From Minisyncoccia bacterium (lineage in GTDB: Bacteria; Patescibacteriota; Minisyncoccia; Phycocordibacterales; UBA918): 42,523 nucleotides of DNA. The DNA is taken from positions 1-42,523 of the forward strand of contig JBNKMC010000001.1 of NCBI GenBank assembly GCA_050292865.1, read 5' to 3'. Both the position numbers and the translations under genes were made by a program. Each line of letters opens with the position of its first letter. The first letter of the stretch is position 1. Below, in pieces: positions 1 to 42,523 of this stretch. The notes under the pieces were generated by a model that made no database searches, was not told the DNA's origin, and saw nothing but the letters and a program-made list of their open reading frames with translations.

Positions 1-53
1 CTTTGGGGCGGGTTTTTCCGCGGCCTCGGCTATATGTTATCTTTGTCATAACA

Positions 54-1133
54 ATGAAGACCAAATCACAAACAGTGTTCGTAGGACTATCAGGCGGAGT
101 TGATTCCTCCGTGGCTGCTTTGCGTCTTAAAAAAGCCGGCTTTAATGTCGTCGGTGTATTCATCAAAGTCTGGCACCCAGACTGGCTTAAGTGTAACTGG
201 GAACAAGAGAGACTCGACGCCATGCGAGTGGCAGCCAAGCTCGAAATTCCATTCCTTACCTGTGACGCAGAGAAGGCTTACAAAGACGACGTAGCTGACT
301 ACTTTATCAACGAATACAAAGCCGGCCGCACTCCAAACCCAGACGTAATGTGTAACAAGTATGTTAAGTTTGGTGCTTTTTTACGCTTTGCCAAAGACCA
401 TGGCGCAGACTACGTAGCCACCGGTCATTACAGCAGAAATGAAAAGGTAGAAGCAAAAAATGAAAAAGAATTTTATCACCTGCTTAGAGGTGTCGACCAA
501 AACAAAGATCAGTCATACTTCCTTTGGACACTAACACAAGACCAACTTAGCAAAATACTGTTTCCAGTAGGAGATACACCGAAACCACAAATCAGAAAAG
601 AGGCAGAAAAAGCCGGCTTGGTTACAGCTGAAAAAAAAGACAGTCAGGGAGTTTGTTTCCTTGGCCATATCGATATAGCCGAATTCATCGGTCACTATGT
701 AGACTTAGAAGAAGGAGCTGTTTTAGATACTGCTGGTAATGAAATCGGTCGTCACCAAGGAGCACTCATCTACACCACTGGGCAGCGTCATGGTTTTATA
801 ATAAATAGCAAAGAAAATGCCAGGGGGGCACACTACGTGTTGAGTCGCGATTTGGAAAACAACACCATAACCGTAGCAACCGAGCCACCAACCCTAAGTA
901 CTACTGACACCATTGAGTTAAAGTCTCTCAACCTAATAACCAACCAACCACTGCCGGCAGAAGTCGAGATACAAACTCGCTATCGACAAAAACCAACGGT
1001 GGCTAAAGTGTTGCAGCAAAATGACGAAGTCATTTTGCTGCAACCAACCGAAGAAATAGACGGTGTAAGCATTGGTCAGTCATGTGTGATTTACCAAGCC
1101 GACCGTTGTCTCGGAGGTGGTATCATTAGTTAA
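54..1133 (+). CDS. mnmA: tRNA-specific 2-thiouridylase MnmA
   Basis: ORF 3..1133, first ATG at 54. PP-loop SGGVDSS, DQSYFL motif, and overall MnmA-like layout. Confidence 0.92.
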   Translation: MKTKSQTVFVGLSGGVDSSVAALRLKKAGFNVVGVFIKVWHPDWLKCNWEQERLDAMRVAAKLEIPFLTCDAEKAYKDDVADYFINEYKAGRTPNPDVMCNKYVKFGAFLRFAKDHGADYVATGHYSRNEKVEAKNEKEFYHLLRGVDQNKDQSYFLWTLTQDQLSKILFPVGDTPKPQIRKEAEKAGLVTAEKKDSQGVCFLGHIDIAEFIGHYVDLEEGAVLDTAGNEIGRHQGALIYTTGQRHGFIINSKENARGAHYVLSRDLENNTITVATEPPTLSTTDTIELKSLNLITNQPLPAEVEIQTRYRQKPTVAKVLQQNDEVILLQPTEEIDGVSIGQSCVIYQADRCLGGGIIS

Positions 1134-1978
1134 TGTCAGTAAACGTTCTCAAAGCAGACGGAACTTATGAAGAGTTCAATGTTAACAAACTAAAACACTC
1201 ACTTAGTCGCTCAGGAGCCTCTGAAGATGAAATCAAAAGCATCATTGCTGAAATAGAACCAACTCTCTACGAGGGGATTCGTACCCAAGAAATCTACCGC
1301 AACGCTTTCTCATTGCTCCGAGAGTGTGGGTCACATGGAGCAGCTAGATATTCACTACGCCGTGCTATGTTTGGCCTTGGTCCGACCGGTTTTCCTTTTG
1401 AGGATTTCTTAGCCAGATTATATGAAACAGAAGGATACAAAACCAAAACCAGAATTACTCTAGCTGGCAAGTGTGCTGAACACGAACTCGATGTGGCTGC
1501 TTATAGAGAGACAGACAGCTTCGTGGCTGAAGCGAAGTTTCATGCTCGGCCGGGCATTAAGTCCGACCTGCAAGTTGCAATGTACTCCTATGCTCGACTA
1601 CTCGACCTAAAAGACCAAAGAATCTGCCAGGCTGACGTTTGTGGAGTTAAGGATTTTCGTTTAGTAACAAACACTAAGTTTACTTCTGCGGCTGAGAAAT
1701 ACGCCAATTGCGTTGGTCTTACTATCCTAAGTTGGAACTATCCAGAAAAAGACAACTTGCACGACCTGATTGAAAAATCTGGCCTATATCCTATTACAGT
1801 TATTCAAGGTTTAAGTCATTCACAAAAATTAACACTAATAAACCGCGGGATTATTGTTTGTAGTGATTTGGTTGAACGACCGCAAGTACTGCGTCATTTA
1901 CATCTAAGCAAGCAGCGCACAGAGTCGGTTTTGGCCGAAGCTAAAGAACTTTGTGTGAGCAAAATTCGCTTAGACTAA
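1133..1978 (+). CDS. ATP-cone domain protein fused to a restriction-endonuclease-like (Mrr/PD-(D/E)XK) domain
   Basis: The N-terminus (VLKADGTYEEFNVNKLKHSL...EIKSIIAEI) looks like an ATP-cone. The central ELDVAAY...FVAEAKF gives a D...ExK nuclease-like motif. Start overlaps the mnmA stop (TAATG). Confidence 0.7.
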   Translation: MSVNVLKADGTYEEFNVNKLKHSLSRSGASEDEIKSIIAEIEPTLYEGIRTQEIYRNAFSLLRECGSHGAARYSLRRAMFGLGPTGFPFEDFLARLYETEGYKTKTRITLAGKCAEHELDVAAYRETDSFVAEAKFHARPGIKSDLQVAMYSYARLLDLKDQRICQADVCGVKDFRLVTNTKFTSAAEKYANCVGLTILSWNYPEKDNLHDLIEKSGLYPITVIQGLSHSQKLTLINRGIIVCSDLVERPQVLRHLHLSKQRTESVLAEAKELCVSKIRLD

Positions 1979-2011
1979 AATTACAAAATACTTTTAAAGT
2001 TCTGCTAGGGT

Positions 2012-2040
2012 TTAAAGCATGACTCTAATTGTGATACAAT
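2012..2040 (+). promoter_or_regulatory. Candidate promoter with extended -10 (TGa TACAAT) and weak -35 TTAAAG
   Basis: TACAAT at 2035..2040 is preceded by TGA, with TTAAAG 17 nt upstream. It lies 34 nt before the ATG at 2074. Confidence 0.35.
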
Positions 2041-2073
2041 CGTTTACATATTAAAAATAGTACAGAATTTCTT

Positions 2074-2604
2074 ATGTCAGAAGATGTAAAGCAAGAGAGT
2101 CAGAAGACCGTAGTTGCCTTTATCGCCGGGCTTCTAATCGGCGGTTTACTAGTTTGGGTATTTGGTGGTACACCAGAAACCAAAGAAGCTAATCAGCAAG
2201 ACGGCGGCACTGACACAAGTGTTGTAGATGGTTCTGCAGACACATCAGAAGCTATCGTTCCAGATACAACTAAAGTGACCGACATCAATGTTGGTGATGG
2301 TTCACTCGTAGTATCTGATCAGGCTGCAGGTAACATAGTTACAATTGATTCTGCCACCTTTCCAACTAAAGAAGGTTGGGTAGCAGTGCGCAGTTATCCA
2401 AACGGTCAACTAGGTAGCATCCTCGGTGCTGCTCGCTTTTCAGCTGAACAAGGTTTGGCTCCAGAAACAGTAGCGCTACTAGCTGCAACTACACCAGGTC
2501 GCACTTACGCAGTGGTATTCTTCACTGATGATGGTGACCGTGAGTTCAATCTAGCTGGTGATGCTCAGATTGACGGACCAATCGCAACTTTCACAGCTAA
2601 GTAA
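2074..2604 (+). CDS. Membrane-anchored hypothetical protein (N-terminal TM helix, Thr/Asp-rich linker, beta-rich C-terminal domain)
   Basis: Clean ORF with hydrophobic segment VVAFIAGLLIGGLLVWVF, followed by a strong hairpin. Confidence 0.6.
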   Translation: MSEDVKQESQKTVVAFIAGLLIGGLLVWVFGGTPETKEANQQDGGTDTSVVDGSADTSEAIVPDTTKVTDINVGDGSLVVSDQAAGNIVTIDSATFPTKEGWVAVRSYPNGQLGSILGAARFSAEQGLAPETVALLAATTPGRTYAVVFFTDDGDREFNLAGDAQIDGPIATFTAK

Positions 2605-2610
2605 TACGCT

Positions 2611-2669
2611 GGCAGGCAAAGAAAAAACGGCCGGACCCAAAGGGTTCGGCCGTTTTTTCTTTGCCTGCC
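2611..2669. terminator. Long near-perfect hairpin (28-nt arms, AAA loop, one G-U on plus strand)
   Basis: GGCAGGCAAAGAAAAAACGGCCGGACCC AAA GGGTTCGGCCGTTTTTTCTTTGCCTGCC. No external U-tract. Confidence 0.55.
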
Positions 2670-2694
2670 ACCACCCATACGTTATAATTCCTCT

Positions 2695-3552
2695 ATGGCT
2701 GAATACATCAAGCGGTACAATCCGAACCGTAGTGAGGAATGGAACTACGGCGGTGCCAAATGGCGCCTCTCACGTTCTAAGTTGGACTTTTTTCTAGAAT
2801 GTCCACGTTGTTTTTATCTCGATAATAAACTCGGCACAAAAAGACCAGGCTTTCCATCTTTTAATCTAAACATTGCGGTCGACGAACTCTTTAAAAAAGA
2901 ATTCGACAAATTTCGTGCCGAACAAAAACCACATCCAATTATGGAGAAGTATGGTATCGATGCTGTGCCTTTCCAACATAAAAACATGGACGTCTGGCGC
3001 GACAACTTTGTTGGTATTGAATACAAAGATACTGAAACGGGTTTGGTTGTTTGCGGTGCAGTCGACGATATCTGGGTAACTCCTGACAATGAACTCATCA
3101 TCGTAGACTACAAATCAACCTCCAAGGATGGTTCTATTACACAGTTGTCTGACAGTTCTTGGGACCAACAATATAAACGACAGCTTGGTGTGTACAAATG
3201 GCTACTGGAGAAAAACGGTTTTAAGGTATCCAACACTGGTTACTTGGTCTATGCCAACGCCAGCAAGGAAGAACCAAACTTCGATGACAAACTTGTATTC
3301 GAAACTACTTTGGTACCAGTAGAACTAGAAGAAGACTGGATTGAACCAGTTCTAGACAATATAAAAGCTTGCCTAGAAAGCGAAGACTTACCAGAAATAG
3401 GCAACGCCTGTGAATTCTGTCCGTATCGTGAGGCGGCTGGCAAAAAGTTTTTCAAAATCCATCAAGCCACCAAAAGTAGATCAGCTACTGGTGAAGCTTC
3501 TGAAACCAACCCTAAAGACACTATCGAGCAACTAAAGAAAAAGTATGGCTAA
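2695..3552 (+). CDS. PD-(D/E)XK nuclease, Cas4/RecB-like, with Cys cluster
   Basis: N-terminal CPRC, core VDDIWV...IIVDYKS (D...DxK), QLGVYKWLL (QxxxY-like), and C-terminal C...CEFC. Together these suggest an Fe-S Cas4-type fold. Confidence 0.75.
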   Translation: MAEYIKRYNPNRSEEWNYGGAKWRLSRSKLDFFLECPRCFYLDNKLGTKRPGFPSFNLNIAVDELFKKEFDKFRAEQKPHPIMEKYGIDAVPFQHKNMDVWRDNFVGIEYKDTETGLVVCGAVDDIWVTPDNELIIVDYKSTSKDGSITQLSDSSWDQQYKRQLGVYKWLLEKNGFKVSNTGYLVYANASKEEPNFDDKLVFETTLVPVELEEDWIEPVLDNIKACLESEDLPEIGNACEFCPYREAAGKKFFKIHQATKSRSATGEASETNPKDTIEQLKKKYG

Positions 3553-3805
3553 CTTCAGTGACAAGGTAAGGGAAGTGGTAAAACAAATCCCAAAGGGTTC
3601 AGTCATGACCTATGGCGAAGTAGCAAAAGCGGCCGGCAACCATAAAGCCGCCCGGGCGGTCGCAAATGTCATGGCCGCCAACTACGACCCACAAATACCT
3701 TGTCATCGTGTCATCCGCTCTGACCACCGCCCGGGCGGCTACAACCGCGGCGGCGAAGTCACCAAACGTGCTATATTAAAATCCGAAGGAGTTAACCTAA
3801 AATAA
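3545..3805 (+). CDS. MGMT-family protein (stand-alone methylated-DNA-protein-cysteine methyltransferase DNA-binding/active-site domain)
   Basis: PCHRVI active-site motif and YGEVA helix. The 8-nt overlap with the upstream ORF suggests translational coupling. Confidence 0.85.
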   Translation: MANFSDKVREVVKQIPKGSVMTYGEVAKAAGNHKAARAVANVMAANYDPQIPCHRVIRSDHRPGGYNRGGEVTKRAILKSEGVNLK

Positions 3806-3808
3806 ATT

Positions 3809-4168
3809 ATGTCTAGTTTTGATAGAGATTTAACACTGAGGCTTACACGAGCCCTTGAACGTGACGATATGAGGGAACAAACAAGAAGAATTAATGGAAT
3901 GATGACAACAGTTTCTCTTTTTGTGCAAAAACTAGGAGAGGCTCGACACCATATTAATGAAATGGGTGGGTTAAACGATGAGCTTAATAGACTAAAAAGA
4001 AAAAGACCATCATTAAGAACAGAAGAAGACGAACAGAGAATTTTGGAAATAACCGAGGATATTAAAGCGGCTCAAGCTCTAGATAGGCAATACAAAGCAA
4101 GCAAATCTGAGGTCACAGAGTTAATCAAAATGGCTAAAGAACTCGACCACACTCTCCAGAAAATTTAA
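3809..4168 (+). CDS. Hypothetical charged coiled-coil protein
   Basis: ORF tightly packed between neighbours (3-nt and 2-nt gaps). No recognisable motif. Confidence 0.5.
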   Translation: MSSFDRDLTLRLTRALERDDMREQTRRINGMMTTVSLFVQKLGEARHHINEMGGLNDELNRLKRKRPSLRTEEDEQRILEITEDIKAAQALDRQYKASKSEVTELIKMAKELDHTLQKI

Positions 4169-4170
4169 CT

Positions 4171-4773
4171 ATGTACACTCCCAAAATCGAACAAGCTATA
4201 AAGACAGCCGCCATCCTTCATAAAGACCATGTGCGCAAAGGTGCCACACCGATACCATACATTACCCACCTCTACTCAGTCGCGACCATGGTGTCCGACC
4301 ACACTAAAGACGAAGATACTATTGTGGCCGCCTTACTTCATGACACCATTGAAGACACCAACTACACTCCGGAAGAACTGGAAGAGGCTTTTGGTACTAA
4401 AGTGAAAAACATTGTTCTTTCACTGTCTGAACCGCAGTCTACAGAGGATAGGCGGTACACTTGGCACGAGCAAAAGGCCACCTACGCCGAACTTCTAAAA
4501 AACGCTCCAATTGAAGCTCTCCTCATATCAGCAGCCGACAAGATTCACAACATGAACACCATTGTCGAGCAATACCAAAACGACCACGAGCGCTTTATCA
4601 ACGAGTTTGGTGGCGCACTTGATGACCGTATCTTTATGTATCAACTTATTTCTGATACCCTAAACGAAAAGCTGGATAATCCGATATTATCTGAGTTTAA
4701 TGCTGCTTTTAACCGCTATAAAAACTTTGTCGAAGATGTCAAAAAAACCGCAATCAAAAACCACACAGTTTAA
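4171..4773 (+). CDS. HD-domain phosphohydrolase, RelA/SpoT-hydrolase-like (small alarmone hydrolase-like)
   Basis: The H...HD signature (ITHLYSV...ALLHDTIEDT) is typical of SpoT-type HD hydrolase domains. Confidence 0.8.
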   Translation: MYTPKIEQAIKTAAILHKDHVRKGATPIPYITHLYSVATMVSDHTKDEDTIVAALLHDTIEDTNYTPEELEEAFGTKVKNIVLSLSEPQSTEDRRYTWHEQKATYAELLKNAPIEALLISAADKIHNMNTIVEQYQNDHERFINEFGGALDDRIFMYQLISDTLNEKLDNPILSEFNAAFNRYKNFVEDVKKTAIKNHTV

Positions 4774-6571
4774 GTACGAACCACAAAATAAACTACCGAA
4801 ACTCGGCAAAATAAAGCACGAGTGGGACTTGAGTAATCTCTACTACAAAAACGAGAACGACCCACAGATAGAGCTAGACATTCGCAAAACCGAAGCGGCT
4901 TATCATAAATTTGCCAAAAAGTGGCGCGCTGCGGACTTTACCGCCGACGCCAAGACATTGGCCACAGCCCTTACCGAGTATGAAGCGTTGGTAGGTATGG
5001 CCGAGTCTGGCAAACCAGGGCGTTACTTTGGTTTCCGTCAGGCTCTAAACGCAAAAGACAATGTCGCCAAAAAACAATTGGCAATTCTTAGCAACCGTCT
5101 GCGTAAACTTGGAGATGAGGTTATTTTCTTCACACTCACTCTTGGTAAAATTCCGCAAAATCGCCAAGCGATTCTTTTAGCAGCGCCAGAACTAGAGCAT
5201 TTCCGATATTTCTTAGAACGAGTTTGGCTGGGGGCTAAGCACAACCTTAGCGAAGCTGAGGAAAAAATTATCAATCTCAAATCACGCCAATCCTACGGCA
5301 TGTGGGTTGATATGGTAGAAAAGATTATCGCCGGCAAGACCGTCAGTTGGAAGGGTGGAGAACTACCTTTTAACGAAGCGCTCGAAACCTTAGACCTACT
5401 CGGAGCCAAGGATAAAGAAAAACTCTGGGCACTCTTGGTAGACATCATGGAAGAAGTTGGTGAAATAGCCGAGCACGAGTTTAATGCCATCATTACCGAT
5501 GTCCGCACCGAAGATGACCTACGTGGCTACCAGAAGCCCTACAGCGCCACTGCCTTGGGGTATGAGGACTCCGAGCAGAGTATCGAAAACCTAGTATCTG
5601 TAATCAGCGACGAAGGCTTCAAGCTCAGTCGCAAATTCTACAAAGCCAAAGCCAAGTGGCACGGCGTCGACCAGCTGCACTACACTCGCAAGTACGAAAG
5701 CATCGGCAAAGCACCGACAATTCCGTTTACCCAAGCGGTAGAAATTTGTCGTGATGTGTTTTATGGGGTTAAATACGAATACGGACGTGTATTCGATGAA
5801 ATGCTCGAAAACGGACAAATAGACGTGCGACCAAAAGCAGGGAAGCGCGGCGGCGCCTTTATGTCTAGCACCATCGGACTACCAACCCACGTCTTTCTCA
5901 ATCATCTCGACAACTTCAAGTCACTTGAGACACTAGCACACGAAATGGGTCACGCTATCCACGCTAGCCGCAGCAAGACCCAGGAGCCACTTTACCAAGA
6001 TCATTCCATCACTACCGCCGAAACCGCCAGCACCCTCTTTGAAAACCTACTCTTCGATGCCGTCTACGAACAAGCCAGTGAGAAGGACAAACCAGTACTG
6101 CTCCATGACCGCATTGCACGTGATATTGCTACTATCCAGCGACAGATTGCTTTCTTTAACTGTGAGTTAGAGATTCACAATACGATTAAAGAACAAGGAG
6201 CAATGACCAACGACGAACTGCGAGACTGCATGTATAAACACCTCAAGTCTTACCTTGGACCAGCGATTGCACTTGATAAGCGCGACGGTTACAGCTATGC
6301 CTATGTGTCGCACTTGCGCTACGGCTTCTATGTCTACACGTACAGCTTCGGCATCCTCATGAGCACCATCATGGCTAACAATTACAAAGAAGATAAGAGC
6401 TACGCCGAGCAAATAGACAAATTCCTAACAGCCGGCCAATCAGACACGGTAGCAAATATATTTAAGTCTATCGGTATCAACACCGCCCACCCAGACACCT
6501 TCAAAAACGCCTTAAAGAATCACGCTGATGACATTGTCGCTTTTACCAAAATGGTAAACGCAAAGCAGTAG
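4736..6571 (+). CDS. pepF: Oligoendopeptidase F family (M3B) zinc metallopeptidase
   Basis: HEMGHAIH zinc motif and EWDLSNLY near the N-terminus. I chose the ATG at 4736 inside track ORF 4700..6571, which overlaps the upstream gene by 38 nt. Confidence 0.85.
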   Translation: MSKKPQSKTTQFKYEPQNKLPKLGKIKHEWDLSNLYYKNENDPQIELDIRKTEAAYHKFAKKWRAADFTADAKTLATALTEYEALVGMAESGKPGRYFGFRQALNAKDNVAKKQLAILSNRLRKLGDEVIFFTLTLGKIPQNRQAILLAAPELEHFRYFLERVWLGAKHNLSEAEEKIINLKSRQSYGMWVDMVEKIIAGKTVSWKGGELPFNEALETLDLLGAKDKEKLWALLVDIMEEVGEIAEHEFNAIITDVRTEDDLRGYQKPYSATALGYEDSEQSIENLVSVISDEGFKLSRKFYKAKAKWHGVDQLHYTRKYESIGKAPTIPFTQAVEICRDVFYGVKYEYGRVFDEMLENGQIDVRPKAGKRGGAFMSSTIGLPTHVFLNHLDNFKSLETLAHEMGHAIHASRSKTQEPLYQDHSITTAETASTLFENLLFDAVYEQASEKDKPVLLHDRIARDIATIQRQIAFFNCELEIHNTIKEQGAMTNDELRDCMYKHLKSYLGPAIALDKRDGYSYAYVSHLRYGFYVYTYSFGILMSTIMANNYKEDKSYAEQIDKFLTAGQSDTVANIFKSIGINTAHPDTFKNALKNHADDIVAFTKMVNAKQ

Positions 6572-6577
6572 AGTAAT

Positions 6578-6605
6578 TTCGAAATTCAAAATTCGAAATT
6601 CAAAA
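6578..6605. repeat. Two tandem copies of the 14-nt unit TTCGAAATTCAAAA
   Basis: Direct reading of 6578..6605, followed by the partial copy TTCAC. Confidence 0.8.
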
Positions 6606-6645
6606 TTCACACCACTCCACGTGGATAAAAATATACATTAATCTT

Positions 6646-6683
6646 AAGTGTCAATACTCCAATCGATTGGAGTATTGACACTT
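6646..6683 (+). terminator. pepF terminator hairpin (18-bp perfect stem), followed by TTGTT
   Basis: AAGTGTCAATACTCCAAT CG ATTGGAGTATTGACACTT. Confidence 0.6.
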
Positions 6684-6746
6684 TTGTTAAGGGTGGGTAT
6701 AAGTGTGGGTAGAAAGTTCGTGTAAATAAATGAAATATAAGGTTTG

Positions 6747-6790
6747 CCGTAGCAGAAAGTGCCTAATTCTTCGGACTTTTTCTGCTACGG
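6747..6790 (+). other. Stem-loop at the left boundary of the GC-rich island (12-bp stem, loop containing C-UUCG-G)
   Basis: CCGTAGCAGAAA ... TTTCTGCTACGG. Base composition switches to GC-rich immediately 3' of it. Confidence 0.4.
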
Positions 6791-6839
6791 CGCACCCAAT
6801 CCCGGGAAGGTTGTAGCAAACTGATAGGAGGATGACGCC

Positions 6840-7463
6840 ATGGCCAAGACCATGACCGCACCCCAGCAGAAACCGATGACCGACGGCCAGATCGAAGACG
6901 CGGTGTCGAAGTTCCGTGACGCGGTGCGCAAGCATCGCAACGAGCTCGACTCCGAGGCTGTCCAGAAAGTTCTCGGTACCGACAACCTCGGAATGGTGCT
7001 CTTCGCACCGTTCCGCAAGCTCGTCGAGATGGTGAACAATATGTTCACCCGCCGGGTCGAGGGCATCAACCGCGACCAAAGCCCACAAGAGGCGATTGAT
7101 GCGACGGGCCGCAAACAGTACACGGACCAGTCGGTCGTGGACGCGATGCCTCGCGGTGAGGGCGAGAACGTCGAGCTGAAGTTCTTCGAGCTCGACTACG
7201 ACCCAACTCCCACCGAGCTCAACGCCGAGTATGAGAGCCTCGGCCTCAAGGCCGATCCCTTCGCCCTGGCTAAGCACATGGAGGACGATCCGGCGTTCGC
7301 AGACGAACGTCCCGTGGCCTGCCAGTGGGACCTCGACGAGAACGGCAGGGCTTCCTTCGCCGCGTTCTCGCAGTGGCGCGTCGAGCGGCGCGTGCACGTC
7401 GACCGCGGCGACGACAAGTGGTTTCGCCTCTATCGGTTCGCCGGTGTCTCGAAATCAACCTGA
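6840..7463 (+). CDS. Hypothetical protein (207 aa), a GC-rich compositional outlier with no recognisable domain
   Basis: SD AGGAGGA at 6826..6832, 7 nt before the ATG. GC-rich third codon positions. Own intrinsic terminator. The overlapping ORFs on both strands are shadows expected in high-GC DNA. Confidence 0.75.
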   Translation: MAKTMTAPQQKPMTDGQIEDAVSKFRDAVRKHRNELDSEAVQKVLGTDNLGMVLFAPFRKLVEMVNNMFTRRVEGINRDQSPQEAIDATGRKQYTDQSVVDAMPRGEGENVELKFFELDYDPTPTELNAEYESLGLKADPFALAKHMEDDPAFADERPVACQWDLDENGRASFAAFSQWRVERRVHVDRGDDKWFRLYRFAGVSKST

Positions 7464-7481
7464 TATTTCTGTTTTCTCTTG

Positions 7482-7516
7482 GTCCGGCGCACTTGCGCGC
7501 CGGACTTTTCTTTTTA
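7482..7516 (+). terminator. Intrinsic terminator of the GC-rich gene
   Basis: GTCCGGCGC ACTTGC GCGCCGGAC followed by TTTTCTTTTT. Confidence 0.8.
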
Positions 7517-7589
7517 TGTAAACAAAAAATAAGTAAGTGTGTGGACGTGCGTTATTACGGAAGTTTTGCTATATTGTTGGGATTAAATT

Positions 7590-9494
7590 ATGTCTATGAC
7601 AGGAAATGAAATTCGCGAGAGGTATTTAAAATTCATGGCTGAAAATGGCCATGCGGTTATTCCGAGTTCCGCCTTGGTACCAGAAAACGACCCAACCACG
7701 CTCTTTACCGGTAGTGGTATGCAGCCGTTGGTACCGTATTTGATGGGGGAGTCGCACCCCAAAGGGGTGCGACTAACGGACTCACAAAAGTGCTTCCGTG
7801 CCGAAGACATCGAGGAAGTGGGCGACAACCGCCACACAACTTTCTTTGAAATGCTTGGTAACTGGTCTCTCGGTGATTATTTCAAAAAAGAACAACTTAC
7901 TTGGTTCTACACATTCCTCACTAAAGAAGTTGGTCTAGATCCTAAAAACATCTACGTCACAGCCTTTATGGGCGACGAGAGCAACAACGTACCACGCGAC
8001 ACCGAAGCAGTAGCTATTTGGCAGGAACTTTTTGCCGCTGATGGTATTAGTAACGGCGTGAGTGAAATGGGTTCAGAAGAACAAGGTGGGGAACGCGGCA
8101 TGCAAGAAGGCGAGCGTATTTTCTACTATGACGCGAGCAAAAACTGGTGGAGTCGTGCTGGCAAACCAGAAAACATGCCGGTGGGCGAAATCGGAGGACC
8201 TGACAGTGAGACTTTTTATGACTTCGGCACTCCACACGATGAAAAATTTGGCAAATACTGTCATCCCAACTGTGACTGTGGCCGTTTCCTTGAAATCGGC
8301 AACTCGGTCTTCATGGAATACCTCAAGACCGAAGCTGGTTTTGAAAAACTTCCCAATCAGAACGTCGACTTCGGTGGTGGACTTGAGCGTATTGCCGCAG
8401 CTGCGGGTGGTGACGGTGATGTCTTCAAGGTAGACCTACTCTGGACAGTAGTTGAGCAAATCGAACAGCTGTCTGGCCAAAAATACGAAGATAACCTCGA
8501 AGCTTTCCGCGTCATTACCGACCACATCCGTGGTGCGGTGTTTATGATTGGCGATGGAGTACTTCCAAGCAATACTGAGCAGGGTTACTTCGTCCGCCGA
8601 CTCCTTCGCCGCGCTGTGCGCTACGCCGACATGCTTGAGGTACCGGCCGGAGAACTTAAGAACCTAGCCAACAGCGTTATCGACACTTACAAAGACCACT
8701 ACACAAACCTGGCTGACAAGCGCAGCGAAATCATCGACGCTATTGAGAAAGAAGAAGAGCAGTTCCGTAAGACACTGGAGAAAGGTCTGCATGAGTTCGA
8801 AAAACAAGATGTAAAAATAAACCTTGGTGACACAGAAAGTAATTTTCAAGGTATCGGAGGTAAAAGAGCCTTTGATCTCTTTACTACTTACGGTTTTCCA
8901 ATCGAGCTAACAATTGAACTAGCAAAAGAAAAGGGTAAAGAAGTCGATGTTGAAGAATTTAATCGTCTAATGGAAGAACACCGCGCGAAGTCACGAGCGG
9001 GTGCCGAGCAGAAGTTCAAAGGAGGACTGGCTGACCACTCTGACAAGGTAGTGCAGTATCACACCGCTACACACCTACTACTAGCTGCTTTGCGTCACTT
9101 CTTGGGTGACCACATCCATCAGGCTGGTAGCAACATCACCGGTGAGCGTCTACGCTTTGACTTCACTCATCCAGAAAAGGTAGAACGAGAAACTCTCGAC
9201 CAGATAGAAGACTGGGTAAATGACAAAATTGCACACGGTGGAGAAGTAACCATCGAAAATATGCCGAAGACCGAGGCAGAGGCCGACCCGACAGTGGAAG
9301 GAAGTTTCTGGGATCGTTATCCTGACGAAGTGAAGGTATACACCATGCACTTAGACAACGGAGAGGTGGTGTCACGCGAGCTCTGTGGCGGTCCACACGT
9401 ACAGAACCTCACCGAACTCACTCCGACCTTCAAAATCAAGAAGGAAGAATCTTCATCAGCTGGCGTGCGCCGCATCAAAGCAGTCTTAGAGTAA
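7590..9494 (+). CDS. alaS: Alanine--tRNA ligase, short form (634 aa) ending after the editing domain
   Basis: Class II AlaRS N-terminus (IRERYLKFM..GH, FTGSGMQP, WSLGDYFK). Editing-domain motifs HTATHLL and CGGPHV. Ends with ...SSAGVRRIKAVLE. Confidence 0.93.
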   Translation: MSMTGNEIRERYLKFMAENGHAVIPSSALVPENDPTTLFTGSGMQPLVPYLMGESHPKGVRLTDSQKCFRAEDIEEVGDNRHTTFFEMLGNWSLGDYFKKEQLTWFYTFLTKEVGLDPKNIYVTAFMGDESNNVPRDTEAVAIWQELFAADGISNGVSEMGSEEQGGERGMQEGERIFYYDASKNWWSRAGKPENMPVGEIGGPDSETFYDFGTPHDEKFGKYCHPNCDCGRFLEIGNSVFMEYLKTEAGFEKLPNQNVDFGGGLERIAAAAGGDGDVFKVDLLWTVVEQIEQLSGQKYEDNLEAFRVITDHIRGAVFMIGDGVLPSNTEQGYFVRRLLRRAVRYADMLEVPAGELKNLANSVIDTYKDHYTNLADKRSEIIDAIEKEEEQFRKTLEKGLHEFEKQDVKINLGDTESNFQGIGGKRAFDLFTTYGFPIELTIELAKEKGKEVDVEEFNRLMEEHRAKSRAGAEQKFKGGLADHSDKVVQYHTATHLLLAALRHFLGDHIHQAGSNITGERLRFDFTHPEKVERETLDQIEDWVNDKIAHGGEVTIENMPKTEAEADPTVEGSFWDRYPDEVKVYTMHLDNGEVVSRELCGGPHVQNLTELTPTFKIKKEESSSAGVRRIKAVLE

Positions 9495-9510
9495 AATAAC
9501 TCTCATATTT

Positions 9511-9550
9511 AAACACCCATTTAAATTGCAATTTAAATGGGTGTTTTATT
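9511..9550 (+). terminator. alaS terminator hairpin (17-bp perfect stem, GCA loop)
   Basis: AAACACCCATTTAAATT GCA AATTTAAATGGGTGTTT, then ATTT. Confidence 0.6.
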
Positions 9551-9756
9551 TGGAAATAAGTAGGAGTGGCGGATTGGTATTAAAAATCACCACCCCTCAA
9601 ATTAGTTCGGTTAATCGAACTAATTTAAGCTGGAAAAAGGTGGTGAATGAGTGGGGAAGCGAAGCTTCCCCACTCACCCTAAACCAATGACCAAACTCTC
9701 GGATATGAATATCCACTACTTTACAACTTGATGCGGCGGCCTGCGGCCGCCGCACG

Positions 9757-9762
9757 CTATAA
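9757..9762 (+). promoter_or_regulatory. TATAAT -10 box only 7 nt upstream of the ATG at 9770 (possible leaderless mRNA)
   Basis: CGCTATAATAAAGACATG read directly. No SD is possible in that space. Confidence 0.3.
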
Positions 9763-9769
9763 TAAAGAC

Positions 9770-10948
9770 ATGTTCAAACTAAGTTCGGGAGCAAAAACCG
9801 AATGTTGCCTGGTGGTAGATATCGGCTCTGGCAGTGTTGGTATGGCTCTGGCGGTAAATAAAACTAACGGGAAAATGTCAGATGTAATCTGGTCTCACCG
9901 TGAGGCTATTTCTATTAAAAAAACCACTGAACACCCAACCCTTAAAAAAATTGAAACCGCGCTACTAAATGGCTTTCTAGAATTTGGAGCAAACGGCTTC
10001 AAAGCCTTACGAGAACACAAATTACCAACCAAAATAGAATTGGTACAAGTGTCGGTCAGTGCTCCCTGGTCTCATACAGTGAGTAAATATGTAAATTATT
10101 GCACTAACACACCAGAAAAACCTTTTATCGTAAACGACGAGTTAATAGACCAGCTAGCAAAAGCAGCTGATAACGAAATCACCCGCAAAGCCGACGAAGC
10201 AAAAATCAAAGACAACGATTTGACAATTGTTCACCAACAAACCATCGACTACAAGGTCAATGGCTACCACACCACCAAGAAAAACACACTTGGAAACTGC
10301 GTGGAGGTGTCTCACATAACAGAATTGGTAGAAAAGAGCCTCGTCGACGCCATAAACGAATCAGCGGAAAAAATCCTCCCTTCAGCCGAGATTACCATAA
10401 ACTCATTCATGCATATTTATTATGCAGCCATGAAAAACATGCGGCTAGACACTAGTGAAGCATGCTTGCTTGATGTAACAAACGAAGCCATCGAGATTGG
10501 AATAGTGCGCGATAATATCTTGACCTACTCCACCCACACATTATACGGTTCGCACACTCTCGCTCGAGAGTTGGCAGACCTTTGCCGGATTCCAGACGAA
10601 GAGGCCTACGGTCTACTACAAGAAGAAACCGACAGCAAAACCAAAAAACTCCCCGTCAACAAGTGTGAACAAGCATACACAACCTTTTCTGCCCTCGACA
10701 TGAAACTTGCTTCGCTCTTCCACGAAACAGGGGACAATCTGTCGATTCCTGGCACGATTATTTTGCATACAGAGCGTGCAATCAGCGACTTTTTTGTTGA
10801 TCACATAAAAGCCGCTGCCAAGGACACGACCGGCCAAGACCATGTCGTATTACCAATAAGCACAAAGCTCTTTCCTAAGGCCAGCACCGAGGATACTGCT
10901 ATTTTGTTGTCTGTTTATTATTTTTCTAGGCAATTGGGCCAGAAGTAG
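9770..10948 (+). CDS. Actin-fold ATPase-like protein (FtsA/PilM-like) with a degenerate second phosphate motif
   Basis: VVDIGSGSVGMALAV phosphate-1-like motif. The later LLDVTNEAIEIGIV sits where DxGGGTT is expected. The ATG at 9770 is preferred over TTG 9728, which reads through a hairpin. Confidence 0.6.
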   Translation: MFKLSSGAKTECCLVVDIGSGSVGMALAVNKTNGKMSDVIWSHREAISIKKTTEHPTLKKIETALLNGFLEFGANGFKALREHKLPTKIELVQVSVSAPWSHTVSKYVNYCTNTPEKPFIVNDELIDQLAKAADNEITRKADEAKIKDNDLTIVHQQTIDYKVNGYHTTKKNTLGNCVEVSHITELVEKSLVDAINESAEKILPSAEITINSFMHIYYAAMKNMRLDTSEACLLDVTNEAIEIGIVRDNILTYSTHTLYGSHTLARELADLCRIPDEEAYGLLQEETDSKTKKLPVNKCEQAYTTFSALDMKLASLFHETGDNLSIPGTIILHTERAISDFFVDHIKAAAKDTTGQDHVVLPISTKLFPKASTEDTAILLSVYYFSRQLGQK

Positions 10949-10963
10949 TTATACTTAAGTATC

Positions 10964-12283
10964 ATGAGTCACAAGTGGAATTTGCAGGACATTCGTCCAC
11001 CAGAACCCCGCAAAAAACGCCGGGTAGAACCAGTTGAAAGAACTGCGGCACCAACTCCCGAGAGAAGGACTGCAGAAGTTAAACAAAACGGCGATTTACA
11101 CTTAAAGCAAACAACCGCCGGGAAAAAAAGCCGCAAGCCACTAGCTTTGGCTGCTGTTATTTTCCTAATAATTGTCGGACTTGGTTTAGTAGCCAGTCTA
11201 TTTATGCAGGGAGCCAAACTGACTGTTTTCCCTCGTTTTAAAGAACCAAACATAAACGCCACTTTCACAGCCTACAAAGAGCCCAAGGCAGGGGAGTTAA
11301 ACTACGAAATAATGACCCTAAATGCTGAGGGTGAGCGACAAGTAACTGCAACCGGCAAAGAAGAAGCGCACACGAAGGCAGAGGGAACTATCCTAATCTA
11401 CAACAAACACCAAAAAGGCTCGGTTAGATTGGTGGCTAATACACGTTTTGAAAGTCCAGAAGGTCTAATCTTTAAAATAAAAGATGCTGCTGTGGTACCA
11501 GGCTATACAAAAGACGCTAATGGAGAAATTGTTCCAGGTGTTGTTTCAGCTGATGTCTACGCCGATCAAGACGGCGAAAAATACAACTTGGCCCCGACCA
11601 GCTTTAAGATTCCAGGCTTTAGGGATTATCCTGAGTACGACACTGTTTATGCTGAGTCTGTCGAAAACATGACCGGCGGTTTCTCTGGTGAAAAATTCAT
11701 TATTGATGACAACGAGCTAAAGACCGCTCAAGACTCATTGCGAGAAGAGCTTAGAAATTCTTTGGCAGAGCGTGTAGACAGTGAAGCTCCGGCTGGTTTT
11801 ATAAAATTCAACGATTCTATAACTTACACTTACGAATCACTTCCATCCACAGCAGCTGCTGACAATCAAGCCACCATCAAAGAGAAGGTTGTTCTGAAAA
11901 TTCCTCTATTTAAAGACAGCAGCTTCGCCAAATACATGGCCAATGCTTCCGTTTCTGGTTACGAAGGGGCACCAGTACGTATCGAAAACGTAGACGCCTT
12001 GAAGTTTAGCTACACATCTGCCACCACATCAAAGAGTGATATTGCCGCGGCAGATTCAATCGAATTCAAACTAATAGGCAAGCCAACCATCATCTGGGAG
12101 TATGACGCAGACAAGCTAAAGACAGACCTCATCGATGCCAACAAGACAGCTTTGCCATCTATACTTGGAGGATATCCCGCTATCGAGCGTGCCGAAGCAG
12201 TTCTTAGTCCGTTCTGGAAAAAGAAATTCCCAACCGCTGCCAGCAAGATAGATATTGTAGAAGTAGTAGGGCAGGACAAATAG
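10964..12283 (+). CDS. Hypothetical single-pass membrane protein with a basic N-terminus and a large extracytoplasmic domain
   Basis: Lys/Arg-rich N-terminus, TM segment LALAAVIFLIIVGLGLVASLF, and a long beta-rich remainder. Confidence 0.7.
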   Translation: MSHKWNLQDIRPPEPRKKRRVEPVERTAAPTPERRTAEVKQNGDLHLKQTTAGKKSRKPLALAAVIFLIIVGLGLVASLFMQGAKLTVFPRFKEPNINATFTAYKEPKAGELNYEIMTLNAEGERQVTATGKEEAHTKAEGTILIYNKHQKGSVRLVANTRFESPEGLIFKIKDAAVVPGYTKDANGEIVPGVVSADVYADQDGEKYNLAPTSFKIPGFRDYPEYDTVYAESVENMTGGFSGEKFIIDDNELKTAQDSLREELRNSLAERVDSEAPAGFIKFNDSITYTYESLPSTAAADNQATIKEKVVLKIPLFKDSSFAKYMANASVSGYEGAPVRIENVDALKFSYTSATTSKSDIAAADSIEFKLIGKPTIIWEYDADKLKTDLIDANKTALPSILGGYPAIERAEAVLSPFWKKKFPTAASKIDIVEVVGQDK

Positions 12284-12299
12284 GTGTCGAAAGGGTCAA

Positions 12300-12342
12300 G
12301 GTTTCTAGGTGGCGAAAGCTGCGCTTTCGCCACCTAGAAACC
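12300..12342. terminator. Perfect hairpin (20-bp stem, TGC loop) with no U-tract
   Basis: GGTTTCTAGGTGGCGAAAGC TGC GCTTTCGCCACCTAGAAACC. Confidence 0.5.
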
Positions 12343-12385
12343 CCCCACAAACCAGATCAAAAAACAGCACTTGTGCAGAAGTGTG

Positions 12386-12414
12386 TTGACGTTTCTTGAT
12401 GTATTTGCTAGAAT
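12386..12414 (+). promoter_or_regulatory. Sigma70-type promoter of the infA/ribosomal-protein operon
   Basis: TTGACG (12386..12391), 17-nt spacer, TAGAAT (12409..12414), 12 nt before the infA ATG. Confidence 0.6.
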
Positions 12415-12426
12415 CACGCACGTTTA

Positions 12427-12654
12427 ATGGATCAATCACAGAAACAAGACGGGCTAATCTACGGAACTGTAGAGGAAATGTTTCCTAATGCTCTTTTTAG
12501 TGTCAAATTGGATGACACTGGAGAGATCATAAAAGCGAACATAGCTGGCAAAATGCGTCGCTATAGGATTCGCGTCTTGGTCGGTGATAAGGTTGCTATC
12601 CAACCCGATCAGTATGGTAGTCAACATCGCATTGTAAAACGCTTTAATCAATAA
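12427..12654 (+). CDS. infA: Translation initiation factor IF-1
   Basis: 75 aa, S1-like fold sequence (G.V.E..PNALF.V.L.....I.A.I.GKMR...IR...GD.V). Confidence 0.95.
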
Positions 12655-12662
12655 ATAACTTC

Positions 12663-12779
12663 ATGAAAGTTCGTTCATCGGTCAAAAAGATCAGTCCGGA
12701 TGATAAAATCGTCCGACGCCGTGGTCGCGTATACGTGATCAACAAGTTAAAACCACGACATAAACAAAGACAGGGATAA
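12663..12779 (+). CDS. rpmJ: 50S ribosomal protein L36
   Basis: Below the track cutoff. I translated it by hand as [38 protein letters not shown], in the canonical position between infA and rpsM. Confidence 0.9.
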
Positions 12780-12781
12780 AT

Positions 12782-13159
12782 ATGAGAATTTCAGGTATCA
12801 CAATTCCAGACGAGAAACATCTCGAATACGGTCTAACAGCCGTTCATGGTATTGGTCGTGCACGCGCGGCTGAAATCCTTGCAGAACTGGGAATCAAAGA
12901 ACACACAAAGCCAACCGATCTAAATACTGATCAGGAAAATGCTATTCGCGAAAAAGTTGAGTCCTTCACTATTGAAGGTGAGCTTAAGCGTACTGTAGCC
13001 AGCCACGTTAAGCGTCTAAAAGACATCAACTCATACCGCGGCTCACGCCACGCCAAACGACTACCAGCTCGTGGTCAGCGCACCAAAACAAACGCTCGTA
13101 CTCTTAAGGGAGTTAAGAAGACTATGGGGTCTGGAAAGCGCAAACTCGAAAAAACTTAA
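12782..13159 (+). CDS. rpsM: 30S ribosomal protein S13
   Basis: MRISGI.IP......L..I.GIG...A sequence and operon context. Confidence 0.95.
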   Translation: MRISGITIPDEKHLEYGLTAVHGIGRARAAEILAELGIKEHTKPTDLNTDQENAIREKVESFTIEGELKRTVASHVKRLKDINSYRGSRHAKRLPARGQRTKTNARTLKGVKKTMGSGKRKLEKT

Positions 13160-13192
13160 AATTCCTAAAATCAGCGCATTTGCAATCTTTTC

Positions 13193-13246
13193 GGAAAAAT
13201 TTCTTGGTCACTGTATATCCATATACACCTCCCGCGAAATTTTTCC
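13193..13246. repeat. 11-bp inverted repeat (GGAAAAATTTC / GAAATTTTTCC) in the unusually long rpsM-rpsK spacer
   Basis: Direct reading. Arms at 13193..13203 and 13236..13246. Confidence 0.6.
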
Positions 13247-13332
13247 TCCAAAGATTACAACTGCATCTGATTTTATAAATTTTGAAATTTTAGAAAATAC
13301 AAAACATTTATCAGTAACTTCACGAAATTCCT

Positions 13333-13764
13333 ATGGGTAAGAAAAGAATCATAAAAAAAGGTGGCGGGTCAGACGTAGCGGGAACATCTCGCGCGCTTAA
13401 CCGCGTACCTAAGAAAAAAGTAGCTTCTGGTCGCCTAAACATCGTTGCGACTTTCAACAACACTATCGTAACCCTCAGCGATCCTAAGGGTAACTCACTA
13501 ATTGCAGCCAGCTCTGGTGCAGTTGGTTTTAAAGGTTCTCGCAAGAGCACTCCTTTTGCCGCTGCTAAAGTAGGTGAAATCATCGGTGAAAAAGCTACAC
13601 AGATGGGCATGAAAGATGCTGCAGTTATCATCAAAGGTGTGGGTTCAGGTCGCGAATCTGCTCTTCGCGCTTTTGCCGGCAAAGGCATCGCTATTACCAG
13701 CATAACTGACAAGACACCGGTTCCGCACAACGGACCTCGTCCTAAGAAGGCACGTCGTGTCTAG
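13333..13764 (+). CDS. rpsK: 30S ribosomal protein S11
   Basis: NNTIVT..D..GN......SG..GFKGSRKSTPFAA motif. Confidence 0.95.
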   Translation: MGKKRIIKKGGGSDVAGTSRALNRVPKKKVASGRLNIVATFNNTIVTLSDPKGNSLIAASSGAVGFKGSRKSTPFAAAKVGEIIGEKATQMGMKDAAVIIKGVGSGRESALRAFAGKGIAITSITDKTPVPHNGPRPKKARRV

Positions 13765-13790
13765 TTTGTCATACTAGTAATTATTGAATT

Positions 13791-14399
13791 ATGAAAATAG
13801 GTCCAAAGTTTAAGATCGCCAAGCGCCTTGGAGCACCAATCTTTGAGAAAACTCAAACTCAAAAATTTGCTCTATCAGAGGCCCGCGCCGGTCGCGTCCG
13901 CAAAGGTCGTCCAGGTCAGATGAGTGACTACAAGCGTCAACTTATCGAAAAGCAGAAGATGCGTTTCACTTACGGCATTTCTGAGAAGCAGCTACGTCGT
14001 TATGTAGACGAGGCAGTTTCTAAGAGTCACCAGCCAATCGCGCTACTTATGCAGCGCCTAGAATCTCGTCTAGACAACACAGTTTACCGTCTTGGTTTAG
14101 CCAAGACACGTCGTCTTGCTCGTCAGATCGTATCTCACGGTCACATCACAGTAAACGGTAAAAAGATGACAATTCCTTCACACAAGGTTACCGAAGGAGA
14201 CATTATCTCTGTACGTGAGGGAAGTAAAAACTCTGGTTTGTTCATCACTCTTGCTGAGAAGCACGAGGCAGCCGGAGTACCAGCATGGCTAAAATTTGAT
14301 GTAAAGAAGATGGAGGGAACAGTTACCGCAACTCCAACTTACGAACCGTCTGAAACACTGTTTGACCCAGCCCAGGTAATGGAATATTACAGTCGTTAA
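13791..14399 (+). CDS. rpsD: 30S ribosomal protein S4
   Basis: S4 N-terminal and S4 RNA-binding domains (RLDN.VYRLG.A.TR..ARQ.V.HGHI.VNG). Confidence 0.95.
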   Translation: MKIGPKFKIAKRLGAPIFEKTQTQKFALSEARAGRVRKGRPGQMSDYKRQLIEKQKMRFTYGISEKQLRRYVDEAVSKSHQPIALLMQRLESRLDNTVYRLGLAKTRRLARQIVSHGHITVNGKKMTIPSHKVTEGDIISVREGSKNSGLFITLAEKHEAAGVPAWLKFDVKKMEGTVTATPTYEPSETLFDPAQVMEYYSR

Positions 14400-14427
14400 A
14401 ATTATTAACTTAGTAACCACCAAAACT

Positions 14428-15393
14428 ATGTTAGAAACAAAAGTATCTCTACCATCAAAGCCACGCGTTGTTAAAGAAGAAGAATTCCGTGGCATCTACG
14501 AAATCGATGGTCTATACCCAGGCTACGGTCACACTCTAGGTAACTCACTACGCCGCATCATCCTGTCTTCACTACCTGGATCTGCTATTACTCACGTAAA
14601 GATCACTGGTGCCGAACACGAGTTCTCTACACTAGCTGGCATCAAAGAAGATGTAATCACAATTCTTCTAAACCTTAAGCGCGTTCGTATCGCTTCACAC
14701 AGCGACGAGCCACTAACCATGACTCTTAAGAAGAAGGGTAATGGTATCGTGACAGCTAAGGACATTGATGCACCTTCACAAATCGAGATACTTTCACCAG
14801 AGCAGCCAATCGCTGAAATCACCAACAAAACAACTGAGTTGGAGATTGAGATGACTGTAGAAAATGGCATGGGCTACGTAGCTCGTGAGGTACACCAGAA
14901 GGACAAGGTGGAAGTTGGCGTTATTGCTATGGACGCTGTCTTTACTCCTATCCGCCGCGCTAACTACGAAGTAGAAAACATGCGTGTTGGTGACCGTACA
15001 GACTACAACCGCTTGCGTATCATGCTTGAGACAGACGGCACAATGACTCCTCGTGAGGCACTTGAGCAGTCTATCGAAGTTATGATTCACCAACTTAAGG
15101 CTGTCATCGGCTTTAAGGACGAAGAAGTTGAGGCTTCTGCTGTTACACCAGAGGTGGCTCCAGGTGAAACTGACGGAGAAGAAATTGATCCTGACGTTCT
15201 AAAGACTCGCATCGAAACACTTGACCTATCAGCTCGTACCCTTTCTGCACTAGAGGAAGCCAACATCAGAACTGTTGGAGGCCTTGTGCGAAAGAAAAAA
15301 GATGATATTCTAGCGCTCGACGGTATTGGCCCTAAAGGCGTAGAAGAAATTATCGACCTTCTTAAGACTATGGGTGCAACCCTAAACGATTAA
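14428..15393 (+). CDS. rpoA: DNA-directed RNA polymerase subunit alpha
   Basis: GYGHTLGNSLRRILLSS motif and C-terminal LDLS.R..N.L domain. Confidence 0.95.
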   Translation: MLETKVSLPSKPRVVKEEEFRGIYEIDGLYPGYGHTLGNSLRRIILSSLPGSAITHVKITGAEHEFSTLAGIKEDVITILLNLKRVRIASHSDEPLTMTLKKKGNGIVTAKDIDAPSQIEILSPEQPIAEITNKTTELEIEMTVENGMGYVAREVHQKDKVEVGVIAMDAVFTPIRRANYEVENMRVGDRTDYNRLRIMLETDGTMTPREALEQSIEVMIHQLKAVIGFKDEEVEASAVTPEVAPGETDGEEIDPDVLKTRIETLDLSARTLSALEEANIRTVGGLVRKKKDDILALDGIGPKGVEEIIDLLKTMGATLND

Positions 15394-15395
15394 TT

Positions 15396-15752
15396 ATGAG
15401 ACACGGAAACAAAAACAGAACACTAAACCGACCAACTCGTCAGCGCACCGCTCTGATGCGCGGTTTGGCTGTATCACTTATCGAACACGGTAAGATTAAG
15501 ACAACCGAAGCAAAAGCTAAAGAGCTTCGTCCTTTTGCAGAGCGTTTGGTAACCTACGCCAAAGAGGGAACAGTAGCTGCTCGTCGTAAAGCAGCGACTG
15601 CTCTTGGTGAACCAAAAGCTGAGACAATTAAGAAACTATTTGAGGAAATCGCACCAAAATTCAAGGAGCGAGCAGGTGGCTACACTCGTGTCATCAAAAT
15701 GGGTCGTACTCAGGCAGGTCGAGATGAAGCCGTAATCGAATACGTAGAATAA
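15396..15752 (+). CDS. rplQ: 50S ribosomal protein L17
   Basis: MRHGNK...L.R....R.AL...L sequence. Confidence 0.95.
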   Translation: MRHGNKNRTLNRPTRQRTALMRGLAVSLIEHGKIKTTEAKAKELRPFAERLVTYAKEGTVAARRKAATALGEPKAETIKKLFEEIAPKFKERAGGYTRVIKMGRTQAGRDEAVIEYVE

Positions 15753-16108
15753 TGCTTATGGAGAAACGAGAATATAAAATTGACGCAGCCGGCAAGCGCC
15801 TTGGCAAAATCGCTACTGAAGCTGCTACCTACCTACAAGGTAAGGATCAGCCAGATTTCGTAAATCACGTAGCTGCTCCTGTCACTGTTACTATCGAGAA
15901 TGTCAGCAAGATGGACATCCCCGAGAAGAAGAAAGGTGAAATTTACCAGTCATACTCTGGTTACCCAGGTGGTCGAAGCGAGGAAACTCTAGAACACCTA
16001 GGTGAGCGTCTCGGTTATGCCGAAGTAGTACGCCGCACAATCAAGGGTATGCTGCCAAAGAACAAACTACAGGCAGTAATGATGAAGAATTTAATCGTAA
16101 CTGAGTAG
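15752..16108 (+). CDS. rplM: 50S ribosomal protein L13
   Basis: GR.A...A..L.GK....F.. and MLPKN.L motifs. Start overlaps the rplQ stop (TAATG). Confidence 0.92.
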   Translation: MLMEKREYKIDAAGKRLGKIATEAATYLQGKDQPDFVNHVAAPVTVTIENVSKMDIPEKKKGEIYQSYSGYPGGRSEETLEHLGERLGYAEVVRRTIKGMLPKNKLQAVMMKNLIVTE

Positions 16109-16113
16109 ATATT

Positions 16114-16515
16114 ATGGCAAAAGGTACATACATTGAAGGCATCGGACGTCGTAAGACAGCATCTGCTCGCGTACGACTAACTCCAGCCAAAGAAACATCA
16201 ATCACCGTAAACGGTAAAACTCTAGCTGACTACTTCCAGAACGAATCTTTCGAAAAGAAAGTTATGTCAGTTCTAAAGACAGAAGAAGCAGGAGTAGGCG
16301 ACTACGAAATTACCGTTAAGGTAGCCGGTAGTGGTCTCTCAGCACAGTCTGAAGCAGTCCGCCTCGGCATCGCTCGCGCTCTCGTAGCAGAGAAGGGTGA
16401 ACGCCGCAGCATCCTTAAACCTCTTGGTTTCCTTATGCGCGACCCTCGCTCAGTGGAACGAAAGAAGTTTGGTTTGCGTAAAGCTCGCCGTCGACCTCAG
16501 TGGTCAAAGCGTTAG
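16114..16515 (+). CDS. rpsI: 30S ribosomal protein S9
   Basis: GRRK.A.ARV.L and the C-terminal ...RD.R..ERKK.G..KARR..Q.SKR. Confidence 0.95.
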   Translation: MAKGTYIEGIGRRKTASARVRLTPAKETSITVNGKTLADYFQNESFEKKVMSVLKTEEAGVGDYEITVKVAGSGLSAQSEAVRLGIARALVAEKGERRSILKPLGFLMRDPRSVERKKFGLRKARRRPQWSKR

Positions 16516-16544
16516 AAAAAAGAGCCCTTGTGGGCTCTTTTTTC
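16501..16544 (+). repeat. Direct repeat copy A: last rpsI codons (TGG TCA AAG CGT TAG) plus the rpsI terminator hairpin and T-run
   Basis: TGGTCAAAGCGTTAGAAAAAAGAGCCCTTGTGGGCTCTTTTTT. Compare copy B at 17036..17080. Confidence 0.85.
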
Positions 16545-16606
16545 ACGCTTCGACCGCGCAAGAATTTATCGTAATTGTATCCCTGACAAGGTGACATGAA
16601 AATGCT

Positions 16607-16900
16607 ATGCTTAGTGTAATGAGTAAAAATGAATTTGTAACACATGCTTGTGAACAAGTACTACGATTTACACAAGTAAATACTTGGGATGATTTGTTGG
16701 AGGAAAGAAAAGTGCAGCTTGGCTTTAACATGGGAGCGATGGCACTTGGTCTAGAACTATCAAAAGATGATGGCTTTCTTGCACTTGCCAATGTTCGCCA
16801 AGGCATACTTTCGATGAAAGAATTTCGTAATCATTTACAAACACTTATTGAAAAACACAAAGTAGCGGTGAGTGAAGAAAATATAGCAAAACCATTTTAA
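16607..16900 (+). CDS. Hypothetical protein (97 aa) inside the cassette between the duplicated rpsI ends
   Basis: Only sizeable ORF in the insert, followed by its own terminator. No recognisable motif. An alternative start is the ATG at 16619. Confidence 0.5.
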   Translation: MLSVMSKNEFVTHACEQVLRFTQVNTWDDLLEERKVQLGFNMGAMALGLELSKDDGFLALANVRQGILSMKEFRNHLQTLIEKHKVAVSEENIAKPF

Positions 16901-16961
16901 GACAGAATTATACAAGCTAGAGTTGGGAGAATCTTGGTTCAGCTTAATTTAAAAACCAAAG

Positions 16962-16991
16962 CAAAAGGCCGGGACTAGTCCCGGCCTTTTG
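16962..16991 (+). terminator. Intrinsic terminator of the cassette ORF
   Basis: CAAAA GGCCGGGACTAGTCCCGGCC TTTTG. Confidence 0.7.
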
Positions 16992-17035
16992 CCGCACACT
17001 GCCACATATCCAAAATTTTCCGTTTTGGTAAAGCG

Positions 17036-17080
17036 TTAGAAAAAAGAGCCTGCGGGGGCTCTTTTTCTTTTAGAACAACA
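17036..17080 (+). repeat. Direct repeat copy B: relic of the rpsI 3' end plus a terminator-like hairpin
   Basis: TGGTAAAGCGTTAGAAAAAAGAGCCTGCGGGGGCTCTTTTTCTTT. It shares TGGT and a 21-nt identical run, AAAGCGTTAGAAAAAAGAGCC, with copy A. One C is deleted and the loop differs. Confidence 0.85.
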
Positions 17081-17136
17081 TGAAATTTGTCATTCCTGCG
17101 CAGGCAGGAATCCAGTGAAATCATGATTACCTTGGA

Positions 17137-17171
17137 CCACCAAAAAACCGCCAGAGGCGGTTTTTTGGTGG
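17137..17171. terminator. Bidirectional intrinsic terminator
   Basis: CCACCAAAAAACCGCC AGA GGCGGTTTTTTGGTGG, with A-run and T-run on both sides of the GC core. Confidence 0.7.
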
Positions 17172-17198
17172 TTCTATCTTAGGTTGGTTATTTGCTAC

Positions 17199-17369
17199 TC
17201 ACATAGGTTCTGACCGAAGCCAAGGAACCCACCCTCCGGAGCATAAGACCATTAAGGCCTCAGCAATTTCATCGTGAGAAAGACTAGAACCGGTCTCTCC
17301 ATCTAGACAACCGCCTCTTGCGAAGCTGCCACCTAGTAACCCGACCAGAAAGATGATCGTGTGTGACAT
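17199..17369 (-). CDS. Candidate small secreted/membrane peptide (56 aa)
   Basis: Internal ATG of track ORF 17199..17507. The N-terminus MSHTIIFLVGLLGGSFARGGC is signal-peptide-like. The bidirectional terminator lies just downstream on the minus strand. There is no strong SD. Confidence 0.3.
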   Translation of the reverse strand: MSHTIIFLVGLLGGSFARGGCLDGETGSSLSHDEIAEALMVLCSGGWVPWLRSEPM

Positions 17370-17547
17370 CTTTCTATAACATCCCACTTCATTACTGAAG
17401 CGGTATGTATATTGTATCAAACATAGGAAGGGGATTATAAAAAAGAACACATATTTAATAAAAAGACAAATATGTTTATAAATAAGGACACCGCGGCATT
17501 TACACAACCTTTACACAGCAACTGATTACAGATATAATGCAGTAGAC

Positions 17548-18117
17548 ATGGATAAAAAAGAAAATAATCTGCCCGAGTCAGAGATAGAATTCACCGGCGA
17601 CGACAACACAGAAGAGGCAGAAATTATCGAAGAAGAAGAAAATCAAAAAGATAAAATTTCATCATTAAAAGCAAAATTAAAAGCTTGCGAAGAAGAAAAA
17701 CGTAACAACTTAGAAGATCTGCAGCGAACCAAAGCAGACTTTCTAAACTCAAAGAAGCGGCTAGAGGAACAGAGTAAAGCCAATACGGAAAATGCTCTTA
17801 ATAAATTCCTGACTTCTTTGCTTCCAATGTGCGATAGCTTCGACATGGCTATGTCCGACAGTGCCGCCTGGGAAGCAATCGATGCCAACTGGCGTAAGGG
17901 TGTGGAGGGCATTAGAAGCCAACTCACTTCAATTCTCAAACAACACGAGGTGATAGAAATTACTGCACTTGGAGAACACTTCGACCCAAACCGTCACGAA
18001 GCCATGTCTACCGCAGATGAAGGTAAAGATTCTGACACAGTGATACAAGTATTACAAAAAGGCTATGAACGAAACGGTGTCATTATCAGACCAGCTAAAG
18101 TAATTATTCAAAACTAA
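17548..18117 (+). CDS. grpE: Nucleotide exchange factor GrpE
   Basis: Acidic N-terminus, coiled coil, FDPNRHEA and RPAKV motifs. Confidence 0.92.
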   Translation: MDKKENNLPESEIEFTGDDNTEEAEIIEEEENQKDKISSLKAKLKACEEEKRNNLEDLQRTKADFLNSKKRLEEQSKANTENALNKFLTSLLPMCDSFDMAMSDSAAWEAIDANWRKGVEGIRSQLTSILKQHEVIEITALGEHFDPNRHEAMSTADEGKDSDTVIQVLQKGYERNGVIIRPAKVIIQN

Positions 18118-18133
18118 TACAATTTAAGTAATT

Positions 18134-20035
18134 ATGTCTAAAATACTAGGAATTGACCTTGGTACCACCAACTCAGCAATGGCTATCATTGAAGCTGGTG
18201 AACCAACTATCATAGAAAATGCCGAAGGCAATCGAACCACTCCGTCGGTTGTTGCTATTTCAAAAAAAGGAGAACGTCTTGTTGGACAGATTGCTAAGCG
18301 ACAAGCGGTTACCAACCCACAAAATACCATCTATGGTATTAAGCGCTTCATGGGTCACAACTACGAAGACGCAGCTGTACAGCGCGACAAGGAGGTTGTA
18401 CCATACGAGGTAAAGAAGGGAGAAGATGGTGGCGTTATCGTCCACCTAGGAGAGAAAGACATGCGTCCAGAAGAAGTTTCTGCCATGATTCTTTCAAAAC
18501 TTAAAGCAGACGCTGAAGCCAAGACTGGTGAGAAGATTACCGAAGCGGTTATTACCGTACCGGCATACTTCAACGACTCACAGCGTAAAGCAACACAAGA
18601 CGCCGGAAAGATTGCTGGCCTAGAAGTAAAGCGTATCATCAACGAACCAACCGCAGCCGCACTTGCATACGGCTTCAACCGCAAGAAAGACGAAAAGATT
18701 GTGGTATACGACTTCGGTGGTGGTACCTTTGACGTGACTGTCCTTGAAGTAGGCGACGATGTGGTAGAGGTGCAATCAACCGATGGTGATGCACACATGG
18801 GTGGCCGTGATATCGACCATCAAATCGTGCGATTCCTGATCGATGAATTCAAGAAGGAAGAGGGAATTGACCTCAGCAAAGACCCGCTGGCTTTGCAGCG
18901 TCTTGACGACGAGGCTGAAAAGGCCAAGAAAGAACTTTCAAGTTCTGGCGAAACTGAAATCAACATTCCATTTATTGCCAATGTCGACGGTGCGCCAAAG
19001 AACCTTCTTATCAATCTCACTCGTGCCAAGCTCGAGGAACTCGCACACGAATATATAGACCGCTCAATCGAAATCACCAAACGTGCTATCGAAGCATCTT
19101 CATTCTCTAAAGAGGAAATCGATGAGATCATCATGGTGGGTGGTCAGACTCGTATGCCTGCTGTCGTCGCTGCCGTGAAGGAACTCTTTGGTAAAGAGCC
19201 AAACAAGAGCATCAACCCAGACGAGGTGGTTGCACAAGGTGCGGCTATTCAGGCTGGTATCTTCCAAGGCGATGTGCAGGACATTACCCTGGTGGACGTG
19301 ATTCCACTTTCACTCGGTATCGAAACCATGGGTGGTGTAGCAACCAAGCTGATTGAGAAGAACACACATATCCCAACCAGCAAGAGCCAAATCTTCTCAA
19401 CCGCGGCTGACAACCAGACTTCGACTGAGATTCACATTACACAAGGTGAGCGACCTATGGCAACCGACAACAAGTCACTTGGTCGCTTCGTGCTCGATGG
19501 TATTCCACCAGCACCACGCGGTGTACCGCAGGTTGAAGTAACCTTCGACGTAGACAGCAACGGTGTTCTTAATGTAAAGGCAACCGACAAATCTACTGGC
19601 AAAGAGCAGTCTATTCGCATAGAAGCCAACTCTGGACTGTCTGATGAGGATATCGAAAAGATGAAGCAAGACGCAGAAGCCAATGCAGACGCTGACAAGC
19701 AGAAGCAGGAGCTGATTGAAGTACGCAACATGGCTGACCAAATGATCTACACTGCCGAAAAAGCCGTGAAGGACCACGGAGAAGCAGCTGGTGAAGATGT
19801 GGTAAAGGCTATCAATGAAAAGATTGCTGCCGTGAAAGAGGTGAAAGACAAGGAAGATAAAGAAGCCATCAAGACAGCCTCTGAAGCACTTTCAACCGAG
19901 ATGCAGAAAATTGGTGAGGTGATGCAACAAGCAGCGCAAGCTGCAAACACCGCCGAAGGTGGTCAAGAAACACCTAAAGACGCCAACGCAGACGTACGCG
20001 ACGCAGAAGTAACAGAGGAGGATAAGAAAGACTAA
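18134..20035 (+). CDS. dnaK: Molecular chaperone DnaK (Hsp70)
   Basis: [26 protein letters not shown] and other Hsp70 signatures. Confidence 0.98.
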
Positions 20036-20051
20036 TAGTCGACTGCTTTCA

Positions 20052-20082
20052 GTGGCCGGAAAAGCGAAGCTTTTCCGGCCAC
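20052..20082. terminator. Perfect hairpin (14-bp stem, GAA loop in a GCGAAGC core) between dnaK and dnaJ
   Basis: GTGGCCGGAAAAGC GAA GCTTTTCCGGCCAC, with no U-tract. Possibly an attenuator or processing site. Confidence 0.45.
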
Positions 20083-20107
20083 CACAAAGCAGTTCATCAA
20101 TCCCACT

Positions 20108-21205
20108 CTGGCACAACGAGACTACTACGAAACCTTGGGCATCCAAAAAGGCGCGTCAAAAGACGAGGTGAAAAAGGCTTTCCGCAAACTGGCGGCACAA
20201 TATCACCCTGACAAAAAAACCGGTGACGAAGCCAAGTTCAAGGAAATCAGCGAGGCCTATGCAGTCCTTGGTGACGACAAAAAGCGCGCCGAGTACGACA
20301 CCTACGGCCATGCCTACCAAAATGCCGGTGGCGGCGCACAGGGAGGATTTGGCGGCTTTGGTGGCGGTGGTTTCAATTGGGCAGACTTCCAACAAGCGGC
20401 TGGGCAGCAGGGTGGATTTGAATTCGATATGTCCGACCTCTTCGGTGATTTCTTCGGCGGTGGACGAGGTAGTCGCCAAAACCGCGGTCGTGATATTTCT
20501 ATCGACATCGAACTACTATTTAAAGATGCGGTCTTTGGCACCACCCGCAAGGTACTCCTGACAAAGACCAATACCTGTGATGAATGTGAGGGCACTGGTG
20601 CAAAGAAGGGCACTGAGCAGACCACTTGCAGTAGTTGTAATGGACAAGGACGCATCCGCGAGACCCGCAACACCTTCATGGGCCAGGTACAGACCGTACG
20701 CGAGTGTGACACCTGCCAGGGAAGAGGGCAGGTACCAAAAGACAAGTGCGCCAAATGTGCTGGTGCCGGTATAGCGCGTGGCGAGGAAGAGATAGAGATT
20801 AAAATTCCAGCCGGTGTCCAAAACGGCGAGATGATTCGTATGACTGCCCGCGGTGAAGCTATCACCGGCGGCACTCCAGGAGATTTGTATATAAAAATCC
20901 ACGTTAAGTCAGATGAACACATCACACGCGACGGCAACACACTGTATACAGACCTGCACGTGAAGCTTTCAGACGCATTGCTTGGCAACAGCTACCATGT
21001 TGTCACGCTCGATGGTGGTGTAGAAATCAAAATCCCAGCCGGTGTAAAACACGGTGAGCTACTCCGCATAAAAGGCAAGGGTGTACCAACCGGTTCCGGT
21101 ACTACTCGTGGCGACTTCATGGTCAAGATCCATATCGACCTCCCACAAAAACTTTCCCGCAAAGCTAAGAAGTTAATAGAAGAACTCAAAGTGGAAGGTA
21201 TTTAA
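20108..21205 (+). CDS. dnaJ: Molecular chaperone DnaJ. The likely start is non-canonical CTG at 20108; the first ATG/GTG/TTG is TTG at 20135.
   Basis: J-domain with HPD (YHPDKK), G/F-rich region, and four CxxCxGxG zinc-finger repeats. The conserved RDYYETLGI lies upstream of the first canonical start. Confidence 0.85.
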
Positions 21206-21264
21206 AAGTAAGAGACCAGGTCTCCTACTTGCTACGCAAGTTGGAGACCTGGTCTCTTACTTTT
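21204..21264. terminator. 61-nt palindrome (29-nt arms with one mismatch, TAC loop) directly after dnaJ
   Basis: AAAAGTAAGAGACCAGGTCTCCTACTTGC TAC GCAAGTTGGAGACCTGGTCTCTTACTTTT. Confidence 0.55.
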
Positions 21265-21283
21265 CCGCAACTACACGTAGTAT

Positions 21284-21733
21284 ATGCCTATGCCCCGCCA
21301 ATCAACCCAATTCGACTTTGGAGACTCTCGCAAACCACAGGAAGACTTTGTGCTGCTTGAAAAAATAATCGAGGACCGAGGGAGTAGATATTCGGTGAGT
21401 TATGGGCGAGTTGAGTCGCGTCAAGAAATCAAAGGTTTCTTGACGCGACTCAAATCAGATAAGAAATACGCCAAGGCGTCTCACAACAGTTGGGCTGCCC
21501 GTGTCACCCACGAAGGAGTCGTCTACGAAACCAAAAACGACGACGGAGAAACGGGCGCAGGCATGGTCATACTCCGTGTCATGCAGAAGGAGGATGTCAC
21601 TGACTGCATCATCTGCGTCACCCGCTGGTTCGGTGGCATCAAACTAATGGGCGACCGTTTCAAACACATCCAAGACGCCACCAAACACGCCATTGAATCC
21701 GAGGGGTTTAACCCCTCGGATTCAATCAATTAA
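21284..21733 (+). CDS. YigZ/IMPACT-family protein (UPF0029 N-terminal domain)
   Basis: KGSRY-like GSRYSVSYG, ASHNSWAARV, DDGETGAGMVIL and VTRWFGGIKLMG motifs. The last 13 codons are encoded by the REP-like hairpin. Confidence 0.85.
   Translation: MPMPRQSTQFDFGDSRKPQEDFVLLEKIIEDRGSRYSVSYGRVESRQEIKGFLTRLKSDKKYAKASHNSWAARVTHEGVVYETKNDDGETGAGMVILRVMQKEDVTDCIICVTRWFGGIKLMGDRFKHIQDATKHAIESEGFNPSDSIN
21694..21724. repeat. REP-like hairpin, left copy (14-bp stem, TTA loop)
   Basis: TGAATCCGAGGGGT TTA ACCCCTCGGATTCA. Confidence 0.85.
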
Positions 21734-22335
21734 GTCTCTGTTTTTAGAATACGTCTTTCTTCAGCAATCATTTTTGCGATTTTAATACTCTCCTTCAAAT
21801 CATACTTGGTAGACTTGCTAGGTAAAATTTTTGAACAAAACAACCCTTGATAGTGAAACGAACTAGAGTAACAAATTTCGTTTGGGCGATTGATTTCGTG
21901 AACAAAATGGTTTTCATTAACATATGAAAATAAATAATTATAGTATTCATCAGTATCTATATGTATTCGTTTAAATGTGCCCTGAAAAAGCGAACCAGAC
22001 CTCTCTTCCTTATCATTAAAATACGAAGTATAGCCACCAGCAACTCGTTTCATAAACTCACTTATACCACCATCAACCAACTGCTCTAAAATAAGATGAA
22101 AATGATTTGGAAGTAGAGAATAGGCATAAACCTGCACCAAACGATCATCCAAAAGCCGTTCTTTATTTTTTGAATCTTCGAAGTTATGTGTAGGTTCAAT
22201 TGTGTTAAAAACATCTAGCGACATATAAAATCGTACGAAGTCGCTCTTCGAAGAGAAAATATTTCTCTTGTCAGTACCTCTGTTGTATACATGATATTTT
22301 TCACCACTGACTAATTCAATTACTTTCCTTGCCAT
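21730..22335 (-). CDS. IS200/RAYT-type Y1 (HUH) transposase-like protein
   Basis: HUH motif in LLPNHFHLIL, conserved QG.F (LFQGTFKR), and a Tyr-containing YVNENH motif near the C-terminal third. Confidence 0.8.
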   Translation of the reverse strand: MARKVIELVSGEKYHVYNRGTDKRNIFSSKSDFVRFYMSLDVFNTIEPTHNFEDSKNKERLLDDRLVQVYAYSLLPNHFHLILEQLVDGGISEFMKRVAGGYTSYFNDKEERSGSLFQGTFKRIHIDTDEYYNYLFSYVNENHFVHEINRPNEICYSSSFHYQGLFCSKILPSKSTKYDLKESIKIAKMIAEERRILKTET

Positions 22336-22352
22336 ACTACAAGTATAGTACC

Positions 22353-22377
22353 ATCCGAGGGGTTAAACCCCTCGGAT
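22353..22377. repeat. REP-like hairpin, right copy (11-bp stem, TAA loop), reverse complement of the left copy
   Basis: ATCCGAGGGGT TAA ACCCCTCGGAT. Confidence 0.85.
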
Positions 22378-22427
22378 TTTATCCAGAGGGTGGGGTGGGG
22401 GGATATAATTTGCAGGTCTATAATGTA

Positions 22428-22919
22428 ATGAACATGGACACAGCCACTATTATTGCTTTTTTGCAAGAATCGCTATTTTTAATTGTTGTGTTTTCTGTTT
22501 TTTTGGCCTACACCTTAAAGACCGGCAGACAAACCATTACCAACCTCATACTAGGTCTCTACTTCGCACTCTTGATATCTGTGGAATTTCCATACTACGA
22601 CAAAATACTCGGAAACACATCCAGTAAACAAAGTGAGGCGATATTGATGATTATAGTTTTCGCAACTTTCACTTTTCTCTCTACCAAACTTTTCTCTCGC
22701 ATCTTACCTAGAGAATATGACGAGAAACCCCTAGAAGCCTTCAGGAAAAAACTCCTGCTAGCTAGTGCGGCCACAGTCTTGGTAATGATATACAGCTATC
22801 ATGTATTGCCCGTCACAGATCTAGTTACTCCAGGTTCACCAATTAATTATCTCTTCGCCTCAGATCATAGCTTTTTCTGGTGGCTGATGGCGCCGTTAGC
22901 TGTTTTATTCATTGCTTAG
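22428..22919 (+). CDS. Hypothetical polytopic membrane protein
   Basis: Several hydrophobic helices. I chose the ATG at 22428 because the track start (TTG 22329) reads through the REP hairpin. Confidence 0.6.
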   Translation: MNMDTATIIAFLQESLFLIVVFSVFLAYTLKTGRQTITNLILGLYFALLISVEFPYYDKILGNTSSKQSEAILMIIVFATFTFLSTKLFSRILPREYDEKPLEAFRKKLLLASAATVLVMIYSYHVLPVTDLVTPGSPINYLFASDHSFFWWLMAPLAVLFIA

Positions 22920-22932
22920 CTCTAGTGTATAT

Positions 22933-23910
22933 ATGGAATTCGGCATATATAATTTACTTATATTTTTAACACTGCCATGGGTTATCGTTTCTTTACTATC
23001 AACAGCATGTGACGTCGGGGTCGGATTTCTTGACGAATTACTTCTACAAAAAATTGACGAGCGATCTGCAGAGGATGAAGCTGACGCCCCCACACAACTC
23101 TTACTAATGTCAGGTCTGTTTGGATTTGTGATTAGTGTAATGGTTGCATTACTTGCAACAGTGTCACCACTTACGCTCTCATTCACAATCAGTAGTCTCT
23201 ATCCTGCGTTCGCTGCAGGTGTGTTGGAAATCGCATGGTTGGTGCCGTATTTTTATGCAATACACCGCAGCGGGGCAATGACCACAACACCACTCCTGCA
23301 GACCATTCCGATCTTTTCACTCATCTTTGGAATCATTTTTTTTGCCGAGATACCGCTCTGGCAGCATGTTATAGCGGCAACATGTATTGTAATTGGTGGT
23401 TTGTTACTGAACTATTCACCATCAATGCGTGCACTGGATATAAAGACCATATATCTTATGCTTCTTGCTTCAAGCATCATCAGCTTAGGATTCTTTTTGT
23501 TTAAAGGCGCTGCAGAAATATCAAACTTCGCGACGGCTGTCTTCGGAAATGGCCTCGGAATGGGTGCCTTTAGTGTAGCCATATGGACAGTGTGGAAACC
23601 GCTTCGCCAACATTTTTTTTCTCAAATCAAAAACATTAACAACAAGATTCTTTCTCTACAAATACTAACAGAATCACTCTACGCAGCAGCAACACTCCTT
23701 AACCAACTCGCACTTGTGCTTGGACCATCGGTCATGCTTGTAAGTTCGCTTGCTGCGTTACATCCAATATTTACACTAGCGGGTGGTGCAGTACTCGCAA
23801 AATACGAGCACCTAAACTATAGTGCACAGTTTCAAGACAAGCACAATAAAATCACAAACGTGATTGGCATTATAGCAATCACGCTTGGTGCTCTCCTTAT
23901 AGCTACTTAA
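22933..23910 (+). CDS. DMT-superfamily (EamA-like) transporter-like membrane protein
   Basis: About 10 predicted TM helices in two similar halves. ATG at 22933 is preferred over TTG at 22912. Confidence 0.55.
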   Translation: MEFGIYNLLIFLTLPWVIVSLLSTACDVGVGFLDELLLQKIDERSAEDEADAPTQLLLMSGLFGFVISVMVALLATVSPLTLSFTISSLYPAFAAGVLEIAWLVPYFYAIHRSGAMTTTPLLQTIPIFSLIFGIIFFAEIPLWQHVIAATCIVIGGLLLNYSPSMRALDIKTIYLMLLASSIISLGFFLFKGAAEISNFATAVFGNGLGMGAFSVAIWTVWKPLRQHFFSQIKNINNKILSLQILTESLYAAATLLNQLALVLGPSVMLVSSLAALHPIFTLAGGAVLAKYEHLNYSAQFQDKHNKITNVIGIIAITLGALLIAT

Positions 23911-24998
23911 CTAAAATAAGACTTCAATTCACCCTTTCTACGTATGTCAGCAGTGGCACAGTGAATTGATCCACCAAATGGGTAGAAATTTCTGAAAGGA
24001 ATCGGAATCGGTTCGAAACCATGCTTTTTGAGCAACTCAATGAGTGGCGTCTCATTTTCTTCAACAATAATCCGCTTCTCGTCGAGACTCAAGAAGTTCA
24101 TCGTCAACCAATCACTTGAAAAATAAAGTGCAGAGTCATATGGCATTACCGGCTCAGGAGCTTCGATAATCTCCCAAGAGTTAAATATCTCTGGTATTTG
24201 ACTCCGTTCAACCCATGAAGGATTTATCATCAACTTACCAGGTGCGAGCGGCACTATAGTAGTATCGATATGCATTGGGTGCTCATCCCCGAACTCGACT
24301 TCGTGTACTGTAAATTCATTACCAATATGGCGTCGCACCCACTCGATTCCTTTAGTGTTTGTTACATTACTTTTTTGTACAAAGATGTCTTTGCCACATC
24401 GAGTGAAATCAGCTGCATCAAATGCAACTTCCTTTTCAGAAACCACGAACTGCCTTACACCATCAATAGTCGCTTGTTCTGGAGTATAGGAATCTCTATA
24501 GAACGCATCGTCCATGCGTGACTTAGGCGCAGCCAACCAACGGGCACCATTCTCAAAGTATTTTTCTATAAGATCTCGATAGGCAAATATTTCAAAATAA
24601 CGTGACCGCCAAGCCATTGGCGCCTCCACAATGGTGTCACCGATCGTCATGATTACATCGCGAGGCATGGCAGCATACAGACCCTGGCTACTCCACCACG
24701 GTGTAGAATACGTCTCCTCAAAATTGAGTGGGGTGGGGCGGTGAACGGTGACACCTAGATTAGTTAATACAGCAACGAGATTATCCAATTCTGCAGAAGC
24801 TTTTGCAATCATCTCTTCGGGGAATGGTTGTCCGCCATATTTTTCAAAAAACCACTTTGCATGAGATGGAGTGGTTGCTGCAAGAGCAGGATTCCAAACC
24901 GGAACAATCGCATTCTCAACCGTACCAACAATCACTTCCTCTAGAGGGTCCCACTCATTGCAAGACCAGACTTTTCCACCAACGTTCTTTTTGTTCAT
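23907..24998 (-). CDS. Amidinotransferase of the glycine amidinotransferase (AGAT) / StrB1 family
   Basis: From memory it matches AGAT closely: NEWDPLEEVIVG, LYAAMPRDV, IVEAPMAWRSRYFE, FDAADF, PMHIDT, and the catalytic-Cys motif GGSIHCAT near the C-terminus. Confidence 0.9.
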   Translation of the reverse strand: MNKKNVGGKVWSCNEWDPLEEVIVGTVENAIVPVWNPALAATTPSHAKWFFEKYGGQPFPEEMIAKASAELDNLVAVLTNLGVTVHRPTPLNFEETYSTPWWSSQGLYAAMPRDVIMTIGDTIVEAPMAWRSRYFEIFAYRDLIEKYFENGARWLAAPKSRMDDAFYRDSYTPEQATIDGVRQFVVSEKEVAFDAADFTRCGKDIFVQKSNVTNTKGIEWVRRHIGNEFTVHEVEFGDEHPMHIDTTIVPLAPGKLMINPSWVERSQIPEIFNSWEIIEAPEPVMPYDSALYFSSDWLTMNFLSLDEKRIIVEENETPLIELLKKHGFEPIPIPFRNFYPFGGSIHCATADIRRKGELKSYFS

Positions 24999-25078
24999 AT
25001 TTTATAGCAATCCCCACAACTTAACTCATTAATGTCAGTAATACTGTATCATGAAAAGTGAAATCATTACGTTGCATT

Positions 25079-25210
25079 ATGGATAAACCTTCAAAAATCC
25101 TACTGATACTTTTCCTACTACTTAGTATCGTGTCAATTTCCGCCACATACATTAAGACAATGGTCGAGTGGAATTTTATTATTATTGATGACGTAATTGA
25201 GGAAGAATAA
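25079..25210 (+). CDS. Candidate 43-aa single-TM small protein immediately upstream of the histidine kinase
   Basis: Translated by hand as MDKPSKILLILFLLLSIVSISATYIKTMVEWNFIIIDDVIEEE. The stop is 6 nt before the kinase ATG. Below the track cutoff. Confidence 0.35.
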   Translation: MDKPSKILLILFLLLSIVSISATYIKTMVEWNFIIIDDVIEEE

Positions 25211-25216
25211 TTTATT

Positions 25217-26872
25217 ATGGAACATCTATACTGTCCCTGGGAACCAGCAACATTTTTGTTTATATCCTCAAATGTCCCATTACTTATCAATTACTCACAT
25301 TTTATTGCAATCTTTTCTGCAATGGCGATGGGTCTTCTTATTTTTTTTAACGACCCGCGGAGCTTACTCTCCAGACTGTTTGTGCTTTTTGCTACCAGTT
25401 TTAGCATCTGGGCATTATTGGACGTGGGATTGTGGGCGACAAACAACCCTGCAGTTGTTATGTTTTCTTGGTCATTGCAAGTACTCCTTGAACCACTGAC
25501 ATATACGATTGCCTTTTTCCTGTTCCATACATACATACACAAAAAACTCCCTCCATTTAAACAGCAACTCATTGTATTTAGCGTCCTTTTACCACTCCTT
25601 ATCTTGCTACCGACCACACTTAATCTCGAAGCCCTCCAACTATCTAGCTGCGAAAGTATTGAGGGACCATTGGCAAAATACTACACCTATATAGCCAACC
25701 TGAGTTTTATTATTATGATTTTGGCGGTCTGGTTTAAAAACAGACCTACTCTGGATCAGAAATTCAAGCGCTCTACCGCCTTCTTCCTCACTGGCTTGAT
25801 TACATTTCTTCTCTCATTTACCTCAGGCAATATCATCAGTAGCTTTACCGATGATTGGACAATTAGCCAATATGGCCTATTTGGTATGCCTGTATTTGCA
25901 GCACTCATCGCATACAGTATTGTTCGCTTCAATATTTTTAAAATCCAGATAGCGGGAGCGCAAATGTTGGTTACTATTCTTTGGATTCTTGTGTGTTCAC
26001 TCCTTTTCGTTGAAACTGAGCTCTTCACCATCATTACAAGCATCACCCTGTTGTTTACTACAATCGCTGGATTCTTTCTCATCAATAGTGTACGCAAAGA
26101 AGTGGAGCAACGCGAAGAAATTGAAGAGTTGGCAGAGAGGCTGGAGCGAGCAAATAAAAGACTAAAGGAATTGGACAAGATGAAGTCTGAGTTTGTCTCT
26201 ATTGCCAGCCATCAACTACGTAGTCCGCTTACATCAATTCGTGGCTATACTTCCATGTTGCTTGAAGGTTCTTTTGGCAAACTGCCACAAAAGGCAGCGG
26301 ACGCTATTGAGAGAATTGGTGAGTCAAGCAAATACATGTCGACCTCTGTCGAGGACTATCTAAACGTCTCACGTATCCAAGCTGGCAACATGAAGTATGA
26401 GTATTCCGATGTAAATATTTGCAAACTACTTGAAGACATTACTGACGAACTGCGACAACCAGCTGTCAAAAAAGGATTGTTGTTAACACTTAAAAAGAAT
26501 TGTTCGATTAAGGGACTGGTAAATGTTGATGTCGGCAAGACCAGACAAATAATTCACAACCTGATAAACAACGCTATTAAGTACACTCCTGAAGGTTCTA
26601 TTAAAGTGTCAGCGCGAGATATTGCAAACCCTAGTCGTGTATTCATCGACATTACTGATACCGGTGTTGGCATGAACCCACATACTATCGAAAAAATGTT
26701 TGAGAAATTCCAAAGAGCAGACAACGCCAATGGAGTTAACTCATCTGGTACCGGACTTGGTCTATATATCGCCCGCAAGATGGCTGAGGATATGGGCGGC
26801 AGCATTACAGCTACCTCGGAAGGAGAGGGTAAGGGGTCTACCTTTACCTTGGAACTTCCACTTAAGGGGTAA
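25217..26872 (+). CDS. Sensor histidine kinase with a polytopic N-terminal membrane domain (no cognate response regulator in the window)
   Basis: H-box SHQLRSPL, N-box NLINNAIKYT, G1 DTGVGM, G2 GTGLGL. Confidence 0.9.
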   Translation: MEHLYCPWEPATFLFISSNVPLLINYSHFIAIFSAMAMGLLIFFNDPRSLLSRLFVLFATSFSIWALLDVGLWATNNPAVVMFSWSLQVLLEPLTYTIAFFLFHTYIHKKLPPFKQQLIVFSVLLPLLILLPTTLNLEALQLSSCESIEGPLAKYYTYIANLSFIIMILAVWFKNRPTLDQKFKRSTAFFLTGLITFLLSFTSGNIISSFTDDWTISQYGLFGMPVFAALIAYSIVRFNIFKIQIAGAQMLVTILWILVCSLLFVETELFTIITSITLLFTTIAGFFLINSVRKEVEQREEIEELAERLERANKRLKELDKMKSEFVSIASHQLRSPLTSIRGYTSMLLEGSFGKLPQKAADAIERIGESSKYMSTSVEDYLNVSRIQAGNMKYEYSDVNICKLLEDITDELRQPAVKKGLLLTLKKNCSIKGLVNVDVGKTRQIIHNLINNAIKYTPEGSIKVSARDIANPSRVFIDITDTGVGMNPHTIEKMFEKFQRADNANGVNSSGTGLGLYIARKMAEDMGGSITATSEGEGKGSTFTLELPLKG

Positions 26873-26884
26873 GATTGGGGCGGT

Positions 26885-26945
26885 GGCGGATTGGCAAAAG
26901 CCGGAGGGAGTGCGGAGCACTCCCTCCGGCTTTTGCCAATCCGCC
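26885..26945. repeat. 61-nt perfect palindrome (29-bp stem, GGA loop) between the kinase and trpS
   Basis: GGCGGATTGGCAAAAGCCGGAGGGAGTGC GGA GCACTCCCTCCGGCTTTTGCCAATCCGCC. No flanking U-tract on either strand. Confidence 0.85.
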
Positions 26946-26968
26946 CACTCCTTGCTAAACTTACCTTA

Positions 26969-27907
26969 ATGAAAAAACGACTACTAACCGGCCTACAATC
27001 ATCCGGCACACTACACATCGGTAACTACTTTGGCGCCTTAAAGCCCTTTGTTGATAGCTACGAAAATTACGAAAGCTTCCTCATGGTTGCCGACTATCAT
27101 GCTCTTACAAGTTTACGCGACCCAAAGGAGATGCACGACAATATCATCAGCGTGGTTAAAGACTACCTAGCAGTTGGTGTAGATCCGAAAAAGGCAGTTA
27201 TCTTCCGCCAGTCAGACAACCAAGACCACACCGAACTCGGCTGGGTATTCAACTGTATGGTCACCGTGCCATTTCTCCAGCAAGCCCACGCCTACAAAGA
27301 CAAAGTGGCCAAGGGTCTAGAAGCTAACGCTGGTTTATTTACCTACCCAATGTTGCAAGCGGCTGACATCGCTCTCTACGACACAGACGTTGTACCAGTG
27401 GGTGAGGACCAGCGCCAACATATCGAGTACGCCCGCGAAGCTGTGGGAAAATTCAACCGCACCTACGGTGCGGTTCTGAAGGAACCTAAGGAAGTCATCA
27501 TCGAAGGAGTAGGAATCGTACCAGGAACAGACGGGGAGAAGATGAGTAAAAGTAAAGGTAACACCATTCCGTTATTTGGCACTCAAAAAGAAATCGAAAA
27601 AGCTGTCATGGGTATAGTCACCGACTCTACGGGCGAGCGACCAGAAAACGTTTATGCCATCCATCGTCTATTAAAGTCTGCCGAAGAACTAGACCCTATA
27701 TATGAAGCTCACAAAGGTCGCTATGGTGACCTCAAGAAAATGCTGGCTGCCGACCTGGAGGACTTCATTGCACCAATGCGTGCCAGGCGTGACGCTATCA
27801 CCAACGAAGAGGTTAAGGCTGTCCTAGAAGACGGCGTGAAGAGAGCGAAGGAAATATCAAACAAAACCCTCAACAGCGTCCGCACAGCAATTGGCATCAA
27901 TTTGTAA
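26969..27907 (+). CDS. trpS: Tryptophan--tRNA ligase
   Basis: HIGNYFG (HIGH) and KMSKS motifs. The ATG at 26969 is preferred because the track start lies inside the palindrome. Confidence 0.93.
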   Translation: MKKRLLTGLQSSGTLHIGNYFGALKPFVDSYENYESFLMVADYHALTSLRDPKEMHDNIISVVKDYLAVGVDPKKAVIFRQSDNQDHTELGWVFNCMVTVPFLQQAHAYKDKVAKGLEANAGLFTYPMLQAADIALYDTDVVPVGEDQRQHIEYAREAVGKFNRTYGAVLKEPKEVIIEGVGIVPGTDGEKMSKSKGNTIPLFGTQKEIEKAVMGIVTDSTGERPENVYAIHRLLKSAEELDPIYEAHKGRYGDLKKMLAADLEDFIAPMRARRDAITNEEVKAVLEDGVKRAKEISNKTLNSVRTAIGINL

Positions 27908-27936
27908 CCATGCTATGCTAAAACTAAACCCATGAA

Positions 27937-28190
27937 GCGGCTGACACCGTGGAGGTGGGGGAAGAAAAGTGAGGAGCCGCCGGTTTCAAATGATAAATCA
28001 TTTGAAACCGGCGGCCAACCACAGAGTAGAACCCTCCGGGAGCGCCCGACACAGCGCGGTCGATAAATAAAGGTGTCAAAATGGCTTCGCCATTTTGACA
28101 CGAAGTAGGGTGGCACCGCGACCCGCAACACAAGTTGCAATCGCCCCTGCATATGTATTAGTTATTAATATATTTGCAGGGGCGATTTAA
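27937..28190 (+). promoter_or_regulatory. T-box riboswitch leader (Asp specifier) upstream of aspS
   Basis: T-box sequence AGGGTGGCACCGCG at 28107..28120. The antiterminator AGGG[UGGCACC]GCGA can pair with UCGC-CCCU, which also forms the 5' arm of the terminator (28139..28151 pairs with 28175..28187). GAC followed by A at 28048..28051 sits directly 5' of the basal Stem I helix (27937..27943 pairs with 28052..28057). Confidence 0.85.
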
Positions 28191-28337
28191 TTTCTCCCAA
28201 AACTAGCACATCCGCACCGGCTTCAGAATTTTTGCTCCAGCACTGTACATCTTAGTACAGTTTAGTCTCAAAAATTCTTCCAGCCAGCACATCTGTATCT
28301 AGTTTTGAAAGAAATCAGTTTTTGCAAAAACAAAATT

Positions 28338-29702
28338 ATGGAAAGAACACTACTAAAAGACCTCAAAACACAAGTGGGGCAAGAAGTAACAATTAACGGA
28401 ATCGCGGATGTTGTCCGCCTGCAAGGCAAGATGGCCTTTTTCGACTTCCGTGACCGCACCGGAATCATTCAAGGTGTGGTATTTGGCAAACCAGAAGTAC
28501 TAGAGGTAGCAAGGGAAGTTAGTCCAGAATCTGCAGTTAGCGTAACTGGTATCGTCAATGAGCGACCGGAAAAAATGATCAACGACAAAGTAGAAAACGG
28601 TGACATCGAGCTCGAAATCACCGGTATTGAAATACTCAACAAGGCTGATTCATTACCCTTTGATATGGACGGGGAGTTTTCTATTGAAACTCTTTTAGAC
28701 AACCGACCACTGACTCTACGCAGGAAGCACGAACAAGCTATCTTCAAAGTCCAAGCAACTATTGTGGAAGCCTACGGTGAATATCTTCGAAGTGAAGGCT
28801 TTACCGAATTCCAAGCTCCAAAGATAGTAGGTGGCGACGCTGAGGGAGGGGCAGAGGTATTCAAGATAGAGTACTTCAAAGACCGCATGGCCTCACTTGC
28901 TACCAGCCCTCAGCTATACAAGCAGATAATGGTGGGAGTATTTGAGAGAGTTTTCACCTTTGCTACCGCCTTCCGCGCTGAGAAAAGTGCTACCACTCGT
29001 CACCTTAGTGAATACACGTCACTCGACGCCGAGATTGGTTTCATCAAAGACCATCACGATATCATGCGTATTGAGACAGGTCTGATGCGTCACATTAGTC
29101 AAAAACTAGCAGAAAAAAATGTTAAGGACCTAGAGGTACTAGGTATGGAGCTACCAAAGATCCCCGATGGCGATACCTTCCCATTCATGAAGCTACGTGA
29201 GGCACAGGAACTCATTAAGGAAAAAACTGGCGTAGACAAAACCAACGAGCCAGACCTAGAGCCAGAAGACGAGCGTTGGCTTTGCGAATACGCGGCGACA
29301 GAATTGGGTAGCGACTTTATCTTCGTGACTCACTACCCAGTTAGCAAACGCCCATTCTATACCATGGAGGACAGCGAGGACCCAGGCTTCACCAAGAGCT
29401 TCGACTTACTATTCCGCGGTGTCGAAATAACCACTGGTGGTCAGCGTGTACATGACCTGGATATGCTTAAAACCAAATTGGCAACCAAAGGACTAGACCC
29501 AAAGAACTTTGAATTCTACTTCCAAACATTCAAGTATGGCATTCCACCACACGGTGGCTGGGGCATGGGGCTTGAACGTCTCACAGCCAAGTTCTGCGGT
29601 GTGAAAAACGTAAAAGAAGCCACATTATTCCCACGTGACATTAACCGTATCGACACACTTCTTTCTACCACTGAAGAGGAGAGTAGTGACGACGAAGAGT
29701 AA
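28338..29702 (+). CDS. aspS: Aspartate--tRNA ligase, short archaeal/eukaryote-like type (possibly non-discriminating)
   Basis: N-terminal OB fold, class II motifs (FRAE, GGWGMGLERL), and an acidic C-terminal tail. ATG at 28338. Confidence 0.92.
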   Translation: MERTLLKDLKTQVGQEVTINGIADVVRLQGKMAFFDFRDRTGIIQGVVFGKPEVLEVAREVSPESAVSVTGIVNERPEKMINDKVENGDIELEITGIEILNKADSLPFDMDGEFSIETLLDNRPLTLRRKHEQAIFKVQATIVEAYGEYLRSEGFTEFQAPKIVGGDAEGGAEVFKIEYFKDRMASLATSPQLYKQIMVGVFERVFTFATAFRAEKSATTRHLSEYTSLDAEIGFIKDHHDIMRIETGLMRHISQKLAEKNVKDLEVLGMELPKIPDGDTFPFMKLREAQELIKEKTGVDKTNEPDLEPEDERWLCEYAATELGSDFIFVTHYPVSKRPFYTMEDSEDPGFTKSFDLLFRGVEITTGGQRVHDLDMLKTKLATKGLDPKNFEFYFQTFKYGIPPHGGWGMGLERLTAKFCGVKNVKEATLFPRDINRIDTLLSTTEEESSDDEE

Positions 29703-29707
29703 AAATT

Positions 29708-29737
29708 ATGCGGCGGCCTCCGGACGCCGCATTTTTT
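29708..29737 (+). terminator. aspS intrinsic terminator
   Basis: ATGCGGCG GCCTCCGGA CGCCGCAT followed by TTTTT. Confidence 0.75.
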
Positions 29738-29751
29738 GCTTAAATACAACC

Positions 29752-30984
29752 ATGAAACAAAGCTACACACCCTCACAAAAAACGCTGGAAAAATATGCTG
29801 AACTAATAGTGCAGTTTGGCCTGCGTGACAAAGATGAAAACAAACCAAAGCCCGGAGCAGTGGTGCACTTTATGGTGCCAGAAGCCGCCAAGCCTCTATA
29901 CTTCCACCTGCAACGAGCAATTCTAAGAAACGGCTACCATCCGCTTGGTCAGTACTTTCCTAGCAGCGACGCCGAGTACAACTTCCAAAAAGACTTCTAC
30001 CGCATAGCCAACGACAGTCAACTAGACTTTGCTCCAGAAAAATTAAACAAAGCTCTAATCGACCAAATTGACTGCACCATATTGGTACTAGCAGAAACCA
30101 ATCATCACGAACTAAACAACATCAACACAGAAAAAATCTTCCGTCACAACAAAGCTCGTAGTGGCTCCATCAGCTACAAACGAAAGAAGATAGACGAAGG
30201 AAAACTCAACTGGACCATTGTTCTTTATGGTACCGATGCTGGAGCAGCCGAGGTGGGGATGACATCCAAACAGTACTGGAATGAAATCATCAAAGCCTGC
30301 TACCTAGACGCCAAAGATCCAATAAAAGAATGGGGGAGGATAGACAAAACCGTTCAGAAAACAGCCGCCAAGCTTACAGAGATGGAAATCGAATCCTTGC
30401 ACATGACAGGAGACGATGTTGACTTACATGTCGGCATTGGCAAAGACCGAGTCTGGCGCGCCGGCGGCGGCAATAATATTCCGTCTTACGAAGTATTTAC
30501 TTCACCCAACTGGCGCGAGGTGAGTGGCTGGATTCGCTTTAACCAACCTTTCTATCGTCATGGTAAAAAGATTGAAGGCATCGAATTGTGGTTTGAGAAG
30601 GGGGTAGTAGTAAAATCCAAAGCCAGCAAGAATCACTCGCTTCTTAAAGGTATGCTGGAGACAGCTGGCGGTAATAAACTGGGTGAGTTTTCTCTAACCG
30701 ACGGACGTCTCTCACGTATCACCAAATTTATGGCCGAGACCCTATACGACGAAAACACTGGCGGCCGCTTCGGTAACTCACACGTCGCCATTGGTGCGTC
30801 TTTCCGCGATTGTTACAAAGGCAAGTTCAACCCGAAGTGGAAGAATGCCGATTGGGATAAGCTTGGTTTTAATAACTCACAAGTTCACTCTGACCTTGTT
30901 ACCACTACCGACCGTACTGTAGTGGCCACACTTAAGGATGGCAAAGAAAAGACTATTTATAAGGACGGGAAGTTCACCATATAG
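29752..30984 (+). CDS. M29-family aminopeptidase (AmpS/PepS-like)
   Basis: GEFSLTDGR...TLYDEN.GG..GNSHVAIG resembles the conserved C-terminal core of thermophilic metalloaminopeptidases. ATG at 29752. Confidence 0.8.
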   Translation: MKQSYTPSQKTLEKYAELIVQFGLRDKDENKPKPGAVVHFMVPEAAKPLYFHLQRAILRNGYHPLGQYFPSSDAEYNFQKDFYRIANDSQLDFAPEKLNKALIDQIDCTILVLAETNHHELNNINTEKIFRHNKARSGSISYKRKKIDEGKLNWTIVLYGTDAGAAEVGMTSKQYWNEIIKACYLDAKDPIKEWGRIDKTVQKTAAKLTEMEIESLHMTGDDVDLHVGIGKDRVWRAGGGNNIPSYEVFTSPNWREVSGWIRFNQPFYRHGKKIEGIELWFEKGVVVKSKASKNHSLLKGMLETAGGNKLGEFSLTDGRLSRITKFMAETLYDENTGGRFGNSHVAIGASFRDCYKGKFNPKWKNADWDKLGFNNSQVHSDLVTTTDRTVVATLKDGKEKTIYKDGKFTI

Positions 30985-31036
30985 ACCTTATATCATGTTA
31001 TTATTTATTTAATATTTAGTAGGTTAAAAAAGACAT

Positions 31037-31294
31037 ATGCCATTTGAAGGATTACCACAAAGAAACGAGCAGCTCGACGAAAATGTAAAAAATGATATCA
31101 TCGCGTACCTTACAGATATGGGTATGTCAGCCGACGAACTTCTAACTCCAACAGCTGAAGATACTGAAGAAAACATCAGTTTAGCTCGTCGGCAATTATG
31201 CGAATTTTTAGATTCAGATACGGGGATAAAAATTGATGAAGAGAAACTAATAGAATATCTTACCGAGGTAAGAAGTAACAACGAGAATCAATAA
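31037..31294 (+). CDS. Hypothetical acidic protein (85 aa)
   Basis: Clean ORF followed by a hairpin. No motif recognised. Confidence 0.5.
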   Translation: MPFEGLPQRNEQLDENVKNDIIAYLTDMGMSADELLTPTAEDTEENISLARRQLCEFLDSDTGIKIDEEKLIEYLTEVRSNNENQ

Positions 31295-31296
31295 TC

Positions 31297-31331
31297 AAAA
31301 CAGCGGGAAAGCTCCGCTTTCCCGCTGTTTT
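31297..31331. terminator. Perfect hairpin (16-bp stem, TCC loop) with A/T runs on both sides
   Basis: AAAACAGCGGGAAAGC TCC GCTTTCCCGCTGTTTT. Confidence 0.7.
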
Positions 31332-31359
31332 GACTGTATCGTCATGGTATTATTTCTCT

Positions 31360-32106
31360 ATGACAACTATGTCTCCTGACATTGATATCTTCTCTATTAA
31401 AACCGAAGTCTTTGAAGGACCTCTGGAGCTACTTTTGGAGTTGGTAGAAAAGCGCAAACTGCTCATCAACGACATCTCACTCGCCGAAGTGACAGACGAA
31501 TACATGGCACGCGTCTCAGACATGCAGGAGAAGTCCCTACCAAACACAGCCCAGTTTGTACAACTGGCCGCTACTTTGCTACTCATAAAATCCAAGTCAC
31601 TCCTGCCAGTTTTGGAACTTTCTCAAGAAGAGGAGGAGATCATCGATGACTTAGAGATTCGCTTGCGTCGTTACGCCATTTATCGTGATATTGCGAAGGG
31701 GATAGAGGAGCAATTTGGCAGCAAAATGCTCCACGAGCGACAATATGTACCAGACCTCACGCCACTTTTTGTGACAGACCACTTCACTACCACAGAAGCT
31801 CTGCGTGAGTCAATGAACGACGTACTAAGTAACCTACCCAAGAAGGTAGAGCAGCCAAAGGTTCGTGTAAAAAAAGTTATTTCTCTGGACGAAATGATTG
31901 CTAGACTTGAGACTCGCATCAAAGAACAAATGAACCTACGTTTTAGTGAACTACTAGAAAATGAAAAAGAAAAACCAATCGTGATTGTCGGTTTCTTAGC
32001 CGTCTTGGAATCCGTTAAACAAGGCAGTATTTTAGTAGAACAGGCCGAACGCTTCGCCGATATAGAAATCAGTGTCGAAGGACCAGTTACACCTAGGTAT
32101 TATTAA
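31360..32106 (+). CDS. scpA: Segregation and condensation protein A
   Basis: FEGPLELLLELVEKRKLLINDISLAEVTDEY is the typical ScpA N-terminus. ATG at 31360. Confidence 0.88.
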   Translation: MTTMSPDIDIFSIKTEVFEGPLELLLELVEKRKLLINDISLAEVTDEYMARVSDMQEKSLPNTAQFVQLAATLLLIKSKSLLPVLELSQEEEEIIDDLEIRLRRYAIYRDIAKGIEEQFGSKMLHERQYVPDLTPLFVTDHFTTTEALRESMNDVLSNLPKKVEQPKVRVKKVISLDEMIARLETRIKEQMNLRFSELLENEKEKPIVIVGFLAVLESVKQGSILVEQAERFADIEISVEGPVTPRYY

Positions 32107-32110
32107 AGAC

Positions 32111-32142
32111 AAAAGAAAAGGCGCAACCACATGGATTGCGCC
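32111..32142 (-). terminator. Intrinsic terminator oriented for the minus strand
   Basis: On the minus strand: GGCGCAATCCATGTGGTTGCGCC followed by TTTTCTTTT. On the plus strand no T-run follows. Confidence 0.65.
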
Positions 32143-32555
32143 GTTGTGTGAGCTTTACTGCGGGGTACTCAACACGCGGAAGCTCGCAAACTTCCTAACC
32201 CTTTAGGCTGTGATTTTCAGAGTCAGCCTTCTACTCCGTAACGTCCAGGTAGTTTACACCACCCAGACGCAATATAATCGTTCAAAAAACATGCCGTTGT
32301 CCTTTTTGCTTACCTGCAACCAAATCTAATCTCCGTCGTGGAGAATAGGCGGTTGCAGGACTTACGGGGCCGAGCCATGGCATCCTCGTCAGGAGATGCT
32401 CCCTAGAGGCGCTGCGGCTCGGCGGCCGGCGCGCGGCGATCAGATCGCAGCGGCGGCGATCTGATCGGGGATACCATTACGCGGGAAAAGCTCTTCCCGC
32501 GGCGGGCCAGAATCGAAGAACAGTTTCATCGCTTTCTCCTTTTTTTGGTTGCGAT
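32113..32555 (-). ncRNA. Candidate structured RNA of about 440 nt (unknown family) transcribed antisense between scpA and scpB
   Basis: Promoter and terminator both face the minus strand. At least six strong helices are present. One helix (32241..32270) has G-U pairs only when read on the minus strand. The core is very GC-rich. I found no RNase P, tmRNA or SRP signature. Confidence 0.45.
32440..32529 (-). CDS. Possible 29-aa sORF (MKLFFDSGPPREELFPRNGIPDQIAAAAI) at the 5' end of the antisense unit
   Basis: AAGGAGAAAGCG precedes the ATG. However, the ORF is built from two perfect hairpins (8 bp and 11 bp), so it may be non-coding. Confidence 0.25.
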   Translation of the reverse strand: MKLFFDSGPPREELFPRNGIPDQIAAAAI

Positions 32556-32561
32556 TTAAAT

Positions 32562-32589
32562 ATACTAGCACATGTAAAATATTTGTCAA
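32562..32589 (-). promoter_or_regulatory. Minus-strand promoter: TTGACA, 16-nt spacer, TGc-TAGTAT (extended -10)
   Basis: Reverse complement of 32562..32589 reads TTGACAAATATTTTACATGTGCTAGTAT. Confidence 0.5.
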
Positions 32590-32701
32590 TAGTAGGCAAG
32601 CGAAACTAGGAAATGTCAAAAAGGGTGTTCTATACAAAATAGACTAACCACAGGAGAAAATCGCACAGAGGGGTAAAAAAAGCTATAATAAACAGGTAAA
32701 T

Positions 32702-33247
32702 ATGGATGGATTATCGCTCGACCAGAAGCTCGAAGGAGTTTTGTTTTACAAAGGTACACCGCAGAAAAAGGCGGCGCTTTGTAAGTTGTTTGAAGTGGGG
32801 GAAGAGGAGCTTGGCACCGCTCTCAAGGCGCTCAAAGAGCGCCTTGAGAGCGGTGCCCTTCGACTCCTCGAGACAGACACCGACATCCAACTAGTCACCA
32901 CCTCAGAGATGGACGAACTTATCGAGTCTATCCGCAAAGACGAACTCAAACGTGACATTGGTAAAGCCGGCGCCGAGACACTTGCTATCATTCTTTATCG
33001 TGGACCACTGACTCGCCCAGACATCGACCGTATTCGCGGTGTCAACTCAGCCTTCATCCTACGCAACCTTCTTATGCGTGGTTTGGTAGAACGCCAACAA
33101 AAAGGCAATACCTACACCTTCGACATCACCCCAACCCTACTGGCTCACCTTGGTGTTACCAGCAAGCAAGACTTGCCAGATAGAGACATTATCCTCGACC
33201 AACTGGAAGCCTTTGAACGCGATGTAGCAGAACAAGAGAACGCCTAA
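32702..33247 (+). CDS. scpB: Segregation and condensation protein B
   Basis: LEGVLFY.G.P and winged-helix repeats (AETLAIILYRGPLTRPDIDRIRGV). Confidence 0.9.
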   Translation: MDGLSLDQKLEGVLFYKGTPQKKAALCKLFEVGEEELGTALKALKERLESGALRLLETDTDIQLVTTSEMDELIESIRKDELKRDIGKAGAETLAIILYRGPLTRPDIDRIRGVNSAFILRNLLMRGLVERQQKGNTYTFDITPTLLAHLGVTSKQDLPDRDIILDQLEAFERDVAEQENA

Positions 33248-33252
33248 TAAAT

Positions 33253-34320
33253 ATGAACGAAGAGCTTTACACAAACGAAGAAATGATAGGGCCAGCCGAA
33301 GAAACGGTCGCTGTTACTGTCATGGGGGACACAGAAGAAGACTCGGTAAAAAACGCCGGCGTACCAGTGCGTCAGCAATTAATTCTGGTAGCAAGCCTCC
33401 TAATACTCATCTTTGGTACAGCGGTGGTACCAAAGACTGTTGCTTTACTCAAAAAACCAGACCCTCAACCAGTTGTTAAAATAGAACCTAAAGAAACCCC
33501 AGTCAAAAAGACAGAAATCAATAACAAAACTTTCTCTGACATAAACCTAGTGGGGGAGGCAGCCTTTGTCTGGGACGTTAATGCTGGCAAAGCTCTCTAT
33601 CAAAAGAACGAGACAGAAAAGCTCCCGCTGGCTTCCGTCACCAAACTCATGACCGCACTTCTGTCCGACGAAATAATGACCAGCCAATCTTCAGTCACAG
33701 TAAGCAACGCTGCGCTTAGTCAATCTGGAGATAGCGGTCTTTTGCGCGACGAAGTCTTTAAGCGCCAAACACTAAGTGATTTAACTCTCATGTCATCATC
33801 CAACGACGGAGCCTTCGCCTTAGCTATCGCTGCTGGTGAAAAGCTACGCAGTGGCGACGGCGCCAATGCCTTCGTCCAAGCCATGAACGTACGCGCCAGA
33901 GAACTTGGTTTAAACGACACCACTTACTACAACCCAACCGGTCTCGATGTCTCAGCAGAGCAAGCTGGCGCCTATGGTACCGCCAAAGACATGGCCATAC
34001 TCATGCAATACATCATAGAACACAACCCTGACATTCTTGCTTACACAAGAGAAGATTCGGCCCATATCTATGACGAACTAGGCAATTATCATCAAGCCAG
34101 CAATACCAATTACTATGTAGACCAGATACCAGGCATCATCGGCTCAAAGACTGGTTACACAGACTTAGCTGGCGGCAACCTAGTGGTTGCTTATGATGCT
34201 GGGCTCAATCATCCAGTAATAGTGGCAGTCCTCGGCTCTACTCAAAACGACCGCTTCACCGATGTTATGCAACTCATAGAAGCCAGCAACAATTATTTGG
34301 CCGACGAGCAGAAAAATTAA
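33253..34320 (+). CDS. Serine-type D-Ala-D-Ala carboxypeptidase (S11, PBP5-like), membrane anchored
   Basis: SxxK (ASVTK), SxN (SSND) and KTG (KTGYT) motifs, plus an N-terminal TM helix. Confidence 0.85.
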   Translation: MNEELYTNEEMIGPAEETVAVTVMGDTEEDSVKNAGVPVRQQLILVASLLILIFGTAVVPKTVALLKKPDPQPVVKIEPKETPVKKTEINNKTFSDINLVGEAAFVWDVNAGKALYQKNETEKLPLASVTKLMTALLSDEIMTSQSSVTVSNAALSQSGDSGLLRDEVFKRQTLSDLTLMSSSNDGAFALAIAAGEKLRSGDGANAFVQAMNVRARELGLNDTTYYNPTGLDVSAEQAGAYGTAKDMAILMQYIIEHNPDILAYTREDSAHIYDELGNYHQASNTNYYVDQIPGIIGSKTGYTDLAGGNLVVAYDAGLNHPVIVAVLGSTQNDRFTDVMQLIEASNNYLADEQKN

Positions 34321-34338
34321 AAGCCTAAACAATACACC

Positions 34339-35397
34339 ATGCACGACCCAATCATTAAAGTTTTAATACCAGCCACACTTGCCTTTGTTATCGGCATTTT
34401 AATCACACCTCTACTTACTCATTTTCTATACAAATACAAAGTCTGGAAAAAGGTCGGAGGTAAGACAGCTATGCTCGGGCGGATAGCCACTGAGTTTAAT
34501 AAGCTTAAGGGGGCAGGGGAGACTAAAACTCCTCGTATGGGTGGCATTGTTATTTGGGGCAGTGTACTCATTACCACTTGTTTACTTTTTGCTCTAAGCA
34601 GAATCTTCCCACACTCTATCTTTGGTGAACTCAATCTCCTCAGTCGTTCACAGACTGTTATACCGATAGCTACTCTTATGCTGGGGGCGGGCGTTGGCTT
34701 TTTAAACGACTTATTCGATGTGGTTCATGGCGGGAAAGGCATGCGACTTCGCACTCGTCTTATATTCGTCTCTCTCTTATCATTAGTTATCGGCTGGTGG
34801 TTTTATAGCAAACTAGGAATAACTGAAATCAGCATTCCTTTTGATGGAACCCTGTACATCGGTATCCTTATCATTCCGTTCTTTATTCTTCTAACCAATT
34901 TCTTCTACGCCAGTGGTGTGATAGACGGTATCGACGGACTTTCTGGAGGAGTATTCGCCTCTATCTTCACTGCCTATGCCGGCGTCGCTATCATTCAGTC
35001 ACAGTATGACATCGCCGCTCTTTGCGCCGCAATCTCTGGCGGTATTTTGGCTTTCTTGTGGTTTAACATTCCACCTGCGCGTTTCTGGATGACAGAGACT
35101 GGTTCGATGGCTCTCACTCTCACACTATCGGTTATTGCTGTGCTTACAGACACCCTGGGTGAAGGTAACGGAATCTCGCTGCTGTTGATAATAGCTCTAC
35201 CGCTTTGGATGACAGTACTATCCAATATAATCCAAATCAGTTATCGCCTGGCCACTGGTCGTAAGTTTTTCCGTATTGCGCCACTACATCATCACTTCGA
35301 AGCTATTGGTTGGCCCTCACACAAGGTAACTATGCGTTATTGGATTATCAGCATTATTTGCGCCTTTTTAGGTATCATCTTTGCCGCTGTTGTCTAA
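34339..35397 (+). CDS. mraY: Phospho-N-acetylmuramoyl-pentapeptide transferase
   Basis: KxxTPxMGG (ETKTPRMGG), NxxDGxDGL-like IDGIDGLSGG, and HHHFE motifs. Confidence 0.93.
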   Translation: MHDPIIKVLIPATLAFVIGILITPLLTHFLYKYKVWKKVGGKTAMLGRIATEFNKLKGAGETKTPRMGGIVIWGSVLITTCLLFALSRIFPHSIFGELNLLSRSQTVIPIATLMLGAGVGFLNDLFDVVHGGKGMRLRTRLIFVSLLSLVIGWWFYSKLGITEISIPFDGTLYIGILIIPFFILLTNFFYASGVIDGIDGLSGGVFASIFTAYAGVAIIQSQYDIAALCAAISGGILAFLWFNIPPARFWMTETGSMALTLTLSVIAVLTDTLGEGNGISLLLIIALPLWMTVLSNIIQISYRLATGRKFFRIAPLHHHFEAIGWPSHKVTMRYWIISIICAFLGIIFAAVV

Positions 35398-35406
35398 AGA
35401 TAATTT

Positions 35407-36504
35407 ATGTTGAAGAAACCAGTTGATAGAACTCTACTGACACTGGTCATCATATTGGTGACATTAGGCTTTTTGATATTCTCCTCGGCCTCGCTTGGTT
35501 TGCTAGCCAGAGACGGTGCGCGCTTTTCTTCAGTGGCTTTTAGCCAGTTAGTATTCGGTATTATCTGTGGCGGACTAGGTATGTTCTTCATGAGTCAGGT
35601 CTATTATCGAAACTGGCGAAAATACGCTTTTTACATTTTCGTTTTTACTCTGGCTATGACCTTGCTCGTCTTCACTCCTCTGGGCTTCAGTCACGGTGGC
35701 GCAACCCGCTGGATTAGTATTGGTAGCTTTTCTTTTCAACCCTCCGAGCTACTAAAGATTGGCTACACTATTTATATGGCCACCTGGCTTTCTGGTATAC
35801 ACAAGCACATAGGAACCTTCAAGCACGGCACACTGCCATTTCTTGGCATCACTGGAATTGTCGGTCTGATCATGTTGTTACAACCAGATACAGACACCTT
35901 CATGCTTATTGCAACCGCTGGTCTAGCTATGTTTGTAACAGCGGGCGGTAGCTGGCGCGATGTAGCTGCAATGGCCGCCGTCGGTGTGGTTATGTTGCTT
36001 ATTTTGGCCATTACCAGACCATATATCATGGACCGCTTCACCACCTTCCTCCACCCCCTCGATGACCCACAAGGTAGTGGTTACCAGATTAAGCAGTCTC
36101 TCATCGCCATCGGTTCTGGAGGATTTACTGGTCGTGGCTTTGGTCAAAGCATCCAAAAATTTGAATACTTACCAGAACCAATCGGCGACTCGGTCTTTGC
36201 TGTATACGCTGAGGAATTCGGATTTATCGGTACCAGTCTGCTGATATTACTACTTTCTTTCTTTACCTTCCGTGGATACAAGATTGCCTCACATGCCACA
36301 GACATGTTCGGCATGCTTCTGGTAGTGGGTTTTATGACCATCATCGTACTGCAGTCATTTCTCAATATTTCCGCCATGGTCGCCATTGCGCCATTGATGG
36401 GTCTGCCACTACCTTTTATTAGTCATGGAGGAACAGCTTTGTTGGTAACATTGCTGACGGTGGGAATTGTCTTAAATGTCTCTCGTTACCAGAAGAAAGT
36501 TTAA
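35407..36504 (+). CDS. ftsW: SEDS-family peptidoglycan polymerase FtsW/RodA
   Basis: Ten-TM SEDS pattern: QPSELLK, GQS.QK...LPE..TD.VFA, and PFISHGG(T) near the C-terminus. Confidence 0.88.
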   Translation: MLKKPVDRTLLTLVIILVTLGFLIFSSASLGLLARDGARFSSVAFSQLVFGIICGGLGMFFMSQVYYRNWRKYAFYIFVFTLAMTLLVFTPLGFSHGGATRWISIGSFSFQPSELLKIGYTIYMATWLSGIHKHIGTFKHGTLPFLGITGIVGLIMLLQPDTDTFMLIATAGLAMFVTAGGSWRDVAAMAAVGVVMLLILAITRPYIMDRFTTFLHPLDDPQGSGYQIKQSLIAIGSGGFTGRGFGQSIQKFEYLPEPIGDSVFAVYAEEFGFIGTSLLILLLSFFTFRGYKIASHATDMFGMLLVVGFMTIIVLQSFLNISAMVAIAPLMGLPLPFISHGGTALLVTLLTVGIVLNVSRYQKKV

Positions 36505-36537
36505 TTTTGCCTACGGGCTGTGTGTTAAAATTATTTT

Positions 36538-37659
36538 ATGAAGAAGATTGTTCTAACTGGTGGTGGTAGTGGCGGGCATTTCTACCCGCTTATTGCCGTA
36601 GCTGAAGAATTACAGAAATACAACCTCACCAGCGAGGAGTTTAAACTCTTTTATCTTGGTCCAGACCCGTACAATCAGGAAGCTCTGGATAAAAACAAAA
36701 TCAAATTTGTTAAAGTCCCGTCTGGCAAGAAGACAAAGTACTTTTCTCTAGGAAATATTTTTACTCCCTTGAAAGTCATTTGGGGGACCATGGTGGCAAT
36801 CAAAAAACTCTATTTTATTTATCCTGATGTTGTGTTCAGCAAAGGCAGCTACACCAGCTTGCCGGTGGTATTGGCAGCTGCTTTCCTACGTATACCAATA
36901 GTCATTCACGAATCAGACACCAAGGCTGGTACTGCCAACAAAATAGCCGCTCGCTTCGCAAGATATATTGCCATTGCATATAGTGACGCGGCGCCGTTTT
37001 TTCCTTCGGAAAAAACGGCGCTCATCGGCATCCCGCTTCGCAAAGCTGTCCAGGTAAGGCCAGCAAAACCCGCCACCACTCTAGGCCTACCAACAGACAA
37101 ACCAATTATCTTTGTTACTGGCGGATCACTGGGCGCAGAACGCATTAACGACCTGGTGTTAAACTCACTCAACGAACTTCTTCCTCACTACACAATAGTG
37201 CACCAAGCAGGTGACACTAATGCAGAAAAGGTAGAACAGGCAGCCGCCACACTTATCGCGGACGGACAGCTATTAAGTCACTACTTCGTGCGTGGTCACT
37301 TAACCGGTGAAGAAATGGGATTGGCACAAGCGGCCGCGTCTATCATCATTTCCCGCGCTGGTTCAACCTCCATCTTTGAAATTGCCGAAGAAGGCAAGCC
37401 TTCTATCATCATCCCGATTCCTGAGAAAATTAGTCACGACCAACGCACCAACGCCTATGCCTATGCCCGCAGTGGAGCTGCACAAGTGATAGAAGAACAC
37501 AACCTAACAGACCATTTGCTCTTTGCAGAAATTAACCGTATTATGTCCAACCAAGAGCTTTACACAAAGATGAGTGTGGCTGCAACCACTTTCGCCAAGC
37601 CAAAAGCGGCCGAAAAAGTCGCCAAAATACTCATTGATATTGCCGCTGAACACAAATAA
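36538..37659 (+). CDS. murG: UDP-N-acetylglucosamine--N-acetylmuramyl-(pentapeptide) pyrophosphoryl-undecaprenol N-acetylglucosamine transferase
   Basis: GGSGGH N-terminal G-loop, VTGGSLGA, and SRAG..S..E motifs. Confidence 0.92.
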   Translation: MKKIVLTGGGSGGHFYPLIAVAEELQKYNLTSEEFKLFYLGPDPYNQEALDKNKIKFVKVPSGKKTKYFSLGNIFTPLKVIWGTMVAIKKLYFIYPDVVFSKGSYTSLPVVLAAAFLRIPIVIHESDTKAGTANKIAARFARYIAIAYSDAAPFFPSEKTALIGIPLRKAVQVRPAKPATTLGLPTDKPIIFVTGGSLGAERINDLVLNSLNELLPHYTIVHQAGDTNAEKVEQAAATLIADGQLLSHYFVRGHLTGEEMGLAQAAASIIISRAGSTSIFEIAEEGKPSIIIPIPEKISHDQRTNAYAYARSGAAQVIEEHNLTDHLLFAEINRIMSNQELYTKMSVAATTFAKPKAAEKVAKILIDIAAEHK

Positions 37660-37660
37660 T

Positions 37661-39109
37661 ATGAAAAAGATAGTAACAAGATTTGCACCGTCGCCGACTG
37701 GATTTATGCATATTGGAGGTGTGAGAACCGCTCTTTATGCTTGGTTGTTTGCCCGCCAAAATGGCGGCGAATTTATCCTGCGCATTGAGGACACTGATAA
37801 GAACAGGGAAGTGGAGGGTTCAATCGCTCACATCCAAGAGTCTCTAATGTGGCTTGGAATCAACTGGGACTATGGACCTGATAAACCAGGACCATTTGGA
37901 CCCTGCCTGCAATCTGACCGACTTAATATCTATAAGAAGTACGCAGAGCAGTTGGTAGCCAAAGGCCTAGCATACCCTGACCCATACACCACAGAAGAAC
38001 TAGCTGCCTTCCGAGCGGAAGCCGACGCCAAAAAGCTACCATTTCTTTTCCGCAATCATCGTCCGGAAACCTTTGCAGAATGGGACGGTACCAAACCACT
38101 ACGTTTCAAAGTATCAGAAATCAAACGCTCAAACTGGCACGACGTGGTGCGGGGTGACCTTACTGCTGGTGAAGAAATGTTGGACGATTTTATTATCATC
38201 AAAGCTGATGGTTACCCGACCTACAACTTCGCTCACATTATCGACGACCTAGAGATGGGAGTAACCCATGTTATGCGTGGCGAAGAGTTTATTCCTAGTA
38301 CACCAAAGTTTCTTAGTTTGTACGAGGCCTTAGAAATACCTCTACCAGTCTTTGTTACCCTACCTCCCATTATGGGTCCAGATGGCAAGAAGAAACTAAG
38401 CAAGCGCGATGGTGCTAAAGACTTGCTTGAATATCGCAGTGATGGATACCTACCAGAAGCTATGCGCAACTTCCTTGCTCTAATAGGCTGGAATCCAGGC
38501 GGCGACCAGGAACTATTCTTTGATGATGAACTCATCAAGGCTTTCTCCTTAGAGAAAATCCAAAAGTCAGGCGGAGCTTTCAATGAAGAGAAACTGCGCT
38601 GGATGAACAAGCAATACCTAGAAAGAGAATCAGAAGAATTTAAAAACAACTACTTTAAAGAAGCTCTACCAGAAGCAGTTTTAAATCTGCCAGAATACAG
38701 TGACGAGCGCATGCAGAAGCTACAGCCAGTAGCCCTAGAGCGTGTCCACAACCAAACAGAAATACGCGAAGCGGCGGCGGCAGGGGAGTACGACTGGGCT
38801 TTTAGCACACCTCTAGTATCAACAGACCTGCTCAAGTGGAAGAGTGACGACAGCGCGGCAGCTGCGCTGCCGCGCCTCACAAACACCACCACCCTCCTTG
38901 CCAGCGCAGACTTTTCTTCACCAGACACAATCAAAGAAGCTCTTTGGTCGTACGCTGAAGAAGTAGGGAAGGGGGAGTTATTGTGGCCACTTAGAGTCGC
39001 TCTTACCGGCCGGGAACGCTCACCGGATCCATTTACTTGCGCTTACATTTTAGGACCTGAGGAAACCATCAGTCGCATCAACTCGGCCTGTGCTAAAATA
39101 TCAGGATGA
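37661..39109 (+). CDS. gltX: Glutamate--tRNA ligase
   Basis: RFAPSPTGFMHIGG (HIGH-type) and KLSKR (KMSKS-type) motifs. ATG at 37661, right after the murG stop. Confidence 0.93.
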   Translation: MKKIVTRFAPSPTGFMHIGGVRTALYAWLFARQNGGEFILRIEDTDKNREVEGSIAHIQESLMWLGINWDYGPDKPGPFGPCLQSDRLNIYKKYAEQLVAKGLAYPDPYTTEELAAFRAEADAKKLPFLFRNHRPETFAEWDGTKPLRFKVSEIKRSNWHDVVRGDLTAGEEMLDDFIIIKADGYPTYNFAHIIDDLEMGVTHVMRGEEFIPSTPKFLSLYEALEIPLPVFVTLPPIMGPDGKKKLSKRDGAKDLLEYRSDGYLPEAMRNFLALIGWNPGGDQELFFDDELIKAFSLEKIQKSGGAFNEEKLRWMNKQYLERESEEFKNNYFKEALPEAVLNLPEYSDERMQKLQPVALERVHNQTEIREAAAAGEYDWAFSTPLVSTDLLKWKSDDSAAAALPRLTNTTTLLASADFSSPDTIKEALWSYAEEVGKGELLWPLRVALTGRERSPDPFTCAYILGPEETISRINSACAKISG

Positions 39110-40422
39110 TAAATAAACGTAGAGCATACGCGTTTATATTAGGAGTTATAACCTCACTTACAATCTTTGTGGGGGCTAGTTTTGCATCCGCCCAAACCGA
39201 AGTAGAAAAGCTACAAAGTCAAATAGCCGACAAAAACACACGCCTAGCTGAGATAGAAAAAGAAATCAAAAAATACACCTCAGCCCTAAACGAAGTCGGA
39301 GCCGAAAAAGCCACTCTACAAAAAGCTCTCAACCGTCTGGATTTGGAACGTAAAAAAATCCAAGCTGACATTTCTTATACAGAAAACAAAATTGCTGCTA
39401 CTGACCTAACCATCAACAAACTAGGAATTGAAATTGACCGAACAGAAAATAGTATCGGTGAGAGTCAGGCAGCCATCAGCGAAATTGTCCGCAATATACA
39501 GGTGGTAGATGACCAATCTTTAGTGGAAGTGCTATTACGCAACAACAACATCTCTGAATTCTGGAGTGAATTTGAAGCGCTCGAAACAATCAAAACCAGC
39601 ATGTACGACCACATACATGAACTGGCAGATTTGAAGGTTGATCTGGAGGTTAAAAAAGAAGACAACACAGAGCAAAAAGAACAACTAGAAAGTCTACACT
39701 CTCAATACTCAGACCAGAGCACTATTCTCAGAGGTAGTATCAACGAGAAGGCCGAGCTACTTGATACAACCAAGAGTAAGGAAGCTAACTATCAGGCTTT
39801 GCTGGCCCAAAAAGAAGCTGCTCGTAAACAACTACAACAAGAGGTTCAAGATATCGAATCACAACTGCAATTTATCCTTGACCCAAACACCATTCCAACC
39901 GCCGGTTCAGCTGTTCTTAATTGGCCGATCAGCAACCCGATTATTACCCAGTACTTTGGTTATACAAAGTTTGCTCTTTCTGGTGCCTACAACGGCAGTA
40001 AGCACAACGGTATCGACCTTGGCACACCAGTTGGAACACAACTGCACGTGCCACTATCTGGCACTATCCGCAATACTGGTAACACCGACTCAGTGCCAGG
40101 TTGTTATTCATGGGGTAAGTGGATTCTGGTTGATCACCCTAATGGTCTTTCTTCACTATTCGCTCACTTGAGTCAGATTTCCGTAACTCCCGGCCAAAAG
40201 GTAAATACCGGAGACATCATCGGCTACACAGGAAACACTGGTTACTCAACCGGCCCACACCTACACTACACTCTGTATGTTAAAGACGCCGTACAGGTAA
40301 AACAATTCAACCAATTCAAAGCCGTTACTGGCTGTGGTGCGGCACTTTCTCCATTTGCTGCTGTAGAAGGTTACCTCAATCCTCTCGATTACTTACCAAC
40401 CACTGGATATAGATCTTTGTAG
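39106..40422 (+). CDS. M23-family peptidase with an N-terminal signal/TM segment and long coiled coil (EnvC-like architecture)
   Basis: HNGIDL and GNTGYSTGPHLHY LytM-domain motifs. The start overlaps the gltX stop (ATGA). Confidence 0.87.
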   Translation: MINKRRAYAFILGVITSLTIFVGASFASAQTEVEKLQSQIADKNTRLAEIEKEIKKYTSALNEVGAEKATLQKALNRLDLERKKIQADISYTENKIAATDLTINKLGIEIDRTENSIGESQAAISEIVRNIQVVDDQSLVEVLLRNNNISEFWSEFEALETIKTSMYDHIHELADLKVDLEVKKEDNTEQKEQLESLHSQYSDQSTILRGSINEKAELLDTTKSKEANYQALLAQKEAARKQLQQEVQDIESQLQFILDPNTIPTAGSAVLNWPISNPIITQYFGYTKFALSGAYNGSKHNGIDLGTPVGTQLHVPLSGTIRNTGNTDSVPGCYSWGKWILVDHPNGLSSLFAHLSQISVTPGQKVNTGDIIGYTGNTGYSTGPHLHYTLYVKDAVQVKQFNQFKAVTGCGAALSPFAAVEGYLNPLDYLPTTGYRSL

Positions 40423-40513
40423 AAGTTTTTAGTTGTACACACACAAAGGCTAGGAGGGGAGACAGACCGTACCAATAACTGCTATTATGAATATGCGAGC
40501 GATGCTCGTAGGA

Positions 40514-40575
40514 ACTTACCCGGTTCTAAGCTCCGCGCTTGCGCGGGGCTTAGGGGCTGGTAAGTTTTTTCTTTT
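40514..40575 (+). terminator. Strong plus-strand intrinsic terminator about 90 nt downstream of the M23 gene
   Basis: ACTTACC...TTCTAAGCTCCGCGC TT GCGCGGGGCTTAGG...GGTAAGT, with several G-U pairs valid only on the plus strand, then TTTTTTCTTTTC. Confidence 0.75.
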
Positions 40576-40821
40576 CTCTGCTGAATTTATTCTAAATTAT
40601 TTAGTTCGCACAATATATCGTTTTAAAGAGACAGGAGGGAAGTGGGGAGGGTGATTTTACTCTTACCTTTCTTTTTCGTAAAAGTCGAACGCGGCTTCAG
40701 GCAATCTACTGAGCAGCTGCACTGGTCTGATTGTTAGAACTTAATAAATAAAATCTACCAACAAAATAACTAAGGCAAAAATATAATTTTAAAATTTGTT
40801 TTAACTTTTACATTTTATTTT

Positions 40822-40830
40822 TTATCCACC
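40822..40830 (+). other. DnaA-box-like 9-mer TTATCCACC (one mismatch to TTATCCACA) next to a very AT-rich tract
   Basis: Direct reading. Confidence 0.3.
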
Positions 40831-41200
40831 GAAAGTCATGGCCTCGACTTAGACAGAAGACTTGTACCTAGCAAAGTCCGTGACGTTCAGTGTAGCATTA
40901 CCATCGACTACTGATACCTCTTTTAATCTTTAAAAGCCTTAGAAGCCAATTTTGAGCCTCGTTTTAGAGGAAAAAAAGGCTCTGTGAGCAAAATTCATGA
41001 TACCTGGATAAGGCCCAGGAAAAGTAAAATTTTAAAAGGAAAAAGTTAAAACTTAAGTAAACTTGGATATTATTTAAAAACAAGTTTATTCAATGATACT
41101 AGTGCAGGATTGAAAGACTTATAAAAATGATATGCAAATACCAGTATACGGGCTTATGTATATACAATCCTGTATAAAGCTATTTTAGCTTATTATCTTA

Positions 41201-41209
41201 TGTGGATAA
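41201..41209 (-). other. Perfect DnaA-box 9-mer (TGTGGATAA, the reverse complement of TTATCCACA)
   Basis: Direct reading. Embedded in the small palindrome CTTAT GTGG ATAAG. Confidence 0.3.
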
Positions 41210-41250
41210 GACGTTTTACATATATTGTGCGAATAAGTATACTATGAATT

Positions 41251-41272
41251 GTAGGGGCTCGAAAGCCCCTAC
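41251..41272 (-). terminator. Hairpin downstream of the 58-aa minus-strand ORF
   Basis: GTAGGGGCT CGAA AGCCCCTAC, 9-bp stem. No clear U-tract. Confidence 0.45.
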
Positions 41273-41290
41273 CCGATGAGTAGTAACCAG

Positions 41291-41467
41291 TCAGCCGAAG
41301 CCGATTGTGCGAGCAATGCTGGCAAAAAACGCCAGCACTCTTTCTGCCAGACTCAGGCTCACCTCCCTCGCCAACTTCTCCTGATTCATATCAGGGACAA
41401 GATTGCGATACTGAGGCAGTTGACCTGGCTCAGGTCGACCCTCTCCATGACTAGATTTCTCGAACAT
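41291..41467 (-). CDS. Candidate 58-aa protein divergent from the recombinase gene
   Basis: Translated by hand as MFEKSSHGEGRPEPGQLPQYRNLVPDMNQEKLAREVSLSLAERVLAFFASIARTIGFG. Strong SD GGAGGTGA 7 nt upstream. A hairpin lies downstream. Below the track cutoff. Confidence 0.45.
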   Translation of the reverse strand: MFEKSSHGEGRPEPGQLPQYRNLVPDMNQEKLAREVSLSLAERVLAFFASIARTIGFG

Positions 41468-41530
41468 TGTCTCACCTCCCCTTTCTGTGGGTTACAGGTT
41501 AAAATTAAGTATTCTAATATTGATTATAGT

Positions 41531-42502
41531 ATGGCTCTACGCAAAAGCAATGACCCAATTAAAGACCATATCCTGCCTTTCCTCGATTATTGTGAAATCG
41601 AGAAAGGTCTTTCTAGTAACACCCAGCGCAACTATCAACAATATTTGAACCTATTTGTTAAATGGCTTAACGAGGTTGATAAATCAAATATGAAACCGCA
41701 CGAGCTAACAGCCGATCATATTTGGGATTATCGACTCTTTATCGCCCGCAAGTACAAGACACCGCGCGGTGAGTACCTTAGTAAAAAGTCACAGAACTAT
41801 TATCTGATTGCTCTACGTGCCCTACTCAACTACTTGGCCGAGCGAGATTACGAAACATTACCTTCTTCTAAGATAAAATTAGCCAAACAAAAATCAGAAG
41901 AGACTGTAACCTTCCTTGATGTTCACGATATCGAGGCAATGATTAAGATTCCAGACATTGCTACACCGTCTGGTCTGCGTGACCGTGCCATTATGGAGTT
42001 ATTCTTTTCTTCAGGTATGCGTATTTCTGAACTAACATCTCTCGATGTCGACCAGTTCACAATGCTAAAAGACAACGACAAAAAACGCACCTACGAACTT
42101 TCTATCGTTGGTAAAGGCAAGCATATTAGAACTATTTTTATATCCCCTCGTGCCGCTGGCTGGCTACGAGAATACTTAAAGGAGCGACGAGATGTAGAGA
42201 AGCCGCTGTTTATTAACTATCGTTCACGTAACCAGGAAGACAAGCGACTGACTCCGCGCTCCATCCAAAAGATGATATCTAGAACCGCCATCATGGCTGG
42301 CCTCTCGAAAAAAGTCACTCCGCATACCCTGCGTCACACTTACGCCACTGACCTACTGGATCATGGTGCAGACCTCCGTAGCGTTCAGGAATTATTGGGA
42401 CACCAAAATGTTGCCACTACTCAGATTTATACTCACGTTACTAATAAGCGACTGCGAGATATTCATGAGAAGTTCCATGGCGGCAAAAATATGAAAAAGT
42501 GA
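41531..42502 (+). CDS. Tyrosine site-specific recombinase, XerC/XerD-like
   Basis: N-terminal SAM-like domain (FLDYCEIEKGLSSNTQRNY). Catalytic residues are in RDRAIMELFFSSGMRISEL, HTLRHTYATDLL and LGHQNVATTQIYTHV. ATG at 41531. Confidence 0.88.
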   Translation: MALRKSNDPIKDHILPFLDYCEIEKGLSSNTQRNYQQYLNLFVKWLNEVDKSNMKPHELTADHIWDYRLFIARKYKTPRGEYLSKKSQNYYLIALRALLNYLAERDYETLPSSKIKLAKQKSEETVTFLDVHDIEAMIKIPDIATPSGLRDRAIMELFFSSGMRISELTSLDVDQFTMLKDNDKKRTYELSIVGKGKHIRTIFISPRAAGWLREYLKERRDVEKPLFINYRSRNQEDKRLTPRSIQKMISRTAIMAGLSKKVTPHTLRHTYATDLLDHGADLRSVQELLGHQNVATTQIYTHVTNKRLRDIHEKFHGGKNMKK

Positions 42503-42523
42503 TGAGCCAAAGGCTCGTCACTT

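What the first reader, a model, noticed from the sequence alone, without database searches (positions are those of the whole stretch)
6747..7516. Single-gene GC-rich island (207-aa orphan) with its own SD and terminator between pepF and alaS
My hand counts give 62% and 65% GC for lines 6841..6900 and 7261..7320. The first 60 nt of alaS, 100 nt downstream, give 38%. Codons in this ORF end overwhelmingly in G or C. This is also the only place in the window where the six-frame track piles up ORFs in nearly every frame, which is a high-GC signature. The ORF has a canonical AGGAGGA 7 nt before the ATG, whereas native genes here lack SD, and it has a textbook terminator at 7482..7516. The composition switch starts right after a stem-loop at 6747..6790. 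A short direct repeat CGGACTTTT(T)CT occurs at both edges (6772..6783 and 7501..7511). I recognise no domain in the protein. The pattern fits a recent single-gene acquisition from a high-GC donor. If the organism is an epibiotic CPR lineage such as Saccharibacteria, whose known hosts are high-GC Actinobacteria, the donor could be the host. That last step is speculation.
Basis: partly seen in the sequence, partly recalled or inferred. Interest (0 to 1): 0.65.

Follow-up and report, generated by a model that had tools for sequence, protein, structure and literature searches.

The report
Solitary DGR variable-protein gene in CPR
The GC-rich "orphan" between pepF and alaS is a stand-alone copy of a large family of hypervariable proteins that candidate-phyla-radiation bacteria rewrite with a reverse transcriptase, and its high GC is a trait of that gene family, not evidence of import from a high-GC donor.

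Summary
ORF 6840-7463 has GC 0.625 and GC3 0.83 in a 0.45-GC window, with a strong SD, a terminator and an upstream stem-loop, and the assembly is not chimeric. The gene is not an orphan: it has 117 close homologues and about 1,550 clusters at 50% identity, and every named one is from Patescibacteria. In 16 related loci the gene is followed by a template repeat, a bAvd gene and an RVT_1 reverse transcriptase. 251 of 261 repeat mismatches fall at template adenines, which is the signature of a diversity-generating retroelement (DGR). The window's copy keeps the variable region (7353-7448), which still shows past adenine-directed diversification. The 42.5 kb window has no template repeat, Avd or RT. 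Sibling genomes have pepF-alaS without the gene, so it was gained in this lineage. The GC excess is intrinsic to the family: the target is richer than its own RT and Avd in 16 of 16 cassettes. An actinobacterial or other high-GC donor is not supported. Two by-products are a covarying sense-strand leader hairpin (6747-6790) absent from Rfam, and a confident fold with no PDB match.

The parts
6742..7516 (+). Whole island: leader, gene and terminator. It is inserted in the pepF-alaS slot.
   Evidence: GC profile. Nucleotide homology to L004/L010, which lie in other contexts, starts at 6742. Empty sites in siblings.
6747..6790 (+). Conserved leader hairpin with a 17-bp outer helix and foot GCCRYAGC...GCTRYGGC (covariance-model hit 6743-6794).
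   Evidence: 13 instances in family loci, one per locus, 41-77 nt upstream of the ATG. 96.4% of cells are paired, 11 of 17 pairs have double changes, 0 of 500 shuffles reach this, and slid controls give 41-55%. A G.U pair is conserved in 12 of 13. The + strand scores 12-30 bits above the - strand. No Rfam match.
6826..6839 (+). Shine-Dalgarno AGGAGG (6826-6831) plus the 8-nt spacer ATGACGCC. This segment is nearly invariant across the family.
   Evidence: GGAG(G)ATGACGCCATG is conserved even between members with about 40% protein identity. Only 3 of 35 window genes have an SD core.
6840..7463 (+). Gene for a 207-aa DGR variable protein (soluble, acidic, 23.7 kDa).
   Evidence: 117 homologues and 1,553 clusters. 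AF2 pLDDT 93. Scaffold dN/dS 0.16-0.26. No TM segment.
7353..7448 (+). Variable region (VR), codons 172-203. It is colinear with the family's template repeats.
   Evidence: Gapless alignment to family TRs. 17 of 26 differences from L004 fall on the 27 TR-adenine positions of 96 (Fisher p = 2.5e-6). VR dN/dS is 1.3 against scaffold 0.16-0.26. Adenine-templated codons alternate with conserved V/R/W on strand 182-190 and fill loop 191-198.
7481..7516 (+). Intrinsic terminator: GC-rich 10-bp stem, 6-nt loop and T tail.
   Evidence: Relatives have an extra 50-60-nt imperfect palindrome between the stop codon and the terminator. Here it is reduced to about 18 nt.

Best explanation
The island is a solitary copy of a Patescibacteria-specific family of DGR variable (target) proteins. 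SHOWN: in full family cassettes the gene is followed by a template repeat (TR) of about 98 nt, a bAvd gene on the opposite strand and an RVT_1 reverse transcriptase, and the TR differs from the gene's last ~98 nt almost only where the TR has adenine. INFERRED from established DGR biology (Bordetella phage BPP-1 and later systems): TR RNA is reverse-transcribed by RT-Avd with random misincorporation opposite adenine, and the cDNA replaces the VR. That rewrites about a dozen codons, which in the model alternate along one face of a C-terminal beta-sheet and an adjoining loop of a small soluble protein, giving a variable binding surface. The window's copy has an intact scaffold under purifying selection and a VR that was diversified at the family's adenine positions after it split from its nearest relatives. 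It has its own leader (structured hairpin plus strong SD) and its own terminator. No TR, Avd or RT lies within 42.5 kb, most of the post-stop palindrome seen in relatives is missing, and the VR is identical in every available assembly. The most likely state is therefore an uncoupled target with a frozen VR, kept for one fixed specificity. The gene was gained at the pepF-alaS slot in this lineage, most plausibly from another CPR genome or from another locus of the same genome. The high GC is an intrinsic, gene-specific synonymous bias of this family. Its cause is unknown.
For: Family and taxonomy. Cassette architecture. Adenine specificity: 14/14 and 17/17, and 251/261 summed over 16 loci. TR conservation and the window VR footprint (Fisher p = 2.5e-6; VR identity 71-73% against 83% upstream). 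dN/dS of scaffold 0.16-0.26 against VR 1.3-2.3, with lower dS in the VR. No RT or Avd in the window by tblastn, and no TR-like repeat. Decay series: L004 has RT and Avd but a non-cognate TR, and L010 has only a TR remnant. VR identical in 4 samples and in a second MAG. No family-type TR contig in those samples. Empty sites. GC intrinsic to the target: 16 of 16 cassettes have target above RT and Avd by a mean 13.4 points, Wilcoxon p = 3e-5. Not adenine-specific. Not expression-linked, since EF-Tu, S12 and EF-G have GC3 0.52-0.66 against 0.80-0.82. Literature: a CPR-restricted cellular DGR clade whose targets lack recognisable domains (PMC8144416), and non-adjacent or remote targets exist (PMC5758913).
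Against: The rest of the genome could not be searched, so a DGR elsewhere acting in trans is not excluded. The read evidence is contigs only, which hide minority VR variants. The TR probe would miss a TR less than 80% identical to L032's. The fold did not match any solved DGR variable protein, so a C-type-lectin fold cannot be claimed. The donor and the insertion mechanism are unknown, and no recombinase, tRNA gene or credible target-site duplication flanks the island. The cause of the GC3 excess is unexplained, and it varies among members (N-terminal GC3 0.39-0.86).
Confidence: 0.85

Rival explanations
1. One reading: a recent single-gene transfer from a high-GC organism outside the CPR, such as an actinobacterial host, with the GC content as the donor's signature.
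For: GC3 of 0.83 resembles high-GC bacterial codon usage. The gene is absent from siblings at this locus. It has an SD in a genome that hardly uses SD.
Against: No homologue outside Patescibacteria among named proteins or the 30 GTDB loci. Relatives down to 40% identity carry the same excess in other CPR genomes. RT and Avd in the same cassettes are not GC-rich. The host is not Saccharibacteria.
Confidence: 0.03
2. The copy is a still-active remote target. A DGR (TR, Avd and RT) elsewhere in the same genome rewrites this VR in trans.
For: Non-adjacent and remote targets are documented for other DGRs (PMC5758913). L021 has its RT 6.6 kb from the target. The window's VR was diversified after it diverged from L004/L010. 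The scaffold and the TTCGCCGGTGTC end of the VR are intact.
Against: The VR is identical in 4 samples and 2 assemblies. No family-type TR contig was found in those samples. The sequence after GGTGTC departs from the family's CCGCAA end, and the post-stop palindrome is almost gone. The nearest relatives, L004 and L010, are already uncoupled from a cognate TR.
Confidence: 0.25
3. The GC excess is unfinished amelioration. The target gene with its leader moves between CPR genomes independently of RT and Avd, and originated in GC-rich CPR lineages.
For: The hairpin-plus-gene unit is 83% identical in three unrelated contexts, with homology starting at the hairpin foot. Gene GC is loosely related to host GC (r = 0.38, p = 0.06). 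The excess ranges from about 0 to +25 points.
Against: Cassettes with a cognate TR, which are co-evolving units, still show target above RT and Avd in every case. The excess persists across 40-100% protein identity, and synonymous sites would have equilibrated over that depth (dS 0.5 to over 1).
Confidence: 0.2
4. The 5' hairpin is a DNA-level mobilisation or recombination site, for example a substrate for a single-strand Y1 (IS200-like) transposase, and not an RNA leader element.
For: Homology with L004/L010 begins exactly at the hairpin foot. Strand-specific wobble pairs are also tolerated in ssDNA hairpins. A weak Y1_Tnp ORF lies at 21730-22335 in the window.
Against: There is one hairpin per locus and no matching right-end hairpin. 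Orientation and distance to the ATG are fixed (41-77 nt). No Y1 transposase was called near the other family loci examined. The hairpin is absent from about 60% of family loci, many of which show a sigma70-type promoter in its place.
Confidence: 0.1
5. Assembly chimera: a GC-rich fragment from another organism was joined into a low-GC contig.
For: Sharp composition change. Logan unitigs break at 6654-6675.
Against: The break lies in a perfect palindrome (6646-6683) upstream of the island, and the contigs overlap there. One contig runs from low-GC sequence at 6654 through the island into alaS in several samples at matching depth. An independent MAG has the same junctions.
Confidence: 0.01

Closest known systems
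DGR variable proteins of the CPR-restricted cellular DGR clade ('clade 2' of Roux et al. 2021, PMC8144416; 'CPR set' with unknown VR classes UVR1-6 of Wu et al. 2018, PMC5758913)
   Same: Patescibacteria hosts, chromosomal location, a single small target gene directly upstream of TR, Avd and RT, no recognisable transmembrane or Pfam domain, and a C-terminal VR with AAC-rich TR codons.
   Different: I could not establish whether this exact family is one of the published clusters. The window's copy lacks the retroelement. The target-only GC3 excess and the leader hairpin were not mentioned in the passages I searched in these two surveys.
Structurally solved DGR variable proteins with a C-type-lectin fold: Mtd (Bordetella phage BPP-1), TvpA (Treponema denticola), TaqVP (Thermus aquaticus), AvpA (Nanoarchaeota) (PMC2408619, PMC6328139, PMC5006420)
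   Same: The VR sits at the extreme C-terminus. Variable residues are interleaved with conserved aromatic, Arg and Val scaffold residues. The C-terminal domain has the beta-alpha-alpha-beta-beta-beta-beta order expected of a minimal CLec fold.
   Different: No sequence match and no Foldseek match (best E 0.47 full length, 1.4 for the domain). The only hint is TM 0.42 to the aggrecan G1 domain, whose Link modules are CLec-related by my own knowledge. The protein is soluble and has no tail-fibre, lipoprotein or surface-anchor context.
Non-adjacent or remote DGR target genes, as in the Treponema and Legionella-type DGRs (Wu et al. 2018, PMC5758913)
   Same: A VR-bearing gene with no retroelement beside it.
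   Different: Remote targets are defined by a cognate TR elsewhere in the same genome, and none could be shown here. The nearest relatives show stepwise loss of TR, Avd and RT, which points to decay rather than trans-targeting.
Compositionally atypical genomic islets from horizontal transfer
   Same: GC and codon-usage outlier, absent from sibling genomes, with its own expression signals.
   Different: The compositional anomaly belongs to the gene family in every host and is not shared by its co-inherited neighbours, so it cannot be read as a donor signature.

Membership tests
DGR variable (target) protein | A VR at the 3' end of the gene paired with a near-identical TR | tested here: met
   Met for the family: gapless TR/VR pairs of 94-112 nt in 16 loci. 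Not met in the window itself: the VR (7353-7448) is colinear with family TRs, but no TR lies in 42.5 kb.
DGR variable (target) protein | TR/VR mismatches confined to TR adenines | tested here: met
   251 of 261 mismatches at TR adenines over 16 loci. For the window, differences from close relatives are enriched at TR-adenine positions, Fisher p = 2.5e-6.
DGR variable (target) protein | A DGR-type reverse transcriptase, usually with Avd, encoded nearby | tested here: not met
   Family: RVT_1 and bAvd lie within 1 kb in 16 of 30 GTDB loci plus L004, L011 and L014. Window: tblastn with three family RTs and Avds finds nothing.
DGR variable (target) protein | An IMH at the VR 3' end and a downstream inverted repeat | tested here: inconclusive
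   In relatives the TR/VR identity ends at ...GTCCGCAA, followed by a 50-60-nt imperfect palindrome and then a terminator. The window has GTCTCGAAA..., 18 nt, and then the terminator. No functional definition of the IMH exists for this family.
C-type-lectin-fold DGR variable domain | Structural similarity to Mtd, TvpA, TaqVP or AvpA | tested here: inconclusive
   The models are confident (pLDDT 93 and 92.7). The secondary-structure order is compatible. Foldseek finds no significant PDB hit and the profile finds no PDB sequence hit.
Recent horizontal acquisition from a high-GC non-CPR donor | Closest homologues in high-GC taxa outside the recipient's lineage | tested here: not met
   All named hits and all 30 reference-genome loci are Patescibacteria. 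IMG/VR has none.
Recent horizontal acquisition from a high-GC non-CPR donor | A compositional anomaly shared by all co-transferred DNA | tested here: not met
   In cassettes the target is 13.4 points above its own RT and Avd, which lie below flank GC.
Lineage-specific insertion (any source) | Empty site in related genomes with conserved flanking synteny | tested here: met
   HD-pepF-alaS-ftsA-like synteny without the gene in L046, L094, L111, L120, L128 and L129.
Known structured RNA family (Rfam 15) for the leader hairpin | A covariance-model match at or near the gathering score | tested here: not met
   Only sub-threshold miRNA-type hairpin hits, with E of 0.04 or more and bits far below gathering.

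The most novel reading that the evidence does not exclude
This reading combines three points. The synonymous GC enrichment confined to the target gene, the covarying sense-strand leader hairpin and the invariant SD-to-start segment would be functional nucleic-acid-level parts of this CPR DGR class. They could act in transcript stability, in controlling how much variable protein is made, or in helping recognition of the target. They would then be cis-features of DGR targets that have not been described. The VR-bearing domain would be a diversification scaffold distinct from the known C-type-lectin and Ig folds. The solitary copies would be variable proteins 'fixed' after loss of the retroelement and kept for one useful specificity.
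Probability: 0.2. Interest if true: 0.7.

Novelty: new member of a known kind. Interest (0 to 1): 0.45.

Why it matters
Practically, this is a caution against reading GC or codon outliers as donor signatures. Here a whole gene family carries a GC3 excess of 10-25 points in many hosts, while the reverse transcriptase and Avd genes inherited alongside it do not. A DGR survey has used GC deviation of the whole element to infer recent transfer (PMC5758913). Biologically, the work assigns a mechanism to a very large family of unannotated CPR proteins (about 1,550 clusters at 50% identity): small soluble proteins whose C-terminal sheet is rewritten by a DGR. It also shows a decay path from full cassette to solitary gene with a frozen VR. 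It provides a confident structural model with no solved relative, and a new covarying leader hairpin to test. In organisms with genomes this small and lifestyles dependent on other cells, an abundant intracellular hypervariable binder is a good candidate for host, phage or self recognition, and it is cheap to test.

Tried and rejected
1. Domain libraries: Pfam, NCBIfam and PADLOC gave nothing, and PHROGs only E=0.076.
2. Phage origin: the IMG/VR scan found no relative.
A subset sharing DATGRKQY worked, so those 30 loci are biased towards that motif.
5. Adenine-specific depletion as the cause of high GC: rejected, because A3 and T3 are equally depleted and the bias is uniform along the gene.
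6. Expression-linked codon bias: rejected.
7. Cognate TR in L004/L010: the TR-like stretch there belongs to a different VR class.
8. TR probe on the window's own samples: no contig at 80% or more. This is weak because only contigs were available.
9. Direct repeat as a target-site duplication: rejected as probable chance.
10. Rfam match for the hairpin: none. The covariance model found no further copies in 423 kb.
11. The 230-aa cluster mate P0264 is a TGA read-through annotation, not a variant.

Full report
OBSERVATION. The ORF at 6840-7463 (+, 207 aa) is by far the strongest compositional outlier in the window. Its GC is 0.625, against a mean of 0.451 (sd 0.038) for windows of the same length, and the next highest window is 0.553. 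Its GC3 is 0.83, against 0.30-0.53 for every other long ORF. Both A and T are depleted at third positions (0.07 and 0.10, against 0.27 and 0.26), and the bias is uniform along the gene. The AGGAGG lies 8 nt before the ATG, and the genome around it hardly uses SD: 3 of 35 genes have an SD core. The terminator at 7481-7506 plus T tail is confirmed, and so is the stem-loop at 6747-6790. The 9-mer CGGACTTTT does occur only at 6772 and 7501. Both copies sit in the 3' arms and T runs of the two hairpins. The repeat is not conserved in the closest relatives and does not coincide with the homology boundaries, so I treat it as chance.

NOT AN ARTEFACT. Contigs from four runs of one study were laid on 6000-8300. 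A single 2,887-nt contig runs from 6654 (low GC) through the island and into alaS. It overlaps the pepF contig at a perfect palindrome (6646-6683), and depths match on both sides. A contig of a separate MAG assembly (L126, GCA_050291545.1) is 99.96% identical over 12.7 kb. The island there is identical except for 6762 C>T in the hairpin loop.

NOT AN ORPHAN. The word-indexed search returned 117 homologues of about 200-215 aa, from 81% down to 38% identity. Every named one is from Patescibacteria. An exhaustive profile search found 1,553 clusters at 50% identity with E<=1e-3, and 563 with E<=1e-30, nearly all with the same single-protein architecture. A scan of one genome per GTDB species returned 30 loci, all from Patescibacteria MAGs labelled Paceibacterota, Yonath-, Taylor-, Vogel-, Nomura-, Moranii-, Staskawicz- or Peribacteria, or generically 'Saccharibacteria'. 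IMG/VR has none. The window's host is itself Paceibacteria/Parcubacteria-like, since the nearest named AlaS sequences (77-79%) are from Nomura- and Kaiserbacteria.

WHAT THE FAMILY IS. In L011, L014/L015 and 14 of the 30 GTDB loci, the gene is followed within about 0.3-1 kb by three things: a gapless near-repeat of its last 94-112 nt, a bAvd gene on the opposite strand, and an RVT_1 reverse transcriptase. The mismatches between the two repeats fall at adenines of the downstream copy: 14/14 and 17/17, and 251/261 summed over 16 loci. That is the defining signature of a diversity-generating retroelement. The downstream copy is the template repeat (TR) and the gene's 3' end is the variable region (VR). 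The TRs are strikingly conserved at the nucleotide level across candidate classes and are full of AAC codons. This fits the published picture of a cellular, CPR-restricted DGR clade whose targets have no recognisable domains (PMC8144416; PMC5758913).

THE WINDOW'S COPY. Its last 96 nt before the C-terminal tail (7353-7448, codons 172-203) align without gaps to the family TRs. Its differences from its nearest relatives concentrate on the TR-adenine positions: 17 of the 26 differences from L004 fall on 27 of 96 positions (Fisher p = 2.5e-6). VR identity is 71-73%, against 83% for the rest of the gene. The scaffold has dN/dS of 0.16-0.26. The VR has dN/dS of about 1.3 against L004 and L010, and L004 against L010 gives 2.3, with a lower dS than the scaffold. 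TR-templated rewriting predicts exactly this. So the VR was written by a DGR after this lineage split from L004/L010, and the gene is functional. The window holds no RT or Avd (tblastn with three family RTs and Avds) and no TR-like repeat. A conserved family TR used as a probe found no contig at 80% or more in the four samples. The VR is identical in all samples and in both assemblies. In relatives the stop codon is followed by a 50-60-nt imperfect palindrome built of CTTNGRAY-like units and then a separate terminator. In the window only about 18 nt separate the stop from the terminator, and the sequence departs from the family's ...GTCCGCAA end right after GGTGTC. The nearest relatives show a plausible decay path. 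L004 (79% protein identity) has RT and Avd, but its TR-like stretch is of a different VR class and not cognate. L010 (75%) keeps only that TR remnant. The window keeps only the gene. I therefore judge the copy to be an uncoupled target with a frozen VR. An active DGR elsewhere in the genome stays possible, at about 0.25.

GAIN AT THIS LOCUS. Relatives with AlaS 51-81% identical keep HD-pepF-alaS-ftsA-like synteny. The pepF-alaS gap in them holds a small membrane-type ORF of 91-105 aa at host GC (L111, L046, L128, L129), another small ORF (L127), or just 84-119 nt (L120, L094). It never holds this gene or its hairpin. Nucleotide homology to L004/L010, which lie in unrelated contexts, starts at 6742, the foot of the leader hairpin, and ends at 7448. 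The unit that moved is therefore hairpin, leader and gene. I found no recombinase, tRNA gene or credible duplication that would explain how it moved.

THE GC QUESTION. Homologues are GC-rich relative to their own flanks in most genomes, for example 0.63 against 0.48, 0.53 against 0.40, 0.60 against 0.37 and 0.62 against 0.37. A minority are near zero. The N-terminal GC3 exceeds flank GC in 23 of 25 loci. In all 16 cassettes measured, the target is richer than its own RT and its own Avd by a mean 13.4 points (Wilcoxon p = 3e-5), and RT and Avd lie 4-5 points below the flanks. Shared import from a high-GC donor cannot give that pattern. The bias is not adenine-specific and not expression-linked, since EF-Tu, S12 and EF-G next to the target have GC3 of 0.52-0.66 against 0.80-0.82. 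High GC3 in the VR itself occurs in every member and is expected, because DGR templates avoid adenine at positions that must stay constant. The enrichment of the whole gene is unexplained. Independent movement of the target unit from GC-richer CPR lineages remains a partial alternative, at about 0.2.

THE PROTEIN. AlphaFold2 with the family alignment gives pLDDT 93. The model has three N-terminal helices, a mixed alpha/beta middle and a C-terminal four-stranded sheet. The adenine-templated codons alternate with conserved V, R and W along strand 182-190 and fill loop 191-198, so one face of the sheet and a loop are variable. There is no hydrophobic segment (maximum Kyte-Doolittle 0.98), and the pI is 5.0, so the protein is probably soluble and intracellular. 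Foldseek finds no significant match in PDB or BFVD, either for the whole model or for the C-terminal domain modelled alone at pLDDT 92.7. The order beta-alpha-alpha-beta-beta-beta-beta is what a minimal C-type-lectin fold would have, and the best TM-score (0.42) is to aggrecan G1. That hit is not significant, so fold membership is left open.

BY-PRODUCT: A LEADER RNA MOTIF. Thirteen family loci, with and without a retroelement, have one hairpin each on the gene's strand, 41-77 nt upstream of the ATG. The 17-bp outer helix is 96.4% paired, and 11 pairs show compensatory double changes. None of 500 shuffles reaches this, and slid controls give 41-55%. A G.U pair is conserved in 12 of 13, and a covariance model scores the sense strand 12-30 bits above the antisense. 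This points to a sense-strand RNA, or possibly ssDNA. The model finds no other copy in 423 kb, Rfam has no match, and empty-site siblings lack it. About 60% of family loci lack it, and many of those show a canonical TTGACA-17-TATAAT promoter in its place. The 16 nt from the SD to the ATG, GGAG(G)ATGACGCCATG, are nearly invariant across the family. The function of both elements is unknown. I lean towards control of transcript stability or translation.

VERDICT. The feature is a new member of a known kind: a CPR DGR variable-protein gene, here solitary. Three side findings deserve follow-up: the target-only GC3 excess, the leader hairpin and the unmatched fold.

Noticed in passing
window 6743-6794; L004 5907-5957; L010 5906-5957; L019 1304-1355; L023 659-710; L028 7895-7946; L031 293-345; L032 3411-3463; L034 1543-1592; L037 7704-7753; L038 4158-4231; L039 7896-7964; L043 7841-7933: A covarying sense-strand hairpin in the 5' leader of the DGR target gene. 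It has a 17-bp helix, 11 pairs with compensatory changes and a conserved G.U. It occurs once per locus and is absent from Rfam.
   Followed up: yes
window 6826-6842 and the equivalent positions in L004-L039: The segment GGAG(G)ATGACGCC-ATG is nearly invariant at the nucleotide level even between members with about 40% protein identity. It contains an out-of-frame ATG 8 nt upstream of the start, which would open a 7-codon ORF (MTPWPRP*) in the window. This level of conservation exceeds what an SD alone needs.
   Followed up: partly
L004 6619-6680, L010 6619-6680, L011 6613-6670, L023 1444-1500, L027 1998-2060 and others: Directly after the stop codon most family members, DGR-linked or solitary, have a 50-60-nt imperfect palindrome made of repeated CTTNGRAY-like units, followed by a separate GC-rich terminator. 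This may be the family's post-IMH inverted repeat. It is almost entirely missing in the window (7464-7481).
   Followed up: partly
L004 ~7133-7241; L010 ~7048-7150: An AAC-rich TR-like sequence (translated ...RWNSNFNWLDNDWNDNNPAAVDAT) that ends like the family TR but is not colinear with the adjacent VR. L004 has Avd and RT beside it, and L010 has neither. No cognate VR was found within 6 kb on either side.
   Followed up: partly
L011 6001-8419; L012/L017 (target between the M50 peptidase gene and rpsL): Family members sit inside the conserved str region. A full DGR cassette lies between fusA and tuf in L011, and a solitary target lies between the M50 peptidase gene and rpsL in L012/L017. Wu et al. 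2018 also noted ribosomal protein genes interleaved with CPR DGRs.
   Followed up: no
window 21730-22335 (-): The lowest-GC ORF in the window (0.34), on the minority strand. It gives a borderline Pfam hit to the IS200-like Y1 transposase (23.1 bits, cut-off 23).
   Followed up: partly
window 6578-6609 and 6646-6683: Just after the pepF stop there is a 14-nt tandem repeat (TTCGAAATTCAAAA, 2.2 copies). It is followed by a perfect 38-nt palindrome with a T-rich tail, probably the pepF terminator. Logan unitigs break at the palindrome.
   Followed up: partly
L126 8001-8693 (P0264): A public annotation of the sibling MAG calls this gene as 230 aa by reading through the TGA stop, which suggests an alternative genetic code was applied. 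The window's long ORFs are intact under table 11.
   Followed up: yes
L111 3652-4000; L046 1834-2171; L128 1793-2068; L129 2877-3152; L127 525-842: The pepF-alaS gap is a variable slot in this lineage. It holds a small conserved membrane-type ORF of about 91-95 aa in most siblings, a different 105-aa ORF with higher GC in L127, and the DGR target in the window.
   Followed up: partly
L043 and L045 (both from MAG JBAYLD01): Two family matches on different contigs of one MAG, which suggests some genomes carry more than one copy.
   Followed up: no
window 2695-3552 (+): A PD-(D/E)XK / Cas4-like nuclease gene with no CRISPR context seen nearby in the window.
   Followed up: no
window 7353-7448 compared with L004 and L010: Synonymous divergence in the VR (dS 0.14-0.32) is lower than in the scaffold (0.44-0.60), while dN is three to four times higher. 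This is consistent with a conserved TR resetting the non-adenine positions.
   Followed up: yes

What the first reader, a model, noticed from the sequence alone, without database searches (positions are those of the whole stretch)
32107..32701. scpA and scpB are split by a self-contained antisense unit encoding a large GC-rich structured RNA, possibly with a 29-aa sORF
scpA and scpB are normally adjacent or overlapping. Here about 590 bp separates them, and the signals in this gap all face the minus strand. There is a TTGACA/16 nt/TGc-TAGTAT promoter (32562..32589) and a hairpin plus U-run terminator (32111..32142). Between them lies about 440 nt containing many strong helices. These include CGCGGGAA/TTCCCGCG; an 11-bp GATCAGATCGC/GCGATCTGATC; GCCGAGCC/GGCTCGGC enclosing a further helix; CCTGCAACC/GGTTGCAGG enclosing CTCC/GGAG; and GGCTG/CAGCC. 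The helix at 32241..32270 has three to four G-U pairs when read on the minus strand, which would be A-C mismatches on the plus strand, so the functional strand is minus. My hand count of line 32401..32460 gives about 78% GC, against roughly 40% in flanking genes. A strong SD plus ATG opens a 29-aa ORF, but that ORF consists almost entirely of two perfect hairpins, and its stop codon lies in the 3' arm of the second. It could be a dual-function RNA, a translation-sensitive switch, or purely non-coding. I could not match it to RNase P, tmRNA, SRP, 6S or hammerhead signatures.
Basis: partly seen in the sequence, partly recalled or inferred. Interest (0 to 1): 0.7.

Follow-up and report, generated by a model that had tools for sequence, protein, structure and literature searches.

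The report
Small-peptide RNA gene splitting scpA–scpB
The 595-bp gap between scpA and scpB holds a real, self-contained gene on the opposite strand: an unannotated transcript that starts with a short, fast-evolving peptide ORF and continues as a structured RNA tail, and its relatives occupy the same genomic slot in a minority of other Paceibacteria.

Summary
The 595-nt gap (32107..32701) carries a strong minus-strand promoter, an SD+ATG, a 29-codon ORF, about 300 nt of stable helices and an intrinsic terminator next to the scpA stop. It matches no Rfam family, tRNA or tmRNA.

Of 138 related Patescibacteria loci, 86 have scpA and scpB 130 nt or less apart and 44 carry inserts of 230 nt or more. 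The inserts read were almost all on the minus strand and their cargo is diverse. About 24 share this unit's front end: promoter, SD, AT-rich first codons (MKxFF..), a GC3-rich variable ORF body, a C-TGA stop and a GC-only stretch.

The ORF looks translated. Its indels preserve the reading frame, its peptide motifs vary synonymously, and GC3 far exceeds GC2.

A same-species strain (L165) has the same unit. The ORF body is unalignable between the two. The 3' domain differs by only 8% (paired bases 3%), against 18-38% at fourfold sites of neighbouring genes. All 12 changed base pairs stay paired on the minus strand only, and two are compensatory.

Best reading: a translated hypervariable small ORF plus a selected structured RNA tail, sitting in a variable "slot". 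The function is unknown. I found no wider homologues of the 3' domain.

The parts
31330..32106 (+). scpA. The longest ORF starts at a TTG at 31330; the homologous start called in strain L165 corresponds to 31369.
   Evidence: Pfam SMC_ScpA, E 7.8e-19; ORF list.
32702..33247 (+). scpB.
   Evidence: Pfam SMC_ScpB, E 5.6e-34; 4103 homologues.
32684..32689 (+). TATAAT box 12 nt upstream of the scpB ATG. Probably scpB's own promoter, giving a near-leaderless mRNA (inferred).
   Evidence: Read from the sequence. The GCTATAAT..ATG arrangement is kept in L165, and a similar TATAAT..ATG arrangement is present in L081-L084, both with and without the insert. The consensus scan did not call it.
32562..32589 (-). 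Sigma-70-type promoter of the unit: TTGACA, 16 nt, TG-c-TAGTAT. The TSS is inferred near 32555.
   Evidence: 10 of 12 matches, TG present. Nearly identical in L105, and conserved in L088, L084, L165 and L167.
32536..32542 (-). Shine-Dalgarno AAAGGAG, 6 nt before the ATG of sORF1.
   Evidence: Every one of the 22 family members listed has a purine-rich GGAG-type SD (GGAG, GAGG or AAGGA) 4-10 nt before its ATG.
32440..32529 (-). sORF1: 29 codons plus TGA, MKLFFDSGPPREELFPRNGIPDQIAAAAI.
   Evidence: Homologous to the sORFs of L165 (MKLFFDSDSGRVALAVSTEKDDI) and L105 (MKTFFPPGAPDH..AALIT).
32440..32509 (-). Hypervariable body of sORF1. Contains the two perfect hairpins at 32480..32501 and 32438..32466.
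   Evidence: Window versus L165: 46% differences plus an in-frame 18-nt indel. The 47 nt upstream differ at only 1 position.
32416..32439 (-). GC-only stretch after the stop (TCGCCGCGCGCCGGCCGCCGAGCC). It includes the GGCCGCCGA-like motif shared across the family.
   Evidence: GGCCGCCGA / GGCCGAC / GGCGCCGAC variants follow the stop in most members.
32369..32423 (-). Helix H4: GCCGAGCC..GGCTCGGC enclosing a GGGAG/CUCC hairpin.
   Evidence: The region is 33% diverged from L165 yet the helix is kept, with CG->UA and GC->AU compensatory pairs and four G-U/A-U or G-U/G-C switches.
32235..32368 (-). Three-way-junction domain: closing stem CCGUA/UACGG, H5 (32313..32359), a single-stranded junction carrying the second SD-like site and ATG, and H7 (32241..32270, GUAA tetraloop).
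   Evidence: Changes against L165 in H5 and H7 are G-U compatible only on the minus strand. The covariance model finds it only in the window and L165.
32254..32292 (-). Mini-ORF2: MFFERLYCVWVV here, MFSKRRPYVWVV in L165. Its stop TAA lies in the H7 tetraloop. Translation is not established.
   Evidence: The variable patch differs at 8 of 15 nt with no indel. SD2+ATG mini-ORFs of 6-20 codons occur at the equivalent place in L083, L168, L009, L034, L041, L144 and L015.
32146..32229 (-). Three further helices: H8 32205..32229, H9 32178..32195, H10 32146..32175.
   Evidence: The region differs from L165 by 6%, and the changes fall in loops or are G-U compatible.
32110..32142 (-). Intrinsic terminator (9-bp stem plus UUUUCUUUUG), ending a few nt from the scpA stop codon.
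   Evidence: A UG->UA switch keeps the stem in L165.

Best explanation
The gap holds one independent minus-strand gene of about 440 nt.

Anatomy. A strong constitutive-type promoter (32589..32562) drives a transcript that starts about 25 nt before a strong SD. The ribosome translates sORF1 (32529..32440). Its first seven codons, its last codon and its stop are fixed, while its body is replaced or diverges faster than neutral sites between strains. The rest of the transcript (32439..32110) folds into a series of helices (H4, a three-way junction, three more hairpins and the terminator). These helices are held by purifying selection.

Proposed working. I read this as a dual-nature RNA.
(a) The product that varies between strains is a short, non-hydrophobic peptide. 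A second mini-peptide from ORF2 in the junction of the three-way domain may also be made.
(b) The folded 3' part is functional RNA. At the least it acts as a stabilising and terminating tail and as the frame that presents the second SD/ATG. It may also have an activity of its own.

Genomic setting. The unit sits in a permissive slot: scpB has its own promoter in this clade. Many relatives carry other small minus-strand cargo in the same slot. Content there appears to be exchanged by recombination between the conserved flanks.

Shown: the unit's signals, its strand, the structure conservation, the hypervariable patch, the family and the slot.
Inferred: translation, what the peptide does, and any activity of the RNA tail.
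For: Signals and fold.

Family and slot:
- 138 loci carry both genes; 86 have a gap of 130 nt or less and 44 a gap of 230 nt or more.
- The closest ScpB relatives at 66-71% identity lack the insert.
- About 24 loci share the pattern promoter / SD / MKxFF.. / GC3-rich ORF / C-TGA / GC stretch.
- nhmmer aligns only promoter-to-stop+25 nt with L105 (E 3e-8), L088, L084 and L132.

Coding signatures:
- 22 of 22 intact members have a GGAG-type SD+ATG, and 21 of 22 end in TGA. TGA ends only 3 of the 36 other tabulated genes of the window, the GC-rich 207-aa gene aside.
- GC3 is 0.58-0.94 and above GC2 in 12 of the 14 members measured.
- The motifs F-D-P-G-G-H and I-D-x-x-G-A-G are kept through synonymous codon changes.
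- ORF indels are 3, 6, 9, 18 and 39 nt, while flanking indels are 1, 2, 4 and 11 nt.

Structured tail:
- Against L165 the 3' domain differs by 8.0% (paired 3.1%, unpaired 16.2%). Fourfold sites differ by 18% (scpB), 38% (S11 peptidase gene) and 33% (mraY).
- 12 of 12 changed pairs are kept on the minus strand, 10 of 12 break on the plus strand, and 2 are compensatory.

Hypervariability: the sORF1 body differs by 46% plus an indel, and the ORF2 patch by 53%, within a 92-100% identical frame. The L049/L112/L116/L132 alleles are mosaics.
Against: - There are no expression, ribosome or peptide data.
- GC-rich sequence has few stop codons, so long ORFs arise easily there.
- In L088 the conserved stop is out of frame with the SD-proximal ATG. 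In L167 the ORF is broken into short pieces. Translation of a defined peptide is therefore not universal.
- The window's own peptide scores only 13.8 bits against the family HMM and lacks the GAG motif.
- The structure comparison rests on two sequences, and the consensus fold was predicted on that same alignment. The same helices do appear in the single-sequence fold.
- The 3' domain has no homologue in the 69 sources searched (364 kb), so its general importance is unproven.
- The peptide body evolves at or above the neutral rate. Relaxed constraint would produce that pattern as readily as diversifying selection.
Confidence: 0.5

Rival explanations
1. Purely non-coding structured RNA. The ORF is incidental, and the variable 5' segment is an RNA-level variable region such as a spacer or target-recognition stretch.
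For: The fold is strong and the helices are selected. The ORF body is made of hairpins in the window. L088 and L167 lack an intact in-frame ORF. ORF2 ends inside a GNRA tetraloop, as expected if its sequence is dictated by structure.
Against: All 22 intact members have an SD+ATG. Indels inside the ORF preserve the frame, while flanking indels do not. Peptide motifs vary synonymously, and GC3 far exceeds GC2. The hairpins inside the ORF are not conserved even in the sister strain. No Rfam family matches.
Confidence: 0.15
2. A cis-acting insulator or antisense module. What matters is strong convergent transcription towards scpA and a terminator between scpA and scpB, which would tune or uncouple the two genes. 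On this view the transcribed content is largely irrelevant.
For: In the gaps read, very different cargoes occupy the same slot and are almost always in the minus orientation, with a terminator at the scpA end. A minus-strand TTGACW promoter lies within 260 nt of the scpB end of the gap (mostly 45-90 nt in) in 34 of 46 long gaps. The promoter region overlaps a sequence conserved even in loci without the insert.
Against: Most relatives (86 of 138), including the closest ones below species level, manage without any insert. The 3' domain is under base-pair-level purifying selection, which an arbitrary spacer would not need. The terminator leaves almost no antisense overlap with scpA.
Confidence: 0.12
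3. A neutral remnant. The slot accumulates decaying fragments of mobile or horizontally acquired GC-rich DNA that still carry expression signals.
For: The distribution is sporadic and the composition is atypical: GC3-rich with a TGA stop, against GC3 of 0.29-0.59 and mostly TAA stops in the window's other genes. Some copies are degenerate (L088, L167). The ORF body diverges very fast.
Against: Promoter, SD, start, stop and 3' helices are conserved above the neutral level between strains. No similarity was found to phage, plasmid or viral collections. No repeat copies occur elsewhere in the window.
Confidence: 0.1
4. A type I toxin-antitoxin-like or two-peptide addiction cassette. A structured mRNA keeps a small toxic peptide (ORF2 or sORF1) silent until the leader ORF is translated or the RNA is processed.
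For: The features in common are a roughly 400-nt highly structured mRNA with two small ORFs; a second SD inside or next to a hairpin in several members (GGGAG..CUCCC before the ATG in L009, L034 and L168); a sporadic, slot-like distribution; and two hypervariable patches that could be a co-evolving pair.
Against: sORF1 peptides are hydrophilic, rich in G/A/D/T/P, and have no membrane-spanning stretch. ORF2 is 6-20 aa and is not conserved. No plus-strand antisense promoter was called within the unit. PADLOC, Pfam, NCBIfam and Rfam gave no hit.
Confidence: 0.08
5. The target end of a diversity-generating retroelement: a variable region, then a GC-only IMH-like stretch, then a hairpin.
For: The layout looks like one: a hypervariable ORF 3' part, a run of 24 GC-only bases, then a stable hairpin (H4). 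From my own knowledge, DGRs are common in CPR bacteria.
Against: The 42.5-kb window has no template-repeat copy. No reverse transcriptase was found among its ORFs of 120 aa or more that were scanned. The strain differences include indels and are not confined to adenine-templated positions.
Confidence: 0.02

Closest known systems
Dual-function (coding) small RNAs: S. aureus RNAIII/hld, E. coli SgrS/SgrT, B. subtilis SR1/SR1P
   Same: One promoter-to-terminator transcript of a few hundred nt combines a 26-43-aa-class ORF with extensive, selected secondary structure. It stands alone between unrelated genes.
   Different: There is no sequence or structure homology (Rfam negative). No base-pairing target is known. 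The ORF sits at the extreme 5' end and is hypervariable between strains. The unit lives in a fixed genomic slot shared with unrelated cargo.
Precursor-peptide genes with a conserved leader and hypervariable core (double-glycine bacteriocins and pheromones, prochlorosin-type RiPP precursors)
   Same: The N-terminus is conserved and the C-terminal part hypervariable. A G-A-G / G-G motif precedes a short variable tail in 9 or more members. Expression signals are strong, the alleles are mosaic, and the distribution is sporadic.
   Different: The conserved N-terminal part is only 7-10 residues. The window's own peptide lacks the GG/GAG motif. No C39-peptidase transporter, radical-SAM enzyme or lanthipeptide enzyme is in the window. 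No precursor family in NCBIfam or Pfam matches.
Type I toxin mRNAs (hok/mok-type, highly folded mRNAs with a leader ORF)
   Same: The size, the dense folding, the two short ORFs, the SD sequestration in some members and the patchy distribution.
   Different: The peptides are not hydrophobic. No antisense RNA gene was detected. There are no family hits.
Variable 'hot-spot' slots between conserved core genes (integration hot spots, small accessory islands)
   Same: The same core-gene junction carries nothing in most genomes and different cargo in others. Cargo includes sORF units, other RNA-like units, small proteins of unknown family and a Ham1-family gene.
   Different: The cargo is very small (0.2-1.9 kb). 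No integrase, att-type repeats or tRNA lie next to the slot. The orientation is almost always antisense.
Large structured bacterial ncRNAs of unknown function (OLE, GOLLD, HEARO/omega RNA, ROOL, raiA)
   Same: A long intergenic RNA with many helices and its own promoter and terminator.
   Different: None of these Rfam models matches, even at E <= 10. The structured domain here has been seen in one species only, and the conserved part of the family is the ORF end.

Membership tests
Any Rfam 15 family (RNase P, tmRNA, SRP, 6S, OLE, GOLLD, HEARO, ROOL, raiA, riboswitches, group I/II introns, TA RNAs) | Covariance-model score at or above the family gathering threshold | tested here: not met
   No hits at gathering score over the whole window. 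Only chance-level hits (E >= 0.18, far below threshold) in 31900..32900. No hits in 20 related loci.
tRNA / tmRNA | ARAGORN-detectable tRNA-like fold and tag ORF | tested here: not met
   No such genes in the window.
Diversity-generating retroelement target (VR) | A template repeat about 80-90% identical to the variable region, nearby | tested here: not met
   A self-BLAST of the gap against the 42.5-kb window finds only its own inverted repeats.
Diversity-generating retroelement target (VR) | An associated reverse transcriptase | tested here: not met
   No RT domain among the window ORFs of 120 aa or more that were scanned. The rest of the genome cannot be tested.
Diversity-generating retroelement target (VR) | Variation confined to adenine-templated positions, with length kept | tested here: not met
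   The window and L165 differ by an 18-nt indel and by unalignable sequence.
Type I toxin-antitoxin | A small hydrophobic, membrane-spanning toxin peptide | tested here: not met
   sORF1 peptides are rich in G/A/D/T/P with no hydrophobic stretch of 15 or more residues. ORF2 is 6-20 aa.
Type I toxin-antitoxin | A cis- or trans-encoded antisense RNA with its own promoter | tested here: inconclusive
   No plus-strand promoter-like site was called within 32107..32560. A consensus scan cannot exclude one.
Double-glycine / RiPP precursor peptides | A match to a curated precursor family, or a leader of about 15-25 aa ending in GG/GA | tested here: not met
   No NCBIfam or Pfam hit at E <= 10. The window peptide has no GG/GA motif. 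Other members have G-A-G but only 7-10 conserved N-terminal residues.
Double-glycine / RiPP precursor peptides | A cognate maturation or export enzyme in the genome | not testable with these tools
   None is in the 42.5-kb window. The rest of the genome is not available.
Dual-function (ORF-bearing) regulatory RNA, as a functional kind | The ORF is translated | tested here: inconclusive
   The comparative signatures favour translation: SD+ATG in 22 of 22, indels in multiples of three, synonymous variation in motifs, and GC3 periodicity. There is no direct evidence.
Dual-function (ORF-bearing) regulatory RNA, as a functional kind | The RNA part has selected structure | tested here: met
   12 of 12 changed pairs are kept, 2 are compensatory, and paired positions are 5-fold more conserved than unpaired ones and 6-12-fold more than fourfold sites. 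Only two sequences were compared.
Dual-function (ORF-bearing) regulatory RNA, as a functional kind | The RNA part acts on a target by base pairing or protein binding | not testable with these tools
   No significant complementarity elsewhere in the window. There are no expression or interaction data.

The most novel reading that the evidence does not exclude
The unit is a strain-specificity cassette of ultra-small Paceibacteria. It would be a fixed expression frame (promoter, SD, first codons, stop, folded tail) into which hypervariable, compositionally foreign (GC3-rich, TGA-ending) peptide-coding segments are swapped or rapidly diversified. The two hypervariable patches (sORF1 body and ORF2 junction patch) would co-vary as a cognate pair, for example signal/immunity or toxin/antidote. 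That would make it a previously unseen peptide-diversification system kept in the scpA-scpB slot of a lineage whose cell-cell or host interactions are almost unknown.
Probability: 0.12. Interest if true: 0.8.

Novelty: new variant of a known kind. Interest (0 to 1): 0.5.

Why it matters
Candidate Phyla Radiation bacteria are uncultured, and their small genes and RNAs are essentially unannotated. Here one strongly signalled transcript shows both coding and structural selection. It belongs to a family that gene callers miss almost completely: a scan of 1.84 billion representative proteins returned only three of the query's own members. It also marks a recurrent variable slot inside an otherwise conserved chromosome-segregation and cell-wall gene cluster.

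If the peptide is made, its strain-level hypervariability within a fixed frame is the pattern seen at loci involved in recognition, competition or defence. That would give a concrete handle on how these episymbiont-like cells differ from one another.

If only the RNA matters, it is a new structured RNA whose strand and helices are already defined for probing.

Either way, the practical lessons are two. A GC-rich intergenic island in these genomes does not have to be a classical ncRNA. And the scpA-scpB spacer is a useful place to look for accessory small genes.

Tried and rejected
- Rfam at gathering and permissive thresholds, on the window and on 20 related loci: nothing.
- ARAGORN: nothing.
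- Exact-pattern scans of viral contigs with the 11-bp hairpin and the H5 helix: no hits.
- blastn of the transcript against the phage and plasmid collections: no match.
- Pfam, NCBIfam, PADLOC and PHROGs on the small peptides and on other slot cargo: no family apart from one Ham1-family gene in L131.
- Profile search of the peptide family against 5.8 billion proteins and against 1.84 billion representatives: only the query members came back.
- HMM of the peptides against all short ORFs of 164 loci and the window: no copy outside the scpA-scpB gap.
- Covariance model of the three-way-junction domain against 69 sources: only the window and L165.
- DGR idea: rejected. No template repeat, no RT, and indel-type variation.
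- 'Stop codon buried in a hairpin' as a conserved switch: rejected. Pairing probability of the stop codon across 22 members is no higher than in shuffles.
- GC-richness as a mark of high expression: rejected. Ribosomal-protein genes and dnaK have GC3 of 0.37-0.47.
- GC-richness as transfer from outside the phylum: not supported for the other GC-rich gene of the window, whose family is restricted to Patescibacteria.
- Exact look-up of the window's own ScpB (P0001): not on record. The sister strain was reached through its cluster mate P0128.
- Literature searches for an scpA/scpB antisense unit or Patescibacteria ncRNAs: nothing relevant.
Full report
1. OBSERVATION. The window is a 45.1% GC segment of a Paceibacteria-type (Patescibacteria/CPR) genome. 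It carries housekeeping genes: mnmA, ribosomal proteins, rpoA, grpE-dnaK-dnaJ, tRNA synthetases, scpA, scpB, a D-Ala-D-Ala carboxypeptidase, mraY, ftsW, murG and a XerC/D-like recombinase.

scpA ends at 32106 and scpB starts at 32702.
- The promoter is TTGACA/16/TG-c-TAGTAT at 32589..32562 on the minus strand. It is the best promoter-like site in the region.
- A 9-bp G+C-rich hairpin plus U-run lies at 32142..32110.
- The listed helices are in the sequence.
- The 13-bp helix at 32241..32270 has four G-U pairs on the minus strand.
- The line 32401..32460 is 78.3% GC.
- An SD+ATG opens a 29-codon ORF at 32529..32440 that is built largely of two perfect hairpins.
- The minus strand folds at -187.9 kcal/mol, with z = -6.85 against dinucleotide shuffles.
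- Two independent assemblies of a sister strain show the same architecture, so it is not an assembly artefact.

2. NOT A KNOWN RNA OR PROTEIN. Rfam 15 gives nothing at gathering thresholds for the window or for 20 related loci, and only chance-level matches at E <= 10. ARAGORN finds no tRNA or tmRNA. The transcript has no similarity in the phage, plasmid or viral-contig collections. The peptides match no family in Pfam, NCBIfam, PADLOC or PHROGs.

3. THE GAP IS A RECURRENT SLOT. I fetched 171 scpB loci from genomes and metagenomes. 138 hold both genes.
- 86 have a spacer of 130 nt or less, 8 have 131-229 nt, and 44 have 230-1937 nt.
- The closest relatives below species level (ScpB 66-71% identical: L081, L085, L086, L087, L148) have no insert. 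The insert is therefore sporadic.
- The long gaps read carry self-contained units almost always on the minus strand, with a TTGACW promoter towards the scpB end of the gap and a terminator at the scpA end.
- The cargo differs between loci. It includes small-ORF units like the one here, unrelated RNA-like units (L039, L054), small proteins of no known family, and a Ham1-family gene.
- A TATAAT box lies 12 nt before the scpB ATG and is kept in several of these loci, with or without an insert. This suggests that scpB is transcribed on its own, which would explain why the site tolerates insertions. This step is an inference.

4. A FAMILY DEFINED BY ITS FRONT END. About 24 loci share with the window the following elements:
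- the promoter, which is nearly identical in L105;
- an SD 4-10 nt before the ATG;
- AT-rich first codons (MKxFF...);
- a G+C-rich ORF body of 23-52 codons;
- a stop that is TGA in 21 of 22 cases, preceded by C;
- a GC-only stretch with a GGCCGCCGA / GGCCGAC-type motif.

nhmmer aligns only this part of the window, from the promoter to about 25 nt past the stop, with L105 (E 3e-8), L088, L084 and L132. The roughly 300 nt downstream has no detectable relative. A covariance model of its three-way-junction domain finds nothing in 69 sources apart from the window and its sister strain.

5. THE ORF LOOKS TRANSLATED.
(i) Every intact member has a GGAG-type SD plus ATG.
(ii) GC3 (0.58-0.94) exceeds GC2 in 12 of the 14 members measured. 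Selection for RNA structure alone would not create this three-base periodicity.
(iii) Two peptide motifs recur with synonymous codon changes such as GAT/GAC, CCC/CCG/CCT and GCC/GCT/GCG. They are [FY]-D-P-G-G-H near the N-terminus and I-D-x-x-G-A-G(-x-D-L) further on.
(iv) Indels inside the ORF are 3, 6, 9, 18 and 39 nt, whereas indels in the flanks of the same alignments are 1, 2, 4 and 11 nt.

There are counter-examples. In L088 the conserved stop is out of frame with the SD-proximal ATG, and in L167 the ORF is fragmented. GC-rich DNA also has few stops by chance. Gene callers miss the family almost entirely: profile searches of 5.8 billion proteins and of 1.84 billion representatives returned only query members.

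6. THE SISTER STRAIN SEPARATES TWO KINDS OF SEQUENCE. L165/L166 (ScpB at least 90% identical) carry the same unit.
- The 47 nt from the TSS through codon 7 differ at one position.
- The ORF body is then unalignable: 46% differences plus an in-frame 18-nt indel, giving MKLFFDSDSGRVALAVSTEKDDI against MKLFFDSGPPREELFPRNGIPDQIAAAAI. The alignment resumes at ATCTGA.
- Neither perfect hairpin of the window is present in L165.
- The post-stop region with helix H4 is 33% diverged, yet the helix is kept. CG->UA and GC->AU are compensatory pairs, and four further changes switch between G-U and Watson-Crick pairs.
- The remaining 3' domain (32110..32368) differs by only 8.0%: 3.1% at paired and 16.2% at unpaired positions. 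Fourfold-degenerate sites differ by 18% in scpB, 38% in the S11 peptidase gene and 33% in mraY.
- All 12 base pairs that changed downstream of the stop remain canonical or G-U on the minus strand. Ten of them would be A-C mismatches on the plus strand. This supports both the strand and the fold.
- The caveats are that only two sequences were compared and that the consensus fold was computed on that alignment. The same helices appear in the single-sequence fold.

7. A SECOND SMALL ORF. In the single-stranded junction of the three-way domain lie an SD-like AAGGA and an ATG (32292) that opens a 12-codon ORF. Its stop is the GUAA tetraloop of H7.
- Between the strains a 15-nt patch there differs at 8 positions without an indel (MFFERLYCVWVV against MFSKRRPYVWVV), inside otherwise 96% identical sequence.
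- SD2+ATG mini-ORFs of 6-20 codons occur at the equivalent place in L083, L168, L009, L034, L041, L144 and L015. Several have the SD in or beside a small hairpin.
- Whether these mini-ORFs are translated is open.

8. COMPOSITION. The window's other genes have GC3 of 0.29-0.59, and TGA ends only 3 of 36 of them. Ribosomal-protein genes and dnaK are not GC3-rich, so high GC3 does not mark high expression. The sORF, and more strongly its relatives, is compositionally atypical. So is a stand-alone 207-aa gene at 6840..7463 (GC3 0.83, TGA stop). That gene's family is nevertheless restricted to Patescibacteria. In L172 it is again GC-rich and sits at another genomic location. I cannot tell from these data whether the cause is gene flow within the phylum, biased gene conversion at recombining loci, or selection.

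9. IDEAS TESTED AND DROPPED.
- DGR target: no template repeat, no RT, and indel-type variation.
- Stop codon in a hairpin as a conserved translational switch: pairing probability is no higher than in shuffles.
- Type I toxin: the peptides are hydrophilic, and no antisense promoter was called within the unit.
- Phage or plasmid origin: no hits.

10. INTERPRETATION. The best-supported reading (confidence about 0.5) is a stand-alone, strongly expressed minus-strand transcript with two natures. It has a translated 5' small ORF whose body is hypervariable between strains, and a 3' structured RNA held by purifying selection. It sits in a permissive slot that other lineages fill with other small cargo.
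- What the peptide or the RNA does is not known.
- The pattern of fixed frame, variable core and mosaic alleles resembles loci for recognition, competition or signalling peptides.
- The folded tail at least stabilises and terminates the message and presents the second start site.
- The rivals are a purely non-coding RNA (0.15), a cis-acting insulator or antisense module (0.12), a neutral remnant (0.10), a toxin-antitoxin-like cassette (0.08) and a DGR target (0.02).

11. NOVELTY AND SCORE. The kind, an ORF-bearing structured RNA, is known. This family, its hypervariable core inside a fixed frame, and the scpA-scpB slot in Paceibacteria are, as far as these tools and two literature searches show, undescribed. 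I rate it a new variant of a known kind, with interest 0.5.

Noticed in passing
window 6700..7515: A second GC-rich island (62% GC, GC3 0.83, TGA stop). It is a stand-alone 207-aa gene (6840..7463, + strand) with its own promoter-like site, leader hairpin, AGGAGG SD and terminator, lying between an oligoendopeptidase gene and alaS. It has no Pfam family. Its 117 homologues are, wherever a source names the organism, all from Patescibacteria. In L172 the homologue is again GC-rich (0.61-0.71 against 0.41-0.53 in the flanks) and sits at a different location (between an M50 peptidase gene and rpsL).
   Followed up: partly
window 31000..31340: An 85-aa acidic ORF (31037..31294, + strand, no Pfam family) followed by a 20-bp hairpin (31293..31335). 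Both are absent from sister strain L165, where the M29 peptidase gene is followed directly by scpA. This is another small strain-specific insertion in an intergenic spacer.
   Followed up: partly
window 32684..32701; also L165, L081-L084: A TATAAT box lies 12 nt before the scpB ATG with no SD in between, and the arrangement is kept in several relatives. scpB may be transcribed as a near-leaderless mRNA from its own promoter.
   Followed up: no
window 32583..32600 (minus strand CTTGCCTACTATTGACAA); L081, L084, L088, L167: The -35 box of the unit lies inside a sequence (TTGTCTACTATTGACA-like, partly palindromic) that is conserved even in relatives without an insert. It could be an operator shared by the divergent promoters, or the recombination flank of the slot.
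   Followed up: no
L039 2641..3001 and L054 2699..3001 (minus strand): These two loci have a different, mutually similar unit of about 200 nt in the same slot (..CAGTTCCCC..GGTCACC..CCCGCTAAGTT..GAATCGCGAG..), with promoter and terminator. It has no obvious ORF and no Rfam hit.
   Followed up: no
L049, L112, L116, L132 (scpA-scpB gaps): The sORF alleles here are rich in His/Gly repeats (GDAAGHGAGHNNVGDAGGHGSGH..), are mosaics of one another, and are followed after a terminator by a conserved 132-aa gene of no known family. The repeats suggest metal binding. The arrangement suggests read-through control of the downstream gene.
   Followed up: partly
L056, L108, L030 (scpA-scpB gaps): Two or three promoter-to-terminator units are stacked head to tail in the same slot.
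   Followed up: no
window 21733..22335 (minus strand): An AT-rich (33% GC) 201-aa ORF with a borderline match to the IS200-like Y1 transposase family (E 8.7e-5, at the Pfam cut-off), on the strand opposite its neighbours. No repeated palindromes linked to it were seen in the window.
   Followed up: no
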